Counted from the first letter of the stretch, positions 1-64,000 are shown. The stretch is DNA of 64,000 nucleotides from Candidatus Bathyarchaeota archaeon (GCA_963780185.1 CAWABA010000006.1:352001-416000); one strand, 5' to 3'. Translations and numbers: made by a program. The notes: generated from the sequence alone by a model not told the origin.

Positions 1-181
1 CATAAAATAACAAAACATCGTAAATTTCCGTGCACCCGCAAATTAATATCAGAACAAAGAATTCTAGGCTTTTTTACTTGACTCTGAATTCAGTGTTCCG
101 AACTGTAATGTGAATTCTGGATTCATAATTATTATATTCAATTTTAATGTAAAAACTCTAAAATGTCAATAAAGGAGATAG

Positions 182-1021
182 GTGTCAAATTTGGAAAAAT
201 CAAAAGATCATGTTCATGCTTCCCAAGTCGAGGAATTAATGGACAACGAAAAGATTTTGATAACCGTCGGATCAGATTTTGCAAAAAGAAAAATTTCTAG
301 GAAGATTCCTACTGAGGAACAGATTGCTCTCTGGGAGCTGCAGAAAGGAAAGAGGCCATACAATGGTATGGGAAACCTCTTTCGCCAATACTCTCAATAT
401 TTACTCATGCAAAAATGGGAAGCCAACTACAATCTTAAATCTGCACTTGAAGTGCCTTTTGACCATGCCACTGATGGAATCGACGGAAACATTCTCTCAT
501 GCTATCATGACGTCTGTGTAAACGCGGACGAAACCGGCACTCAAGGCATGCTTAAGAGTATGAATAAAATTAAAGCCGAAAGCTATGATTTTGTTTGGAA
601 CTTTGGGTTCCTTCAGCGAGAACCAATTTTAATTAACGAAATGAAAAGAATTAGCAAAAGATACGTGGCAGCGTTCGTGCCAAACTACGTAAACCCTGGA
701 ACAATAGTTCATAAGTTTTATCACTCGGTCTATGGTGGCGTTTGTGTTCATCCTGAACGAGGAGATAAACGGTTCATGTGTATTCACGGTTTGGAAGAAT
801 TTTTTAAGAATGCTGGGATGCGAATCACGGAATCGGGATACGTGGATTTACCTCCCTTCTTCGATACGGTTGTAACCGTCAAAGAACTTTTTGGTTCAAA
901 GGGGCATAGGGACGTTTTAAAGATTCCAATTAATGTCAAGGGTTTACTTCCATTCGAACGCATTTCGTTCCCGAAGCGGATTCTCGCCCATCACTGCTAT
1001 GTGGTTGCTGAAAAACAATAG
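182..1021 (+). CDS. Class I SAM-dependent methyltransferase-like protein (divergent)
   Basis: SYDFVWNFGFLQ...INEMKRISKRYVAAFVPN resembles the post-motif II/III segment of type-11 methyltransferases; GGAG SD precedes the GTG start; a canonical GxGxG motif I is not obvious. Confidence 0.5.
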   Translation: MSNLEKSKDHVHASQVEELMDNEKILITVGSDFAKRKISRKIPTEEQIALWELQKGKRPYNGMGNLFRQYSQYLLMQKWEANYNLKSALEVPFDHATDGIDGNILSCYHDVCVNADETGTQGMLKSMNKIKAESYDFVWNFGFLQREPILINEMKRISKRYVAAFVPNYVNPGTIVHKFYHSVYGGVCVHPERGDKRFMCIHGLEEFFKNAGMRITESGYVDLPPFFDTVVTVKELFGSKGHRDVLKIPINVKGLLPFERISFPKRILAHHCYVVAEKQ

Positions 1022-1039
1022 GCGACGGAAAGACGGAAA

Positions 1040-1972
1040 ATGTCAACGGTATCAATTATAAAAGGCACAGATCCGAGATTAATGGTTAAGGAATCCATAG
1101 ACTTGATCGGCGGCATCGGTTCTTTTGTTAAGCCAAATGACAAAGTTTTGATCAAACCAAATTTATGTACAAACAAAACACCCGAAACTGGCGCCACTAC
1201 GGACCCACGAATAGTTCGCGCTATTATAGAGCTGATAAAACCAATTACCTCAGACATTTCAATTGTCGAATCTAACGTGGCTGGTGTGGATGCCGAATTA
1301 GTGTGGAATTTATGCGGCTATTTTGATTTGGCTCAGGAAACGGGAGTAAAACTAGTTAACTTATCTAAAAATCCCACAACTACACGAAATGGCTATCCTT
1401 TGCCGACATTGCTCTTCGAGGATTATGTGCTTGTAAATGTTCCTAAGATTAAAACCAACGAGATCACGACTATAACTTGCGGGCTAAAAAATGTCTTCGG
1501 GCTAATTGCAAATAGGCATCGGGCCAAGTACCACAAGACCATCGATAAAGTCATCGTTGATTTGAATAAGATGTTTCGATCGCGTCTCACTGTTGTCGAT
1601 GGATTGATGGGCATGGAGGGCAACGGTCCCGTCGCAGGTGACCCAGTAGAAATGAATCTTGTACTTGCTGGAGCTGATGTAGTCGCCGTGGACGCTGTTG
1701 TCTCGACAATCATTGGTGTAAATCCAACTGAAGTCTCTCATATCGTCAAATCAGTTGAAGCGAATCTGGGAACGGCTGATATGTCTCAGATCGTTACGAA
1801 AGGGCAGGACATTGGAAAGGTAAAACGAAGGTTCAAGCTGCCGTCCTCCGTTCCTCGCATGAGGCGCCTAAAATACCGATTAATGGAGCATTCTGAAATG
1901 TTTGGCATCCGCCAAGCTGTCAGCGTATTAAGCTGGTGGCGTCGAAGAAGAAACTTGAAGGAAGGTGTTTGA
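1040..1972 (+). CDS. DUF362 domain protein
   Basis: Motifs VLIKPN, TTDP, VNVPKIKT...TCGLKNVFG, VVDGLMGMEGNGP, DVVAVD characteristic of DUF362. Confidence 0.85.
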   Translation: MSTVSIIKGTDPRLMVKESIDLIGGIGSFVKPNDKVLIKPNLCTNKTPETGATTDPRIVRAIIELIKPITSDISIVESNVAGVDAELVWNLCGYFDLAQETGVKLVNLSKNPTTTRNGYPLPTLLFEDYVLVNVPKIKTNEITTITCGLKNVFGLIANRHRAKYHKTIDKVIVDLNKMFRSRLTVVDGLMGMEGNGPVAGDPVEMNLVLAGADVVAVDAVVSTIIGVNPTEVSHIVKSVEANLGTADMSQIVTKGQDIGKVKRRFKLPSSVPRMRRLKYRLMEHSEMFGIRQAVSVLSWWRRRRNLKEGV

Positions 1973-3392
1973 TTTGGACGTGACTCTGATTAATCCGCCT
2001 CACTCATTTATGGAGGCACATCGGGGTGGGAGAAAAAGTCCAAAGGCACTTCTCTCGTATCCTCCGCTTGGATTATTGTACTTAGCTTCAGTGTTGGAGA
2101 AAGAAAATATAAAAGTGAAAGTCATCGATTCTCCAGCCGACGGAAGCAACGTGGAAGACATAATTCACGTAATTGAAAACGAAAAGCCGTCTATCGTTGG
2201 AATGACAGCGACAACGCCCCAAACCCAATCAGCGGTCCATCTGGCAAAGGCTTTGAGAACAAAGTTTGAAAATACTGTGCATGTCGGGTTGGGCGGAGCG
2301 CATATAAGCGCCGATCCGGATTTCATCACGCGTTTTCCTTATTTTGATTTTGGCTTGACAGGTGAAGGGGAAACAACGTTTCTTGAGATCGTGAAGAAAA
2401 TTTTGGGCGGTGAACAAGTAAAAGGGGTTTATCATGGAGAACCATCCTCGAACCTCGACAGTGTGCCTTTTCCCGCTAGGCATCTGATCAATAGTGATCT
2501 CTACTTTATGCCGATTAATGCAAAGAAATTTACCTCTATTATCACTAGTCGAGGCTGTCCGTACGACTGTTTATATTGCAGTCGTCCAGTTATCGGCAAA
2601 AATGTTAGATATCGATCCCCAGAGAACGTAGTTACCGAGATGGAAGAATGCATACAAAAATTCGGAACTGAATGGTTCCAATTTGTCGATGACAGCTCAA
2701 CATTAAATAAAAATCATATGCTTCAGATATGCAAAGAACTGACTGATCGAAGATTAAACGTCAAATGGGGCTGCCAAACAAGAATCGACTTAGTAGATGA
2801 AACATTGCTGAAAATCATGCATGAAGCAGGTTGTCGGGAAATATCTTTCGGAGTTGAATCGGGCAGTAACAGAATCAGAACTATCCTTCGAAAAAGATTC
2901 GGCGATGAGAGCGTTTTTAAGGCCTTTAAACTTTGCCGAAAGATAGGAATCGAAACGACTGCTTTCCTTCTATTGGGGCTTCCAACTGAGACACGAGACG
3001 AGCTATATGAAACGGTGAATTTCGGGAAAAAAATTGACGCCGATTACGTTGAAGTTCATGTAAGCACGCCTTTTCCAGGATCCGACTTGTTTAATCTTGC
3101 GGTTAAGGAAGACGTTATCCCAGCTGATATCTGGGACATATATGTTGAAGGCAAATTAGGAAGCACTCTTCCACTTTATATTCCGAGCTCGCTAACACGT
3201 GAAGAAGTGCAGGAAGCTCAAAAGCAAGCCTACAAAAAATTCTATTTTAGGGCTTCATACATTTTCCGGCGGCTATCACAAGATATACACTCCTTGCAGA
3301 AGTTGAAACGGGATCTGGCAGTGGCCCGCAGTTTGACGGATTGGGGATCAAGCCTGAGAATAAAACCTGCGCACCCTGAAGCAACAAGTTGA
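1965..3392 (+). CDS. Cobalamin-dependent (class B) radical SAM protein
   Basis: N-terminal B12-binding region (PPLGLLYLASVL, LGGAH, GEGE); CxxxCxxC in SRGCPYDCLYC; FGVESG and PFPGS motifs. Confidence 0.9.
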   Translation: MFDLDVTLINPPHSFMEAHRGGRKSPKALLSYPPLGLLYLASVLEKENIKVKVIDSPADGSNVEDIIHVIENEKPSIVGMTATTPQTQSAVHLAKALRTKFENTVHVGLGGAHISADPDFITRFPYFDFGLTGEGETTFLEIVKKILGGEQVKGVYHGEPSSNLDSVPFPARHLINSDLYFMPINAKKFTSIITSRGCPYDCLYCSRPVIGKNVRYRSPENVVTEMEECIQKFGTEWFQFVDDSSTLNKNHMLQICKELTDRRLNVKWGCQTRIDLVDETLLKIMHEAGCREISFGVESGSNRIRTILRKRFGDESVFKAFKLCRKIGIETTAFLLLGLPTETRDELYETVNFGKKIDADYVEVHVSTPFPGSDLFNLAVKEDVIPADIWDIYVEGKLGSTLPLYIPSSLTREEVQEAQKQAYKKFYFRASYIFRRLSQDIHSLQKLKRDLAVARSLTDWGSSLRIKPAHPEATS

Positions 3393-3694
3393 TTGAACCG
3401 AATTTTTTCCTTTTTTTTGCAAACTAACGTTTTCGTAAGTTTATGTCCAAATATCGTTGTGCAAAGACTCCATATATTCGACGTGGCAAACTTCTTTTAA
3501 AGAAGGGTTTCATTAAAATTTTGAAATATGAATTGTGGGTTCATAATTACTATATAATACGGAAATAGTTATTTGAAATGTTGATTACATGAAGAGAAGG
3601 CTAACTGTTAACGTAGAAGTTAACCCAAATCTGCGGGTAGTTGACTTTGAGTTTTCCTATCGTGCACGGTCGCAATTAACTCTTCCCGGAAAAA

Positions 3695-6600
3695 ATGTTT
3701 TTTGAGGAGCGCCCCGTGAAAAACAAAGAAGTCTTGTTTTACGCTGCGATTTCATTTGCTTTCACACTTTGGTATTGTAGATTTGTTTTTGCCCCAAGTA
3801 GTCAAATGTTGGGTGGCTTGGCATATGTAGACAATTTTGCGAAAACTGATAATTATCAAACTCTTGCAATTATTATGACAAACCTAAAAATTGTGCATTC
3901 GGGGAACTTTCCGTTTGGGAGTTTTTGGCTTTTCAATTATTACGGGGGCGCGATTGCAACCTTCTTCCATGCGAGTTTAATCCCTTATATCGGTGACAGC
4001 TCTCTTCTAGGAATATCACTCATCACAAACAATCCTGTTCTGGGGTTAAAAATTCTTGTATGCGCATTAATTTTTGTCTCCCAATTTTGCGCTTACAAGT
4101 TTGCAAAGTTTCATTTTCATAAAACCTCCATCGCTTGGATATTTTCGTTGGCCTATTCGTTCAGTACTTTTTACTTTACTCACATTAACAACGGAGTAAT
4201 CGATTTCATCGTAGCAGCCGCGGTGCTACCTGGTGTGCTGCTCTTGTTTGAGAAAATGTTTGCCTCTCCAAATAGGACAAACATGGCTTACGCGACCTTT
4301 TCCTTAATCATCTTATTCTTTGGTGATTTACAAATAACTATCTTTTCCCTTTTCTACATCATACTGAGAATAATCTTTTACCTTGCAACGTACCAGAACA
4401 AAGAGAAAACCATCGCCCTTTTAAAGAGACTTGCAGAGGGTACAGCACTATTTGTATTATCCATCGCGCCATTTTTAATCAGTTTCTCGATGCTTCAAGA
4501 CGTCGGCACACTTTCCGTGCCCACGATCCCTTCATATTACCTAATCAATGCTTCGTTGTTCTTCCAAAGAGTCGTCAATATTTCACTGCATGAACCTGCG
4601 TCATACTATATTGGTCTAGTCATGTTAGTCTTTGCATTACTACCAATAATTGTTTATAGAAAACAGAATAAGTCAAACAACCAAAACTATCTTTTTTACT
4701 TAATCAGTTTTGTTTTTTTTCTTTTAATCGCCATAGGAACGCCTTTATCAACATTAGTGACCTCATTGTTTGTTCGAGTCCCAGAGAGAGATCAAATCCT
4801 AATCGATTTATGCATCTACATGTGTGCTGGATATGGACTTTTATCATTAAGCGAGTTAATCAACCAGAAGCTGCCAAAGATCCATTGGATAAGAAAAAGG
4901 AAACTGATTCATACTTTCCTAACTGTAGCCGTAGCAGCCGTCGTGCTTCTCGATCTAACTGCTGGAATAGCGCCAGTTACAAATCCAGTTCCACAGTTCA
5001 CAGGCGGCGACAACTTCATTAAAAATCAAACAGGTGACTTCCGAGTTCTGAGATTACCCTTTGATTTGGGGGTATTCAGATTATGAATCCCAACTCCTTA
5101 ATCATGAAATAATCGGCATGGGGGTGATTGGCCTGAGAGATTACCCTTCAAACAGCGAGCTTTTCACGTCATTATCAAATATGTGGCAAAGTATACCTCA
5201 GCGTTTAGGAGTTAATGCTGCAAACCTAACTTTGTTTTCAACTTTATGCGGCACAAAATATGTCTTAATTAAAACAAACGTTGTCGACGCAAACTATTAT
5301 GTCAATTACTTCAATAACGCATCGCAATATTTCACTCCAGTATACCAGGACAACGATTCAATAGTCTATGAGAATCTCTATTTCCAAGGCATTGCCTTTG
5401 CAGTTAAGGACAATGGAACCATTCCCAATATATCAAATCTAACACTAGACGGCCTTTCAAATATGTCTCTTCCCAACGCTCAAGTTAGCTGCACCGAAAG
5501 CTTCAACAAAATCGAAATGACAGCGGATGTATCTGAACCAGCATATGTAATCCTTAGCCAGTCTTACTATCCATACTGGGTTTTGAACAACACAAAAAAC
5601 TCGTCAGAAAGCTCATCAGCCTTCATACCGTTCCTAGGCGTTTCGGCGCTCCAAGTTGAACCTGGAACAACTACCATAAACGCAGTTTTCTCAGCTGCAG
5701 ACCAAACCTGGAATCTGTACATCTGTTGCTTTGTTCCACTTCTTTTAATCTGTCTAGTCCTTTACGCGGATTCCAAATGCAAGAAGACATTATTCAAACT
5801 TGGTTCGGCTTCATTACTTGTTTCTGGCATTATCATTGCATTTCTGAGTTTTCTGGGAACCAGCTTGGCGCCGTCGTTTTTGCCCGCTTGGACTGGTTTT
5901 GGAGTCTTTAACAAGCTGCTTTTTGGTTTAGGATTCGTGGTTATTTTAGGTGCGGTCCTTATCGTCTTCAAAGACAAAATCTTTGCGCTTCCCGGCTTGT
6001 CCCGGCTAGATAGTAAAAAATCGCTAAAACCTTTGACAAGAATAGACAAGCGGTCAAATCTGGTGTTCGAACGGGTTTCCCAATTTGGTAACCAGGTTAG
6101 CACAACGTTGAAGTCCAAGCTGATGCCTCTAGATGAACTCATCCAGAATTTACTTCGAATCTTGCTAGTTATGTTTTTGTTTTTCGTTTTCTTGGCCAAC
6201 ATTCCTGGACTGTTTTCTGACGCAAGCAGTTGGCTAAATAAAAGCGCTTTGGGCACAATCTTTTGTTTGGCGCTGTTATTCGCCATAAAAGTTTTCGTTA
6301 TAGAGAATGGAAAGAGTGCTTCGCCAACAATCGCTCCCATCAGTGAACCCTCGAAATGCGCCGCCGCAAAGCAGGATAATTTCATCGGACGTTTGCATTT
6401 AGGATTGTTAGGTGGGCTCGCAGGAGTTGTTGTTGCGGGATTGCTCATGCGCGTATTCACAACGTATTCTCATACAGTTTGTTTTCAAGGGTTTTTATTG
6501 TGTGGGTTTCTGTGCTGGGTTAGGGTTTGGGGCCTTGACGAATGGCAATGTGCGGCTGCGCGGTGCGGTTGGCTGCGTTTTCGGTTTTGTCGCCATCATT

Positions 6601-6852
6601 TTTGGGCTTATCATGACGTACACTACTCCAATAATTATTGGTTACATGGGTTCGGTTTCGACCAATTTGTCAACGCCTATTTACTTATGGCATCAGTACA
6701 CTTTCGCCCAATTCGTCGTTATGCAGCTAACGAGCCTGGATGGTTTGTATTACACATTCTTCGGGCTATTAGCGGCGTTCTTGATTGCTTCGAGATTGGC
6801 GATAAAACTCAAACTTAACAAGAAATCTTCCGATCTTACAGCGGCAAAGTGA
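3695..6852 (+). CDS. Large polytopic membrane protein, GT-C/YfhO-like glycosyltransferase (split by two frameshifts)
   Basis: ORFs 3695-5086, 5061-~6490 and 6412-6852 join into one protein: multi-TM N-half (W..YYGG loop, AYSFS, RVPER), GDFRVL, extracellular domain with VILSQSYYPYW, then more TM helices; shifts near 5060 and ~6480. Confidence 0.6.
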
Positions 6853-7179
6853 TAAAGCCCACGCTTTATCAGATTTTGCGTGTCTCCATTGGTCGCTGGT
6901 TTTTTGCCTTTTTTATTTGGGAGATATCAAATCGGCTTGCCTTTATTTGAACAAAGGCTGCCCGTTTGGCTATTACATTTTGCATCAGCTCTTTGAAGAA
7001 AATGAAAAACTAAACTTTACGAAAAATCGACGCCACTTCGGTGCTTCAGCCAAAATAAACACCAAAAAAATTGACCAAAAAGAGCGTGTGTAATTTTCAA
7101 AGACTAACCAACTTATGTTCCTAAAGATGGATTATATCTTTGTCTCTTAGCTGCTCGTCATTGTTATGACAGTTATCAT

Positions 7180-8853
7180 TTACTTCCTTGACTTTAAGAA
7201 GTAAACTATGCCAATAGCCGCCATGGCACCAAAGAATCCTGCAACAATAAAAAGTGAATATTTGACGTAGAGTGGCTGAGGAATCACAGTTACCACCAGC
7301 TGTTGGCTATCTGCACTGAAAGATGTTTTGGTTTCAAAACAAGTTGCACTAACAACCCACTGTCCACATGATTTAGGTTGGAAGGTTGCCGCAAAAGTAC
7401 CATCACTCTTTACAGCGCAATTTATCGTTTTAGTTGAGTTGACACTGTTGAATTGCACTTGAACTGTGAAGTTATTAAGGCTTGGTTTGAGAACTCCGTC
7501 GATCGTGATGTTTCCGCCAAGGCGAATTTGATCTTTGACCGCCGTTATGTTTAAAATTAACGGCTCTTTTACGGTGTAGTTGCCTGAGACTGCCAAGTTA
7601 TTCTCGAGAACATCAACTGCTTTAATTTCGTAGTTAACCAATGACCCCGTCGGCTGTCCTGGAATTGTGGCATTGCATGCTTGATTGGTGACATTCATAT
7701 TAACATCAGCTTTAGTGATCCAATTGTTGGTTGTGTATGATAGCTGCGCTTTGTCCAAATTAGCGCCGTTTGACCTGTAGGAGATTTCGGTCGGTGCGTT
7801 TGGAGAAACTCTGCTTGGAATAGTCAAGGGCGTCAAGGTGGCTTTTTCAAAATTAGTCTTCAACATAAATGTAACGTTCCCTGAACCCGCCCCGCCCATT
7901 AGCACCATCTGATACAGGTTTGTCCCCGTATTTGGTGAAGTGTAATTTAGAAACATTGATTGTCCCATGCATTCGCCGCTCGCGTAAGCTACGCCAAGGT
8001 CGCTATTAGGCTCAAAGTTGTAGCCGCCGACGGCGCCGCTTAAATTACCATACAAGCCTGGCTCCCATGGCAGTGGAAAAGAGTTTAAGCTCGGAGATCC
8101 TGGGTCATTCATTAAGTAAAGTCTTGCTTGATACATGTCAACCGTTTCTGGAACCTTTACGTATAATTCAACATATGATGCGTTGGTCACAAATTCGTAG
8201 GCCCAGTTTGTGTAGAAACTTGGGCAGCTGTCCTTTAAGCCTTCAACATGACTAGTGTACCAAGTGTCGCACTTAAGGTTCTCAATTATCATAAAGGTAG
8301 CCTGCTGCGCCCCTACACTATCATAAGGATTATTCACTATAACAAAGGAATAGTTGCCTGATTGCGCCGGCACAAAAAGCGGATCATCAACCGTTGTGCC
8401 CAAGTTTGGCGGAAGACCAGCCGACTCCGTGTGCGAACCCACCAAGTTTCCTTGCGGACCATAAACGTAAAAGTTGTAATCTGTCGTCGCCTTGGCTGGA
8501 GGATTTACCCATGATCCATAACAGTAAATATGGTAATTATGGCCTGCTTGCAAGGGGCAGATAATGGTCCAGTTTCCACCGACAGGTATCTGAGAGCCGT
8601 TAACTAGCACTGGGAACATGGGTTTTTCAACGTAAGTAAAGTTTCCTTTAGAGTTGACGTAGGTATGCACGTAGTTGTTATATTCTGAGGTGGTTGTTAA
8701 CTGGAGGCTTGAAGCTGTAGCCATGAATAAGGGACTGGTTATTAAAACTACGATTATTACCAGTGGTGGGATTTTTAGTGGGGGTTTAATTTTTGGGTTC
8801 ATGGCTAACAGCTTGCAAAGCCCGTGGTTCTGTGTATTGTGCGTGCTGGACAA
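7180..8853 (-). CDS. Secreted multi-domain beta-sheet/Ig-like surface protein with C-terminal membrane anchor
   Basis: N-terminal hydrophobic signal, many N-x-S/T sequons, C-terminal TM followed by KSRK; divergent from the pilin operon. Confidence 0.6.
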   Translation of the reverse strand: MSSTHNTQNHGLCKLLAMNPKIKPPLKIPPLVIIVVLITSPLFMATASSLQLTTTSEYNNYVHTYVNSKGNFTYVEKPMFPVLVNGSQIPVGGNWTIICPLQAGHNYHIYCYGSWVNPPAKATTDYNFYVYGPQGNLVGSHTESAGLPPNLGTTVDDPLFVPAQSGNYSFVIVNNPYDSVGAQQATFMIIENLKCDTWYTSHVEGLKDSCPSFYTNWAYEFVTNASYVELYVKVPETVDMYQARLYLMNDPGSPSLNSFPLPWEPGLYGNLSGAVGGYNFEPNSDLGVAYASGECMGQSMFLNYTSPNTGTNLYQMVLMGGAGSGNVTFMLKTNFEKATLTPLTIPSRVSPNAPTEISYRSNGANLDKAQLSYTTNNWITKADVNMNVTNQACNATIPGQPTGSLVNYEIKAVDVLENNLAVSGNYTVKEPLILNITAVKDQIRLGGNITIDGVLKPSLNNFTVQVQFNSVNSTKTINCAVKSDGTFAATFQPKSCGQWVVSATCFETKTSFSADSQQLVVTVIPQPLYVKYSLFIVAGFFGAMAAIGIVYFLKSRK

Positions 8854-9054
8854 TATCTGTTATGAAGGGTGAATCAATATTCTTAAGATACAATTGATTT
8901 CGCAATAGGTTTCTATTGTGTGTTTTGTTGTTTAGAATCTTTGCCGTTTTGGCCCCTTTTTGGGTTAGCAGCGTTTTTGTGTGTCTCTACTGTTTCATAC
9001 AGTTATTCTTAATCAGTAGTTTCAACCAGTATAGTGTGTATTAAATCTCGCTAC

Positions 9055-9070
9055 AGAAGACATTTATAAG
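9055..9070 (+). promoter_or_regulatory. Putative archaeal promoter (BRE + TATA) of the pilin operon
   Basis: Purine-rich AGAAGA followed by CATTTATAAG about 115 nt upstream of the pilin ATG; SD AGGAGGTGA at 9169-9177. Confidence 0.45.
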
Positions 9071-9184
9071 AAAAAGCCTAATTGCTAATTCAATACGAGT
9101 GAGCAAAATGATGAACCTAAAAGTTTACTTAAAATTCCCAATAACTCACTCCGTCCATCCCCCAAAACAGGAGGTGAAAACACA

Positions 9185-9823
9185 ATGAATTACAATTCTT
9201 TCCACAAGTTACTAAAAAACAAGTACGCACTAAGCACAGTCGTGACAACGCTTATTATCCTAGTAATTTCAGTGCTATTGGCAAGCGTAGTCACATACTT
9301 CGCCATCAACGTCGTCAGCACAAGAGTCCAAGAAGAAAGCTTATCCTTAACCGATGCACACGTATGGCTTAACCCCAAAGGAACCCCAGGCGACGCAGAC
9401 TACTCAATGGCTTCACTTATGGTCATCAACACTGGCGGTAGAGACGTTGTCATCAACAAACTAGCCATCAGAGGCCAAGATGCACAGTGGACATCTGACG
9501 CACAATTCATAGTCTATTCGGTAACAGATAACCCTGTAGCCACAGACATGTACTTCCAGCCTACCATGCAAGTTGGAGGAGGAGCGGCAACGCAGACCTT
9601 CTATCTGAATCCTTCTGACACAAGCCAGCCTTCATACTCGTTCAGTTACGCTTCGACAGATATGGTCCTTAGATCAGGATATACAATGCTGCTGTACATA
9701 GTGAACCCTGATAGCATCACTATAAACGACATTGGCTTAACTGTAAGCATAACGCTCTACACAGCGCAAGCGATGTACTACCAAGAATGCAACGTACAAG
9801 CATACGCTTCGATATCAACATAG
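9185..9823 (+). CDS. Archaeal type IV major pilin 1
   Basis: Class III signal peptide KNKYA|LSTVVTTLIILVISVLLA, INTGGRDVVINK core, strong SD. Confidence 0.85.
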   Translation: MNYNSFHKLLKNKYALSTVVTTLIILVISVLLASVVTYFAINVVSTRVQEESLSLTDAHVWLNPKGTPGDADYSMASLMVINTGGRDVVINKLAIRGQDAQWTSDAQFIVYSVTDNPVATDMYFQPTMQVGGGAATQTFYLNPSDTSQPSYSFSYASTDMVLRSGYTMLLYIVNPDSITINDIGLTVSITLYTAQAMYYQECNVQAYASIST

Positions 9824-9912
9824 ACGGCGCCTATAAAGCAACGACTAATAACAGGGGATAATGTTAAGAAAACCCCGATTTTTTGTTTTTTTGTTTCTTT
9901 TTGTTATGTGTA

Positions 9913-9939
9913 TTTTTTTGTATGCACAAGTTTACTTAT
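9913..9939 (+). repeat. Copy 1 of a ~26-bp duplicated intergenic element
   Basis: TTTTTTGTATGCACAAGTTTACTTAT; one mismatch to the copy at 10693-10718. Confidence 0.8.
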
Positions 9940-9969
9940 CTTACTTTTGGTGATTTGTTTTCCAGTGAA

Positions 9970-10542
9970 ATGAAAATGAAAATGAAAAATATGCTTAAGA
10001 ATCGTTTGGCTCTAAGTACGGTCGTTACTACGCTGATTGTTCTAGTTGTTTCAGTGCTTCTCGCAGGAGTCGTTACTTACTATGCTATCAACGTTACCAG
10101 CACTCGGGTTCAGGAAGAAAGCCTATCGCTGACATATCTACACGTTTGGTACAATCCAACTTCAAGTACTGCTCAAGGTGCTTTTGCCATAATTAACACT
10201 GGCGGTCGCGACGTAGTGATAAACAAAATCACAGTCAGAGGCCAATCCGCTGACTTCGGCAATGTATATACCGCGGTACAGTCACCCACCAGTGACCTTG
10301 GATACTCATCTGCACTCAGCGATGTCTACTATGGAACTACGTCTTCCTCTGTCGCCTTAACCAAGGGCACCACTGGCAGTGAAATCACCCTCAAATCAGG
10401 TGATACACTGGTCGTTTACATAAGCAGCCCAGATAGCATCACCATTAATGACATAGGCTTAACCGTTGGAATAACGGTGTTCACTTCGCAGGCAATGTAC
10501 TACCAAGAAGCTAACGTTCAAGCTTACCAGGCAAGCACCTAA
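9970..10542 (+). CDS. Archaeal type IV major pilin 2 (paralog of pilin 1)
   Basis: KNRLA|LSTVVTTLIVLVVSVLLA; shares STRVQEESLSLT, INTGGRDVVINK and PDSITINDIGLTV...QAMYYQE.NVQAY with pilin 1; start is one of the ATGs at 9970/9976/9982/9991. Confidence 0.85.
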   Translation: MKMKMKNMLKNRLALSTVVTTLIVLVVSVLLAGVVTYYAINVTSTRVQEESLSLTYLHVWYNPTSSTAQGAFAIINTGGRDVVINKITVRGQSADFGNVYTAVQSPTSDLGYSSALSDVYYGTTSSSVALTKGTTGSEITLKSGDTLVVYISSPDSITINDIGLTVGITVFTSQAMYYQEANVQAYQAST

Positions 10543-10596
10543 TAAGCTCAATAAGAACCCCCCACACCCCCACATTTCTTTTTCTTTCTCTTTTTT

Positions 10597-10690
10597 TGTT
10601 CATCAAACCATGTGACCCTGACAAGATCGCCATAAATGCCATTGGCTTAACTGTAAGTAAAACGCTCTGCAAGCTCAGAAGATGCATGAG
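10597..10690 (+). pseudogene. Degenerate fragment of a pilin C-terminal region
   Basis: Encodes PDKIAINAIGLTVSKTL versus PDSITINDIGLTVSITL in pilin 1; shares the exact 18-mer CATTGGCTTAACTGTAAG with pilin 1 near 9730. Confidence 0.75.
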
Positions 10691-10692
10691 CA

Positions 10693-10718
10693 TTTTTTGT
10701 ATGCACAAGCTTACTTAT
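10693..10718 (+). repeat. Copy 2 of the ~26-bp duplicated intergenic element
   Basis: TTTTTTGTATGCACAAGCTTACTTAT; both copies are followed by a similar TGAT..GTTTTCC segment. Confidence 0.8.
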
Positions 10719-10839
10719 GGGTTTGATCAGTTTTCCGGCGTTTTTTTTTGCAAGCCATATGTAATTTGTTTATACACACAAACGGCTTAATCCACTCTTC
10801 AAGCTTTTCTATATTAAATATGCTCTTGGGATGATGTGA

Positions 10840-11669
10840 TTGGTTTCAAGCTTGCAAGGTCGACTCTTCAGGAGGTTTGTTCGATCTAAAGTTGCTTTAG
10901 CAATTCCAGTTACATTCCTGATACTTTTGGTTTCAACATTAAGCATTATTTCGGTTACCTATTACTTTTCAGTTGCAAACCTCAACACGCAAAGCAAAGC
11001 TCTTAAAGTTTCGACAGCCCAACAAAACTTTGTGTCTTTGGACAATGTTATTCTTTCAACTTTAGGGCAGCCTGGTTCCTCAGCCACGTTTGACTTAGGA
11101 GATTCAGGCGGAATAACAAACGTTCAACCAACCAGCAATATTCTCACAATCTACGTCAACTATGGTATTGATGAAACTATCTTTAACGCGTCCGTAGGTC
11201 AAGTTGCCTATGAACTTCCGTGTTCAGGCTCAATTGAAACGGGCTTTTACATGGCAGGAGACAGCCAAACAATAACCAAACAAAGCGGCTCTTCGCCAAG
11301 TCAACTTTACATAACAGTGGACTTCATGGGCCTGAGATCCAGTTGCAGTTTCGGCCAACAGTGACGTATGCTGCTGCCGGATTGAAAAATGGTCTAGCCG
11401 TCACCAACATTCGCGTGTATATAGTCAACCTGAACTCTTCAGATCCAATAGCTTTACATGGCGAGCTTCCCCTGCAAATCTTTTGCACGAGTACACAATT
11501 AACAACTGAAACTCTCCAAGTTTCCAATCAACAAAACTTGGTTATAACTTCACAGTTGAACGGTGCCAATGGAAGCGTTTCCATTCCAATCTCAGGCACA
11601 CGTGAAGGCTCAATAATCAACATAGAAACCGTAATTTCTAACATATCAATCGAGAGGCGGATTAGCTAA
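10840..11669 (+). CDS. Minor pilin-like protein (frameshift near 11320-11340)
   Basis: Basic N-terminus RSKVA|LAIPVTFLILLVSTL of class III signal type; ORFs 10840-11364 and 11343-11669 overlap in different frames. Confidence 0.65.
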
Positions 11670-11670
11670 A

Positions 11671-12114
11671 ATGGTCTCGATGATTCCAAGTTACGTGTAC
11701 TCACTGCTTGCAACTCTTATCGTTGGCACAATCATAGTTTCCAGTTGCAGCATTTCAATGGTAAGCATAAAGAATGACGCAGAAAGCCAACAGTTAGCCA
11801 ATGTTGACGAATACGTAGCGACACAAAGCCTAACTCTATTAACTCAAACAACTCAAGATAGACAAAATACAACTCAATTCCTGGATCTTCCTTCACAAAT
11901 TGGAAACCAAGAATACTGGGTATGTATAGCAAACGACTCGTCTAGGGCATGGGTTACATCTGGCTTTGGAGCGACTGCTATCCTAAGTCAACCACAAATA
12001 TACTTGCCAGCTAACGTCGTGGCATCAGGAAGCTTCGTTAGCGCTTGGGGAAGAGCTTTTCTACAATGTTGCTACGAGAACCAAACTGTCACTTTAACAT
12101 TAACTAGTGAGTGA
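11671..12114 (+). CDS. Minor pilin-like / pilus accessory protein
   Basis: N-terminal hydrophobic helix, LPSQIGNQEY motif, operonic position just before the ATPase. Confidence 0.6.
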   Translation: MVSMIPSYVYSLLATLIVGTIIVSSCSISMVSIKNDAESQQLANVDEYVATQSLTLLTQTTQDRQNTTQFLDLPSQIGNQEYWVCIANDSSRAWVTSGFGATAILSQPQIYLPANVVASGSFVSAWGRAFLQCCYENQTVTLTLTSE

Positions 12115-13697
12115 TTGAATTGAAATTAGGCAAAAAGAAAGAAGAAATTCAAGAAAAGGCAAAGGCCTCAGACGAGGAGATGATAGCTTACTTAGGCATT
12201 CAGGGCTACCAAGTGCCTGAAGGCTTTACGCAAGTTGAAAGTTACCCTCTTCATCCACCGTTCTCTTATGCATGGATATTCCAAGACGACTCTGAAGGAA
12301 GCTTCTTCTATGTTGTTGATGAACTTCCCATGTCGAGGGAGGAACGAGAATCCTACAAGCGTCTAAAGAACATTCTTGAATATGAGCTTAAAGCTCCAAG
12401 GATAGATGAAACGCTTGTTGATTCGTTTCACAGACAGGTTCCAGCTATACTAGAAGAGCACCCGGAAGTTTTTGTAGGAACCGACCAAGTAGGTCAAAGA
12501 AAAATTGTCTACTACCTTGAAAAAGACTTAATCGGTTATGGAAGAATCGAAGGGCTCATAAATGATCCGTTAATTGAAGATATAAGCTGTTTAGGCACAA
12601 ACAAATCCGTTTTCATTTATCATAGAAAATTCGCTAACGCGCGAACCAATATTATTTTTTCCGATGAGGAAGAATTGGACGATTTCATAACAAGAATCGT
12701 TCATAGACAAGGCAAACACGTAAGCATAGCTCACCCTATCGTCGACTTAACCCTTCCGGGGAAACACAGACTTGCAATATCCTTCGGAAAAGAAACAACT
12801 CCAGCCGGAACAAGTTTCACTATAAGAAAATTCAAAGAAGACCCATTGACCATCGTAGATTTGATAATCAACGAAACAATTGACGAGTCGATCGCAGCGT
12901 ATCTTTGGATGCTGATGGAAAATAAAATGTCGGTCATGATTGTAGGACCAACAGGTGCAGGAAAAACAACCGCCTTGAATGCTATTGCATGCTTGGTTCG
13001 ACCGGATTTCAAGATGATCTCGGTTGAAGAAGTTCAAGAAGTTAACTTGCCTCAAGAAAACTGGGTGTCAACTGTTGCACGGACAGGCTTCGGAGGGGAC
13101 AGCACAGGCGAAGTTACACTTTACGATTTGATAAAGTCAGCGGTTAGGCACAGACCAGCATTAATCCTTGTAGGCGAAATCAGGGGCGAAGAGGCGTACG
13201 TTCTTTTTCAGGCATTAGCAACGGGACATGGCGGATTATGTACAATGCACGCAGACGATGTGGAAACGGTTATTAAACGGCTAACACAGCCGCCTATGAA
13301 TATTCCCCAAAACATCTTGTCACTTATGAACTGCGTAATAGTTGTCAAGCAAGTCGACATCTCACGAATCAACTTGCAAGAACGAAAAATGTCCTCCAGA
13401 AAATTTGTTGAAGTCGCCGAAATCGATAACGAAGGTGCTCCGCACGAAGTGTTTTATTGGAACATGTCCTCAGACACTTTCCAACAAGATCTAGAAAAAA
13501 GCCTTTTACTGGCAAAGATAGCCAAAAACCTCAGTGTTCCCCTAAGCGTTGTCCAACAGGAGTTTGAACGAAGAAAACAAATTATGTTAAGCATGGTTGA
13601 GAAAAATCTTCGTGACTTTAAAAGCGTCCACAAAGCACTAAATAGTTTACTTAACCTTGAGGATTTAGCCAACAAAGAACATCCCGAGGCCCAATAA
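12111..13697 (+). CDS. Type II/IV secretion system (pilus assembly) ATPase, PilB/FlaI/VirB11 family
   Basis: Walker A GPTGAGKTT, FTIRKF, EEVQE Asp box, Walker B ILVGEIRG, His box TGHGGLCTMHA. Confidence 0.95.
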   Translation: MIELKLGKKKEEIQEKAKASDEEMIAYLGIQGYQVPEGFTQVESYPLHPPFSYAWIFQDDSEGSFFYVVDELPMSREERESYKRLKNILEYELKAPRIDETLVDSFHRQVPAILEEHPEVFVGTDQVGQRKIVYYLEKDLIGYGRIEGLINDPLIEDISCLGTNKSVFIYHRKFANARTNIIFSDEEELDDFITRIVHRQGKHVSIAHPIVDLTLPGKHRLAISFGKETTPAGTSFTIRKFKEDPLTIVDLIINETIDESIAAYLWMLMENKMSVMIVGPTGAGKTTALNAIACLVRPDFKMISVEEVQEVNLPQENWVSTVARTGFGGDSTGEVTLYDLIKSAVRHRPALILVGEIRGEEAYVLFQALATGHGGLCTMHADDVETVIKRLTQPPMNIPQNILSLMNCVIVVKQVDISRINLQERKMSSRKFVEVAEIDNEGAPHEVFYWNMSSDTFQQDLEKSLLLAKIAKNLSVPLSVVQQEFERRKQIMLSMVEKNLRDFKSVHKALNSLLNLEDLANKEHPEAQ

Positions 13698-13700
13698 CCA

Positions 13701-15215
13701 ATGCCTGCTTTTGGCGGTTTTATCGGCAAAATTTTCGGTTCACTATCTTCTGCTACTAGCGAAGAAAAGGAGAAAACCGAGCAGGAACTGCCATTTGCAG
13801 TAATGATTTTCACGCTTATGGCTGCAAGCGGAATATCCCCTTATGATAGTTGGAAAAAAATGCGAAAGCTTGCTTTCCTTCCAATATTCAAAAAAGAAGC
13901 AGACGAACTTGTTCGTCAGGTTGAAGTTTTGGGCAAGGACCCGTTATCCGTAATGCAGGCGCGTGCAGAAACCACAACCTCCAAGTTATACAGAAATTTT
14001 TTGGGCGGCTTTGTTTCTTCAATTAGAAGTGGCGGACAACTGTTTGACTTCATGAAAAGTCAGCTGAAAGCAATTTTTGAACTGCGATACATTAATCTGA
14101 ATCGGTCAATTGAGAAAGTCGCCACTTTGGTTGAAGCATACTCGGTTATGCTAATTGTCGTATTATGCTCGTATATTCTTTTTGTTGTCTTGGCATCATC
14201 AAATGTTATGTCACTACTGTCAAATAGTTCAGCTTCCACCTCGCCTACACTTTCTTACTTAATAGCGTTTGTTATTATGCCTGTAATGTCAGGGATCTTT
14301 ATTTTGATGGCGCATAATCTTCAAAAAAGCGCTTTTCCCAATCTAAAAGACCTTTATAAAAAAGCTTTAATCCTCGTGCCACCCGCATTCGTCGTAATAG
14401 CCCTCATCGCAATGGTCCCTTCGTTATCTAGAGCAGTTAGCCCCATAGGATTACCTGCTGTTACCACAATAGTTTTAGTCGCTTGTTCATTACCGATTGC
14501 TATTCAGTATCGGCGCATTGCAAAGTTAAACTATAATGCTGAAGAATCACTTCCTAGTTTTATAAGAGAAGTAACCGAATCACAAAAAACAGGGCTTTCA
14601 CCAGAAAAAAGCATAGTGCAAGCTACAAAACGCAAAGATTACGGGCCCTTCTCCAAATTTTTAGATTTAATGCGTAGTCAAATCGAATGGGGCGTACCTT
14701 TACGCAAAACCATTGATAACTTTCGTAAGGAAATTCGAAGTTGGTTTGTCACAATTAACTTTTCTATGCTGGTGGAAACCATTGAAGTCGGCGGTAACTC
14801 AATCCAATCGCTAGAAATACTTTCTGAATATAGTGAAAAAGAACATGAATTACAAATCAATCGGCGTGAACTTTTGAGACCTTACATACTTCTTGCTTCC
14901 ATGTGGAGTGCATTAATAGCTGTCACAACAACCATAGTTGGCTTAACTACTAACTTAACCAATAGCATGATGACAACTATTGACGGTACAGACCTTGGAG
15001 CGGTCGCTTCAATAGCTATGGCTCCTCAGCTTACCCTTTTCTCTGTAGGCATAATCATTCAATGCTGGATCTCAGGGTTCTTCATCGGAAAAATCAGCGA
15101 AGGCAACTTCGGCGCCGGATTTAAACACGCAGCATTGCTTGCAACAATCGCATTCGTGTCTTTGGTTCTCTCTAAACTTCTTCTTTCAGGCATTTTTGGG
15201 AAAATGCTCGGTTAA
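13701..15215 (+). CDS. Type IV pilus membrane platform protein (T2SSF/TadC/PilC/FlaJ family)
   Basis: Two T2SSF repeats (ELPFA...ASGISP; LPSFIREVTESQKTGLS), multiple TMs, GKISEG..GAG motif near the C-terminus. Confidence 0.9.
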   Translation: MPAFGGFIGKIFGSLSSATSEEKEKTEQELPFAVMIFTLMAASGISPYDSWKKMRKLAFLPIFKKEADELVRQVEVLGKDPLSVMQARAETTTSKLYRNFLGGFVSSIRSGGQLFDFMKSQLKAIFELRYINLNRSIEKVATLVEAYSVMLIVVLCSYILFVVLASSNVMSLLSNSSASTSPTLSYLIAFVIMPVMSGIFILMAHNLQKSAFPNLKDLYKKALILVPPAFVVIALIAMVPSLSRAVSPIGLPAVTTIVLVACSLPIAIQYRRIAKLNYNAEESLPSFIREVTESQKTGLSPEKSIVQATKRKDYGPFSKFLDLMRSQIEWGVPLRKTIDNFRKEIRSWFVTINFSMLVETIEVGGNSIQSLEILSEYSEKEHELQINRRELLRPYILLASMWSALIAVTTTIVGLTTNLTNSMMTTIDGTDLGAVASIAMAPQLTLFSVGIIIQCWISGFFIGKISEGNFGAGFKHAALLATIAFVSLVLSKLLLSGIFGKMLG

Positions 15216-15230
15216 AGGAGAAATAACACA

Positions 15231-16277
15231 TTGCCATCAACCTCTATTGACACTTTCTTCGCTTGTACAATCATTGTAGCCGCTGCTTTGATATCAACTT
15301 CTTTTCTATGTTCAACAATGCAAACCAGTATACACAGCACACAAGACATCAACAAAGAAAGCTATCTACAATCCATAGCCAACTACATCATAACGAACCC
15401 AGGAGCTCCCAATAACTGGGGAACCCGCAACAATGTTCCCGTCGACTTTGGATTAGCAGAGGGCGCCTCAACAATTCCTTATGAACTAGACATAGATAAA
15501 ATCACTCGGTTAAACAATCTAAACAATTTCTCCTTATCCTATCTTGACATGCTCAACGCCGCTAAATTAGACAATATTGCTTTGGGCATAACGGTTTATC
15601 AAGTTATGTCCATAAACATTGAACAAGAAAGCAACTACACAACGGGCAGCAATACTTCTTACAGCTTCGCGATTTTAACAAGCATCGATTCCGAACCCAC
15701 CAGCGCAATTCTAAATTGCTATGTCATAGCAAACAACTATCTGACCAACGTAACCAATAACACTTCAGACGTTGGAGTTGGCAACGTTAACGTTCAAATC
15801 CCAAGCGTAGCATCCAACAACGCCATGCTAATTGTGTTCGCAAGAGCATCTTTTGACGACAGAATAACCTCATACGCCATCTACAACTTCTTCAATTCAG
15901 CCCAAGAATCAGCGCCAAGCAACGACATTTTAACTTTAACTCCCATTAATTCCACGTTAAGCTTCACCACAAATTCAACTGACTTAACTATTCAGAAAGG
16001 CTGCGTTTTTTCCTACGCATATCAGAAGAATCTCACTTCCATGCAAAATTCAACTCAATACTTAATTCCCAAGATTATTGACAAAAGCCCATTTGTCATA
16101 GTTCTGTGCGGTTTCAATAACGGCACTTATTTTCAAGAATGGACCTCTTATCCTCAAGTTCCATTGACAACAGGTTCAACTTTTAAGGGCGAAGAACAAA
16201 ACGTCTTCATCTATATGGTCACGATAAATGGGGTACTCTACAAGGTCGATATCAGTTTAGGAGATGTCGTTTCCTGA
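15231..16277 (+). CDS. Pilin-like accessory protein
   Basis: SIDTFFA + hydrophobic helix; PGAPNNWG and FGLA motifs typical of archaeal pilus-locus accessory proteins. Confidence 0.6.
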   Translation: MPSTSIDTFFACTIIVAAALISTSFLCSTMQTSIHSTQDINKESYLQSIANYIITNPGAPNNWGTRNNVPVDFGLAEGASTIPYELDIDKITRLNNLNNFSLSYLDMLNAAKLDNIALGITVYQVMSINIEQESNYTTGSNTSYSFAILTSIDSEPTSAILNCYVIANNYLTNVTNNTSDVGVGNVNVQIPSVASNNAMLIVFARASFDDRITSYAIYNFFNSAQESAPSNDILTLTPINSTLSFTTNSTDLTIQKGCVFSYAYQKNLTSMQNSTQYLIPKIIDKSPFVIVLCGFNNGTYFQEWTSYPQVPLTTGSTFKGEEQNVFIYMVTINGVLYKVDISLGDVVS

Positions 16278-16702
16278 ATCTCCTAAAAGACAAAAAAGGG
16301 CAAGTACGTGTAATCGAAGCGTTTTTAGCCTCAATTTTATTGATGTCATGCCTTGCTCTTATTCCTGGATCACCAACCGTGCAGGATTCGACAATAAATC
16401 TTTCTTCAACCGCCCAAAATGTTCTGTTAAGTTTAGACAGCAACGGACACTTGGCAACATTAGTTAATAGCCAGAATTGGAATGAGCTAAAAGATTGCTT
16501 AGAATCTTCTCTTCCGCTTACGGTATGGTTTAACTTAACAGTTTTCGATCCACACATGAATATAATGAACCCATTTCCAATTTGCAATGCGGGCTCTGTA
16601 AGTGATAAAATCTTTTCGGTAGACTATGTTTGCGCAAGCCAAAACAGCACATATACAATCTACATCTTGAGACTTCAACTTTCAGAAGTGGGATTAACAT
16701 GA
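16274..16702 (+). CDS. Minor pilin (start upstream of the ORF-track call)
   Basis: In-frame CTG at 16274, overlapping the upstream TGA, gives MNLLKDKKG|QVRVIEAFLASILL, a class III signal peptide. Confidence 0.65.
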   Translation: MNLLKDKKGQVRVIEAFLASILLMSCLALIPGSPTVQDSTINLSSTAQNVLLSLDSNGHLATLVNSQNWNELKDCLESSLPLTVWFNLTVFDPHMNIMNPFPICNAGSVSDKIFSVDYVCASQNSTYTIYILRLQLSEVGLT

Positions 16703-17458
16703 AGAAAAGAAACCTAAAAGCCGACAGTTCGGGCCAAGCGATCATAATCACAGCTTTACTGATAACATCGCTTTTATTATCCACCGCCATCTATGTCATT
16801 GAAACGGAAAAAGAAACACCAGTAGTTGGAACCGACCAAAACACTGTTATCCAGTCATATCAGCAAAGCATAAGAAACACTCTGATTAGTGCACTAGGCA
16901 AACTTAACCAACGAGGGTAATCCGGGCGTTTTAACCAAAGACATAAACGAATTAAATGCAGCAATCACTTCAGATTCATACGAAGCTATACTGCAAATGG
17001 ATTATACTCCCCTAAATGTAGCTCCATACCAAAACGGTTTCTGGGTCTCTTGGGGTGCAGATGGTACTGGAATTTCAAGTGCTTGTGTCAGTTTCGTTTT
17101 TAACTCTTCAGGGCATTCCTCATCTTCTAGTTTGCAATATGATGTAAACGTAACTACTGAAGCCGATTTGAATGGCTACCTGCAACTTGAAGGTAACTCC
17201 ACGCGAGTAAACTTAACAATTTACGTGCTCAACGAGGGCAAACCCGCTTTAGCGCAAAACTTTACTTTTTATGTTGAGAATGATACTGATAGTTGGGTAA
17301 AAGTGGATTCTCCAAACATAATTGATTTTGGTAATGGAACATATTCAGTTTCATTTACTACTGGAACATATCAGTCAAACAACCCTCTCCTCGTCTCTAT
17401 GCTTTGCCAAGATCAACGCGGTATTTTCGTTAGAGCGAATGCAACTTGCACAACATAG
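16699..17458 (+). CDS. Minor pilin-like protein (frameshift near 16900)
   Basis: MKKRNLKADSSG|QAIIITALLITSLLL signal; continues in ORF 16997-17458. Confidence 0.6.
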
Positions 17459-17512
17459 GATAACAAAAATGTTAAAGCTAAAATGTGAGAAACCAAGTTT
17501 AATGTTTAACAA

Positions 17513-18943
17513 ATGGAGCGGCATCAGTACATGACTCATGGTATGGCATTTAAAATTGTGGCTCTATTGTTGGCGGTTTCAATCATATTCACTGCTAGCA
17601 TAAGCGTTATTGAGAATTCTTTCCCAAAGCTTACTGGTACCTCAGTCAGCGTTTCGCCCGCTAATGTTATTTGGAAAAAAGAATACGGCTTTGTAGGAGA
17701 TGACGACCGCGCATATTCTGCGTTGCCCGTTGGTAACGGATATTTGGTTGTCGGTTCATTTGAATCAAATGAGACAGGCGTAACTGTGGGTTGGGCTTTA
17801 AGGCTTGATGCTGATGGCAATGTAATTTGGAATCAAACGTTTCTAGATGGGTCAGGCATTGAACTTAGATGCGCCTTTAATTTGACTGATGGATTCCTGC
17901 TTGTAGGTAACGAATTTTTGCCTTACGGAGATGAAAACGGTTATGCTGCAAAAATAACTAGTCAAGGCGCCTTAATTTGGCAGACTCCCATTGTGGGCGG
18001 AGAAAACGTCAATAAACTCTTTTCAGCAATTGCCACACAAGACGGCTTTGTACTTTTGGGGTTAACATTCTCCAATGCAAATGGAAAATCTAACTCATGG
18101 GTAGTCAAAATTGACACAAAGGGAAATGTTGTTTGGAACAAAAACTACGGAAACACAACCGACACTGCTGCAACAAACGGCGTCTTAGCCCCAGATGGCA
18201 ATTACATGGTGGCAGGTTACGCGAACTCGCGAGGATACAACAACTATGCTTTTCTACTTATGCAAATTAACTCTAATGGGACCATGCTATGGAATAAGAC
18301 CTACGGTGAAACAGGCAGCCAAGAAGCCTCTGCCATGACGAAAGCCCCTGACGGCTACGTAATAGTCGGTGACACTCAAACGGCACATGGCAACATCCAC
18401 GCCTGGGTAATAAAAGTCGATTGGAACGGAACAATGCTTTGGGCGAAAACAGTAGGAGGCAAAAACGCTGATTCGCCATATTTTGTCACTCCCTCTGAAG
18501 ATGGCTGCTACTTAGTCGGTGGCTTCACTTTCTCCTTTGGCTCAGGAAACCGTGATTTTTGGCTCTTCAAAATCGATGATTCTGGACAAGTCTTATGGAG
18601 TTGCACTCAAGGTGACGCGGGTTTCCAAGAAGCTTATAGCGTCATCCAAACCGGAAAAAACCAATATGTTATGGTGGGATGGACGGACCCGCCTGGGCAA
18701 CCCGCTTTAATCGGCAAGGCCCGATACATGTTTTATATTGTAAATCTCAGCTATCCTCAAGATACCGATTGGTTTTCAAGTTTGGAGTTTATCTCTTACG
18801 TCGGCGCAGCTTTCGCGATTTTTCTGGCAGGTTTGCTTGTGGCATTAAAACTTCGCCATCAACCGAATAATGATCAATCTTCGAAAAATAGAAGTGAGAA
18901 TAAACGCAAACGCAAGCGGTTCCAAAGGGGAAAAGAAAGGTAA
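17513..18943 (+). CDS. Secreted repeat (beta-propeller-like) membrane-anchored protein, candidate adhesin
   Basis: About 7 repeats of the form W..K.D..GN..W.K.YG...D.A......DGY...G; N-terminal signal; C-terminal TM and basic tail. Confidence 0.7.
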   Translation: MERHQYMTHGMAFKIVALLLAVSIIFTASISVIENSFPKLTGTSVSVSPANVIWKKEYGFVGDDDRAYSALPVGNGYLVVGSFESNETGVTVGWALRLDADGNVIWNQTFLDGSGIELRCAFNLTDGFLLVGNEFLPYGDENGYAAKITSQGALIWQTPIVGGENVNKLFSAIATQDGFVLLGLTFSNANGKSNSWVVKIDTKGNVVWNKNYGNTTDTAATNGVLAPDGNYMVAGYANSRGYNNYAFLLMQINSNGTMLWNKTYGETGSQEASAMTKAPDGYVIVGDTQTAHGNIHAWVIKVDWNGTMLWAKTVGGKNADSPYFVTPSEDGCYLVGGFTFSFGSGNRDFWLFKIDDSGQVLWSCTQGDAGFQEAYSVIQTGKNQYVMVGWTDPPGQPALIGKARYMFYIVNLSYPQDTDWFSSLEFISYVGAAFAIFLAGLLVALKLRHQPNNDQSSKNRSENKRKRKRFQRGKER

Positions 18944-18978
18944 AGAAAAACTAAAATTCTATTTACTTGAATTTTTGT

Positions 18979-19854
18979 TCAAGTCAGTTTGGAGAATAGC
19001 ATTCGAAGAACTTTAACGAAGGCACTGTAGTTTGTCCATATGGCTGTTGTTTTATCCTTCTTCTTCACATCTTCATCATTCGCTGCGTCTTCATGGAATG
19101 CAATGAGAACTTCTTTATTGTCAGAAATCATAATGCACGGCAAGTTTTGTTCATCCGCAATTCGGAGAGATTCACTTAGCCACTGCAGTTGCCCGATGAA
19201 ATAAGCACTTTTCAATGAGTTATCCGTAACCAACGTAACATTCACTTTGTCAGACCCACTTTTTAGTTTGTCAATGAAATCGCTATAAAACAGCTGGGAA
19301 AGGTAGTCGGCTGAAGCGAACACTTGGAATTCCTTTTCTGTTCTTTCAAGTAATTCATTAGCTTTCATGAGTACCTGCTGTTCACCCTCAAGCATCTGGA
19401 AAAGCTCTTTTTTCGCAGGTGTAGCTTTCGGCTGAGGTATGGATCGCCAAAGTTCTACGAGGCTTGTTTTTTCTTGTTCTAATAACTTGATTTTTATTTT
19501 CTGTGCATCTACAAGTAAATCAATAGCTTTGTCCAATGGCACAGCTGTGAATTTTAGAGGTTTCTCAAAAATGGAAAAAACTACGCCTCTTTTTTCCAGG
19601 TCTCGCAAGATTCTGTAAGTCTCAGTTCGATGAAGCGAAATTGCTTCTGCTATTTCTCCTGCCTTCATGTCACCTACTCTGGCAAGATGCAAGTAAACTT
19701 TAATCTCGTTTTTAAGCAGTCCAAATCTTGAAAGTGTTTCTTCAATGGTTAATAATTGATCATTGTATGATTGATCTTTCTTCACCGTTTTCCAGGATCC
19801 ATTTTGCTTATCGTACACTTTCACTAATTCTTGTTTTTCCATTGTCAACGCCAA
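18979..19854 (-). CDS. TrmB-family transcriptional regulator
   Basis: FGLLKNEIKVYLHL...AGEIAEAISLHRTETYRILRDLEKRG...KPLKFTAVP wHTH plus C-terminal PLD-like effector domain (MISDNKEVL). Confidence 0.85.
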   Translation of the reverse strand: MALTMEKQELVKVYDKQNGSWKTVKKDQSYNDQLLTIEETLSRFGLLKNEIKVYLHLARVGDMKAGEIAEAISLHRTETYRILRDLEKRGVVFSIFEKPLKFTAVPLDKAIDLLVDAQKIKIKLLEQEKTSLVELWRSIPQPKATPAKKELFQMLEGEQQVLMKANELLERTEKEFQVFASADYLSQLFYSDFIDKLKSGSDKVNVTLVTDNSLKSAYFIGQLQWLSESLRIADEQNLPCIMISDNKEVLIAFHEDAANDEDVKKKDKTTAIWTNYSAFVKVLRMLFSKLT

Positions 19855-20107
19855 TGAGAGGTTCTCCTTGTTTCTCCATATTTGGGGTACTGCTACCCAA
19901 TTCTGACCCTTTATATATAATATGATTACGACTTAGAAATCTGAATCCAAAATCCACATTCGACGACACCCCCTCTCAGCTTACCAGACAAGGTGTCCCT
20001 ACCATTTTTACAGAAAACCGTCTCAAAAGCGCCATCCACAAGCACTCTATCTAGGGGCAAAAAATAATCGCTAGTCTTATAAGTTCAACTTTTGAGAAAT
20101 AGAGAGC

Positions 20108-20893
20108 ATGCAAGCAGAAATCGGAATAATCGGCGGAACAGGTCTGTACGACCCTAAACTTCTCAAGAACATTCAGGAAGTAACGTTGGAAACGCCCTAC
20201 GGCAAACCTTCCGACTCAATAACCGTTGGAGAGTTGGGCAGTAAATGTGTGGCTTTCCTTCCGAGACACGGCAAAAAACACACCATTAGACCAACCGACA
20301 TCAACGTCAGAGCCAACATCTTTGCCCTAAAGAAACTCGGGGTAAAACGCATCATGGCTTCCTCAACCGTTGGATCATTGCGGGAGGAGTATCATCCAGG
20401 CGAAATCGTCCTCTGCGACCAATTCATCGACCGTACAACAAGACGCGAAGAATCCTTCTATACACAGGACAGGGTTTGCCACATAAGCGTCGCCGAACCA
20501 ATGTGCCCCGAACTCAGAGAAAACATAATCTCAGTTGCCAAAACCTTGGGCACTAAAATGCATCCAACGGGGACATATATCTGCATCGAAGGACCACGCT
20601 TCTCCACTAAGGCTGAATCAAAAATGTATCGGCAGTGGGGAGCAGACGTCGTCGGCATGACCTTGGTTCCCGAATGCGTGCTGGCTAGAGAAGCAGAAAT
20701 ATGCTACGCATCCATATCAACCGTGACCGACTACGATGTTTGGAAAGACCACCCAGTCTGCGTAGACGACATCGTCAAAATAATGAAGGCAAATACCGAA
20801 AACGTCAAACGCGTAATCGCCGAAACCGTCGCCAAACTGCCCAGCGAACCTGCCTGCAAATGCGGAGAAGCCCTCAAAGGAGCCTTCGCCTAA
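20108..20893 (+). CDS. mtnP: S-methyl-5'-thioadenosine phosphorylase
   Basis: IGIIGGTG, TPYGKPS, FLPRHG, EGPRFSTKAES, VGMT, VTDYD. Confidence 0.95.
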   Translation: MQAEIGIIGGTGLYDPKLLKNIQEVTLETPYGKPSDSITVGELGSKCVAFLPRHGKKHTIRPTDINVRANIFALKKLGVKRIMASSTVGSLREEYHPGEIVLCDQFIDRTTRREESFYTQDRVCHISVAEPMCPELRENIISVAKTLGTKMHPTGTYICIEGPRFSTKAESKMYRQWGADVVGMTLVPECVLAREAEICYASISTVTDYDVWKDHPVCVDDIVKIMKANTENVKRVIAETVAKLPSEPACKCGEALKGAFA

Positions 20894-20907
20894 AAGGAGA
20901 ACTTAAC

Positions 20908-21453
20908 ATGAGCAAATCTAAAAAGAAGATAGACTTGAAATCGAAGGTTAGAAGGATCTCGCAGTTTAAAGGCGTGGTTTTCTGGGATATAACGCCGCTT
21001 CTAAAAGACAAGGATGCGCTGCGTGAAAGCATTAAGCAGATTGCGGATCATTTCAGGGGCGAACCGATAGATTTGGTTGTTTCAAACGAGGCTAGAGGCT
21101 TCATCGTGGGCGCAGCTGTGGCTTACGAGTTAGGCGTGGGCTTTGTGCCTATACGAAAAAAAGGAAAATTGCCCTCTAAATGCGTGGAGCTTGTTTACAA
21201 GAAAGAATACGAGTCTGACATTATCGAGATGCATGAAGACGCAATTGAGAAGGGACAAAAAATCTTAATCATCGACGACTTGTTAGCGACCGGCGGCACC
21301 ATCAAAGCAAATATTGATCTGGTCGAAAAACTCGGCGGCAAAGTCGTGGGCTTAGGCTTCCTCATCGAACTCTGCTACCTTGACGGCAGAAAACTAATAG
21401 GCGGCAAATACGACACGTACTCGTTGATTGAAATTCAAACCACAAACGGCTAA
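20908..21453 (+). CDS. apt: Adenine phosphoribosyltransferase
   Basis: FWDITPLL, EARGF, RKKGKLP, YKKEY, PRPP motif IIDDLLATGGT; start ATG 20908 after GGAG. Confidence 0.92.
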   Translation: MSKSKKKIDLKSKVRRISQFKGVVFWDITPLLKDKDALRESIKQIADHFRGEPIDLVVSNEARGFIVGAAVAYELGVGFVPIRKKGKLPSKCVELVYKKEYESDIIEMHEDAIEKGQKILIIDDLLATGGTIKANIDLVEKLGGKVVGLGFLIELCYLDGRKLIGGKYDTYSLIEIQTTNG

Positions 21454-21500
21454 AAACAACACCCATAGCCAAGATGAACCCGAGCTTCAAACCTGAGGTT

Positions 21501-21932
21501 TTAGGCTTTGGGCTCTAGACGGCTTTGCAGACAGGTAAGATATGCGACGAAATCTAACTCTCCGTTTTTCGGAGCAAACCGGAAATCCCTGAATTGGGAA
21601 TGCAGTTTTTCAATTATTTTTATTTCAATCAGCTTGCCAACTGTGCCGAAAGTTTGTTCAATGGCGTTCGCGAAAGCTTCAATTTTACTTGGAATATCGT
21701 CTTTGTTTATTCCGTACGCGTTTTTGAGGTGGCTGTAAATGGCTTGTTTTGTGTTTTCTCCTAAACCGGCGAGAATGTCGTTTACCGCCTGCGTCACTGC
21801 AGCTTCAAAATTGGCTTCAGCGTGTTCGTTTCTTAACGAAAACGGGGAAGACTGACTTAACATAGTTTCAGATTGACTCATCGTATCATCTTTTTTATTG
21901 AAGCGCTCAAACCAGCATATCGCAATACTCAA
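21501..21932 (-). CDS. Small alpha-helical DUF3227-like archaeal protein
   Basis: LGENTKQAIYSHLK...IPSKIEAFANAIEQTFG..GKLIE pattern. Confidence 0.55.
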   Translation of the reverse strand: MSIAICWFERFNKKDDTMSQSETMLSQSSPFSLRNEHAEANFEAAVTQAVNDILAGLGENTKQAIYSHLKNAYGINKDDIPSKIEAFANAIEQTFGTVGKLIEIKIIEKLHSQFRDFRFAPKNGELDFVAYLTCLQSRLEPKA

Positions 21933-22061
21933 TATATAAACGTATTCAAAAAGCCGATTCCCCTCTCAATTGTCGAACAAAACAAATCGTCAAAACCCAC
22001 TGAGTAGCTAAGGCGCCGAAATCTTCCAGTTGGGTTTCCTCATCTTTTTATGAGACTTGGT

Positions 22062-22175
22062 TTAGGGTTGAATTCTTGGTTTTTTCATACATTCATGCAT
22101 GTGTACCCAGAGCATGTAGCGGCTCCGCCACGGCGGGGCATCGCAGAATGGACAAGCGAACATTGGCTCTCTCAC
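22062..22175 (-). CDS. Unannotated small zinc-finger protein (33-37 aa)
   Basis: (VREP)MFACPFCDAPPWRSRYMLWVHMHECMKKPRIQP*; CxxC...HxxxC; GGTGA SD upstream. Confidence 0.55.
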   Translation of the reverse strand: MREPMFACPFCDAPPWRSRYMLWVHMHECMKKPRIQP

Positions 22176-22319
22176 TCTTCAATCACCCTTAACCACAAAA
22201 AGGCACCCTGATTGATTAATACATATGTGACTGCAACAAATCAACAACAGAAAACCCGCCGCAGAGGCTCCGAAATAGTTTTTAAAATGCTGCATCAATA
22301 GTATATTGGATTTGATTTT

Positions 22320-22577
22320 ATGCCCAAGTACATTGTGAATTCAGCTATTTTGCGCAAGGATCCGAAGGCTTGCGCGGAAGGAGCAGCGAAAAATCTTGCG
22401 TCTGGAAAATTTAAAGATGTAGCAGCGAGAGCGTGTTATTGCTGCGGCTCCGAAGGCAGAGTTGCATTCGTCATTGAAGGAGCAAGCAGGGACGCAGTGC
22501 TTCAGGCAATGGAGAAACTCGACATTCCAGTCGCGTCAATAATGGAAACTGAAGAAATAAACCTCAAAAATAGTTAA
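22320..22577 (+). CDS. Small hypothetical protein (ferredoxin-like fold candidate)
   Basis: 85 aa with CYCC and FVIEGASRDAV; TTTAAAA promoter-like box upstream. Confidence 0.5.
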   Translation: MPKYIVNSAILRKDPKACAEGAAKNLASGKFKDVAARACYCCGSEGRVAFVIEGASRDAVLQAMEKLDIPVASIMETEEINLKNS

Positions 22578-23128
22578 CCAGCCAAAATCGACTTCGCAGA
22601 TTCCGCGTACGTTTGGAAGTCGCCTTCAGAAAACAAAACCAAAATAACCTTTTCAAGCTTGTCTTCTTTTTCCAGAAAAGCCTTCACCGTTTTCACAGCA
22701 ACGCGGCTGGCTTCTTCAATAGGGTAACCGTACGCCCCCGTGCTGATGGATGGAAAAGCGATTGTTTTGAGACCTTTTGCAGTGGCAAGCTTCAGCGAGT
22801 TTCTGTATGCTTGCTTGAGCAGCTCAGATTCAACATGGAAGCCGCCAAGCCAAACAGGCCCAACCGTGTGAATCACATGCTTAGCCTTTAAGTTGCCGCC
22901 TGACGTTATAACGGCTTTCCCAGTTGGAAGACCCTCAGGCCACTCCGTCTCCCTAATCCGCCTGCATTCCTCATCGATTTGAGGTCCGCCTCTGCGGTGT
23001 ATTGCGCCGTCCACTCCGCCCCCTCCCATCAACGACGAATTCGCCGCATTCACAATCGCGTCTGCCTCAACATCCGTTATGTCTCCTCGGATTATCTGCA
23101 AGACAGCGTTTCCAACTTTAAACTCCAT
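22574..23128 (-). CDS. Macrodomain O-acetyl-ADP-ribose deacetylase (YmdB/MacroD type)
   Basis: GDIT, DAIVNAANSSLMGGGGVDGAIH, VIHTVGPVW, AFPSISTGAYGYP. Confidence 0.95.
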   Translation of the reverse strand: MEFKVGNAVLQIIRGDITDVEADAIVNAANSSLMGGGGVDGAIHRRGGPQIDEECRRIRETEWPEGLPTGKAVITSGGNLKAKHVIHTVGPVWLGGFHVESELLKQAYRNSLKLATAKGLKTIAFPSISTGAYGYPIEEASRVAVKTVKAFLEKEDKLEKVILVLFSEGDFQTYAESAKSILAG

Positions 23129-23158
23129 AACTATCAGTAACCCTCAAATGCTATATAA

Positions 23159-23863
23159 CTATGCAAGGATCGCCCACAGCGCAGAACCCACAAAGTAAGC
23201 TCCGAAGCCGATGAAGACAGCCACGCAGAAAAGCGTTATCCCCCTCCTCACCTGCTGATTCCAACGTTGAGACCACAGCTGCTGAGACCTAAAAATCCCC
23301 AACGCTATAACAGTGTAAAAAGAGAAATCGCAAAGCCAATGCACCCCCGCAAACAGGGAAAAGCCAATTATGCCGAACAGTTGAGCGTTAAGAATCAAGG
23401 TTGTGCCGATGGTCAGCCACCAAAGGATGAAACCAGCGTTCACGGCAGTTGTGTAAACGCCTGCGAGAATCGAATCCCGATTGGAACTCACAAATGCATC
23501 GTCGGCTTTGTTTCGGTTCCTAAACGTTTGAGTACCCATCAAAACCATCAAGGAGCCGCCGACTAACCCGACGGCAATTTGGATAAAGCTCGGAATCTTA
23601 AATTGCCTTAAGACGAAAAAGATGGCAAACATCAAAGGAAACTCGACGATTCCGTGGCCAATCGCAACCAATGCGCCTGCAGCCTTTCGTTTTGTTGCTT
23701 TCTGAATGGTGACGGCGAACAAGGGTCCAGGCATCAGAACACCCGAAAGCGAAATCAGTACGACTGAGGCAAAGAACAGGTATTCGTAGTGATAAACGCC
23801 GTGGCTGAGAAAAACCTCCTTTACTTCTTCGCACCCCTGGTTATCAGGAGAACCCGTGACCAT
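23159..23863 (-). CDS. LysE family transporter (true start probably near 23800)
   Basis: SGVLMPGP, GHGIVE, NAGFILWW; about six TMs. Confidence 0.85.
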   Translation of the reverse strand: MVTGSPDNQGCEEVKEVFLSHGVYHYEYLFFASVVLISLSGVLMPGPLFAVTIQKATKRKAAGALVAIGHGIVEFPLMFAIFFVLRQFKIPSFIQIAVGLVGGSLMVLMGTQTFRNRNKADDAFVSSNRDSILAGVYTTAVNAGFILWWLTIGTTLILNAQLFGIIGFSLFAGVHWLCDFSFYTVIALGIFRSQQLWSQRWNQQVRRGITLFCVAVFIGFGAYFVGSALWAILA

Positions 23864-24438
23864 CGCAATGGCTGCTGCTGAAGCTCCACAGTTAACCCCG
23901 CTTGGGTAAACATGTCTCGTATCTCGGCTGGGCTGTTATACCTAAAGTTTCTAACAAAAGCTGACATCCAACGCGGTATAACAATGTCTGCCAGCAAGAA
24001 TCTTCCCTGAGGTCTCAAAACACGGGCAACTTCACTGATTCCTTTGGCTTGATCTGCCCAGTGATGAAATGACAGCGTGCTAAAGGCAAGGTCAACCGAG
24101 GCTTCAGGCAGAGGCAAAAATTCAGCCATAGCAACATGAAATTCTGCCTCTGGAAACAACTGAGTTGCTTGATCTATCATCTTCTCAGCTGCGTCAACAC
24201 CCACTAACCTTGCATTGGGCCACTGCTGCTTTGCCTTTCTAAGTAATCGACCCGTGCCGCAGCCAACGTCCATAACGACTTCTGGGTTACATTGGTCCTT
24301 GGCTAATTGTAGAACTCTTCTCTGAACCCTGTCAAAAAAGTAGCCCTGACTACTTGCAGTTTCATAGGTTGCCGCCCTGCGATTGAAACGTTCCACATCA
24401 GCCTCTTTACTCATGTATCCCCCTGCCTTTGTTTCCAT
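23821..24438 (-). CDS. Class I SAM-dependent methyltransferase
   Basis: MDVGCGTG, SFHHW, RVLRPQG. Confidence 0.9.
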   Translation of the reverse strand: METKAGGYMSKEADVERFNRRAATYETASSQGYFFDRVQRRVLQLAKDQCNPEVVMDVGCGTGRLLRKAKQQWPNARLVGVDAAEKMIDQATQLFPEAEFHVAMAEFLPLPEASVDLAFSTLSFHHWADQAKGISEVARVLRPQGRFLLADIVIPRWMSAFVRNFRYNSPAEIRDMFTQAGLTVELQQQPLRWSRVLLITRGAKK

Positions 24439-24773
24439 GACAATCGAGCATTAATTGGTTAACCTGTTTAAGCGCAGGTAGTTAATAGCTATTTTTCGGC
24501 TTAAAGCAGTTTTAAAATTTCAATCTCACCTTTTGAAGGTAACTATTTTCTCAGAGATGTGATTAACGTGTATTTAGGCTTAATTCTGTATAAGGGCGTT
24601 AGGTCTTTATGGGGCAATTGAGCGATTTGTGTTCGCAATGCCTAAATTCTTCTTAAACACTAGTGTATCACCAGTGACATAACTTCCTAATCGGGTCGAT
24701 GTGTCACCAGATTTCCTTTCGCCGCCTTAGAGTGGTGTTAGACGTTATTTTGATTGATAAAGAGTGAGTTTGG

Positions 24774-25364
24774 ATGGTTCTCGATAAGTTGTGGACAGAG
24801 GATGAAGTTAATGATCTTAGAGCGATGTGTAGCCAGGGTAAAAATCTTGAAGAGATGGCTGAGCACTTTCATAGAAGCCAAGAGGGCGTTAGACTTAAGC
24901 TCTATCGTCTAGGTTTTGTAGTCTCCGCGGAAACAATTGTGTCATCATCTTCATCATCAACAACAAGCTGTGAAACCGTTAAATCCGCTGAACAAAGGCA
25001 AAATGATCTGTGCTCGAATGCTTCTGCTTTAATAACGAGGGGACTTGAACCCATCAAGCCAGCTGAACAACTTATAACTGTTGAAGACGATGCAAAAATG
25101 ACGCTTGGATGCATCCAGCGGTTAAACGAAAAAGGCTTAACCGCACTCGATATCCGACGCATAAAATTGATGATACCCGCATTAAAAAGCTACATCATCT
25201 TGCAAACTGACTATATCCAGAAGTTGGCAATGGTTGAACGACACGTTGCAGAGTTGGATAGGGTTGTGCTTGCCCAGTTAGAGGACAAAGTTGCTAAAGC
25301 GCAAACCGACCAAGAGCGCAAGGTTTGGGAAGAGCAAGTTGATGCTTTGAAAGAAAAAATGTAA
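24774..25364 (+). CDS. HTH-containing protein, possible terminase small subunit
   Basis: N-terminal WTEDE...LEEMAEHFHRSQEGVRLKLYRLG HTH, Ser/Thr linker, helical/coiled-coil C-terminus; directly upstream of TerL. Confidence 0.5.
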   Translation: MVLDKLWTEDEVNDLRAMCSQGKNLEEMAEHFHRSQEGVRLKLYRLGFVVSAETIVSSSSSSTTSCETVKSAEQRQNDLCSNASALITRGLEPIKPAEQLITVEDDAKMTLGCIQRLNEKGLTALDIRRIKLMIPALKSYIILQTDYIQKLAMVERHVAELDRVVLAQLEDKVAKAQTDQERKVWEEQVDALKEKM

Positions 25365-25409
25365 GCAAAGCGCTGTTTTCAGGGAAAGGCAAGATTAGAG
25401 GGGCGAAGT

Positions 25410-26804
25410 TTGGGACGCAGATTGGAAAATTTGCCACTTTGGCGGGGTCACAAGTATCGACGGGCTTTTAGGAGGCTTCCGCAAATCGATAAAGCAATCA
25501 GGCGACTGCAAGTTCAAGAAGCCATCGAAATCAAGGGTCCCGTGGATTTTGCAGAGAAAATCTTGGATACAAAGCCTTTCCTGTATCAGGCTGCCCTGCT
25601 TGAAGACTCAAGTAAACGAATCGTCGCCTGCATGGGTCGCCAAACAGGCAAAACCACAACCATAGCCCTAAAAGCCATCTACTTTGCCCACGCCAACAAG
25701 GGCGTCACCGTTCTAATTACGAGTCCCTCGCTGCGGCAATCAGTGATAATGTTCGACCACATCATGTCTTTTGTCTACTCCAGCTTTTACCTCCGCAGCA
25801 AAATCCTTAGGGCAACGGGAACGCTCATCCAGTTTGATAACAAAAGTAAAATAATCGCCTTGCCATGCTCCGAGCACCTGCTAAGAGGCTACACGGCAAA
25901 CATGATTATTCTGGATGAAGCCTCATGGATCCCCGAAAAAGTCATCACCCAAATTCTCTTCCCAATGCTAACAACAACCGACGGCTACGCAATACTTCTA
26001 AGCACACCTTGGGACAAAAACCATTTCTTCTACCGAGCCTTCGTAAACCCCGCCTATAGCGTGCACAAAGTAAAATCCAGCGAGTGCCCACTCGTAACCC
26101 AGCATATTCTGGATGAAAACCGCCAAAACATGACCCAGGAAGAGTACCTCATGGAGTACGAAGCCGAATTCGTCGAAGCTCTCAACAGCTATTTCTCGCA
26201 GGCACTTATTCGTTCATCGGTTGAGTTAGCCCAAAAGCTCGGCGTTGAGCTTCACAACAACCTTGAAGGTTCCATTCCAAGCGGAGACTACTACGCGGGC
26301 TTAGACTTCGGTAAATTGCAAGATTACAGCGTCCTCACCGTTTTGAAACGGGAAAGCGAAACCCTCAAACTCGTTTACATGTATCAATTCCCACTCGAAA
26401 CCCCATACACGCAGGTAATTGGGCACCTGATAAGAGCCAACCAAAAATTTCAGTTCAGAAACGTGCTGGTTGATCAAACGGGCGTGGGTGAGCCTGTGCT
26501 TGAGGAGATTCGCAACCAAGGCTTGAGAGTTGCCGATGGTCTTACGTTCACTTTGCAGTCGAAAGAGGAGCTGCTTACGGGACTGAAAATGGCTTTGGAG
26601 CAGAACCGCTTAGCGATCCCGTACGATAGGTTGCTTTGCCAGCAGATCAATGAGCAACAGTACGGGTACAGCAAAAGCGAGCACCTGCAATTCAACCATC
26701 CACAACACTGTCACGACGACATGCTATGGGCACTAGCTTTGGCAACCGCAGTAACGATGCGAACGCCTCCACCTGGCAAAGGCGCTATGATGCTTCCACA
26801 TTGA
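25410..26804 (+). CDS. Terminase large subunit-like protein (ATPase + RNase H-like nuclease)
   Basis: Q motif LYQ, Walker A GRQTGKTT, Walker B IILDEA, motif III STP, QEEYLMEYEAEF; nuclease GLDFG, VDQTGVG, HDD. Confidence 0.9.
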   Translation: MGRRLENLPLWRGHKYRRAFRRLPQIDKAIRRLQVQEAIEIKGPVDFAEKILDTKPFLYQAALLEDSSKRIVACMGRQTGKTTTIALKAIYFAHANKGVTVLITSPSLRQSVIMFDHIMSFVYSSFYLRSKILRATGTLIQFDNKSKIIALPCSEHLLRGYTANMIILDEASWIPEKVITQILFPMLTTTDGYAILLSTPWDKNHFFYRAFVNPAYSVHKVKSSECPLVTQHILDENRQNMTQEEYLMEYEAEFVEALNSYFSQALIRSSVELAQKLGVELHNNLEGSIPSGDYYAGLDFGKLQDYSVLTVLKRESETLKLVYMYQFPLETPYTQVIGHLIRANQKFQFRNVLVDQTGVGEPVLEEIRNQGLRVADGLTFTLQSKEELLTGLKMALEQNRLAIPYDRLLCQQINEQQYGYSKSEHLQFNHPQHCHDDMLWALALATAVTMRTPPPGKGAMMLPH

Positions 26805-27182
26805 AAGAACGAAACGAAGTCTCCCCAACTATTCAATAACTCTGAATGCTAAACATAGCATCAACGATGTGATAACCCCAAGGTTACACTACAATAACCA
26901 ATCAATTAAAAGTTGATTTCGAAAATGCAAGCAATCCCTAAAAAGTTGAGTTTGTTTATAACATCGGACTTTTTTTCGTTTTGCCCGTTTACACGAAAGT
27001 TACTGAGACATGAAAATGGTTTAAGTCGTTTATAAAAAGAGTGGAATTTTTTACTTTATTTCAACACTTAGCGGGTATTTTATTGAGCCTTTTTTTAAAG
27101 CAGTGTAAGAAATTTCATTTTAAGTCTCTTCTGTTTTACCTTTAAGTTTTGCTATCGCAATGCTAACATTTAATTGATTTTT

Positions 27183-27698
27183 TTAGCAAAGGTTTTTTCT
27201 TCTGCTATAACTTCCGCGTGCTTTTTCTTTTCCTAAGCTTAATGTAACTAGTTCCATTGTTCTCAGGATATCATCTCTTGAGCCACAAGTCGGTTTTGTA
27301 TTTATGAGAGCACTGATAATACCCATTAAGCTCTGAATTTCTATTTTGTAGTCTCTCCGAGCAATTTCATATACTCTATCTTCGATATTCCATACAAAAA
27401 GAATCTTGGTATAAGGTTGGTTACTAAAAACTTCGTTAATAACTTGCTTAACGAATTGATTCTCAAATTTGTGTTTTTGATAGTAGTCTAAACTGTTTTT
27501 GACGTTTGAAAATTTTGCTTTGCTTGTAAGTTTAGAAGTGGTGTGAATACTTGACTCAACATGATAACGCTCTAACGTTTTTGGGTCAATGGCTAAGAGG
27601 TCAATCTCAAATTTGCGTTCACACTTTATATTGGTCATCGTAAAACAATGAAGAATCTCTTGGAAATATTTCTCTATTATGTGAACTTCTGGTTCCAT
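27183..27698 (-). CDS. PD-(D/E)xK-like nuclease, AT-rich gene
   Basis: EIDLLAID...RYHVESS resembles a restriction-endonuclease-fold catalytic core. Confidence 0.5.
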   Translation of the reverse strand: MEPEVHIIEKYFQEILHCFTMTNIKCERKFEIDLLAIDPKTLERYHVESSIHTTSKLTSKAKFSNVKNSLDYYQKHKFENQFVKQVINEVFSNQPYTKILFVWNIEDRVYEIARRDYKIEIQSLMGIISALINTKPTCGSRDDILRTMELVTLSLGKEKARGSYSRRKNLC

Positions 27699-28033
27699 AT
27701 GAATTACCCAGAAGTATCACAAGCTCTTTTTGCTTTTAGTTTTTGCTCTCCTGCTAATTTCCGTCAAAGCCCATTCGATGTATTTCGATAAAAGTCAATA
27801 AAAACCAGTTTGCGCTTCCAACGGGAGGTTTATTGTAATTTCTGCTCATTTAGGTCAGAAAAGAAATTATTAACTCCTTCCCGAATTGTCGCGGACATAC
27901 TTCAAGTGGCTTAGATGAACCTTGGCGTTCTTTTTAAAGAAGAAAACAATAGAATGGGAAAAGAAGCCCAAAATTTTTCAGCAAAAAAATCATTATAGCT
28001 GATAATTCTTGTGAGCCTCCAAAGGATATTTTA

Positions 28034-28592
28034 TTAGCCGCATTTTTTGCCTTTGAAAAGTCTTGTCTGCATCTCCACGATTTCAGCGCTATCTTTCGCC
28101 GTGACGTAGTTGTCAAGCAGCATGCCGTTTAACTCGAAAAAACGTGTGTCCCCACGTGAAAATCGACAAAAGCTCCTCCGACTCCTCTTTGAATCCTGCT
28201 ATATAGAGGGCTGCAGCGATGGCTTCTGCCGTTGTAAGCTTCGTTAGTTTGCCGAAGTTGACTGGGTTGCCTGCGATAAGGATGGGTAGGCATCGGCTGG
28301 TTCCTTTAACGTGTTTTCCCATAACTTTCTGGGCATGCTCCCAGCTACAATCCAATGCGGCCAACCCAAACTGCGAAAGCCTCTCCCTGTCTGCAGGAGA
28401 AAACGCGATTTCGCCAAAAGGATTCAGCACGATGGCTCGCTTTGGCAGAAACCTTGCTTTGGTAACTATCCTTGCGTAGCCTCGACGTTTAAGTCGCAGG
28501 GCAGTGTTTTTTTTAGGGTCATCCTGTGCCGCATGGTAAATGGTTATCCTCACTGGCAAAGCGGGCTTTGGAGGTTCCGGGTCAGGTTCCAA
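28034..28592 (-). CDS. tsr3: rRNA aminocarboxypropyltransferase Tsr3 (DUF367), frameshift near 28140
   Basis: QDDPKKNTA, LDCSW, RCLPILIAGNPVNFG, LTTAEA, FTWGHTF; the shifted frame continues ELNGMLLDNY after a homopolymer run. Confidence 0.9.
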
Positions 28593-30118
28593 GTTGATTG
28601 CGCACCTTTACGTGACTCATCGGGTCATCAAAAACCTTCGGGATCCAATCAATAATGTCCGTCGCCACCATGTGAAAGCCAAGTTCGCTTGCGGCAAAAT
28701 CGCCTGCTGCCCCGTTGACGAAGGCTCCAGCCGCCGCAGCTTCAAACGGGTCAACACTCTGAGCCATTAAACCGCTGACGATGCCGCTGAGAACATCACC
28801 TGTGCCGCCCACAGTCATACCTGGGTTCCCCGTGAAATTCAACTTGATGCGTTCGGGACTGCAAATGTAGTCGACCTTGCCTTTCACAAGCACAACGGCG
28901 CCAAGTTTCATCGCAGTTTTTTGAATTGCCAAGGCGCGTTCTTCTTGGTTTTCAGGCAAAGTTTCACCTGTGAGTATCGTGTATTCGCCAGCGTGAGGCG
29001 TAAGAACAAGCGGCACCTTTAGGGGTCTTTTGAACTTGGCAAATGCCTTAAGTCCATCGGCGTCTAAAAGCAAAGGTTTCCCAGCCTTCTCAACCTCTTC
29101 CACGCAGAGCTTCACGAACTCGGCAGTTTCCGACTTCAAACCTAAACCGGGACCCAACGCAACCGCGTTAACCATGCCCAAGTACGGCTTGAGCGTTTCC
29201 ATGTTGCTTGGCTTCAGGCTGGTGCCTTCAAGCTTTACCGTTATCAAGTCAGGAGACATTGAGGAAATCGCGTAAGCTGTCTGCGTGGGCGCTGCAAGAT
29301 AAACAATGTCGACTCCAGTGCGCATGGCGCCCAGCGAAACCAAGGTGGGGGCTCCCGAATACACTTCGCTTCCGCCGATGACGAGCAGCCGCCCAAAATC
29401 GCCCTTGTGAGCTGTGGGGCTACGCGGAACCTTCGCAAGGTAAACGTCGCCTGGACCCGTGTACCCTTCCATCTCCATGGGCAAGCCAATTGGTTTCACC
29501 ACGAGTTCGCCGACGTATTTTTTGGCTTTTTCCAACCCTGGCTTTGACCTGTGGAAAGTGACGGTTAAATCGGCTTTAACCGCGGCGCCCAAGACTTCGC
29601 CAGTATCCGAATCTATACCCGTCGGCACATCCACTGCGATTTTGAAAGCCTCCGAAGTCGTTGATGCAGTCAACTATCTGGCTTATCGGCGGCTTAATTT
29701 TTCCTTTGGTGCCCGTTCCCAGCAAAGCGTCAATGATTACGTCGGCGGATACTTGTGGAATAGCTGAACTGTCAGTCACTTCAATGAAGGCAATTTTGTC
29801 CTGCATTGACTCAAGGATAGCATAGTTTCTTCGGGCTGCCTCATGGTTGACGTCCCTGCTTCTGCCTGCAAGAACAACAGCTACTTTGTAGCCAGCTGAC
29901 AAAAGATGCCGTGCTACGACAAATCCGTCGCCTCCGTTTCCGCCTAAACCGCAGAAAACAGCCACCTTTTTGCCTTCGGGAAACCGTGCAGTCACTTCTT
30001 GGGCAACGCTGCCTCCAGCGTTCTCCATTAGCTGAAGCAGGCTTACGCCGTAGTATTCAGCGTTGGCTTCCAGGGCTCGCATTTCCCTGCTTGTAATCGG
30101 CTTGTTTTTGGTACGCAT
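28582..30118 (-). CDS. nnr: Bifunctional NAD(P)H-hydrate epimerase/dehydratase (frameshift near 29665)
   Basis: LMENAG, GNGGDG, DALLGTG, AVDVPTG; then HKGDFG, GPGLG, LDAD, TPHAGE, GGTGDVLSG. Confidence 0.92.
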
Positions 30119-30331
30119 TTTGACGCCACTAAGGTATTTGAGTGCAAATTAAAAGATAAGGCTTGCTAAACCGTATACAAAAGCATCACCAAAACACATA
30201 AAAAACCTGAAAACTCAACGCTGACGCCTGTGCCCTCCAAATTTTGAAGGGCTGAAGGGTTCGCAAAAGGTTTATCCAATAGTTTCACGCTAGATAATTT
30301 AATTCTAAAAAAATGTTTTAAAACAGCCATT

Positions 30332-31075
30332 ATGAGGTATGTGTGTTTGAACAAAACCTACAGCATAACAAGTTCCGATGCCCTTTTGATAACAGACATC
30401 CAAAACGATTTTCTCCCCGGCGGAGCCCTGCCTGTTCCCGGAGGCGACGAAATTATTCCCGTCTTAAACGAGTTTGCAAGGGTTTTTGCCGACGCCAAAG
30501 CCTACGTTTTTGCTTCCCGAGATTGGCATCCTGCGAATCATTGCTCGTTTAAGCAGCAGGGCGGTCCTTGGCCCGCGCATTGTGTGCAAGACACGAAAGG
30601 CGCAAACTTCAGCCCCATACTTAAACTGCCCAAAAACGCAGTTGTCGTGTTCAAAGCCACGGATCCAATGCGGGAAAGCTACTCGGTTTTTGACGGAAGC
30701 ACCTTCGCCAAGGAACTCAAAGAACGCAAAATACAACGTCTATTCGTGGGCGGACTTGCAACGGACTACTGCGTTTTGAACACGGTTCTTGACGCTCGCA
30801 AACTTGGCTATGAAACGGTGGTTCTTATGGATGCAACCCGAGGCATTGACACGGCTCCTGGAGATGTTGATAGAGCTGTGGAGTCGATGCTTAAATGTGG
30901 CGCTTTGCAGGCGACAACCGCTGACTTTCCAGATGGAGTTGAAACTTTGTCGGTGGATGAGACTGAAGCTGATGCTATGGGAGACAAGCCTACTGATAGA
31001 GCTGTTGTGAATAGGAAGGCTCGAATGCGATCGCGTGGGTCCTCAAAGAGGCTTCCGACTGAGCGGAAAGGCTGA
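30332..31075 (+). CDS. pncA: Nicotinamidase/pyrazinamidase
   Basis: DIQNDFLPGGAL, DWHP, WPAHCVQ, SYSVF, GLATDYCV. Confidence 0.92.
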   Translation: MRYVCLNKTYSITSSDALLITDIQNDFLPGGALPVPGGDEIIPVLNEFARVFADAKAYVFASRDWHPANHCSFKQQGGPWPAHCVQDTKGANFSPILKLPKNAVVVFKATDPMRESYSVFDGSTFAKELKERKIQRLFVGGLATDYCVLNTVLDARKLGYETVVLMDATRGIDTAPGDVDRAVESMLKCGALQATTADFPDGVETLSVDETEADAMGDKPTDRAVVNRKARMRSRGSSKRLPTERKG

Positions 31076-31634
31076 TTTTCTTCGAACTGCATCGAACCTT
31101 AAATAACCATAGTGCAGAATTCTGCACAACAACGCTAGATTCGGCCTCGACCAGAGGGTTAATCTGAAAGCGGAGCAAACATGGGTTAACTCTAATCCAA
31201 AAGACGCAGCAAATGCTTTGCTAAAGTTTGAAAACGGGAAAAAACGTCTGCATTTAACTCCGCTTCAGCAGTCAGTCAGGAAAGGGCACAAACAATGGTT
31301 GGTTTAGACGCCAAAAACGTGGCAGGAGTCCTGATAACGCTTCCAAACGGCAGCTCTTTGTCTGTTTTTTGATTGACTGAGAAATGCCTTTTCGCCAGTG
31401 TACGCTCACTGCGGTAACCTTTTTTCTCAAACATGTTTCCGAAAAATTCTCGAATGGTAAATATTTACATTAAATAGTTAAATAATTGGAGGCTGAACGC
31501 TACTCAATTAACATTAAATGATTAAAAACGCATGAACAGGAGTCTTTTTCAAAGCATACGGCGGGCGAACAAAGCAGAAACGTTGGAATTGGCGCATCAG
31601 CCGGAATTAATCGTAGAGACGCCTTGTCCCGAGC

Positions 31635-32051
31635 TTATTGTTCGCCTATGACTTGGATGATGATTGTTCTTTTGCGCGGATAAACGTCGGTTTCCACAAA
31701 GAACAGCGACTGCCAGGTTCCAAACGTGACTTGCCCGTTAACTATCGGCAGAGTCTTGTCAGGCGGAAGCAGCATGGACCGCAAATGCGAATGGGCGTTG
31801 GAGGGGTGCTGGTAGGTTTTGTTTTTCGGTGCAAGTTCTTCGAGCTACTCTTTGATGTCGTTTAGCAAGGCGTCGTCGTTTTCTGTCAGAATTAGTATGC
31901 CTGTGGCGTGTGGGGCAAACACGTGGACAACCCCGTTTCTTACGCCTGACGCAAAGACTTCTTCCTGAACTTTTTCAGACAAATCGACGAAGTCTATTTC
32001 GCCCTTAGTCGTGAAGCCGAAGCTGTAATTTACGACTTTAAAGTTCGACAT
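31635..32051 (-). CDS. YjbQ/UPF0047 family protein (frameshift near 31845)
   Basis: FAPHATGILILTEN; second frame NAHSHLRSML...FGTWQSLFFVE.D. Confidence 0.85.
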
Positions 32052-33543
32052 GCCATCAAATCTCTATTGTAACTATCGCAGAAAAACGTTTCGAGAGCCA
32101 CAACTCTGCGCTTTCGGGTGCTTGAGCTCAGTGGGTCGTTGCTGACGGGTTTAATGGGTGTTTTCGTTTTCCGAAACCGTTAACAATGTTGACGTGCCCT
32201 GTAATTCTACTCCAATCTGTCATATTTGTGATTGCTGAGTTCAGAGATTTAGCATTTATTTGTAAAAAATGTTCATTCGAGGTATCTTTCGTAGGTGCAG
32301 TTTTGAATATTTTACACGGCAACCCATTTAAGACGCCAAAAGTCGGCGGTCGATCAGTGAAGAGCAGTGGTTTAGTCCCGAAACAAGCCAACTGAGGCGG
32401 TTTTAGGTTCATTTTTAGGTTTTTGTGCTCTTTTTTTTTAACTCCAAAATGGAATTTCCGGCGACCGATGGGTGCTTTACTTTACGGAGAGCAAACGTGA
32501 GCTATGTATATTTAAGGTTCGTTTGTGTTCGAAGATTAGAAGTCTTAAGTGGTCAAAAGCAGCTGCCTCTTAGGGTTCCAAAGTGGGTTTGTCGATGCTT
32601 TTGTATACCGCCCGCACTTGATGTCTGAAAGACCTTGCAACGTAGCATCATTGCGGGGGCAAGGCAACAGAAGACTTTCTTGAGACGACACTCAGCCATC
32701 TGTCAAATCACATTTTGTGTTTGCGTTCTTGTTTTGCTCTTTGACTTGAGATTAATTTGCGCGCCCGATTGCCTGCCTCTGGTTCACCACAGGCTTCTAA
32801 CAGACTCAAGGGGGATTGTAGTTTGCATATATGGATCTGAGGGTAGGCACTTGCAATCTTTCAGTTTTTGTGTTAATTTGAAAGTCTCTTTATTGCTTGA
32901 CGTTCAGAATCGGGTTTGAGAATAAAAAAGTTTGCCGCCGATTAGCCAAAGAAAAAACGGAATTAAAATCTCAAAGTTTCCTCGTGTCATTCGGTCTTTT
33001 GCTTTGAGGCTTTGTGCTTTTGTAAGCTGCTGCTGTTACAAGAAGCTTCTAGTGGTTTATCACGCGTCACCTTCTGCTGAATAATTGGCTTGCTTTGGTT
33101 CCTCTTTTTGATTTTCGTTGGCTCTGGTGATGAATGAAAAAGATGGTAACACCTATGCAACCACAGTCACATGCCACATTTTTATCTTCAAGCGATGCCA
33201 AAGGTTTATCGACATTTAGGCAGGCTTGGGACAAGCGATATGGCGCTTGCCTTAAAATGGATGGTGAAAAAAGCAGCTCTGAGGCAGCAATTATTCGGTC
33301 AATCACGTCTCGTGAGGATCGGTACGTTGCTTGAGTGCAGAATACAATTTACGGAACTCTGATTTATTGCCATTTTTCAAATATTTGTCTTCTGAAATTC
33401 AAACATGCTGCTGCCGCCCAATCAGACAAAGCGGCTCTCCGGATTCTTCAACCAATGAACTTTGTGGCGACCAGAAAAACCCTTTTTGCAGGTGCAACAA
33501 CTTTTACCCTTAGAGATAAACAGTTACTTGTTGTTGTTCAGTT

Positions 33544-34003
33544 ATGGCTGAGGCAGGAAAGATTCTGTGGCCAGCGCGTAGCGCACCCGAAAACTGTCCC
33601 GTTGACATCCGAAACCAAATAGAAATTCCCTCAGAACCAACGGTCGTGTGGACATGGCTCATCCGCGCACAGCTTTGGCCAACCTGGTACCCGAACTCAG
33701 CCAACATGCGGTTCACCGCAGGGCAGCCGCCGGACCTCGCATTGGCCACGCGATTCAAATGAAAAACTGGGTTCCTAAATCCCGACACAAAAGAAAGCCA
33801 CCGCGTTTGGTGCAACTGTGGCTTGCAAAGTTGTGGAGTTTCTGCCTCCTACGCGTCTTGCTTACGAATTTCAAATGGCTTCTGGTGGTGGCTACCACGC
33901 GTGGCTAATTGAGAAAACTGGCGGTGGGTGCCGTGTCATCACAGAGGAAACACAGCGGGTTTGCTTGCACAGTTGCTTAAGGCGTTGGCGCCTGACAGAA
34001 TAG
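33544..34003 (+). pseudogene. SRPBCC (polyketide cyclase-like) gene, disrupted
   Basis: NQIEI...VWTWLIRAQLWPTWYPN, in-frame TGA at 33760, then VVEFLPPTRLA...GYHAWLIE...CRVITEETQ in another frame. Confidence 0.65.
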
Positions 34004-35086
34004 TGAAGCAGCACCAGGTTTGGCTGAGAAGCTCTAAGAGAAAAAGCGATTAAAGGGATGCCGCCGTAACCACCTGCATCGGTCCAAGTTGCTATTTTTC
34101 GGGAAAAGTTTTTCTAGATTTTCAAAGTTTTTTGCGTCTCTTACGGCCTTTAGAAAACGGTTTATCGCTTGGGTTATTTCGGTGAAACACCTTGTTTTTG
34201 AGGCTATTTTGCCATAATTTAAATATTTCATGGTTGATTTTCTGCGAAACGCCACGAAACAAAAATCGCCGCATTTTTTTCGATGGAAGCGATAATTTAA
34301 AAGCCCTATTCAAGCCTAAAACGCCTAAAAAACCTCATTTTAGCACTCTTCGAGTTAGCCTCAATGAACTGGCATGGGGAATATCGTGGCCTCATATAAG
34401 TACCTCCGAGAATCTCCATGCGAAGCAAACTCGGTTTTTTTCGACTTGTCTTCGAGTTTTTGCGCAGTTTTTTGTGGAGTGTGCGAAACTTTGCTGTTTT
34501 TGGACGAAAAATTTGAGGGCGGCGATTTCTTGCAAACGAGCTCTTTCTGGCAGGGGATTTTTCTGAGGCTGTGGCAATTCCACAATTTTGAAGTCGAACA
34601 ACCTTACAATTTTGGCTGAGGTGCCGACGTCAAGTAGTGGCTGAGCCCTTGAGAACGAACAGGGTGCTGAGGTTTCATAGTTTCTGTTTCAGTGTTTTTC
34701 TCGTGAGCTTCTTTGTCATTCTTGAAGAATTTATGAAATTGAGCTGCAGGTCTTATGTTCACCAGCCTGTTTCGTCGCCAATTTCATGAGTGTAATTCCC
34801 GTTTAGTCTTCATCGTTTTTGGGTCAAGCGCTAACTCTGCAGTGCTTAATGTAGTCTAAACTGGCAATATCTTTGATGTGTTGATGGTGGCGTTTACGTG
34901 ATTAGTTGTACTGGTGCGATGCACATTACTTCAAATTGTGTCCATCACAAGCATACACCACGGCACCACCCACTCGAGGCAGGTGTACAAAAGCATCAAC
35001 GCAACCTCTTTTCCAGTTCTCCTAAGGCAACAATTTTTATCCTTTGAGCGCTGATTAAGCAGTAAAACGCGAGGGGAGCAAGCCGT

Positions 35087-35521
35087 TTGAGCAAAGAAAT
35101 TGACAGAGTAAGGCTTCGTCGTTGGCGGAAAAGAGGCTTCTACAGCGAAACCGTCTTGGTGAAACTTCTGCAAAAGAAAGGCTACAACGCCGTTCGGGTT
35201 CCCGTAAGCAACCCGAGCCTTAACCCGCTTCCAGACATCATGGCAAGACGCGACCTTCACACTTACGCTTTTGAAGTCAAAAACGCCACCTACTACGCCT
35301 ACTTTCCCAAACAGCAAGTTGACAAACTCTTCCGATTCCTCAACGAATTCATCCCTTCAGAAAACACCTACAAACACGCCGTCGTCGCAGCGCACCTAGG
35401 CAAGAGGTGGCTCTTCAAAGAAGTCGCCTGGAACGATTGGGAAAAAAACAAGCTGCCTGAAAAAATCCGCATACTCAAACGCGACCGGGGAAACCTCAAT
35501 CTGGACACAACCTACGCCTGA
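35087..35521 (+). CDS. Hjc/Holliday junction resolvase-like PD-(D/E)xK nuclease
   Basis: RGFYSETVLVKLLQKKGY.AVR.P.S...PDIMA...AFEVK. Confidence 0.75.
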   Translation: MSKEIDRVRLRRWRKRGFYSETVLVKLLQKKGYNAVRVPVSNPSLNPLPDIMARRDLHTYAFEVKNATYYAYFPKQQVDKLFRFLNEFIPSENTYKHAVVAAHLGKRWLFKEVAWNDWEKNKLPEKIRILKRDRGNLNLDTTYA

Positions 35522-35593
35522 AGAAAGAAAGCAACTGTACCTCAACATATATTATCGGTTACGTGCCCCTTTACGCGGAAGAGGCAAAGAGGA

Positions 35594-36286
35594 ATGCAAA
35601 CGCAAGAAGACACCGCAGTTTATGCAGAGGCCCTTGGAAAAGCCTACCTGATAGGCAACGAAAAACTCAACGTCCTAAAAGACATCACATTTTCCATTCA
35701 TAAAGCACGCTTCGTAGTTCTCAGCGGTGCCTCAGGTTCAGGAAAAACCACCCTTCTCAACATCATCGGCGGACTTGACAAGCCAACCACAGGAAAAATC
35801 TTCGTCAACGGCCAAGACCTGACAACCCAAAACGAAGACCAACTCTCAGACTACAGATGCAACAACGTCGGCTTCGTTTTTCAGGCGTACAATTTGGTTT
35901 CAACCCTCACAGTTGCCGAGAACATCGCTTTTCCCATGGAGTGGACTGCGAAACCTCAAGAAGAAATCGAAAAACGCATCGCGGAACTGCTTGAAACCGT
36001 CGGATTAGCCAGCAGAGCCAACCATTTTCCAGCTCAGCTAAGCGGAGGAGAGCAGCAACGGGTTGCTTTTGCCAGAGCTTTAGCTAACGATCCTGCGCTT
36101 ATTCTGGCGGATGAGCCGACGGGAAACTTGGATGATAAAAACGCGCAGAAAATCCTGCAGGTGCTTCAGTTGCTGAAGGAAAAGGGGAAAACCGTTATTG
36201 TGGCAACGCATGATGTTCAAATAAAGCAGTTGGCGGATCAAGTTTTATGCCTTGAAGAAGGCGTTTTGGCGGGTAAAAATGAGTAG
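35594..36286 (+). CDS. ABC transporter ATP-binding protein (LolD/MacB type)
   Basis: [34 protein letters not shown]. Confidence 0.95.
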
Positions 36287-38148
36287 CGCAGCTTTTCCAA
36301 TCAACGATTTGCTTCGACAGGAGGCTTCAAACAGGCTTAACCATCGCAACTTTAGCGTTAAGCGTTGCCTCCACCACGTTTCTGCTGCTGTTCAGTAGCC
36401 GTCTAAGCGGTTTAACGTCAGCGACCAACATTTTTACAATGGGAATAAGCGTGTTGTTTTCCCAATTTATTCTCTTTATAGGCATCCTTATTTTCGCAGT
36501 GGGCGCAATGTTGACTTCTTTCATAGCATTTTCCATGATGGCTCAAAGAACGCGGGATTTCGGGTTGATAAAGGCAGCTGGATGCCCAAACAGCCTTGTC
36601 GCAGGTTACTTCATGACTGAGCTGCTAACAATCACGCTGGCAGGGTGCGGCTTAGGAATAATCGCAGGTTTCTTAATGGATTACGGCGTTTCAAACTATG
36701 TTTTTTCGTCTTATAAAATGCCCAATCTGTGGTCGGGACCCATAGTTTTCGTCGTTTTCTTTGTTTTGACATTAGTTTTCGGCATTTGGCCTCTCCTTAA
36801 AGCCTCAAGAATGTCGCCGATAAAGGCTCTTTCACCCGTAACTTACCATGGTTTAACCGCAACTGCCAAGCACACGCCGCTGTCAAAATCTGGAATAACC
36901 TGGAGCATCACTAGCCGAAGCCTGCTTCGACGTCAATCAGCGACTTTTCGGATTGTAATTTTGCTGTCAATAGTCTTCATCCTGCTCACTGTTTGCATCG
37001 GAGGAGGCGTCATCGCAAGTGGCACAACCGCGGCTTGGGTTCAAGACAGCGTAGGCAAAAACACCATAGCCATAGCCCAAAGCAGCATGGGAAACCAATA
37101 TGAACAGCTCCTGTCAAAGTTTTCAGGCGCCTCAAATACAAGCGGTTTTAACTATTCCAGCCCAAATCTCTCGATTCCGAGCTCAGTTATAGCGCAACTT
37201 AGTGCACTGCCAAACGTTGACGTAGTCGATACGCGTTTGGTTCTCGAGGGGCAGATACAGGAAGTAGCCAACTTCAGCTTCACGGATACAGGCGGCGAAT
37301 CCTTCTTAGGGGGCAACCGGACAACAAACTCCCTAGTCGTCGGTGTCGACTCCGCCCATCTCTCAGCCTCATGGAACGTCGAAGGCATATTTCTGTCCCC
37401 GACTGACGTGTACCAAGCGGTTGTAGGCGATTCAATTGCCCAAACAATCTACTCACCCGACTCACACCTGGGCATATCAGCAGCAAACCCGCTTGTTGAA
37501 GATTTGACTTTTAAAAATACCTCATTCAGCATTGTCGGGGTCTGCGTTGACCCAGTAAACAACGGCTTTGTCACCTACGTTCCCATTCAAACTCTCGAAA
37601 ACGCTTCCGGACTTTTGAGCCCAAACCTCCTTTTGGTTACACTTAAGGCTTCAGCCGACCAAACAGCCGCCATCGCACAAATCGAAACCCTGTTGCACAC
37701 TGCAGATCCAAACTTGAACGTTTTTCAGCTAAAAACCGTTGTTGAAAAAGACACGAATTTTTTGGCGTCGAACTGGCAAACAATAATGATCATGCCCTTC
37801 TTTACATTGGCTGCCGCAGCCCTTTGCATGGTAAGCTACATGATGCTTGCGGTGGATGAGCAGCATCAAGAATTCGGCGTTTTGCGGTCTGTCGGTGCAA
37901 AACCAAGGTTTGTCATGTTAGTTTTGGCGGTTCAAAGCGTGGTTTTGCTTCTTTCAAGCTTTGGCATCGGAATCTCGCTTGGAACCATCATAACCATGTT
38001 GATTTTGATGCCGCAGCCCATAGTCACTGCCTTCACGATACTGGAAATAGCTGGTTTCCTATTTGCCGCCTTAGCAGGAATCCTGCTTTTGAGCCTTTAC
38101 CCAGCGTTCAAGGTGTCAAGGGCTTCAATTCTAAAGATTATGACTTAG
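36279..38148 (+). CDS. ABC permease, FtsX/MacB family (frameshift near 36320)
   Basis: Two FtsX domains (QRTRDFGLIKAAG; EFGVLRSVGAKP) and an extracellular domain; ATG 36279 overlaps the end of the ATPase gene. Confidence 0.85.
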
Positions 38149-38838
38149 TTTGTTGAAGCTTTTGTTGAAAAACTTGACGTTTTCCGCATACGCTGACAGT
38201 TGGTTTAGGAAATCTTGTAGCTGCAGTATGGGTACAACGGGGACTTCATAGTAAAATTTGAATGCGCTGGGTACAAGTGACAAAATAGCAGGCATAAACT
38301 TTGCGTCACTCCACTTTGTACACTCAATTTTCAACAAGGGGCTATGCAAGGAATCCGCTAGCGCTCGGGTGCGTTCAACCTGTGAATCAACGATTCTCTT
38401 CAGGGCCGAGGTCCCAATGGCATGTTGGTAATGTTTGCAGTCGATGCAAACTACCAAGGGTTTCTTGCAGCCGACAACATCCATTTCCCATCTTCGACCC
38501 GCCTGCTTGAAACGAACGTTGTTTGAAACAGTGTAACCGTTGTTTTTCAACGCAAAACCCGCGATTTCTTCAAACTCCTGCCAACAAAGCAAATTGCTTA
38601 CACTCTCGACGTCTGCGCCAAGAGTGAGGGCTTGAACCGCAAGTTTTAGCCTGCTGCCGGTTTCAGTTTCAACGCTGCCCTGTTTCACATAAACTAAGTC
38701 TTGGTTTTGTAGTTTTGCAAGCAATTTCATCGTGACAGCGGAAGGCAAGTGTGCATCTCTTTTGACAAGTTCAGTTAAAACAGGGCCGTCTTTTGTCAGT
38801 TTTAGAAGAGAAATTATCAGATTACGCTCAACACTCAC
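38131..38838 (-). CDS. wHTH + Mrr/restriction-endonuclease-like protein
   Basis: WQEFEE...GY...EMDVVG...CIDCKHY. Confidence 0.7.
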   Translation of the reverse strand: MSVERNLIISLLKLTKDGPVLTELVKRDAHLPSAVTMKLLAKLQNQDLVYVKQGSVETETGSRLKLAVQALTLGADVESVSNLLCWQEFEEIAGFALKNNGYTVSNNVRFKQAGRRWEMDVVGCKKPLVVCIDCKHYQHAIGTSALKRIVDSQVERTRALADSLHSPLLKIECTKWSDAKFMPAILSLVPSAFKFYYEVPVVPILQLQDFLNQLSAYAENVKFFNKSFNKLSHNL

Positions 38839-39658
38839 ACTGAACCCTCTGCAAAATAAACATTAAACCAGCAAAATGTCGCTGAATCGGGCCTAAAAAG
38901 CCAAAATAGCCCACATGTTTTCTCAACAGGTATACAAAAGCGTCAACAACCACCACTTTTAACCCCCAACCAACTTCGCCTCAGCCATTACAACCCGCTG
39001 CTCAATCAATTTCATGCTTTCTCCCGTCATTAGCCGTTGCAGGAGAGTTATCTGCAGCTAATTGAAAAACCTTCTTTATCTTTCGCAAAAACCAAACGGA
39101 ACGGGCATTCGCATAGCGAAGGTCTTTGAAAAAATACCAGACATGGAACTGTTGCGCTTTTATTGCTTCTTTTGCATGCTACCAACCGACATTTTTATCT
39201 TTTACCTGTAAAAAATTACCATTCGCTTGATTTTCGCTCAGGAAATTACACTGAATAAAACAAAGCTTGCAAATTATAACACAAGAAGGCCGATTTAGGC
39301 CGAACTTGGATCAAAATTTGTCCTGAAAACAACTGAACGGCGCCGAAACCCAGCTCAAGGTGCACAAAGTTCCCCCGTGAAAAGCCTGAAGCCCTTAACA
39401 GTTCTGTCAAGGAGCCGATTGTGACCTCATGATTGTCGTAATTGCCATTATTTTGGTTTTTTGTGTCCCATGTATATTTATAGTTCGTTGCTTTTCGAAG
39501 GATTTGCGCATTTTAGCTCAGGTTAAAACGCACGGTTGGGCAAAAAATGGGTTTTGGTGATGCTTTTGTATACGGGGCTATGCCTGATGGTAAAAGAACA
39601 CTGTTTTGCTTTTAAGAAAGATCAGAAATAGGAAAATTGAATGGTTGGGATAAGTTGT

Positions 39659-39859
39659 TTATTTTTCCTTTTCTTGGATTTCGCATTGGAGTTTCTTTAT
39701 GATTTCGTCGACTCTCAATGGCTCTATTTTCAGTGTGTACAGTTGGCGGGGTGTGCGGAGTTTCAGTTTAACGTTGTCTTTCAGTCTTTGCACTGAGCAG
39801 TATTTTGCTTTGGCGCTCATTGCTACAAATTTATCAACATCGGTAATTTCAGTTGGCAT
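39659..39859 (-). CDS. rpl38e: Ribosomal protein eL38 (L38e)
   Basis: MP.EI.D...F and KLKLRTPRQLYTLKI match the eL38 signature K.K.R....LYTL; 66 aa. Confidence 0.8.
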   Translation of the reverse strand: MPTEITDVDKFVAMSAKAKYCSVQRLKDNVKLKLRTPRQLYTLKIEPLRVDEIIKKLQCEIQEKEK

Positions 39860-39990
39860 ACGAGTTTCCTCTACAGTAGCCTTGAGGATGCATTGTCGTG
39901 TTTTTATTTGTTTTGGTTGGGAAACTGTGAAGCCTCAAAATTGAAGAAAAATCTTAAAGAAAAGGGGGTTTTAGTTAGGCATTTGTTTGT

Positions 39991-40191
39991 TTAAGCTTTT
40001 TTGGAGCGGATGCCGAGCTTAAGGTTAATCTCAACGGTATATTCTTTGTCGCTTTTTCCAACGGCAAAATTCCAGTCTTTCACTTCTACTTCCATGTCCT
40101 TGAATTGGTTAACAATGGCATCTTTATAGTCCTGCGCTGTTTGGCCTATCTTCTGCAGTTTCTCAGTTATGTTAATGGATGTTTCAGGCAT
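39991..40191 (-). CDS. Small hypothetical protein
   Basis: 66 aa with perfect GGAGGTG SD. Confidence 0.65.
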   Translation of the reverse strand: MPETSINITEKLQKIGQTAQDYKDAIVNQFKDMEVEVKDWNFAVGKSDKEYTVEINLKLGIRSKKA

Positions 40192-40382
40192 AAATTACAC
40201 CTCCCAAAAACACTCGTGTATATGCTAAAGGCATTGAGCGTTAACTGCTTTTAAAGACTTGTGGTTGTGCAGCCACAACAGCATCAAGATGGTGGCTACC
40301 CTATACTGCAAAGCTGACTTGAGCTAATTTAGGGTTCAGCCTATCTATTCAGGCAGGATTGGAATAAATTTTATTAGGCAAA

Positions 40383-40700
40383 ATGCTATTACATATGATT
40401 AGTATGACTTTAAGAAAAGTCGGGTTCTCAGCCTTTTTGTTGGCTGTGTCGCTGTATATTCTGCTTCCAACTCCAGATGAACTCGTAATCTACCCTGCAG
40501 GCGTGTTCTTCTTCGCTTATGCTTTGCATATGCCGCTTTTTTACGGGTTGCTGCTGACTATGGTTATTTACCGTGCGTTAGGCGTAAGCTGCTTAGGTTT
40601 CGCGTTAGCTACAGGCGGCAAACCAGTTTACTACATGCTCAAAAACAGATTTAAGAAAACAGCGACTGGTTACCCGCTCCTATATCAGAAAAAGCGTTAG
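40383..40700 (+). CDS. Small membrane protein
   Basis: Three hydrophobic segments, LPTPDEL. Confidence 0.55.
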   Translation: MLLHMISMTLRKVGFSAFLLAVSLYILLPTPDELVIYPAGVFFFAYALHMPLFYGLLLTMVIYRALGVSCLGFALATGGKPVYYMLKNRFKKTATGYPLLYQKKR

Positions 40701-40702
40701 TT

Positions 40703-40779
40703 TGGTGGGCCGTACCGGATTTGAACCGGTGATCTTCGCCGCGTGAGGGCGACGTCCTAGCCAGCTAGACTAACGGCCC
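40703..40779 (-). tRNA. tRNA-Val (CAC), CCA encoded
   Basis: Reverse complement GGGCCGT...TCGCC-CTCACGC-GGCGA...GGTTCAAATCC...ACGGCCC-ACCA cloverleaf, no intron. Confidence 0.95.
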
Positions 40780-40864
40780 GTTTGATGCTGAATTCAAAAT
40801 ACAGAGTTTCCTTTCATAAAACCTTTCCCCTCACAAAGACAAACCATTAGAGAGGTACAAAAAA

Positions 40865-40984
40865 ATGTTAAGACAATTTGACGATTTCGTAGATAGACAT
40901 GAAGGATCCCTTATTTTCGCCTGTTTTATGGCAAGTGCAACCGTGGGATACGTTTTAACGCACATTACAAACTTTGTGCATTAA
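40865..40984 (+). CDS. Putative 39-aa single-TM small protein between the tRNAs
   Basis: MLRQFDDFVDRHEGSLIFACFMASATVGYVLTHITNFVH*, preceded by GAGAGGT. Confidence 0.35.
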   Translation: MLRQFDDFVDRHEGSLIFACFMASATVGYVLTHITNFVH

Positions 40985-41127
40985 ATAACATTTGCTCAAG
41001 CATCTCAAAGAAACCGCAAAAACGCTTGCCTACAGGGCAATTTTTTGTTTCTATAAAAACGTAAATAAGTATCTATGATAAGAACTTAATAGCCTCTCTC
41101 AAAAAGAGGCCAAACAAATCACTTCGT

Positions 41128-41204
41128 GCCAAGGTAGCTCAGCCTGGGAGAGCGCTCGGCTGAAGACCGAGTCGTCGCAGGTTCAAACCCTGCCCTTGGC
41201 ACCA
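41128..41204 (+). tRNA. tRNA-Phe (GAA), CCA encoded
   Basis: GCCAAGG...CTCGG-CTGAAGA-CCGAG...GGTTCAAACC...CCTTGGC-ACCA. Confidence 0.95.
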
Positions 41205-41269
41205 CAACATCTGCGTGTTTCTAATCAAGTTTATATGCGAATTCCGATTTGTTATTTTGGGGTTTAGTT

Positions 41270-41824
41270 ATGGAACTTGATGTTTGCATTAAAGGTAGAA
41301 GAAGCGTTAGAAGCTTTACCGATGAACTAGTTTCAAAAGAACATGTGCAGGCAATTTTGGAGGTTGGCACTTGGGCACCTACCGGGATGAATAGGCAGCC
41401 ATGGAGGTTTGTAATCATTGAAGACAAAAAAGCCATCAACCTTGTCTCGGAGGAAACCAAAGTTTTGGTTAGGCAGACCATGCCGCCACTGGCTGATCAG
41501 TACAACACCGAACAGGACGTTATCTGCTATGATACGCCGATGCTTATTCTAGTATGCGCGGAAAAAGACAAGCAATGGGAAAACCTCAACCTTCTCGACT
41601 GCGTGCTTGCCGCCCAAAACATGTTTTTGAAAGCGTACGAGCTGGGGCTCGGAACATGCTACATGGGATTCGTCAACCTCCTAAACAGCAAACCAGACAT
41701 ACTCAAAAAAATCGGCGTCCCAGACAACTGCCAGATGATGGTGCCGTTCATTTTGGGGCACCCGAAAGCAAAGCAAGGCGCGGGAAAAAGAAAGAAGCCG
41801 GAAATTCTTAAATGGCTCAAATAA
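41270..41824 (+). CDS. Nitroreductase family protein
   Basis: RRSVRSF, APTGMNRQPWRF, AAQNMFLKAYELGLGTC. Confidence 0.92.
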   Translation: MELDVCIKGRRSVRSFTDELVSKEHVQAILEVGTWAPTGMNRQPWRFVIIEDKKAINLVSEETKVLVRQTMPPLADQYNTEQDVICYDTPMLILVCAEKDKQWENLNLLDCVLAAQNMFLKAYELGLGTCYMGFVNLLNSKPDILKKIGVPDNCQMMVPFILGHPKAKQGAGKRKKPEILKWLK

Positions 41825-41953
41825 AATTCAAACAGAATAACGCTTGAACATTTTTCAGCTAAAGGCAAAGGCGCTTTTCTTCCTTTCTTTTGATTGTCTG
41901 AAAAATATTGTCCTTTTGTCGATTTCAGAATATCCACGCGTTAAGATCGGAAT

Positions 41954-42866
41954 TTAGTGAGTTTTGTGGCACGTTTTCTTGTAAAACGCTAAGGCTGCAA
42001 AGCAGGCTAAGGTAGCTGCGACGGTGCCTAGCGAGTATTCAGGAGCGACGAGGTATTGGCCGACAAAATTTTGCTTGTCAGTGGGCGCAGTTAGGTTGCT
42101 GGGCGCAGTTATTGAAACATTATCAATTATGTGCCAATCACTGTCATCTCCAGTGGCTCCACTGAAACCGAATCCATCATAGGTTTCGTTTAACTGACCA
42201 TAGTATTGAAGGACCAATCCGCCGTCGACAAATACCCTGACATAAAGCTGTTGGACGTCTACTGAAACATTGTGCCAATGGTTATCGTTAACCCTGCCGT
42301 CATTAGCGTATAACAGGTGATTGCCTGCATAGTCCTCAATTAAGGCAATATGGTTCATTGGATGGGTCGCCTGTTGCATCTGGGTGACCCCCTGCCATAT
42401 GTTGAAAGTCCGAAGCTATGTTTTGATGACTGTCGAATTCAATTCCGTACCCTGACACAATTTTACCTGGTGAGCTAAAACCAAGGCTCCCGCCGTTATC
42501 TATGGATGTATATTGCTCTTTGTAAAAGAACATAGTAATTCCGTCAGCGCTACGAGATCCTCCGCCTATTAGGTAGCTGAAGTTAGCAGTAAAGGAACCT
42601 TCGATTGGCTGTTTGAAGAATATAGCCCCGCCTTGTCCGAAACTAGTATTAGTCAATATGACAACGTAACCGTTCGTTTGGTCTCTATATGCACTGCCCA
42701 GATACTGCCAATCGCCTGTGTTGGTGCTGAAGTCATCAGAGAACGATGTAGTTTGAGCGTCCACCCGTCTAAATACAGGTTCAAAATAGGGTAGGCAAAG
42801 CACTAACAAGAAAAACATTATGAATACAATTAACGGTTTTCTCACTATTTTCCCCTCTTCTCTCAC
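41954..42866 (-). CDS. Secreted L-type (legume/ConA-like) lectin with PEF-type C-terminal sorting signal (frameshift near 42375)
   Basis: ADGITMFF, GGSLG, IEFDS, HIAL, WHNV, GFSGATG; tail APEY + TM + KK. Confidence 0.8.
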
Positions 42867-43422
42867 ATCGATTTGGCACTCACCATGTATTTATAATTTG
42901 TCTATTATCCCAAATGCTCATGGAGGTGATGCGCGAACGTCTTTTAAGGCTGAGAGATTTCGACATTTCTCGTTTTCTTTTCCAGGAGAAGATGAGTTCG
43001 TTTTTGAGTGCAGTGAAATTCAAAATAGTTCTCAAACTGCTCTTTAGATTTCCAAGGGTATCATTGTGTAATGCATGCGTTTGCCTGTTTGATGTGCTGG
43101 CTTGCTTGTGATTGCTGCGGCACTACAACAAATATTTTTATGCTCGCTTCCGTCAATCGCTTGATAGGTTAACTAGCGTTTCCCCGCTGGTTGGCGGTTG
43201 GAGTTTGTGAGTGTAGGAGTATAACGCGGCTTTTTGGGGAAACCAATGTGACCTGTCCAAGTGGGCGTTTTAGGCGCAGACTTGTGAAGCATCGGATGCA
43301 GATTCAGCATTATAGATAATGCATCTCTGTGTTTTCAGTTTCCGAAAGCTAGTATCTAAGCGGCTTTAGGAATCAAGATGGGTCAGTGTGCTTAGCGAAT
43401 TTTTATGGAAGAATGCAGAATG

Positions 43423-43782
43423 GAAAAGGTCCTTTTACTCGGATTGGGAAACAGTGGTTTGCCCGTTTTAGAGCATGTGTCTAAGGTTTTTTTGAAGACC
43501 TCTGGATTCAACAATAACCAAAAACGGATTGCTTTTGCATTAGGAGGTTGGCTTACAGCGCTGCCTAATCTTAATTGTCCAGAACTCTTTGCGGATATGG
43601 CCGATGCGAAGGTTGGAATAGGTGATGCGTACCCACCTAAATGCGTAAAATCCCTTGAATTTTGCCAATCTATTGTCCCGTCTAAGAGAATCATCGCTTC
43701 ACAGATGCACACTGGACGAATCGTAGACTCATTGTTTCGAACCCGAAATAACGCAAACCAAACTCCGGTGAGGTGCAGGTAA
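43423..43782 (+). pseudogene. Probable truncated nucleotide-sugar dehydrogenase remnant
   Basis: MEKVLLLGLGNSGLP is a Rossmann GxGxxG start like UDP-sugar dehydrogenases, but the ORF is only ~120 aa. Confidence 0.35.
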
Positions 43783-45071
43783 TGCTGTCGATAAACCCGA
43801 AATCCAAGATTGTGCTAACTACAACGGTCACCATTGCGTCTCTGCTGATTATTTTGCTGGTGAGAGTTAACGGTTTTGTAGCTTCGCTGTTTCAGGTCTA
43901 TAGTGTATTGATGGTTTCGTTCTTAATCATTACAAGCGTTTTAACGGTGAGCTATAAGCCCATACCTGACAGGGGCTACAGACCTTCAGTATCTATAATT
44001 GTCCCCGCAAAGAATGAGGAAAAAGGAATAGTTGAAACCATAGATGCCCTGCTTCAAATTGATTACCCCCAGGATAAACTGGAAATCATCGTAGTTAACG
44101 ACGGAAGCACAGATAAAACGGCGGACGCCGTGCGAACATTGAATTCGCCAAGAGTTAAACTGCTGGATTTTAAGGAGAACCGTGGTAAACGGGCGGCTTT
44201 TGCTTCAGGCTTCTACGAGTCAAAGAATGACGTTGTGGTTTGCGTGGACAGTGACACTTTGCTTGATTCGCAAGCCATTACGCTGTTAATGCAGCCGTTC
44301 CAAGACAAAGAAGTCGTAAGCGTATGTGGTCATGGCAAAGCATCAAACATAAACAAGAACTTGCTCACCAAACTGCAGCATTTCTGGTACCAAGACATGT
44401 TCCGAGTAATCAAAGGCATGGAGTCACAGCTTGGCGCAGTCACTTGCTGCTCTGGAATTTTGGCGGGGTACCGCAGAGAAGCCATCGAACCCCTCATGAG
44501 CCGATGGTTAAGCGAAAAATTCATGGGCCGACCGATCCACATTGGCGACGACCGTCAACTCACGAATCTGGTGCTTTGGAAAGGTTTAGGGAATGAAAAA
44601 GACGCCACCAGAAACGCCAAAGTTGTTTACCAATCAAACGCTATAGCCTACACGCTTGTACCCGAGACGTACAAGCATTTCTTTAAGCAGCAACTGATGT
44701 GGAGCCGATCATGGGTTCACGGCACCATCCTGGCGAGCCGATTCATGTGGAAGAAGAAAATGCCGATCCCGCTGACGTTTTTCATCTACCAGTTTCTAAC
44801 CGTTATCTGCCCAGTAGTAATCATAAGTGCACTCATAATAACGCCTCTAACTGGGAACTTGCTGTCAGCGGTCTGGTTCCTGCTGGGAACAATTTACATA
44901 GGTTTCCTCAACGGCATCAACCTTTGGGCGTTCGGGTACAACCTTAAAGCTGTGTTTTATCGGTCGCTGTTTGTGTTTCTTTCGTTTTTCCTCAGCATAA
45001 CCATTCTGCTGTATGCTTGGGCTACGCCTTGGAAAGGCGGTTGGGTAACGCGAGGTGACAAGAAGAAATGA
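43773..45071 (+). CDS. Processive GT2 synthase, hyaluronan synthase/NodC/IcaA-like
   Basis: VPAKNE, VNDGS, NRGKR, CVDSD, CCSG, IGDDRQLTN, QQLMWSRSW (QxxRW position), C-terminal TMs ending GWVTR. Confidence 0.85.
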   Translation: MQVMLSINPKSKIVLTTTVTIASLLIILLVRVNGFVASLFQVYSVLMVSFLIITSVLTVSYKPIPDRGYRPSVSIIVPAKNEEKGIVETIDALLQIDYPQDKLEIIVVNDGSTDKTADAVRTLNSPRVKLLDFKENRGKRAAFASGFYESKNDVVVCVDSDTLLDSQAITLLMQPFQDKEVVSVCGHGKASNINKNLLTKLQHFWYQDMFRVIKGMESQLGAVTCCSGILAGYRREAIEPLMSRWLSEKFMGRPIHIGDDRQLTNLVLWKGLGNEKDATRNAKVVYQSNAIAYTLVPETYKHFFKQQLMWSRSWVHGTILASRFMWKKKMPIPLTFFIYQFLTVICPVVIISALIITPLTGNLLSAVWFLLGTIYIGFLNGINLWAFGYNLKAVFYRSLFVFLSFFLSITILLYAWATPWKGGWVTRGDKKK

Positions 45072-45907
45072 GCAAACTAGTAGTGAGCAACAAAATAGCT
45101 GCTTTCGTCATAATCATGCTTTTTGCGCCAATTGGTGTAGCTTACGGGTTACGCAATTTTGGCCAAGCGACAACGCCTGCACGAGCTAACGACAACATAA
45201 ACTACGTTTACCAATTAAACACTCCGCAAGGAGGGCAAAAGGTGGTCTGTATCGTTTTCGATGATGGCTGGCAGAGCCAATACGACAATGCGCTTCCCAT
45301 CTTGAACAATTTCGGGTACAAGGCAAGCTTTGCAATAATAACCAGTTACGTGGGAACGGCATGGGGCAACAGTGAAGGCTTGTCATACATGAGCTGGAAT
45401 GAAATAGTGAAGTTAGCAGATGAAGGCAACGATATAGAAAGCCACACATATAGTCATCCGAACTTGGCGACGCTCCCCATCAGCTCAATCGAGTATCAAC
45501 TTAAACAGAGCCAACTAAACTTGAAAGCGCATGGAATCAACGCGTCTATCTTGGTTTACCCCGATGGAGGCGGAGCAGGAAACGCTACCGTTGAAGCTCT
45601 TGCACAGCAATACTACGTTGCGGCACGAGGCATCAGTCCCAGAGCCCTGAATATGTCTCAGCCATTCGACAGATACAATTTGCCAGCTTACACAATGGAA
45701 AAAACCACTTCTCTCAGCAACTTTGAAGACATCGTCAACACCGCAGGCAATTCAACCGTAGTTATCCTATTCTATCACAAAATCGATAACGAAAACTTTG
45801 ACACCGCCATAACTCCAGAAGCCTTTACCGCGCAGATGCAATATCTAAAAGACAGCAACTTTACCGTGGAAACAATGAAACAGCTTTTCATAACAACCAG
45901 CCCTTAA
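45068..45907 (+). CDS. Membrane-anchored polysaccharide deacetylase (CE4, NodB/IcaB-like)
   Basis: FDDG, MSW..I..L, ESHTYSHPNL, YPDG, LFYH; N-terminal TM; ATGA overlap with the GT2 gene. Confidence 0.9.
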   Translation: MSKLVVSNKIAAFVIIMLFAPIGVAYGLRNFGQATTPARANDNINYVYQLNTPQGGQKVVCIVFDDGWQSQYDNALPILNNFGYKASFAIITSYVGTAWGNSEGLSYMSWNEIVKLADEGNDIESHTYSHPNLATLPISSIEYQLKQSQLNLKAHGINASILVYPDGGGAGNATVEALAQQYYVAARGISPRALNMSQPFDRYNLPAYTMEKTTSLSNFEDIVNTAGNSTVVILFYHKIDNENFDTAITPEAFTAQMQYLKDSNFTVETMKQLFITTSP

Positions 45908-46263
45908 AACCCCATTTTTCTTCCCAAAGATAATTTCTTTTTCTTTTTTATTCTCCTCGACAGTCTTGTACTCATTCTTTTGGTTGCAGTCGCCGTTATA
46001 GTGCCGATTGCAGCGGTTAAAAAAAATAATTCTTCGCCTGAAAGGCAACAGGGCAATGTGGAATCCACGTGAAACAAGCGGTTTTGGGTAGTCATGGGGG
46101 TTTACCTTTTTTTAAGCTTGATCGCTTGAATGAGTGCATATGTTCTTTTGATAGTTTGTTTAGAGTTTATGGGAAATCCTTAAGAAAGGCGCCGCAAACG
46201 GCAACTGTTATGATTACCCGAGAAATGTAGGTTCGCAAAGTTTGGTCGTTAAGGCTGGATTGA

Positions 46264-49200
46264 ATGGCAAGGTCATTTTTTGATTTATTGAATCATTTTA
46301 TTCGTAGACGTTACAAGTGGGTTATAGCCGTTTGGGTAGTTGCAGTTGTGCTTTCGCTTTTCCTTATCCCAAGCTTCTTCTCATCCGTCTCCTACGACTT
46401 GACCGGCGGCTTTGGGGCTCCATCCAACACTATGTCAGCTAAAGCAGCCAACATAGTTCGAACAGAGTTTCCTGCTGGGAACGGCAGCGACGCCAGCATT
46501 CTTATTGTTATTGAGAACGCTTCGGTGTATTCGGATGCTCTGCGGCAGGTTGTTCTGGCGCTTAACCAAAGCTTGTTTGAGGATTCAAGCGTCGGCAACT
46601 ACACGGGTGAACAAAGCCTTTACTCAACTGAAGCAAGCGTTCTCAACGGCTCTTTGCCCGCCATAATTAATGAAACAGCCGCCCTTCAATCAAGCATAAT
46701 CGTGATTAACCAAGGCTTATTTGCTTTAACGGGTAACCTGTCATCGCTTAGCCAAAACCTGTTCCAGATGCAGGACGGCATTAACCAAACAGCCCAGCTA
46801 GTCTGGGGGATTCCAGCAGCATACGTTAACGTTTGGCAAGGCGTATCAACGCAGCTCACGGGGGTTGGAGACACAAATCCCTATGACGCAAACTCGGCAG
46901 CTAATACAAACACATTGAGCGTAACCTCCAATTTTGGAGGCGACGCCGAGTCCATCGGCTACTACACTGCTTTCTTCAATGCTTGGAACGCTAGCTACTT
47001 GGCACTTCCAGCCAGCACTTCAGTGCCCAACAGGGAAGCCTTCGCCGTCGGCCAAGCAGTCACAGGGTTTCTGGCTAACATACATGATGCTCAAACAAGC
47101 CAAATGATTGGGCTTGTCGCTTCAGGCTTAAACGCCGCAACCTGGACCCAGAACACGGCAATTGAGAATTTAACAATTACCAGCATGATTTCAAGTATTC
47201 CGTCAAGCCTCGCATCTTCACTGGGCGCCTCACCCGCAAGCGTCGTGAATGAACTATACAGTTTCGGGCAATCGCCTTCAAACGTGACCATTGGAAACTA
47301 CGCCATTTCTCTTTTAGAGACAAGCTACAGCAACCTGACTGCGGCAGACTCAGGCTTTTCTGTTTCTGACCTTATGCACTCAGCCTACGACCTCGGTTCA
47401 TCGCCTACCAACAGCGCAAACATGGCAGACTAGCCTGCGAATTAACATCAAACGCCACCCAAAGCGCCTTCGCCCAGTCTCCGCTCTTCTCCGTGAACAG
47501 CGCCTCGCTCAATAGTCTTCTCGCATCGCTTTCGCCAAATGCAACAGCCAGTGACATAAACCGAGCCATCGACAACGAAATTGCTACTCAACCATACACA
47601 AACTACCCGTTTGCGCTAACCTCTGCGTTAACAGGCAACTTCGTTAACTCGCAAAACAACACCATGATGATTGTCCTCAGTTTCTCCTCCAAACCAGACG
47701 ACAACACAATCGCGAACGTGCGAACCGCCGTGCAAAATTCGGGCCTGCAAAACTACGGAACCGTCTACGTGACTGGCGGTTCAGTTTTGGCTTCAGACGT
47801 CGCAAAAGCCTTCTTGCCCGCCTTAGAAATCACTGTTGGACCCGGGCATAGCCATTTCACTATTGATTGTCGGCTTGCTCTTTTTGGCGCCGCTGGCGGC
47901 TTTCATTCCAGTTCTACTGGGCGGCGTTTCGATTTCCGTCGCGCTCGCCTCAATTTACGAAGGATTCGTGAAGATTGGTCATGGAAGCCTCACTTTCCTC
48001 ACTCCAACTTGACCATCCTGCTGATGCTGGGTTTAGCTGTGGACTACTCGGTTCTGCAGCTTAGACGCACAAGGGAAGAGCGGCTCAAAGGCAAATCAAT
48101 CGAAGAAAGCGTAGGCATCTCGATTAAATGGGCGGGTCAAGCCGTATTAACGGCGGGCATAACCGTTATTGTCGCCTACATCGTTATGGCAGTCGCCAAC
48201 GTTCCTATCTTCAGCGATGTTGGAACTGCAATAGCGCTCGGTGTCGCAATTTTGCTCACGGCATCTTTGACGTTGCTGCCTGCTCTTGAAATTGCGTTAG
48301 GTGACAGGATTTTCTGGCCAGGACTGAATGGGAAAAGCAAAGCAAACTCTGACCCGAACAAAAACGGCTGCGACGTTTAGCCCATGATATCCTCAAGCGA
48401 AAAGTCCCTATCGTAGTAATCATCAGCATAATAGCGTTGAGCGCCTTCATAGTCATGTATAACACTCCGACAAGCGAGGAATTCCTGAAGCTGATTCCGA
48501 ACTTCCAAAGCAACCAGGGACTCACAGCTTTAGCGAACGAGTTTGGAAGCGGAACCTTAACGCCGACAACCATCATTATAACAGACTCCCACTCCGATAA
48601 CGTATGGGGATAACCAGTTTAACCAGACTCTGCTTAACCAGATTGAAGAAGTCACGTCTGCCGCCGCAGGCTTCCAGCAGGCGTCTCATCTGCTTCAAGC
48701 ATAACTAGACCATACGGGCACGCACTTCAGCTATGCTCACAGTTGAAAACATGTCTCTGCCAATCCAGCAGCAGTATGAAAGCCAGATGTTTTCAACCAT
48801 CGGCAAAGACAACAAAACCGCAGTTGTCACCGTAAGCTTTGACAGATTCAGGTTGGAGCCCCGCCGCCATCAAAGCGCTAACAGGGAATGGAAAAGAACA
48901 TCGGCCAACTGTCTCTTATGCAAGGAGTAAGCATTTACTATGGCGGAGAAACCAAGTCCACTTCTGACAGCCAAGCATTCATGGGAAACCTGATTCCTGA
49001 AGTCGTCGCAATTCTTGCAGCGGCAGTCTACGTGATTCTGTTCTTCCAGTTGAAATCAGCATTCACACCTGTACGTTTGATCGTCACGATTCTCTGCAGC
49101 GTCGTATGCTCATTAGCAATCATTTCCTTCATTTTCTACTATGCCCTGAACCTTCCCATCCTTGACTTCGCGCCGCTTTTCGTGGTAGTAACCATGCTGG

Positions 49201-49544
49201 GCGTCGGAATCGACTACGACATATTCTTCATAACCCGAATCAGAGAAGAAGTCCTCAACGGAAAAACAGATAACGAAGCAATAGTAGAAGCAATCGACAA
49301 AGTCTGGGTTACCATCGTCGGCTTAGGTCTCGTGCTTGCAACAGTCTTCCTGTCACTGCTGGTAACAAACATCGCTGTTCTCGAAGAAATCGCGCTTGCA
49401 GTCGCCGCAGCCATCCTTATCGACGTAACCATCGTAATCCTCTTCTTCGTGCCGTCGCTGATGGGTTTAGCGCAGAAATGGAACTGGTGGCCCTACAGGT
49501 TCACCAGAAGCAAGAAGACCGAAAAACAAACGGGAAAAAGCTAA
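46264..49544 (+). CDS. MMPL/RND-family transporter with large extracellular insertion (several frameshifts)
   Basis: YVTGG, GLAVDYS..RRTREE, TLLPA in the first half; GVGIDYDIFFITRIREE, FFVPSLM...WNWWP in the second half. Confidence 0.85.
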
Positions 49545-49562
49545 GCAGGTTTTCTTGGTTGC

Positions 49563-50201
49563 CTACCCTTTAGAAGCGGGGCAGTCGCCTGCAATTTTTT
49601 CGCCTTTCGGCATAATTATTCCGTCGTTTGGGGCTCCGTAAGTTACGGCTTTTCCTTCCAGAAATAGTTTACCCACGTACGCGCAGGTTACAGCGTCAAG
49701 CTCATGGTCGCTTAACTGGTTTTTCAACCCTTTTATGCCTAAATTCTCCAATCCAGCTTTTAGTTTTTCGAGTCCTTTCTGTTTTCGCGGTATACCCAGA
49801 ACATCTTGGGCGCCGCCTGGATAAGCCTCAACTGCAACTAAGCTCTCAGCTTCCAATGTGTGTCTTAGGTTTATTCCGCGTTGAGTCAGTTTTCTCATAG
49901 GTCCCAGGGTAACTGGGAAAAATTTGATGTGCCTTTTCAAGAGTTCCCTGTCGCATTCTCTAAGGTGAACACCTGTTCTTTCTTCAAGCGTTTTCCTTCC
50001 AGGAGGCAGACTTAACGGCGCGTCAATTGCCACGAGGGCGGGCTGGATTTCTCTGATTTTTAGGAGGATTTCGGCGTCTGTGTACATCAGGGAGGTTTCA
50101 GCGTTCATCACTGTAAGCAAGCAGAAACCTGTTGGTCTGTGTTCGACGCCTGCCAAGTCTAAGCCTACAATCTTCATTACTTCTTCAAGCCTTAGCTTCA
50201 T
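49563..50201 (-). CDS. DUF429 family (RNase H-like predicted nuclease)
   Basis: VGLDLAG, AIDAPLSLP, RECDREL, EAYPG, HELDA. Confidence 0.85.
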   Translation of the reverse strand: MKLRLEEVMKIVGLDLAGVEHRPTGFCLLTVMNAETSLMYTDAEILLKIREIQPALVAIDAPLSLPPGRKTLEERTGVHLRECDRELLKRHIKFFPVTLGPMRKLTQRGINLRHTLEAESLVAVEAYPGGAQDVLGIPRKQKGLEKLKAGLENLGIKGLKNQLSDHELDAVTCAYVGKLFLEGKAVTYGAPNDGIIMPKGEKIAGDCPASKG

Positions 50202-50431
50202 CGGTTGAAACTTATAATTCTTTTACAATGCTTCAGTTTTCAGCGACCATTTTGTCTTTTTAGACTTTTTCGCGCCCCGCAATGTAACGAGTTAGCGCTG
50301 TTTTTTCCAGTAAAACGATTACATTCTCCATGTTTTTAACGTTAAAAGAAGCCTTTTTAGGCATTTTTTCGTGCATCAACCGCAAGTGTTTTATGCTGAT
50401 TCATATGATAACATTTCAGACAGGGATAATT

Positions 50432-50596
50432 ATGGCAAAATGTCCAACATGTGGAAAAGAAGTCAAAAACGCAACAAAGACTTGGAAGATGGCTGGCAAA
50501 CCCGACAAGAAAGGCAAACGCACGCAACTAACGATAGCTCTTTACAAATGCTGCGACAAAACCTTCCGAGAAGTCATAGATAAGAAAAAGATCTAA
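50432..50596 (+). CDS. Cren7-like small chromatin protein with Cys (zinc-ribbon) residues
   Basis: MAKCPTCGKEV...KTWKMAG...LTIALYKCCDKTFRE aligns with the Cren7 pattern K.W.L...IGLF.....FR; 54 aa, very basic. Confidence 0.65.
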   Translation: MAKCPTCGKEVKNATKTWKMAGKPDKKGKRTQLTIALYKCCDKTFREVIDKKKI

Positions 50597-50751
50597 ACGG
50601 CAGCTTCCAACTTTCCTTTTTTTATCTTATTTTTCTTTTTTACATCCTGTCATGTTGAGTCAAATTTTTGTGACTATGGCTGACATTTTCAGGCGGTGGC
50701 TTGTTTGAGGCTCTGATTTGTGGCTGATAAGTAGCAACAACAAATGTTTAA

Positions 50752-51120
50752 TTGCGGTTGCGCGTCAATATTTTTTTAGGAGAAGAAGGAGAAACGTCTT
50801 TTTATAAGAAACGGGACCACATTCAGATCATAGCAGACATCTTAAGTGTATGCAAAAGTCCCCAAACCCAAAGCGGCATCCGACGCCAAACATATGTTTC
50901 TTACGGCGTGCTTCAAAACTGCCTCAAACAGCTGCAGACGCGGCACTGGCTCGAACAAACAGAAGCAGACGGCGGACAAAAAAAATTGACGACCACTCAA
51001 AAAGGCATGATTTTCCTGCAAAAATATGTGGAAATACAGGAACTGATGGGACTCAAAGGCAAATACGGGCTAAAGATGGCTGCTTTCCCAACCCAAATGA
51101 TCTTGGCTCAATCAAAATAA
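50752..51120 (+). CDS. Winged-helix (archaeal HTH_45-like) transcriptional regulator
   Basis: KRDHIQIIADIL...L...TTQKG..FL. Confidence 0.7.
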   Translation: MRLRVNIFLGEEGETSFYKKRDHIQIIADILSVCKSPQTQSGIRRQTYVSYGVLQNCLKQLQTRHWLEQTEADGGQKKLTTTQKGMIFLQKYVEIQELMGLKGKYGLKMAAFPTQMILAQSK

Positions 51121-51129
51121 AAACGATTT

Positions 51130-51808
51130 CTAAGGTTTGCTAGTTATTAGAGTGCAAATCGTCTGTTTCCCATTTAAGATTGCCTCGACCCGAGGCGGAT
51201 GGAGCCCGTTAACCACAAAGCATTCAACCTGCGACTGCAAAAGCAGCTTAGGCAGAAACCTGTCTACGCTCGTCCGCCCGCCCATTTCTGCAAGGTTGCG
51301 GGCAGACAATTTTTTAATCAATTTTGTTTCTGAAAACTTTTTTGGGTCACAATTGTAGATGCCGTCAACGTCAGTCACCAAAATGACTCTGGGCAGGTGC
51401 AAGTTTGCCTGCAATGTAAACGGTGACGGAGTCAGAAGTCACGTCCCACGAGTTCTCAAGCGCATCATCGGAAAATAAAGATGAGGCAGGCAAAAAAACA
51501 GGCAGCTTACCTGAATCCAAGGATTCCTGCACGGATTCAAGCGTGTCTGCAACTCGGGAGTTGGGCAGCAAGTTAGAGAGCAGCAAACCATACTGGTCCA
51601 TGCCTAAAAGTGCCATGCGATGTGCGGCTTGGGGCGACAAGCCGAAACGCGAATCCAAAGTTCGGACTGCATCAGCAAATTCCCCGCCGCCGGGCACAAC
51701 AATTAACCTGTGCGTCTGCGATAAACTCGCCAATTTTGCGCATAAGGCTCTTAGTTTTTCTGGCTGCAATGCAAGGCTGCCGCCGACTTTAACGATTACC
51801 GCGTCCAA
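51130..51808 (-). CDS. mfnE: Amino-acid-kinase family furan-phosphate kinase, MfnE-like (frameshift near 51410)
   Basis: VKVGGSL, VVPGGGEFADAVR, AHRMA, SWDVTSDS, TDVDG, SVDRFLP; lies in the mfn cluster. Confidence 0.75.
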
Positions 51809-52869
51809 CTGACTGTTTCTCCTTCAAGCTTGTTGGCAGCCATCAAGGCGACGGCGAACGCGGGTGTAGCGATGGAAACATCGATTCGGCGTTAACGTTG
51901 CCAAATCAACAATGGATTCCACTCCGATTTCTTCAGCGGCTTTTCTTGCAATGAAAATCCTTCCCAAGCCCAGTGACCACAACGGGAACTTCGTTTGCCG
52001 CCTGCGCTTTCACGTAAGCGTAGACTTTGGCTAAGCCCTCAGCAACCTGCATAACTTGCTTATCGTAGATGTACTTTGCCATGGCGACGATTTCGTAAGC
52101 TGTCAGCATTTCTGTGTCGGCGCAGACTACTCTAGCAAGCCGCGCAAAGGCTTCAGGCATGGTTTTGCCTCGTCCATCCGCGGTTTCGCAGGTGTACTGC
52201 TTCTCGGTGATGTTGCCTAAAACAAGGTGGACGTCAGCGGACTGGGCGAACAACTCAGACGCGACGCCTGCCACGCCGCTTTTGATGGGGACCGACTGGA
52301 CAACTGCGGCGACATTTGTTCTTAGGCTTCCCGTGTAAACCAGCTCTCCGCACATGAGCTTGTCCAAATCCGTCTTGCCCTCAGCAGCCACTTTCCCAGC
52401 CAAGATCGGGAATTATGCTGGCGCTTGTGCTCCCCACATCAACCACCACGCAGTCCGCAACCCGCTGAGCAACCAACCAGCCTGTTGCAGCCCAATTAGC
52501 CGCGGCTACCCCAAGCGGCGCCAATTCTGCCTCGTCGGTCGACTCCAACTCTGCATCGCTGTTAAAACATGAATTGGCGTGTTAGGAAACGTTTTTTTTA
52601 CGGCGGCTAAAATTTGGTGTACTCCTTCGCGTTTGGTTTGGTATGCATCGGATAGCTCTGCGGTCATGGTTACGCCTACGCCGTCAAGTCTGCTCGGCGC
52701 CCAGTCGCTGCTTTAGCGTTAAAAGAACATTGGCGAGTTTTTCAGGTTCCTTCCAAACTGGGAAATACTCGACAGCCAGCTTGGCTTCTTTCAGCTTGCC
52801 TTTTTGCGTCTGTAGCAAAGCGGCTTTAGTGTTGACTCCGCCGATGTCAAACCCCAGCACATTTGCCAA
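51796..52869 (-). CDS. mfnF: Hydantoinase A-like furan-tyramine coupling enzyme, MfnF-like (several frameshifts)
   Basis: GFDIGGVNTK, YFPVWK, TMTAELSD, ANW, ELVYTGSLRT, ELFA..ADV, ARVVCAD, VVTGLG. Confidence 0.8.
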
Positions 52870-52870
52870 A

Positions 52871-54101
52871 CTATTTTCCCCTCCAGATAATGTTGAGAAG
52901 CCGCTTTTTAGCTTCTTCGAACCGCAACTCCGCTTCAGACATGGATTCGCCTTTTCCAGCAACCAACGAAATCGCTTCCGAGTTGCCGTCCAGCGGGAAA
53001 GGAGGCGAAACAACCCCGTCTAATTGGCGGCTTTCTGGAAAGCGCTGATTGAAGGTTTGGAAACCTTAACTTTTGAAAAGTAAACGGCACCCTTGTTTTC
53101 CTGCCGATCGGGAAGCTTGTTCTTCAAGACGGCGTTCATCATTGCTTCAGCCACGTTGAAGCCTGCAGCCCCGCTTAAACCGACATAAGATGTCGTTAAT
53201 CGAGGATTAACATCTATCACAAACGGCTTATCCTCTGCCAAAACCAAGTCGACGCCGACGTAGCCGCGCAAACCAGAAAAAGACGCCTCCACCTTTTCCG
53301 CCGCCTCGAAAGCTTTCTGCTTTCAGTGGATGGTCAAATGGAACAACGCCTCCTTGGTAGCTTGAGGTTGCGTCTGGTTTGGCGAGATGGATGTTTTGCT
53401 TGTTTAAGCTGATTGCCAAAGCTTTGGTGTCCGTGCATAGGAGGCTAACGCTCACGGCTTCGCCGCGGACAAATTCCTGCGCAACAAAGTTTTTTGAGAC
53501 GATGCAGCCTTTATTTTGTCGATGGCCGTTTCTATTTGGCTTCGTTTTGGATTTTGCTTAATCCGCCGCAGCTGACGCCGTCCGAGGGTTTAAAGACCAC
53601 AGGGTAGGTCAGCTTGTTTTTGATTTCGTTCTTAATTTTCGTCTACGTCATCGTTGAGTTAAAAGTCAACGTTTCAGGCGTGTTTAGCCCGTTGTTTTTC
53701 AGGGTTTCGTGAAAGTCGATTTGTCCGCGACCTGTCGGATGGCTTCTGGCTTCACAGTTAAGCGAAAGCTTACCTGTCTTCCCGACGAGCGTGACGAGCG
53801 ATTGGAGGGTTTGCCCCGTTTCAGGTGCAATAACGTAAACGGCGTCGTTGATTTTGGCGGCGTACGAAAGGATTTTTTCGGCTTCTTGCGCATGAAAAAC
53901 GGGTAGATGCAATCCGCGGCAATCGGTGGATTCAGTTTTGAGATGCGTTCATCCAGAAGAACGGTTACTTCGTGTCCTGCAGCTTTGAAATCCTCGGTGA
54001 GGCACCGCAGCATCCCGTATCCTTCGGATAAAACGCTCGGATCCAACGGTTGCCCTGCGACATCCGCCGCCTGACATGTACTCGTAAACCAGGATTTTCA
54101 A
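52871..54101 (-). CDS. mfnD: ATP-grasp tyramine--L-glutamate ligase, MfnD-like (several frameshifts)
   Basis: MKILVYEY.SGG, EGYGML, VIAPE, SVSL...SLNKQ, YQGG, GYVGVDLV...DVNPRLTTSY. Confidence 0.8.
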
Positions 54102-55290
54102 GTGCAGTACCTTTTAGATTCGATGGAAACCACGCGTCTCCTTAAAGCTTTTCGATTCGCCGCGGCGTCTTTCAAGAAAGCCAAGGCAAACCGCCTCTTC
54201 ACATGCGGCATGACGACGATTCTTATGCAGTCGTAGCGTGGCACGTAGGAGACAAACCAGCCTTGCCGCCGAAGCTTCTCCGCCAAACGTTTTGTGCCGC
54301 CGCTGCTGCGGAACGCCACCATGTTAAGTGTCGGCTTCACGACAAGTTTGAAACCTGCATCTGTCAGCCCGTCAGCCAAAAGCCAAGTGGTTTTCATGCA
54401 TTTCGCCACGATTTCCCTGTAGCCTTCCATGCCAGAGCGACCTGAAAGCTGCCCACGCCGAAGCCGCCGCGGCGCCTGAGCGGGTTCCCACAAACGTGTA
54501 CTGGTACCTGTCAGTTAAGTAAGGCGTTTCAGTCCGAAGACAATCCAACGCATTCCTGATGTCTGAAAATGATTCCGCCCGCTGGAATCGCCGCCATCCC
54601 CATCTTGTGCGGGTCAACCGTCATCGATTCCACGGCTTCCAACGCGAAATCAAACGGCGGCTGAGCGTCGGCGAGGAACGGAATGACTAAGCCTCCGAAG
54701 GCGGCGTCAACATGCAGCCAAACCTTGCGGCGGGCGCGATTCGTGAAAGCGCCTCAATCGGGTCGACGACGCCCAACTCCGAAGTTCCCGCCGTCCCAAC
54801 GATGGCAACGGTGTTTTCGCTTACGCATTTCTTCAACTTGTGCGGGGTCAACTCTGAAAGAGCTGTCTAAGCCCCGCGTAAACGGGTTTGAGGTTGAGCA
54901 TGCTGCAGATTTTTGTGAATGAGAAATGAGCCGATTCGGGCAGAACCACTTCAGGAGCGTCTTATGTGCGCGCTGTTTCTTGCCGCCAAAAGCGCCATCA
55001 AATTCGCTTCGGTTCCGCCAGAAACAACGTGCCCAACGCAGTTTTCGCCGTGAAGAAGCGCCGCCAATTCACGCAACGACTTCTTGTTCAAGCTGGACGC
55101 TTCCCGGGAAAAAGCCCTGGGTCGCCTAAGTTAGAGTTTAAAAAAAGCCTGTAAGCCTTCTCCGCCGTCGGATGAGGCTTTGTGCACATGGAACACAAGG
55201 ATTTTGCCGTCATTCATACCGCTGGTCGAGTCGGCGCCTTTTTTTAAGTTCAGCCAGCACCTGCTTTCTGCTTAAGCCGTGGGCACGCAA
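54098..55290 (-). CDS. mfnA: PLP-dependent tyrosine/aspartate decarboxylase, MfnA-like (several frameshifts)
   Basis: [35 protein letters not shown] (PLP Lys), [14 protein letters not shown]. Confidence 0.85.
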
Positions 55291-55294
55291 ATTT

Positions 55295-56036
55295 AAGCCC
55301 TCAACTGTCTTAGCTTGCGCCTCAGCCTGCCTGACCGTGTCCACGAGTTCACGGACCAAAGCCCGTTTCATCTCGCCTCCAACGCGGTCGCCGCCTGTGC
55401 ATGCAGCTCCACGCAAACCAGCAATGTCAGCGCCCAAACCGTAAACCACAGGTAAATCTTCTTTTCGCAGCGAACCCGCCAACGCCACCTCAAGACCAAG
55501 ACGATGGCTGGAATCGACGAATTTCTTGAGTTGCGCCTCGGATGAGGTAGCTGAAGAGGTTTTTGCCGTCTTTAATGCGCTGTATCAATCATGGCGACAT
55601 CCACATGGGCTTTAGACGCTATTTCGGGAATTTGCAGGGGGTTTAACGAGTCGATTCTTTGTGCGTCAGCGTACCCTGCGGCAGCCACCTTGATTTTGGG
55701 GTTGCATTCTTTCGCGGCTCGGTTAACGTTCTCCAAAAGGTAAACTGCTTCCTTCGCCGTTTTGAACCCGTACAACCCCACCTTAACGTAATCAACACCC
55801 AACGTTGCTGCGCCTAAAGCTGCCAGCGACACCGAGCCGGGAAGATTAGGTACATCACCCAACGCGCAGCTAACTTCAACATTCTTGGGCGCGAGTTCTT
55901 TTATCTGCTTGATAACCCATGGAAAATTGGCTCCTAACGCGCCTTCCTGCGGGTTTTTGACGTCCATTATGTCTGCGCCTCCAGCGATGGCTTCAGCGGC
56001 TTCTTTTACGTTTGCGGGGCTTATGAGCAATTTCAA
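55295..56036 (-). CDS. mfnB: (5-formylfuran-3-yl)methyl phosphate synthase, MfnB/DUF556 (frameshifts near 55570-55520)
   Basis: KLLISP...EA...GGADI.DVKNP.EG.LGANFP, GDVP..PG, YVKVG, MIDTA, ALAGSL, G.RGAAC. Confidence 0.9.
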
Positions 56037-56140
56037 CGTGGGTCATAATCAAGCGCATTAATGAAGCCTTTAAAAGTTTTGCTTGGCTACGGCTAGGTTT
56101 TTTTATTTGTTAACAATCATTTTAAGGTGGCTGAGCCAAG

Positions 56141-56874
56141 TTGAAAGTCATACCTGTAATCGACATTTTGAACGGACGTCGTGGTTCACGCGGTCAGGGG
56201 CAAAAGAAGCGAGTACCGACCCCTCCAAAGCGTCCTAGCCGATTCGTCTGACCCCGCTTAAAGTGGCGAAGCTTTCAAAACGCTTGGGTTCGACGAATTG
56301 TACATTGCCGATTTGGACGCCATCATCGATTGCTCAGAGGATTTTCACAGTCTCAAACACATCGCCGACGAAACAGGTCTCAAGTTGATGGTTGACGCCG
56401 GCGTAACATCCATGGAGCAGGGCAAAGAGTTTGCTCGGGAACGGGGTTTCGAAACTTGTGATTGGAACCGAAACGCTGCAAAACAAGAGTTTCGTCGCCG
56501 AAGCGGTGAAGGCGTTCGGAAGCGACCGTGTCATGGTCAGCTTGGATTTGAAAGGCGACAAAGTCCTTGTTAAAACGGGGTTTGACGGCTGCATAGAGCC
56601 GCTGTGTCTTCTCGGGGAGTTCGCGGAAATGGGTGTTTCGCAGGTTATCGTTTTGGATTTGACGCGGGTGGGAAGCGGCGAAGGAGTCAACGTTGATTTC
56701 TTAAGCAAAGTTCTGTGACGATTGGCTCTGAGCGTTTATGTTGGCGGCGGCGTCAGAGACGTCGCGGATTTGGTTGAGTTGAAAAATCTTGGCGTTTCAG
56801 GCGCCTTGGTGGCTTCAGCTTTGCATTCAGGAAAAATTTCCGTTGAAGAATTGGAAAAGGCAAAATTGCTTTAG
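56141..56874 (+). CDS. HisA/HisF-related TIM-barrel protein (frameshifts plus an in-frame TGA at 56716)
   Basis: MKVIPVID, VVHAVRG, LYIADLDAI, VDAG, IGTET, SLDLK, LDLTRVGS, YVGGGVR, GALVASALH. Confidence 0.8.
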
Positions 56875-57603
56875 GCGATTATTCGCGTTTTGCCAAGCAC
56901 ACGATTCCGCCGAGCTGCGTAAGGCGGTTGCCCAGCGGTTGATTCCGCGCTTATCACCCGTGTTTTAACGCCCTTGTTCGCGGCAACCTGCATGAGCCTT
57001 TGTACCCTGTATTTTTGTCGGCTTTTCGCGAGGTACTCGTCTGTGAGCATGAGGTATTCGGGTTTGGGTTTGCCTTCGCCTTGCGGGTTAAGGATGAAGT
57101 TTTCTGCTTCTTGCAGGGAGAAAAGCACCATGTTGTCGGAGGCGTTTAACCGTTTTTCGAGGATTTCAAGCAGGTTCTCGGTTTCCTGCGCGGTGGTTTC
57201 GCAAATTAAATCTTTGAAAATGCTCGTTTTCGTCAACGCGGCTACTTGCTGTGGGGAGCTTGCGGAACCCGTTATGGTTGAAATTGCGGCTTTGTTTGTG
57301 CCTTGGACAAGCCAGGTGTGGTGTGCTTTGATGTGGTTAACGAATTCCTGCCCGTAGCTGGTTCTTGTGGGCGACGCAACAATGATGCTTCTTACGCCTT
57401 CTTTGAGGGTGGGCCTCAACGCGTTCACCAAGGCTTCGTGGAAGCTGTAGAGTGGCTTTAGTGTCGTTTCTGTTTCCGTTTAAAGAAATGGTCTGCTGCT
57501 GCTTAGCCACTTGGCTGAAAATCTGCCAAAACGCGGCATGGTCACTCTCGATTCCAACTAAAACTGCGACGGGGTATCCTCTTCTGTAAGATTTCCGCGA
57601 CAT
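56871..57603 (-). CDS. Pelota/aRF1 domain 2-3-like protein (frameshifts)
   Basis: IIVASP resembles eRF1_2; C-terminal ISAES.AG.RLTQLGGIVCL (shifted frame) resembles eRF1_3; no domain 1. Confidence 0.5.
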
Positions 57604-57717
57604 TGTCTTCAGCTATTTGATTTGAGGATTACCTATTTAGGCTTCCTTTCAGCTAACTGCGTAGGCTTGAAACGACATGTTTATGAACAGCGAAAAACCG
57701 ATTTAAAATGATGAATT

Positions 57718-58078
57718 ATGATTAAAGTTGACGACCAACAAGGCTTAAACGAAGAATTAGAAAAAAACGAAAAAGTTCTTGCGTTTTTTTATGCCAACTG
57801 GTGCCCTTACTGCATGAGATTTGTCCCGGTTTTCAACAAAAAAATAGTCGGCTTCAACGCTGGCAACAGTCATTCACGTTATACTTGACGATTACAACAA
57901 CCCATTATGGGATGACTATGCTGTGGAAGCAGTTCCGACAGTCATCCTTTTCGAAAAAGGCAAAGTGACAAAGCGTCTGGATGGAAGATTCGGCGTGGGC
58001 TTAACCGAAAAACAACTTGACAATTGGCTTCAAACAACTTTAATCGATGAAGAGATGTTTGAAGAAAACAAGCCGTAA
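57718..58078 (+). CDS. Thioredoxin family protein (frameshift near 57865; absent from the ORF track)
   Basis: FYANWCPYC active site, then AVEAVPTVILFEKGK in the second frame. Confidence 0.8.
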
Positions 58079-58154
58079 AAATGAAAAATGCGGTGATTAG
58101 GCTCTCTGCTTTCAGAATACGTTATCAGAAAAAGCGACTGAAATTTTTCGAGCT

Positions 58155-58667
58155 TTATGCAGGTGGAGGCGGTGGGGGTGGCGTACCCGGGGTTGGCGAA
58201 GGCTGAGTGATGGATTGGAATGGCTGTTTTGTCTGAACGACTGTGGTGCCTGCAATGCGGTCAGTCCATTTTTGGCGTTTATCTTTGCCTGGCGTTGCGA
58301 TCGCTATGATCCAATCTAGGATAACGAGACCGTAGAATTTGCTTATGTTGCGAATTAATGCTTTGTCAAATGATACTTTTCCGCCGTTTACCGTTTGCAC
58401 TTTTAAGTCCCATGAAGCATTTTTCCTATGGATCCGCCCCAGACCACGTCGAAGATCGTGAAGTAAATTATGTAAAGCACACCTACAACAAGCCAAAAGA
58501 AGAAGATATAAAATCCGCGCATAAAACGCGCCGGTAACGATTGTTGCAACCGCAGCAATGAAAAGTAGTATGAAGGAAACTATCGATACAATAATGCTGT
58601 CAATGATGAAGGCGACTAAACGCAAAAGCCAATGGTTCCAGTCAATCTGCTCCATATTGGTTGACAT
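58155..58667 (-). CDS. RDD family membrane protein
   Basis: RLVAFIID, ALIRN, RQKWTDRIAGTTVV; Pro-rich tail; garbled middle suggests compensating frameshifts. Confidence 0.8.
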   Translation of the reverse strand: MSTNMEQIDWNHWLLRLVAFIIDSIIVSIVSFILLFIAAVATIVTGAFYARILYLLLLACCRCALHNLLHDLRRGLGRIHRKNASWDLKVQTVNGGKVSFDKALIRNISKFYGLVILDWIIAIATPGKDKRQKWTDRIAGTTVVQTKQPFQSITQPSPTPGTPPPPPPPA

Positions 58668-58756
58668 TTCTAAAGAACCTCTAACTAGACTGTTGCAGAA
58701 GCGCATTATTATCGTTTTCTATTTTCTATTTGCTCGATTAACTGCCGAAATAAGGG

Positions 58757-59433
58757 CGGGTTTAGGGTTTGAAACCTACCATGAAGCGCCATTTCCAGCC
58801 ATTTCCAGTAGCAATCGACATCGACAAACCCTATTTCCCTTAGCCACTCCAGTTGGGTTTCAACATCCAGAGGTCATGTTTGAGGGGTCTTCTGTCTGGG
58901 TCCCAGTTGCAACAATGAACTTTACATGAAGACTCTCAGTGGGGGAAGCTACGCGTTCCAAGGTTGCAGAAGACGCCTTTCGGATTTAGAAGACCAAAAA
59001 TTTCGCTGTACAACTCCCTCTTTCTCGGATGCGTCAAATGGTGAATTGCCAAACTGGAAACTACAGCGTCGAAGCAGCCAAGTTTCTTAGCGGGAAGCGG
59101 CAAACTGAAATCGTGTTTTAACACAGTTACATTTTTGTCTTCTGCAAAACGTTTTCTGGCTCGTTCAAGCATAGGGTCAGAAAAATCCAGCGCTACACCT
59201 TCAGCTTCTGGCTTCCCAGCTTAACCAGCGACAACAAGTCTACCGTCGCCTGTTCCTAAATCTAAAATGCGTTTGGTATGAAGCGGGATTTGTTCCAGCA
59301 GCACTCTTTCGCCTTCTGTCCTGTGCGGAAGCTTGTCAGCTCTTGCCAGATACGCCAGCACATGGTCGATTGTTTGCCACTCGCTTTTGGGACGTCTTCT
59401 TTTTCCAAAGTTTATCCCCGCCTTCTCATACAA
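58757..59433 (-). CDS. Class I SAM-dependent methyltransferase (frameshifts; ends approximate)
   Basis: [45 protein letters not shown]. Confidence 0.8.
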
Positions 59434-59590
59434 GCGTCAGGATATTTTTAATTTGCGTCACATACAATAAGAAATCATCGGTTCAGAGGCAAACCGCTGT
59501 TTTCAGCCTGAAATTGTTGATTCCCAAGTTAACAACACTTATATTGCGTCAGTTCCTATGAATGGGAAATATCAAGAGGGGTTTCTGTTA

Positions 59591-59932
59591 ATGGAGTTTT
59601 GCCCAACATGCGGGATTCGCCTTGAACCCAAAAAATCGGAGGGGGCAGTGGCGCTTGTCTGCTGCAAATGCGGCTTCACCAAGGCGCCTTCCAGCAATAG
59701 GGAGCAAGCGAAGGTTGTTAGGGTTATCCAACCTAAATCTCAGCCTTTCATGACCGTTATAAGCGAGGAAGAACAGAAAGTCAAAACCATGCAGACCATC
59801 CGCATGAAATGCGACAAGTGCGGAAACAACGAAGTTTTTGTCTGGCAAGTCCAAACCCGCGGCGGCGACGAAGCGTCAACACAGTTCATGCGCTGCACAA
59901 AATGCGGACACACCTTCAGAGAATACTCATAG
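59591..59932 (+). CDS. tfs: Transcription factor S (TFIIS/RPB9-like)
   Basis: FCPTCG...CCKCG and CDKCG...QTRGGDEAST...CTKCG zinc ribbons with the acidic DE hairpin. Confidence 0.9.
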   Translation: MEFCPTCGIRLEPKKSEGAVALVCCKCGFTKAPSSNREQAKVVRVIQPKSQPFMTVISEEEQKVKTMQTIRMKCDKCGNNEVFVWQVQTRGGDEASTQFMRCTKCGHTFREYS

Positions 59933-60080
59933 AAACATTTCCCTCGGCATGTACCCGAAAAACATTTCTTTGCTTAATCGTTTCTTTGTAGCCAGCTACG
60001 CACAACCACACATCTTTAAAAATAATTGTTTCGTAGAAAAAACGTGTTTTAACGTCCAAGTGTGAGCGGAGGTGAATTGT

Positions 60081-60306
60081 TTGGGTAAAATCAATCCAGG
60101 TTCAAACCGCAACGAAGATAACGACCTTGCAACAGCAACTCCTGGCATGCAAGACGTGGACATCCCCGAGCCCAAAATGCTTGAAAAAGGCAAATTCCAA
60201 TGCACTGAACTGCAGCCAAATTTTCAACTCGAAAGAAGCCTACATCAGCCACGCGTTGGCTCGACATCACTCGCCTGAAGAAGACGTAGTCCAGCCGATA
60301 ATGTAG
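60081..60306 (+). CDS. Small C2H2 zinc-finger protein (1-bp frameshift near 60210)
   Basis: Removing one base gives FQCTECSQIFNSKEAYISHALARH. Confidence 0.6.
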
Positions 60307-60366
60307 ATGCTCGGAAGCTTGCCTCATTTTTGCAAATGTTTTTTAAACGGATTTTTTCTTTGCGGC

Positions 60367-62179
60367 TTAGGTTAAGTTAATGGTTACTTTGTTGGTTGCC
60401 CCTGTGACTGTAACGGTGCCGTTTAGGTAGCTCCAGTTAGAGTTTGGAGAGGTTGTTGTGTTGCCGTCAACAGTTACTGATGCAGCTGTGCGTTCACTGC
60501 GAAGGTTTGGGTGCCGTTGCCTGAGTTGACGTTGTAGGATATGGTGGTGGAGTTGTAGCTGTTTATTGTGATGTTGGCGCCGACTGTGCTCATCGTCATG
60601 TTGGAAGTAACGCCGTTGAAAGTCAAATTGTAAAATCTAAGCAGGTCGCCTGTCTGGTTATAGCTTGCCAGCGTTATCGGGGCCTGCAAAACTTGTGATG
60701 AAGCCGCTTGACCCCAAGAAATCAGCGCCTGTGAGCTGATGGGAGGGAGAATAAGCGGTTAGGTTTGATGTGAAGCTGAATTGGTCCAGTGGGTCTGTTA
60801 GGTATAGAGGTGTTCCTCCTGACCCGCTTGCGTATGTTTCATAGGTGTAAGACGTTATGGTTGGGTGCGCTGGGTTACTCATGTTGAAAGTGTAGATTCG
60901 CGCCGTTGCTCCGCCCTGCAGGTTGTCTTCTTGTTGCCGGTTAAAGAAAATGTCCTCTCTATTTCCAGCTTTCAAGATTGTATGCGGTTCCCCCATCGGC
61001 TATGTCATGTCCGCTTAAGGTCATAAACACGTTTGAGTATTGGCTAAGCGTGTCGTTGAAGTTGGTTGCCCAAGCAATGTCTGCAGCGCTCGGGGTATAT
61101 CCGTACGTTCCCGCTCCAGTTAGAAAATTGTGGGTTGTCACAATCACGTTATCGTTAGGGGTTAATTTTAGAAGCGTCTGCATCCAATCTAGAACTGTTT
61201 CGTTAGCATCGTAAGCTATGTTGATGACCAAGAAACGGTAGTTGCCATAGCTGAAGTGAACAGCCGTGCTTGACCCATTAAAGATACTTGCAGTCCAATA
61301 AGGTTCATGCTGCATGACTGAAACGTCAAAAGCTGAGAAGCCGCTTCCGCCCAGCCAACGACCATTAGCGTTACCTGTTGGGCACTGCTTTCACCGATGA
61401 AATCATGATTTCCCGCACACCAACAGTATGGAACGCCGTTGTTGTAGAGCGTGCATCATGGCGGTGTTGGCGTTTTGCCAGCTGTGATGTTGTCAGGGGT
61501 ATTGACGATGTCGCCTGTGTGGATGACCATTGAAACATTCAGGGCGTTGGTGTTGTTCACTATCCAGCTGGTTAAGGTGTTGTATAATGCGGGGTTGGAT
61601 TCGCTTAGGAATTGTGTGTCTGTAATTTGAATCAGGCTAAAGCCGCCGTTGACTGGGCTATCCCAGTTTTCAGGGTTGACTGCAGAGAGTGAAACCTGCG
61701 TGTCCAGCTGGGTTATCGTTGATTGTTCGGTGGCAACTTGGTTTTGAAGGGTTGTTACTTGTGCTTGAGAAGCTGTTAATTCGCTTTGAAGGGATGCGAT
61801 GATGGGGTTTGAGTTGAACTTCATTTTGGAGAATGGATATTTCACTGTTGGCGGCACTTAGTTCAGAAGTGTCAGTTGTAACCTGGTTTTGAAGACCAGT
61901 GTTGACTGAATTCGCCGTTTTAACTTGTTTTTGAAGGCTCGCTATTTGAGCGTTCAATGTGCTGACTGTTGAGTTCAGGTTTCCGACCGTGGCGTTGAGG
62001 GAGTTGACGGTGGAGTTCAGGGAGTTGATCATCAAGTCTTTCGATGCCACTTGATTCTGAAGATTTTTATTGGAGTTGGAACTCTGCATAAAAACCCCAA
62101 TCAAAACAGCTGACAAAACAAGACATAAAGCTATGAAGCCTAAAGCAATCTTTTTACTTACAACCTTTTTAGTCGCCAT
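60367..62179 (-). CDS. Membrane-anchored coiled-coil + calcineurin-like metallophosphoesterase (several frameshifts)
   Basis: N-terminal TM, heptad stalk, then ITDTQ, IHTGDIV, AGNHD, TTH, SGH motifs. Confidence 0.8.
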
Positions 62180-62492
62180 TTAACGTTCTCCTCCACCAAG
62201 CCCTTTGTGGATACCTACATAAACCAACATTTCTTTTTATGTCTTGTTTAAAAACCCCCATTTCGTCGCCGGGGTTGGCGCCTCCAATGTTATCTGCTCC
62301 CGATTTTTGCAGTTTTTACGCCAACAGCAGGGGCTTTTCGGGTTAACAACCTGAAACTAGCCAAAAATGCAAAAGGTAAGACAAAGTACACATGTCTTAA
62401 ACGAAAATTAGTTTGCAACTTTTTTTCTAAGTTTGGTTAAAACAAAAATTAAGGGTTAAAAAAAGGATCTGCCGTTTTTTTCGGCTTAACTT

Positions 62493-62582
62493 TTAAGTTT
62501 GAGTTTTGCTCTTTTTCTCTTTCTTTGCTTTTCGTTTTGCGTCTCGTTCTTTTTTAGTTAAAGGTTTTTCTTTTTTCGGCAT
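62493..62582 (-). CDS. Small Lys-rich peptide (29 aa)
   Basis: MPKKEKPLTKKERDAKRKAKKEKKSKTQT*, GGAG SD. Confidence 0.5.
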   Translation of the reverse strand: MPKKEKPLTKKERDAKRKAKKEKKSKTQT

Positions 62583-62842
62583 TTGTTTATCTCCGGGTGG
62601 TACATTATACAAGTTAGCGCTTTAATAATTTTCGAAAAAAACCAGAATGTTTCAAGCAGCAAAACGAGAATCTTGCGGTTGGTAACCGATTTGGGTGTGA
62701 ATCAGAGCGGCAGATAAAGGGATTAACTTGTTTGGGTCCAGCGCAATTCTTAAAAAATTTCATTAGGTAGCCAGCAGCCTAAAATAGGGTTATCTGGATT
62801 ATAGTTGCAGCAAAAAAAATTTGACGAGGAGGCCAATTTTCA

Positions 62843-63001
62843 ATGAAAGAAAGAAAACCTAAGCTGAAATCAAGCGGGAAAAAAACCTATCAGAACACGC
62901 ATGGACAAATTTACCGTGTTACGACAAAGCCAAACTATAAAGTGATTCGAAAGAACCTGCTTAAGAACCAGCAAGCGCTAAAGGCGCAGCCTAAAGTCTA
63001 A
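62843..63001 (+). CDS. Small basic protein (52 aa)
   Basis: MKERKPKLKSSGKKTYQNTHGQIYRVTTKPNYKVIRKNLLKNQQALKAQPKV*, GAGGAGG SD. Confidence 0.5.
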   Translation: MKERKPKLKSSGKKTYQNTHGQIYRVTTKPNYKVIRKNLLKNQQALKAQPKV

Positions 63002-63061
63002 TCGGTTGTAGCCGCTAAAATTTATTTAAAAAAGGGAAAAACGCCGTTAACGTGCGTTTAA

Positions 63062-63199
63062 TTATTTTTTACCTTTTGAGTGTTTTGCTGGGAGTGAGAC
63101 TTGTTTGCGTTCTTTTCGCTTCTGGTCTTTTTCACGTTGCAGTTTCTTGTGTTGCTCTAGACCCTCAGCTTTCTTTTCTCTTCTAGACAGATTAATCAA
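63062..63199 (-). CDS. Small basic helical peptide (42-45 aa)
   Basis: (MIN)LSRREKKAEGLEQHKKLQREKDQKRKERKQVSLPAKHSKGKK*. Confidence 0.45.
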   Translation of the reverse strand: MINLSRREKKAEGLEQHKKLQREKDQKRKERKQVSLPAKHSKGKK

Positions 63200-63304
63200 C
63201 CCTTAAAAGCCCATTCGAATCGGCACTCAAAAACTTTCCTGTCATAGGTGGCTTTAAAGGTTGAGAATATGCGTTGGTTTGGGGTAAGCGGCGTGGGTTA
63301 GGCT

Positions 63305-63550
63305 TTATCCTCTGGTTTCGTAGACTACGACTGAGTCAGGTTTAATCTGCATCACCAAGTCGTGGCCTTCCACTATTTTCCGGAGGCAGCCGATATTTTC
63401 CTTCGTGATGTTTGTTTTGATATTTATGTGGTATCCATTGTACAGTGGGTACATTGCTTTCTGCGGAATCAAGGTAAACGTGCTGCCTTCCAAATTTGGG
63501 CACCTGTCAACAATTTCTCTTAGCAGGATCGCGATTTCAGCTAATTTCAT
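63305..63550 (-). CDS. Small hypothetical protein
   Basis: 81-aa ORF with globular composition. Confidence 0.55.
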   Translation of the reverse strand: MKLAEIAILLREIVDRCPNLEGSTFTLIPQKAMYPLYNGYHINIKTNITKENIGCLRKIVEGHDLVMQIKPDSVVVYETRG

Positions 63551-63660
63551 AAACGGTCGTTACTTACTACACTATCAATTAATAAAAAACTTTCAGTATT
63601 ATGCCACGAAAAAAGCATGAAAATAATAAAGAGAACGAGATTTTTCTGTTCTTTTAGGCT

Positions 63661-63789
63661 TTAATGTTTCTGGCCTTTGGCCGGAAGCTGCGCCCTCATC
63701 TGTTTCTTTTTCGCTTCTTTTTCGCGTTCTTTCCTTTTTTGTTGTTCATTCTGTGTATTTTTTGCTTTTCGTTTTGCTACACTTGGCAC
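63661..63789 (-). CDS. Small basic helical peptide (42 aa)
   Basis: GTG start after GGTGA SD: MPSVAKRKAKNTQNEQQKRKEREKEAKKKQMRAQLPAKGQKH*. Confidence 0.55.
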   Translation of the reverse strand: MPSVAKRKAKNTQNEQQKRKEREKEAKKKQMRAQLPAKGQKH

Positions 63790-64000
63790 TAAATCACCCA
63801 ATAATAAGTTAAGATAAGCATACAAGTTTAAACATTTTTCGCATCTATCGGTGTACTTGCTACAATTTTTGGACATCTACCTTTGAAGATCAACGATTTG
63901 TCTGCGCGGAGCCTCGTTTTAAAATCTGGAAGCCAACAAAATTGGCAAAATTTGCCAGAGCAAAATTGCAGGATTAAAATAAAGAAAAAAGAAAATTGTT

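Follow-up and report, generated by a model that had tools for sequence, protein, structure and literature searches.

Pilin variation in Neisseria draws on silent cassettes, in the pilE/pilS system. For archaea, the literature that we searched contained no description of such a cassette. In its main text, a survey published in 2026 (PMC13705601) describes multiple pilin genes in the loci for archaeal type 4 filaments, as well as standalone pilins; it names Bathyarchaeota for Aap-like and subsystem 4A loci, and uses neither the term promoter nor the term pseudogene. For haloarchaeal archaellins, the passages on ecoparalogs in two reports describe strains and species that hold different sets of paralogues (PMC6528647, PMC7349177).

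We analyzed a 64,000-nt stretch of a Candidatus Bathyarchaeota genome (G000:C6:352001-416000; hereafter the window) from an assembly of 2,752,879 bases in 13 contigs with a contamination estimate of 3.06%. The genome is of the Bathyarchaeota type, and the window contains one of its loci, an archaeal type IV pilus operon. Spanning 9185-15215 on the plus strand, the operon encodes two major pilins, three small pilin-like proteins, an ATPase, and a platform protein:

9121..9131, plus strand: AAGTTTACTTA, upstream of pilin 1 and the same as the 3′ core of the 26-mer described below; a possible TATA-like box of the pilin 1 promoter

9185..9823, plus strand: pilin 1, first-type major pilin of 212 aa, class III signal ...KNKYA/LSTVVTTL (slash, predicted cleavage site)

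9824..9913, plus strand: pilin 1-pilin 2 spacer, which contains a C-run and several T-runs; possibly terminator-like, as such runs are in archaea

9970..10542, plus strand: pilin 2, second-type major pilin, signal ...KNRLA/LSTVVTTL

10543..10600, plus strand: tail after pilin 2, with stop codons, C-runs, and then a T-rich run; terminator-like, as behind the last pilin gene of relatives

10840-11364, 11343-11669, and 11671-12114, plus strand: three small pilin-like genes, syntenic in relatives

12111-13697, plus strand: assembly ATPase (Pfam T2SSE, E 9.5e-33), FlaI-like

13701-15215, plus strand: platform protein (T2SSF, E 4.7e-16), UpsF-like

Both major pilins carry a class III signal, KNKYA/LSTVVTTLIILVISVLLA in pilin 1 and KNRLA/LSTVVTTLIVLVVSVLLA in pilin 2, with the basic residue of the leader at position -3, not -2. 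The motif is present in all pilin copies of the relatives. Against the Pfam family Pilin_N (PF07790; curated cut-off 25.2 bits), pilin 1 scored 24.9 bits (E 3.9e-5) and pilin 2 scored 20.1 bits (E 0.0012), and the three small pilin-like proteins matched no Pfam family. As expected for pilins, the genes for an ATPase and a platform protein are adjacent, and a candidate prepilin peptidase (Peptidase_A24, 44.3 bits, above the cut-off) is encoded elsewhere in the genome, at G000:C6:218455-218784. Like Ups- and Aap-type multi-pilin loci, this one combines an ATPase, one platform protein, and class III signal pilins in a row with standalone pilins elsewhere. Unlike Ups, its NCBIfam matches (UpsA, UpsF, and FlaI-like) are all weak and fall far under the equivalog cut-offs, so that by this test it is not a Ups system; the UpsA match of pilin 1 is weak and that of pilin 2 (E 2.5e-6) is under the cut-off.

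Pilin 1 orthologues are the first gene in the arrays of relatives. A Shine-Dalgarno-like GGAGGTGA precedes the pilin 1 ATG. Further upstream, 9111-9131 aligns locally with 9922-9938, within the element in front of pilin 2, at 16 of 21 positions with an exact run of 11 nt; AAGTTTACTTA showed no conservation upstream of pilin 1 in the relatives that we compared. Pilin 2 has in-frame ATGs at 9970, 9976, 9982, and 9991, and the relatives suggest that its start may be 9976 or 9982. The spacer at 9824-9913 is related to the tail after pilin 2. In relatives, a C-run (CCCCCC..) followed by a T-rich run lies behind every last-pilin gene, a conserved tail that may be a terminator. The genome also contains a third intact pilin gene of the pilin 1 type, on another contig (G000:C4:22410-23039, minus strand), whose product is 76% identical to pilin 1.

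Behind pilin 2 lies a further, incomplete pilin copy:

10609..10684, plus strand: pilin-1-type 3′ fragment, a pseudogene relic; its pilin frame reads CDPDKIAINAIGLTVSKTLC, with neither a start codon nor a signal peptide

The original prediction had described this piece as a promoterless match to the 3′ part of pilin 1 that contains an exact 18-nt run and is nearer to pilin 1 than to the adjacent pilin 2. Both descriptions are correct. By local alignment, the 76 nt of the fragment match pilin 1 at 62 of 79 positions with 3 gap columns (9697-9775 versus 10609-10684), and an ungapped core (9705-9761 versus 10615-10671) is identical at 47 of 57 positions (82%). The exact 18-mer, CATTGGCTTAACTGTAAG, is found at 9730-9747 and 10640-10657. 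With up to three mismatches allowed, these were its only two matches in the window; shuffled sequences gave a mean of 0.08 matches, and 0 of 100 shuffles gave two or more. The best match of the fragment to pilin 2 is only 40 of 56, and in a codon-registered block it agrees with pilin 1 at 44 of 54 positions and with pilin 2 at 38 of 54. A repeat search returned the core as a 57-nt family with three copies, the third of which, in pilin 2 (10427-10483), is 77% identical to the copy in pilin 1. The fragment also has the pilin-1-type signature GLTVS.TL, not GLTVGITV. To the pilin-1-type gene on contig C4, its identity is 79% over 43 nt, lower than to pilin 1.

Several properties of the fragment differ from those of the intact genes. 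The only frame that crosses it is a 64-aa frame beginning with TTG, which has no signal peptide. Over 18 whole codons, the fragment differs from pilin 1 by 10 base changes that yield 5 residue changes, and its replacements PDS to PDK and ND to NA fall on residues that are invariant in all pilin copies compared. Over the same codons, pilin 1 and pilin 2 differ by 12 bases, 9 of them at third positions, and by only 3 residues. Lacking a start and a signal, and under relaxed constraint relative to the intact copies, the fragment is a pseudogene: it is dead, a decayed 3′ end of a pilin-1-type gene. It covers the conserved C-terminal PDSITINDIGLTV block and not the variable part of the pilin, and it is the single fragment of its kind in the genome. 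We infer that it is a duplication relic without a programmed role, which is one of the interpretations that the original prediction had offered.

A 26-nt element follows the fragment, as it follows pilin 1:

9914..9939, plus strand: E1, copy 1 of the element; the pilin 2 upstream module, consisting of a T-run, ATGCACAAG, and TTTACTTAT; by position and conservation, a putative core promoter of the BRE/TATA type

10693..10718, plus strand: E2, copy 2 of the element; the pilin 2 upstream module again, here as an orphan that no pilin gene follows

10741..10749, plus strand: run of nine Ts (T9) just downstream of where an E2 transcript would start; it could stop or weaken such a transcript

E1 and E2 are identical at 25 of 26 positions; E1 begins at 9914, one position later than first given. 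No match is expected in the window from shuffled sequences, and a scan of the whole assembly for the 26-mer with up to three mismatches, as the original prediction had proposed, returned E1 and E2 only (reversed control, 0). The prediction also held that a unit of pilin 3′ end plus element occurs twice. Both halves are indeed repeated, but their spacing is not: the element lies 152 nt from the pilin 3′ part after pilin 1 (9762-9913) and 21 nt from it in the second copy (10672-10692), where about 130 nt (9776-9905, comprising the pilin 1 stop codon, the C-run, and T-runs) are absent. Beyond the 26-mer, weak similarity continues to approximately 9975 and 10764 (56 of 80 with gaps), and part of it can be aligned to the ancestral intergenic region in relatives too.

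Because the window comes from a metagenome, a misjoin or a collapsed repeat could in principle have created the second copy. The assembly is in 13 contigs with some estimated contamination, and no independent reads cover the place. However, the copies differ by about 20% and by the 130-nt gap, which indicates decay and not a duplicated read path. The piece also lies within a 945-kb contig, and on each side the adjoining sequence aligns with the relatives' intergenic region. We regard an assembly artifact as barely credible. A search for sequencing runs returned one DNA run and no RNA run. In the contigs of this peat-metagenome DNA run (X1; 9% of sampled words), 10 contig pieces fell on 9000-11400 and left 10539-10781 uncovered. 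Most were less than 90% alike and came from the conserved parts of relatives; one 176-nt contig was identical at 10353-10528.

To place the element, we compared 120 genomes of the genus, including this one; the 119 congeners all belong to other species. Here, the module consists of a T-run, AYGCACAAG, and the TATA-like TTTACTTAT and ends about 25 nt ahead of the ribosome-binding region. In the relatives inspected, where it precedes second-type pilin genes, it is built from a T-run, AYGCACA(A/C), and a box such as GTTTACTTATC, followed after approximately 20 nt by a ribosome-binding-like AGGAG or AGTGA before the ATG. In the loci examined, YRCACA(A/C) occurs 65-90 nt upstream of the anchor in 19 of 22 pilin genes of the NR(L/W)A type, and the three that lack it are first-in-array genes. 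The sequence AYGCACAAGNTTACTTAT, with at most one mismatch, was found at 57 places in 39 of the 120 genomes (reversed control, 4). Where a locus has two or three copies of the module, they are spaced 574-986 nt apart, about one pilin gene per period.

A class III signal lies at +83 to +100 nt behind 33 of the 38 module sites examined, which come from 30 loci. Among the five exceptions, two are one-mismatch hits without a T-run (G017 and G096), two lie less than 100 nt from a contig end (G071 and G019:C10), and the fifth is E2, the only orphan in full context among the 38. By these comparisons of sequence, the 26-mer is a genus-conserved upstream module of the second-type pilin gene. It holds a fixed position upstream of the gene it appears to serve, is conserved among orthologues, and lies directly behind the T-runs of the preceding gene; we therefore read it as the probable core promoter of the second-type pilin gene, of the BRE/TATA type, perhaps with a regulator site in ACGCACAA. 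The box TTTACTTAT is only TATA-like. Upstream of the genome's own tRNA genes, YTTAWAW boxes occur at about -45 to -36 in 13 of 41 cases, compared with 62 of 2000 at random, which lends weak support since the counted pattern was written to admit TTACTT.

Two other assignments were considered and dropped. We first took TTTTCAGTGAA for an initiator element but now assign it to a ribosome-binding region, since AGGAG occupies this spot in relatives. We also abandoned a genome-wide regulon: patterns joining a CACAA core to a TTAWT box returned either the operon's own module or numbers at control level (1 versus 0, 5 versus 3, and 5 versus 6).

The combination of fragment and E2 is specific to this genome among those searched. 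When we searched the 119 congeners with 10543-10840, none gave a match that joined the two; the fragment part matched only intact pilin-1-type genes, and the E2 part matched only pilin promoters. When the spacers that separate the last pilin gene from the first minor-pilin gene were aligned for ten genomes, approximately 85 nt (the fragment) and 20 nt (the E2 core) proved to be extra here only, and the tail after the pilin and the operon module align with those of the nine congeners on both sides of the extra piece. Metagenome scans for a pilin 3′ motif followed after 25-55 nt by the element, or for the element followed after 35-65 nt by the minor-pilin module, each gave no hits. We dropped the suggestion that relatives retain an older, core-deleted remnant of the element in this spacer (for example TTTTGTGCTTATCCAA in G003), as the match is short and T-rich.

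The explanation that we favor, and consider likely, is that the piece is a relic of pilin-array turnover, in which a partial duplication lost its pilin body and left a dead fragment and an orphan promoter. A stretch that begins inside the 3′ end of a pilin-1-type gene, crosses the spacer, and reaches the promoter of pilin 2 would have been copied behind pilin 2, most plausibly in a partial tandem duplication that included another copy of pilin 2. Later deletions would have removed approximately 130 nt of spacer and the pilin body. What remained would be the dead fragment and a promoter copy 56 nt before the minor-pilin operon's own module. The order of the duplication and deletions is our reconstruction; insertion of a short copied patch is a possible alternative origin.

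Several observations count against this history. It requires at least three events, and E2 is better kept than its flanks, as described below. In addition, the fragment is about as close to the pilin 1 of G003, G020, and G009 (42-43 of 54) as to its own pilin 1 (44 of 54), whereas the pilin 1 orthologues of those three genomes agree with pilin 1 here at 49-50 of 54; the difference is too small to date the event or to place its origin at this site. On the other hand, the fragment is still approximately 80% alike, and neutral spacers align between species only at conserved modules. The fragment is therefore probably younger than the species split, a conclusion that is an argument and not a measurement.

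As in other duplication relics of tandem arrays, there is a partial copy without a start, relaxed constraint, internal deletions, absence from the relatives searched, and a variable array size; the usual relic differs from this one in that the orphan promoter here is unusually well kept (25 of 26) and points into the next operon. The locus also resembles haloarchaeal archaellin ecoparalogs, as those passages describe them, in that archaeal filament genes are kept as paralogues. Those are intact, differently regulated genes, whereas the extra copy here is a dead fragment. The fragment itself carries little weight, being a leftover of gene duplication and loss, a common process.

Turnover of the array is visible in relatives. 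The original prediction had called for a comparison of array sizes: among 13 relatives with an array beside the operon, two have one pilin gene, seven have two, three have three, and one array is cut by a contig end. Neighboring second-type units are identical at 648 of 648 positions in G040, 638 of 644 in G024, and 636 of 646 in G114, one of which belongs to another family of the order. Other neighboring units agree at 604 of 636, 539 of 604, 539 of 606, 464 of 528, 497 of 586, and 418 of 519. This spread, from 80% to 100% identity, indicates duplications of several ages, or copies that have been homogenized. In G024 and G040, the repeated unit extends from the T-run and module to the T-rich tail past the stop codon, and the T-rich ends may have supplied short homologies for duplication. 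Whole promoter-pilin-terminator tandem duplicates, 98.5-100% identical, can be seen at 2363-3698 of L027 (G024), 2719-4060 of L033 (G040), and 1500-2875 of L074 (G114).

Loss and movement are apparent as well. Of 33 pilin frames behind a module, 9 are interrupted (<140 aa), although some may be assembly errors. In G073:C20 (L052, 1500-2560), two second-type copies lack the same internal piece of the conserved N-terminal domain, their 3′ ends are cut at ...SAQ, and the second of them runs straight into the spacer that precedes the operon module. In G004:C1 (L005, 1440-2140), a second-type pilin stands alone, away from any pilus operon, flanked by one radical-SAM-like and one histidine-kinase-like gene. 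Ahead of this pilin are a pilin-1-type 3′ fragment, which over 47 nt is 94% identical to pilin 1 of our genome, then a different internal deletion, and the module. This arrangement has the look of a unit that was relocated, and it implies that the unit of pilin 1 3′ end, shortened spacer, promoter, and pilin 2 arose at least twice. A scan of genome contigs for a pilin 3′ motif followed after 25-55 nt by the element found one locus (L045), at a different place and structured as in the G004:C1 unit.

These cases point to ongoing duplication and loss of pilin genes in the group. Such fast turnover, with one to three genes per array, near-identical tandems, truncated copies, and a relocated unit, is relevant to the diversification of surface filaments in archaea of sediments and peat. 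A more far-reaching version would have pilin units repeatedly duplicated, deleted, and moved by way of their T-rich ends and promoter, pilin copy number varying within populations, and E2, as a strong promoter that is still active and that one such deletion fused to the minor-pilin/assembly operon, having rewired expression of that operon. We consider this combination quite improbable.

The original prediction had also raised the possibility that the repeats excise, amplify, or exchange pilin 2, or that the fragment is a recombination cassette, with pilin copy-number or antigenic variation as the result; in such a scheme the fragment could act as a silent donor for pilin variation. Direct repeats 779 nt apart do flank pilin 2, the copy number of second-type pilins varies across species, with the near-identical tandem copies in G024, G040, and G114, and, as in Neisseria pilE/pilS, a promoterless partial copy lies beside an expressed pilin gene. 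However, a silent-cassette system would comprise several promoterless partial copies with variable parts, whereas this genome has one degenerate fragment of a conserved 3′ block with damaging replacements. Nor does a four-run, G-rich quadruplex motif of the Neisseria type adjoin the fragment: the minus strand at 10559-10574 has two G-runs only. The longest exact runs shared by the copies are just 18 and 17 nt, and no recombinase family was found among the 12 neighboring proteins scanned, which include DUF362, a radical SAM/B12 protein, DUF6541, a TrmB-family regulator, a phosphorylase, and a phosphoribosyltransferase. Moreover, the recent duplications in relatives are of whole promoter-to-terminator units, not exchanges with fragments. 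Programmed or high-frequency recombination is thus very unlikely. Rare deletion of pilin 2 could occur in principle, as with any short repeat, and amplification or deletion of pilin 2 survives from the prediction as an evolutionary change in the copy number of pilin-2-type genes between species.

The prediction's other proposal was a regulatory site shared by pilin 2 and the minor-pilin operon. The operon is preceded by a conserved sequence:

10757..10819, plus strand: upstream region of the minor-pilin/assembly operon, with the core ATACACACAAACGGCTTAATCC at 10769-10793 and TCTATATTAAAT at 10808-10819

This region was matched in approximately 37 of the 119 other genus genomes. Its core shares the build of the pilin module (YRCACAA, a few bases, and CTTAWTCC), and the two modules resemble each other within a species, for example in G008 and G024, such that they co-vary. 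Pilus genes could thereby have a promoter or regulator site in common. The idea of a shared site was borne out insofar as the 26-mer is the upstream module of second-type pilins, but not in its location: the shared site ahead of the minor-pilin operon is the conserved module at 10769-10793, and E2 is an extra. Together, the 26-mer and the related operon module are a specific candidate for a promoter or a regulator site in a genus of uncultured archaea for which no genetic system exists.

As E2 lies 56 nt ahead of this module and is directed at the operon, we considered whether it has been captured, that is, whether it is active and kept by selection because it gives the minor-pilin, ATPase, and platform genes an additional promoter of the pilin type and alters their expression. 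E2 is better kept than its surroundings, at 25 of 26 versus 62 of 79 and 47 of 57 (78-82%). Were decay equal, the chance of at least 25 of 26 would be 0.015-0.043 in this post hoc test, a hint of selection on E2 or of gene conversion from E1, which would explain the pattern equally well. E2 has lost none of the strongly conserved positions of the module, and the T-run, GCACAAG, and TTACTTAT are all present in it. Its deviations, GCTTAC for GTTTAC and TATG for TATC, are both found upstream of the pilin genes of relatives (G089, G073, and G019). With its conserved positions intact and its deviations seen elsewhere in the genus, E2 may not be inert; the transcription machinery may still recognize it and start transcripts that run toward the minor-pilin operon. 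Against capture, none of the 119 relatives has E2 at this place, the operon already has its own conserved module, and the T9 run is located exactly where an E2 transcript would begin. T-rich sequence occurs at the place of the T9 run in relatives too. We judge capture to be unlikely and prefer to see E2, like the fragment, as a remnant of array turnover. If E2 is active, the locus would illustrate in nature, on a small scale, how a deletion can lead to the capture of a promoter.

Several minor features of the region deserve mention. The last codons of the pilin genes (..AACGTACAAGCATAC.. in 9787-9812 and ..TTCAAGCTTAC.. in 10517-10531) resemble the core of the promoter module at 9922-9936 (ACGCACAAGTTTAC), and MAFFT aligned E2 to the coding end of pilin 1. 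This likeness may be due to chance or to an old relationship. An Rfam scan of 8800-11000 at E values up to 1 gave no matches. Divergent from the pilus operon, on the minus strand at 7180-8853, is a gene for a 557-aa protein with a hydrophobic stretch at both its N terminus and its C terminus; it matched no Pfam or NCBIfam family and may be a surface protein or adhesin. Approximately 4 kb downstream of the operon, the minus strand encodes a TrmB-family transcription regulator (18979-19854), a candidate regulator by position only. Finally, the beginning of pilin 2 (9970-9993) is a 6-nt tandem repeat, with three ATGAAA units followed by AATATG (MKMKMKNM). In relatives the repeat has one or two units, such that the length of the leader varies across species.

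Follow-up and report, generated by a model that had tools for sequence, protein, structure and literature searches.

ORF calling in the window, by which we mean the whole 64,000-nt stretch of bathyarchaeal DNA that was analysed, places on the plus strand a gene for a 196-aa helix-turn-helix (HTH) protein (positions 24774-25364) and, after it, the gene for a terminase large subunit (TerL; 25410-26804), which has a TTG start, encodes 464 aa, and is free of stops and frameshifts. Further along, both on the minus strand, are a 171-aa ORF (27183-27698; also from ORF calling) and tsr3 (28113-28592), the latter recognized by its match to Ribo_biogen_C (2.5e-36). The HTH-TerL pair, hereafter locus A of G000 (the genome carrying the window), sits in an insertion between a methyltransferase gene and tsr3, whose gene content consists of the HTH gene, TerL, and the 171-aa ORF only, with host genes on both sides. 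The initial annotation had described an intact TerL preceded by a co-oriented HTH gene and lacking portal, capsid, or integrase in its vicinity, and this description holds: the ORFs are as given, the frame is unbroken, Pfam and PHROG matches are obtained, and neither the Pfam families nor tblastn with virion proteins found any such gene near the pair. A complete provirus is likewise not what lies at the locus, as portal, major capsid, tail, and integrase genes are all absent beside the terminase. The kilobase at 27-28 kb has a GC content of 33%, compared with 43-52% in the neighbouring kilobases. No Rfam family was found in 24300-28200, no PADLOC model matched the HTH protein, TerL, or the 171-aa ORF, and a scan for promoter and terminator consensus patterns, which are bacterial ones applied to an archaeal host, gave the same counts as in shuffles.

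The TerL product scored above the Pfam gathering thresholds for both Terminase_6N (47.6 versus 22 bits) and Terminase_6C (25.8 versus 22.6 bits), and matched PHROG 2, 'terminase large subunit', at 8.7e-40. When it is aligned to PDB 4zni, the GRQTGKT, LRG, and ILDEA...STP motifs are visible, while residues 286-446 match PDB 5m1f (3.2e-13). These nearest solved structures (4zni for the ATPase, and 5m1f and 5tge for the nuclease) we take to be those of the Thermus phages P74-26 and G20c. Across an alignment of 49 TerLs, K81 (Walker A), R159, E170 (Walker B), and T199/P200 are retained in at least 48, and the acidic nuclease residues D299, D305, D355, D436, and D437 in all 49, with the catalytic residues kept equally in solo and virus-linked copies. 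By its sequence motifs, TerL is an ASCE ATPase domain with an arginine finger and a coupling motif, joined to an RNase H-like nuclease domain, and both are intact.

According to its predicted model, the HTH protein has a Myb/GcrA-like HTH domain of three helices at its N-terminus and a domain of long helices at its C-terminus, joined by a Ser-rich linker. Pfam gave weak HTH matches only (E 0.03, below the cut-off), PHROG 323 was matched at 1.7e-7, and a family profile searched against the PDB returned GcrA/Myb DNA-binding domains only (1.8e-4 to 5e-4). There was no match to a small terminase subunit (TerS) in Pfam or NCBIfam, and Foldseek of the model against viral and PDB libraries gave nothing at E<=1e-3. 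A predicted complex between TerL and the C-terminal domain of the HTH protein scored 0.01, with the controls not folded, and speaks neither for nor against binding. As for gene order, most host loci have a member of the HTH family directly 5' of TerL, as do 15 of the 18 related viral contigs. Because the HTH protein matches no known TerS, the role of small terminase subunit is a candidate one, assigned from gene position and domain layout only.

Upstream of the HTH gene, the non-coding DNA at 24571-24743 (plus strand) contains conserved blocks at approximately 24575-24593, 24617-24633, 24641-24659, and 24713-24739, which are runs of invariant columns in a five-copy alignment of the A-site orthologues, despite a dS of 0.5-1.5. 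Here, too, lies a 26-nt motif, TTTCGCCGCC..GAGTGG.GTTAGA (24717-24742, plus strand), that is common to related viruses and provirus remnants. With up to five mismatches allowed, it has 11 matches in the gathered loci and the host's own genome, and none in a shuffled genome; its carriers are the A-site copies, four viral contigs, G047, and two remnants in G000. In the four viral contigs, the motif is located 5' of c49-HTH-TerL, just ahead of the packaging operon. The motif may serve as a promoter/operator or as a packaging site.

On the 3' side of TerL, positions 26805-28040 make up a variable cargo slot that is AT-rich in G000 and differs from species to species. In three relatives (G051, G003, and G004), the slot after TerL carries different genes in each case, always without the 171-aa ORF, which at this site is found in G000 only. 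The initial annotation had offered this nuclease-like ORF as a functional partner of the pair, an idea that finds no support: since the same slot is filled by other genes in all three relatives, the ORF is better regarded as cargo. Its family comprises 144 uncharacterized relatives, none with a Pfam domain. The AF2 model (pLDDT 88.3) gave 1y88 as the top Foldseek match (E 2.9e-4, probability 1.0), followed by weaker ones (E 0.007-0.07) to the PD-(D/E)xK nucleases NucS/EndoMS, MspJI, McrC, and Can2, and the fold, as modelled, is a PD-(D/E)xK-like, restriction-endonuclease-like alpha/beta one. In 31 sequences of the family, E31, D33, H46, E48, and K77 are invariant, and a lysine is absent two residues past E48. 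The cargo of solo pairs includes nucleases and toxin-antitoxin-like genes.

Inheritance and selection at the tsr3 site

The tsr3-methyltransferase site is empty in five relatives (G016, G020, G053, G019, and G047), and the spacers of these empty sites match G000 on the left up to about 24512 and on the right from about 28040. The alignment thus delimits an inserted segment of approximately 3.5 kb (24512-28040, both ends being approximate). The ends of the insertion showed neither a target-site duplication nor a terminal repeat, and it is not flanked by convincing direct or inverted repeats, with a 10-nt repeat at 24501 and 27095 falling within chance. Rfam found no full tRNA beside solo TerLs at eight loci. 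Among the 33 genomes of the genus examined for this site, four carry the HTH-TerL pair, while in 21 of the 33 tsr3 adjoins a membrane-protein gene and the methyltransferase gene is missing.

G051, G003, and G004 carry the pair in synteny with G000. Over these orthologues, dN/dS is 0.055-0.10 for TerL and 0.08-0.18 for the HTH gene, compared with 0.03-0.16 for the flanking genes. Between G000 and G051, the dS of TerL is 0.53 and that of the flanks 0.53-0.93, and between G000 and G003 the corresponding values are 1.46 and 1.16-2.5 or saturated. That the pair is no recent remnant is clear from the low dN/dS of TerL and from its dS, which equals that of the housekeeping genes on either side. As judged from synteny and codon comparison, the pair has been inherited with the chromosome since an ancestor of G000, G051, G003, and G004, under selection as strong as that acting on its housekeeping neighbours. 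That the pair is intact across several host species suggests that the cell, or the pair itself, still uses it. It is nonetheless dispensable, as sister lineages (G016, G053, G019, and G047) are without it, and a copy on contig C27 of G004 is pseudogenized by three stop codons. On a species tree of five genes, the pattern of occupancy at the A site requires at least two events, either a gain and a loss or two gains; a two-gene tree conflicts with this tree on the placement of G003.

Vertical inheritance under purifying selection and an empty site in relatives, both of which the initial annotation had raised, are borne out in these four species and five empty sites, respectively. The same annotation reasoned that a recent remnant would be indicated by relaxed dN/dS together with a full provirus in relatives or a lack of the pair there; absence from some relatives is indeed what the empty sites reveal, whereas neither a full provirus nor relaxed dN/dS was found.

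Relation to tailed viruses and recurrence of solo pairs

Eighteen contigs in IMG/VR encode a TerL that is 71-75% identical to that of locus A. These show two genome layouts, and the neighbours of TerL in them include portal, protease, scaffold, capsid, and tail genes. In the TerL tree, the locus A group (four rows, support 100) and the locus B group (three rows, support 100) lie apart from each other among viral rows, with the B group as sister to two viral contigs (support 98). Loci A and B are separate captures from the same virus group.

G000 has four TerL loci, of which A, B, and C are intact and D is decaying, the latter consisting of a TerL split across two frames together with a 49-aa portal fragment. 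A further remnant, c3-c11-...-c4 without TerL, is found on contig C12 of the same genome. Cluster c4, which occurs beside TerL, was considered as a portal and rejected, as Pfam, PHROGs, and NCBIfam all point to an ABC-type ATPase. As to how widespread the pair is, a question raised by the initial annotation, locus A is one of many solo pairs in the genus: TerL is present in 33 of 41 genomes drawn from it, and 34 of the 49 full-length TerLs belong to solo pairs, a solo TerL being one with no virion gene within about 19 kb. In other clades, solo TerLs have a dN/dS of 0.07-0.11, and virus-linked ones 0.035-0.094. Literature searches returned no paper on terminases occurring by themselves and no account of solo terminase pairs in Bathyarchaeia, though supplementary files could list such genes.

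We also looked for virion genes throughout G000, whose assembly is 93% complete. Phage_portal, Phage_capsid, and Phage_capsid_4 were all without a match in the whole genome, and the three matches to Phage_integrase all fall on contig C7, outside the window. Using the products of 337 ORFs from the 18 viral contigs, tblastn of G000 found no capsid, protease, scaffold, or tail gene, and matched only TerL, a few accessory genes, and the 49-aa portal fragment. The virion proteins of proviruses in relatives gave the same outcome, with no capsid, protease, scaffold, or tail gene and that portal fragment only, and no helper virus is present in the assembly. With completeness at 93%, the absence of head and tail genes falls short of proven.

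Readings of the solo terminase operon

We hold with high confidence that what lies at the locus is a packaging operon derived from a tailed virus of archaea (cis motif, HTH gene in the TerS position, TerL, and cargo slot), which came to lie between the methyltransferase gene and tsr3, by being left behind or placed there, in an ancestor of G000, G051, G003, and G004, and is now inherited with the chromosome under selection. As the best explanation of the whole, we favour, with reservations that keep us just short of calling it probable, a virus-derived solo terminase operon that is kept by selection and acts on related viruses. Because G000 has no capsid genes of its own and the pair has kept both catalytic centres, its most likely mode of action would be in trans, during infection by a related virus, either by interference or by hitch-hiking, and this mechanism we put forward tentatively. 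The lateral-transduction-like and decoy roles suggested by the initial annotation would come under this preferred mechanism. In such a scheme, the HTH protein would bind the cis site (candidate 24717-24742) or the packaging site of the virus, and TerL would cut at the bound site and dock on the procapsids of the invader. With interference as the outcome, infectious virions would be reduced; with hitch-hiking, the locus and its downstream cargo would be packaged and carried to relatives, much as in satellites or lateral transduction.

A doubtful but more specific possibility is that solo pairs are 'terminase islands', a new type of minimal satellite of archaeal tailed viruses made up of a cis packaging site, their own TerS and TerL, and a cargo slot. 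On infection by a related virus, the island terminase would cut the chromosome at its own site and fill the procapsids of the invader with the island and the genes downstream of it. Packaging of the island would lower virus yield, and the island and its cargo would reach relatives, where homologous recombination would insert them at the corresponding site of the chromosome. Were this so, it would explain the selection on both catalytic centres, the missing capsid genes, the same-site pairs in species that are not sisters, and the variable DNA after TerL.

Among explanations of other kinds, an unlikely one, yet the likeliest, is a host role unrelated to viruses: an ATPase-nuclease and its DNA-binding partner would have been recruited to a cellular DNA transaction, be it repair, segregation, or protection from other mobile DNA. 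Purifying selection matching that on the housekeeping neighbours could itself be explained in this way, and the co-divergence of the pair with its flanks, the conserved catalytic centres, and a genome without capsid genes all agree with such a role. Against it, however, are the patchy distribution (four of 33 genomes at this site, with empty sites in sister lineages), the pseudogenization of one copy, and the presence within one genome of several paralogous pairs of separate viral origin, as well as proteins that still share 71-75% identity with their counterparts in present-day viruses, and a viral cis motif that has been kept.

We think it rather improbable that the pair is a self-mobile two-gene element, in which the RNase H-fold nuclease of TerL would be transposase- or homing-like and the HTH protein would pick the site, or else that viruses repeatedly gain and drop the pair by recombination. 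Here, there are up to seven TerL matches per genome (E<=1e-20), and close copies occupy different gene contexts, with the B-type pair lying in a ribosomal cluster in G000 and G051 and in other contexts in G053 and G019. Moreover, 3' fragments of TerL recur beside intact copies, and the A site requires that the pair was gained there twice, or gained once and later lost cleanly. DNA likeness between copies breaks off some 40-100 nt ahead of the HTH start and no more than 10 nt past the TerL stop, but because neutral flanks cannot be aligned at a dS above 1, such sharp ends are to be expected anyway and are no evidence of mobility. Terminal inverted repeats and target duplications, on the other hand, were not found, the A and B groups track species relations wherever the latter are resolved, and conservation extends to the packaging ATPase residues, for which transposition would have no need. 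A 170-nt stretch common to locus B and contig C6 of G053 was considered as an element end and discarded, since it is a repeat dispersed over the genome, where it matches at more than 40 places.

Gene transfer agents with split loci are known in bacteria, and the initial annotation had likewise entertained a dispersed system of this type, whose head and tail genes would be encoded apart from the terminase on the same genome. An intact terminase under selection would suit this, but a 93%-complete genome in which the search for capsid and portal genes returned no capsid, protease, scaffold, or tail gene, and of the portal only the 49-aa fragment, makes it very improbable. Finally, a neutral provirus remnant, recently stranded and with decay pending, has counterparts in G000 (locus D and contig C12), yet it is scarcely credible for a TerL that, at a dS of 1.46 to the G003 copy, has a dN/dS of 0.06 and zero stops across 464 codons, and for a site occupied in four species, so that it is refuted unless the codon analysis is wrong.

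Comparison with known packaging systems

The TerL of locus A shares with that of tailed viruses (T4 gp17-type) the same Pfam domains, Walker A and B motifs, arginine finger, coupling motif, and five acidic nuclease residues, but differs in being located on a cellular chromosome, with no virion genes alongside, and in having been kept across speciation. Similarly, the HTH gene, the 26-nt motif, and the variable genes after TerL are shared with the packaging operon of the uncultivated tailed viruses in the 18 IMG/VR contigs, whereas these viruses add portal, protease, scaffold, capsid, and tail genes to what in the window amounts to two genes and one cargo gene. Bacteria, too, have virus-derived genes that are vertically inherited under purifying selection, in the domesticated defective prophages reportedly described by Bobay, Touchon and Rocha in 2014. 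Incomplete bacterial prophages preferentially lose their terminase and portal genes (PMC7744054). Here, by contrast, it is the terminase pair that is the surviving part, and repeatedly so.

Phage satellites that redirect packaging include PICI, PICMI, and cf-PICI. With these, the present locus has in common chromosomal packaging-specificity genes, accessory cargo, and an incomplete virion set, and use of the capsid of a helper is plausible here. In archaea, the only satellites on record to date depend on spindle-shaped viruses, and not on tailed ones (10.1101/2025.02.15.638363). Unlike the packaging-redirecting satellites, however, the pair is without integrase, excisionase, and replication genes, carries TerL besides the candidate small subunit, and gives no sign of excision. 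Lateral transduction from integrated prophages is known from Staphylococcus and Salmonella. There, a terminase acting in situ at a chromosomal packaging site would move the genes downstream, and the variable DNA at locus A is located 3' of TerL, but no resident prophage is present to supply capsids, and the packaging site is a candidate only. As for defence aimed at the packaging step, TERi provides a precedent (10.1101/2025.02.27.640495).

Virus remnants are usually seen as decaying junk, whereas in this case a terminase pair has been retained by itself, and more than once, over times long enough for synonymous sites to saturate and in a group of abundant, uncultivated archaea. Its persistence with both catalytic centres intact suggests that a packaging motor is of use here even though no capsid comes with it. 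Should the interference or hijacking of related viruses that we tentatively propose be true, such pairs would represent the first satellites, or the first packaging-based defences, of archaeal tailed viruses, and a route of gene transfer in Bathyarchaeia as well.

The inserted pair beside tsr3

ORF calls bore out the gene layout of the initial annotation: on the forward strand, the gene for an HTH protein in the small-terminase position (24774-25364, 196 aa) and that for the large terminase subunit, TerL (25410-26804, 464 aa, open throughout), then a spacer, a convergent 171-aa ORF (27183-27698, reverse strand) and tsr3 (28113-28592, reverse strand; Ribo_biogen_C match at 2.5e-36). TerL clears the thresholds of both Pfam terminase domains and hits PHROG 2 (8.7e-40), and its closest solved structures are phage TerL ATPase/nuclease domains (4zni, 2.5e-15; 5m1f, 3.2e-13), with T4 gp17 also matching in this search (1e-7). 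As had been claimed, the catalytic motifs are complete (Walker A, arginine finger, Walker B and coupling motif, together with five acidic residues of the nuclease), and our alignment shows these residues conserved in no fewer than 48 of the 49 family members. In the HTH protein, a GcrA/Myb-like three-helix domain at the N-terminus is followed by a Ser-rich linker, predicted to be disordered, and by long C-terminal helices. Here, the names tsr3, methyltransferase and terminase were tested with tools, and all others (ribosomal proteins, SecY, macro-domain protein, and RelE-, VapBC-, AbiE- and restriction-modification-like cargo) were read from sequence by eye. The gene adjoining tsr3 (28582-30118, reverse strand) comes out as a pair of overlapping ORFs, of 363 and 180 aa, in G000, the genome of the window, and as a single ORF of 511-513 aa in its relatives G051 and G003; the split is a frameshift or sequencing error.

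We inspected the tsr3 site in 33 genomes of the genus and found the pair in four (G000, G051, G003 and contig C27 of G004, which carries it on a second contig, C5, too). The empty site that the initial annotation had proposed to look for exists in five relatives (G016, G020, G053, G019 and G047), where some 200 bp separate tsr3 and the methyltransferase gene. In 21 others, tsr3 adjoins a membrane-protein gene and the methyltransferase is absent, and the remaining three are a site with a different insertion, one where a gene is missing and one at the end of a contig. Alignment of the empty spacers to G000 ends at about 24512 and resumes from about 28040, so the locus is an insertion, of about 3.5 kb in G000. 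The TerL-tsr3 interval differs among G000, G051, G003 and both G004 copies, making the stretch after TerL a variable cargo slot. The 171-aa ORF, cargo of this slot, has a well-predicted PD-(D/E)xK-type fold in the structure model and about 144 unnamed family members, part of them from Bathyarchaeia records; it was not found between the methyltransferase gene and tsr3 (the A-site) of the other species compared. The GC content of the 27-28 kb kilobase is 33%.

Viral relatives and other terminase loci of the genome

The pair is of viral origin. Eighteen IMG/VR contigs, annotated with PHROGs and Pfam, encode a TerL 71-75% identical to that of the window (locus A), and in 15 of them the same HTH gene lies immediately 5' of TerL. 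They fall into two layouts, one running c49-HTH-TerL-portal-...-capsid-tail (c-numbers denote ORF clusters), the other with the tail module on one strand and c3-c11-HTH-TerL on the other, followed by variable genes and then capsid, scaffold, protease and portal; variable genes directly after TerL are seen in viral contigs likewise. Moreover, a 26-nt motif (24717-24742) recurs with at most five mismatches 5' of the packaging operon in A-site copies, four viral contigs, G047 and two G000 remnants, with no match in a shuffled genome, and further upstream blocks are invariant across five A-site copies.

G000 holds four TerL loci. Besides A, locus B (C5:118610-120374, outside the window) is an intact pair with its own HTH gene and a TerL 68% identical to A, between genes interpreted as those of ribosomal proteins L30 and L15; locus C (C6:655452-657199) has a small coiled-coil ORF 5' of TerL in place of the HTH gene. 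Locus D (C5:145131-146440) has its TerL broken into two frames, amid large fibre-like ORFs, and a portal fragment of 49 aa at a distance of 4 kb (C5:150795-150941); it is a provirus in decay, unlike the intact solo pairs of G000. Both G000 and G051 have a B-type pair in the ribosomal cluster, and beside the G051 copy are genes resembling, by eye, a restriction-modification system and an AbiE pair. In G053 and G019, B-type pairs lie in unrelated contexts; the ribosomal site itself is empty in G019 and holds only a TerL 3' fragment in G053. A tree of 31 TerLs recovers the A-site group (four rows) and the B group (three rows) as monophyletic, each with support 100, and places them apart among viral rows, two viral contigs being sister to B (support 98). 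This points to separate captures of A and B.

Several further elements were observed. A G000 provirus remnant (C12:17-11661) retains c3, c11 and c4 (a split ABC-type ATPase), which in relatives lie around the packaging operon; the place of HTH and TerL is taken by a 149-aa ORF, a RelE-like ORF and one of 607 aa. A dispersed repeat of about 200 nt, holding several TGCGACTTT-like words, lies at C5:122561-122780 and over 40 other places across contigs (70-89% identity between copies), and C13:3045-4681 is a CRISPR-like array of at least 22 repeat copies. Viral contig L160 bears, about 50 nt past the TerL stop (10125-10156), a 32-nt tRNA 3'-end sequence (T-arm, acceptor, CCA) that is 97% identical to G000 C6:24610-24643, C7:3942-3973 and C11:55531-55563, one of which adjoins an integrase fragment. 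This sequence probably serves the virus as its attachment site; TerL would then lie at the extreme end of the virus in its integrated form. Some solo TerLs (L050, L055, L047) are likewise followed directly by tRNA-like fragments of this kind, with no full tRNA there.

TerL across the genus and order, and its solo copies

On the question of how widespread TerL is, matches occur in 33 of 41 genus genomes (both draws) and, in the rest of the order, in 11 of 16 genomes. About 19 kb was fetched around each of 52 matches, the four G000 loci were added and the ORFs clustered; the TerL tree comprises 49 ORFs of at least 400 aa, leaving out D, L027, L028, L063, L073, L074 and L076 as shorter or split. 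By a rule of three genes on either side, 36 of the 49 rows were labelled solo, that is, lacking neighbouring virion genes; of these, L057 and L037 do have virion-module genes immediately 5', which leaves 34 of 49 TerLs with no virion-module gene in the stretch of about 19 kb. Solo pairs therefore recur. Where dS is measurable, dN/dS is 0.07-0.11 for solo TerLs of other clades and 0.035-0.094 for virus-linked ones.

C-terminal TerL fragments, starting near codon 400-430 and ending some 45 bp after the stop codon, also recur (L145, L146, L138, L149, L050, L053, L054, L059, L067), lying 3' of an intact TerL in six loci and alone in three; L145 (G004:C55) has four copies about 900 bp apart. The intervening DNA holds small genes resembling toxin-antitoxin pairs, or an AAA_14 ATPase. 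N-terminal fragments are rare, and the left ends of the C-terminal ones spread over about 70 bp; Campbell-type integration of cargo circles is one possible source. In clade II proviruses, TerL adjoins the gene of a viral ABC-type ATPase of roughly 480 aa (L065:7752-9191 and homologues), which also matches the PADLOC models mad3 (2.5e-11) and mad8 (3.9e-7).

Descent, selection and possible role

Vertical inheritance and purifying selection, both raised for checking earlier, found support: TerL dS is similar to flank dS for G000-G051 (0.53 versus 0.53-0.93) and G000-G003 (1.46 versus 1.16-2.5 or saturated), and dN/dS is 0.055-0.10 for TerL, 0.08-0.18 for the HTH gene and 0.03-0.16 for seven flanking genes. 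Loss does occur, as the G004:C27 copy has three stop codons. A species tree (five genes, 1205 columns) places G000 and G051 as sister to the empty-site G016, G053, G019 and G047 (support 97) with G003 outside, which implies at least two events at the A-site (one gain and one clean loss, or gain on two occasions); a two-gene tree puts G003 elsewhere, so this reconstruction is provisional.

A whole-genome search for capsid and portal genes, as the initial annotation had advised, came back negative: the G000 assembly (93% complete) has no Phage_portal, Phage_capsid or Phage_capsid_4 match, and comparison with 337 ORF products of the 18 viral contigs returned only the four TerL loci, c3, c11 and c4 on C12, c21, a few accessory genes and the portal fragment of locus D. 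Of the 41 genomes of the genus draw, 10 carry one portal type and 1 the other, versus 33 with TerL; these counts cover the two types alone and are incomplete for clade II proviruses.

A host function unrelated to viruses seems unlikely for this virus-derived pair. Somewhat less probable still is a self-mobile or virus-shuttled unit; neither a target duplication nor a terminal repeat was found at the insertion ends. A split GTA, in an assembly (93% complete) where no capsid genes were found, is very improbable. The pair is old, of long vertical descent and with both genes under purifying selection, and a neutral remnant is the least credible reading. In bacterial incomplete prophages, one report describes terminase and portal genes as preferentially lost (PMC7744054). 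In two papers on Bathyarchaeia, terminase comes up only within whole viruses or proviruses (PMC11697101; 10.1101/2023.08.24.554615), and a literature search under several names, supplements being outside its scope, found no paper on a lone terminase. Defence at the packaging step has a precedent in TERi, as outlined in 10.1101/2025.02.27.640495, and the archaeal satellites described to date, as presented in 10.1101/2025.02.15.638363, exploit spindle-shaped viruses. Tentatively, we favour a terminase pair that would act in trans when related viruses infect, the outcome of which may be either interference with the virus or hitch-hiking packaging.
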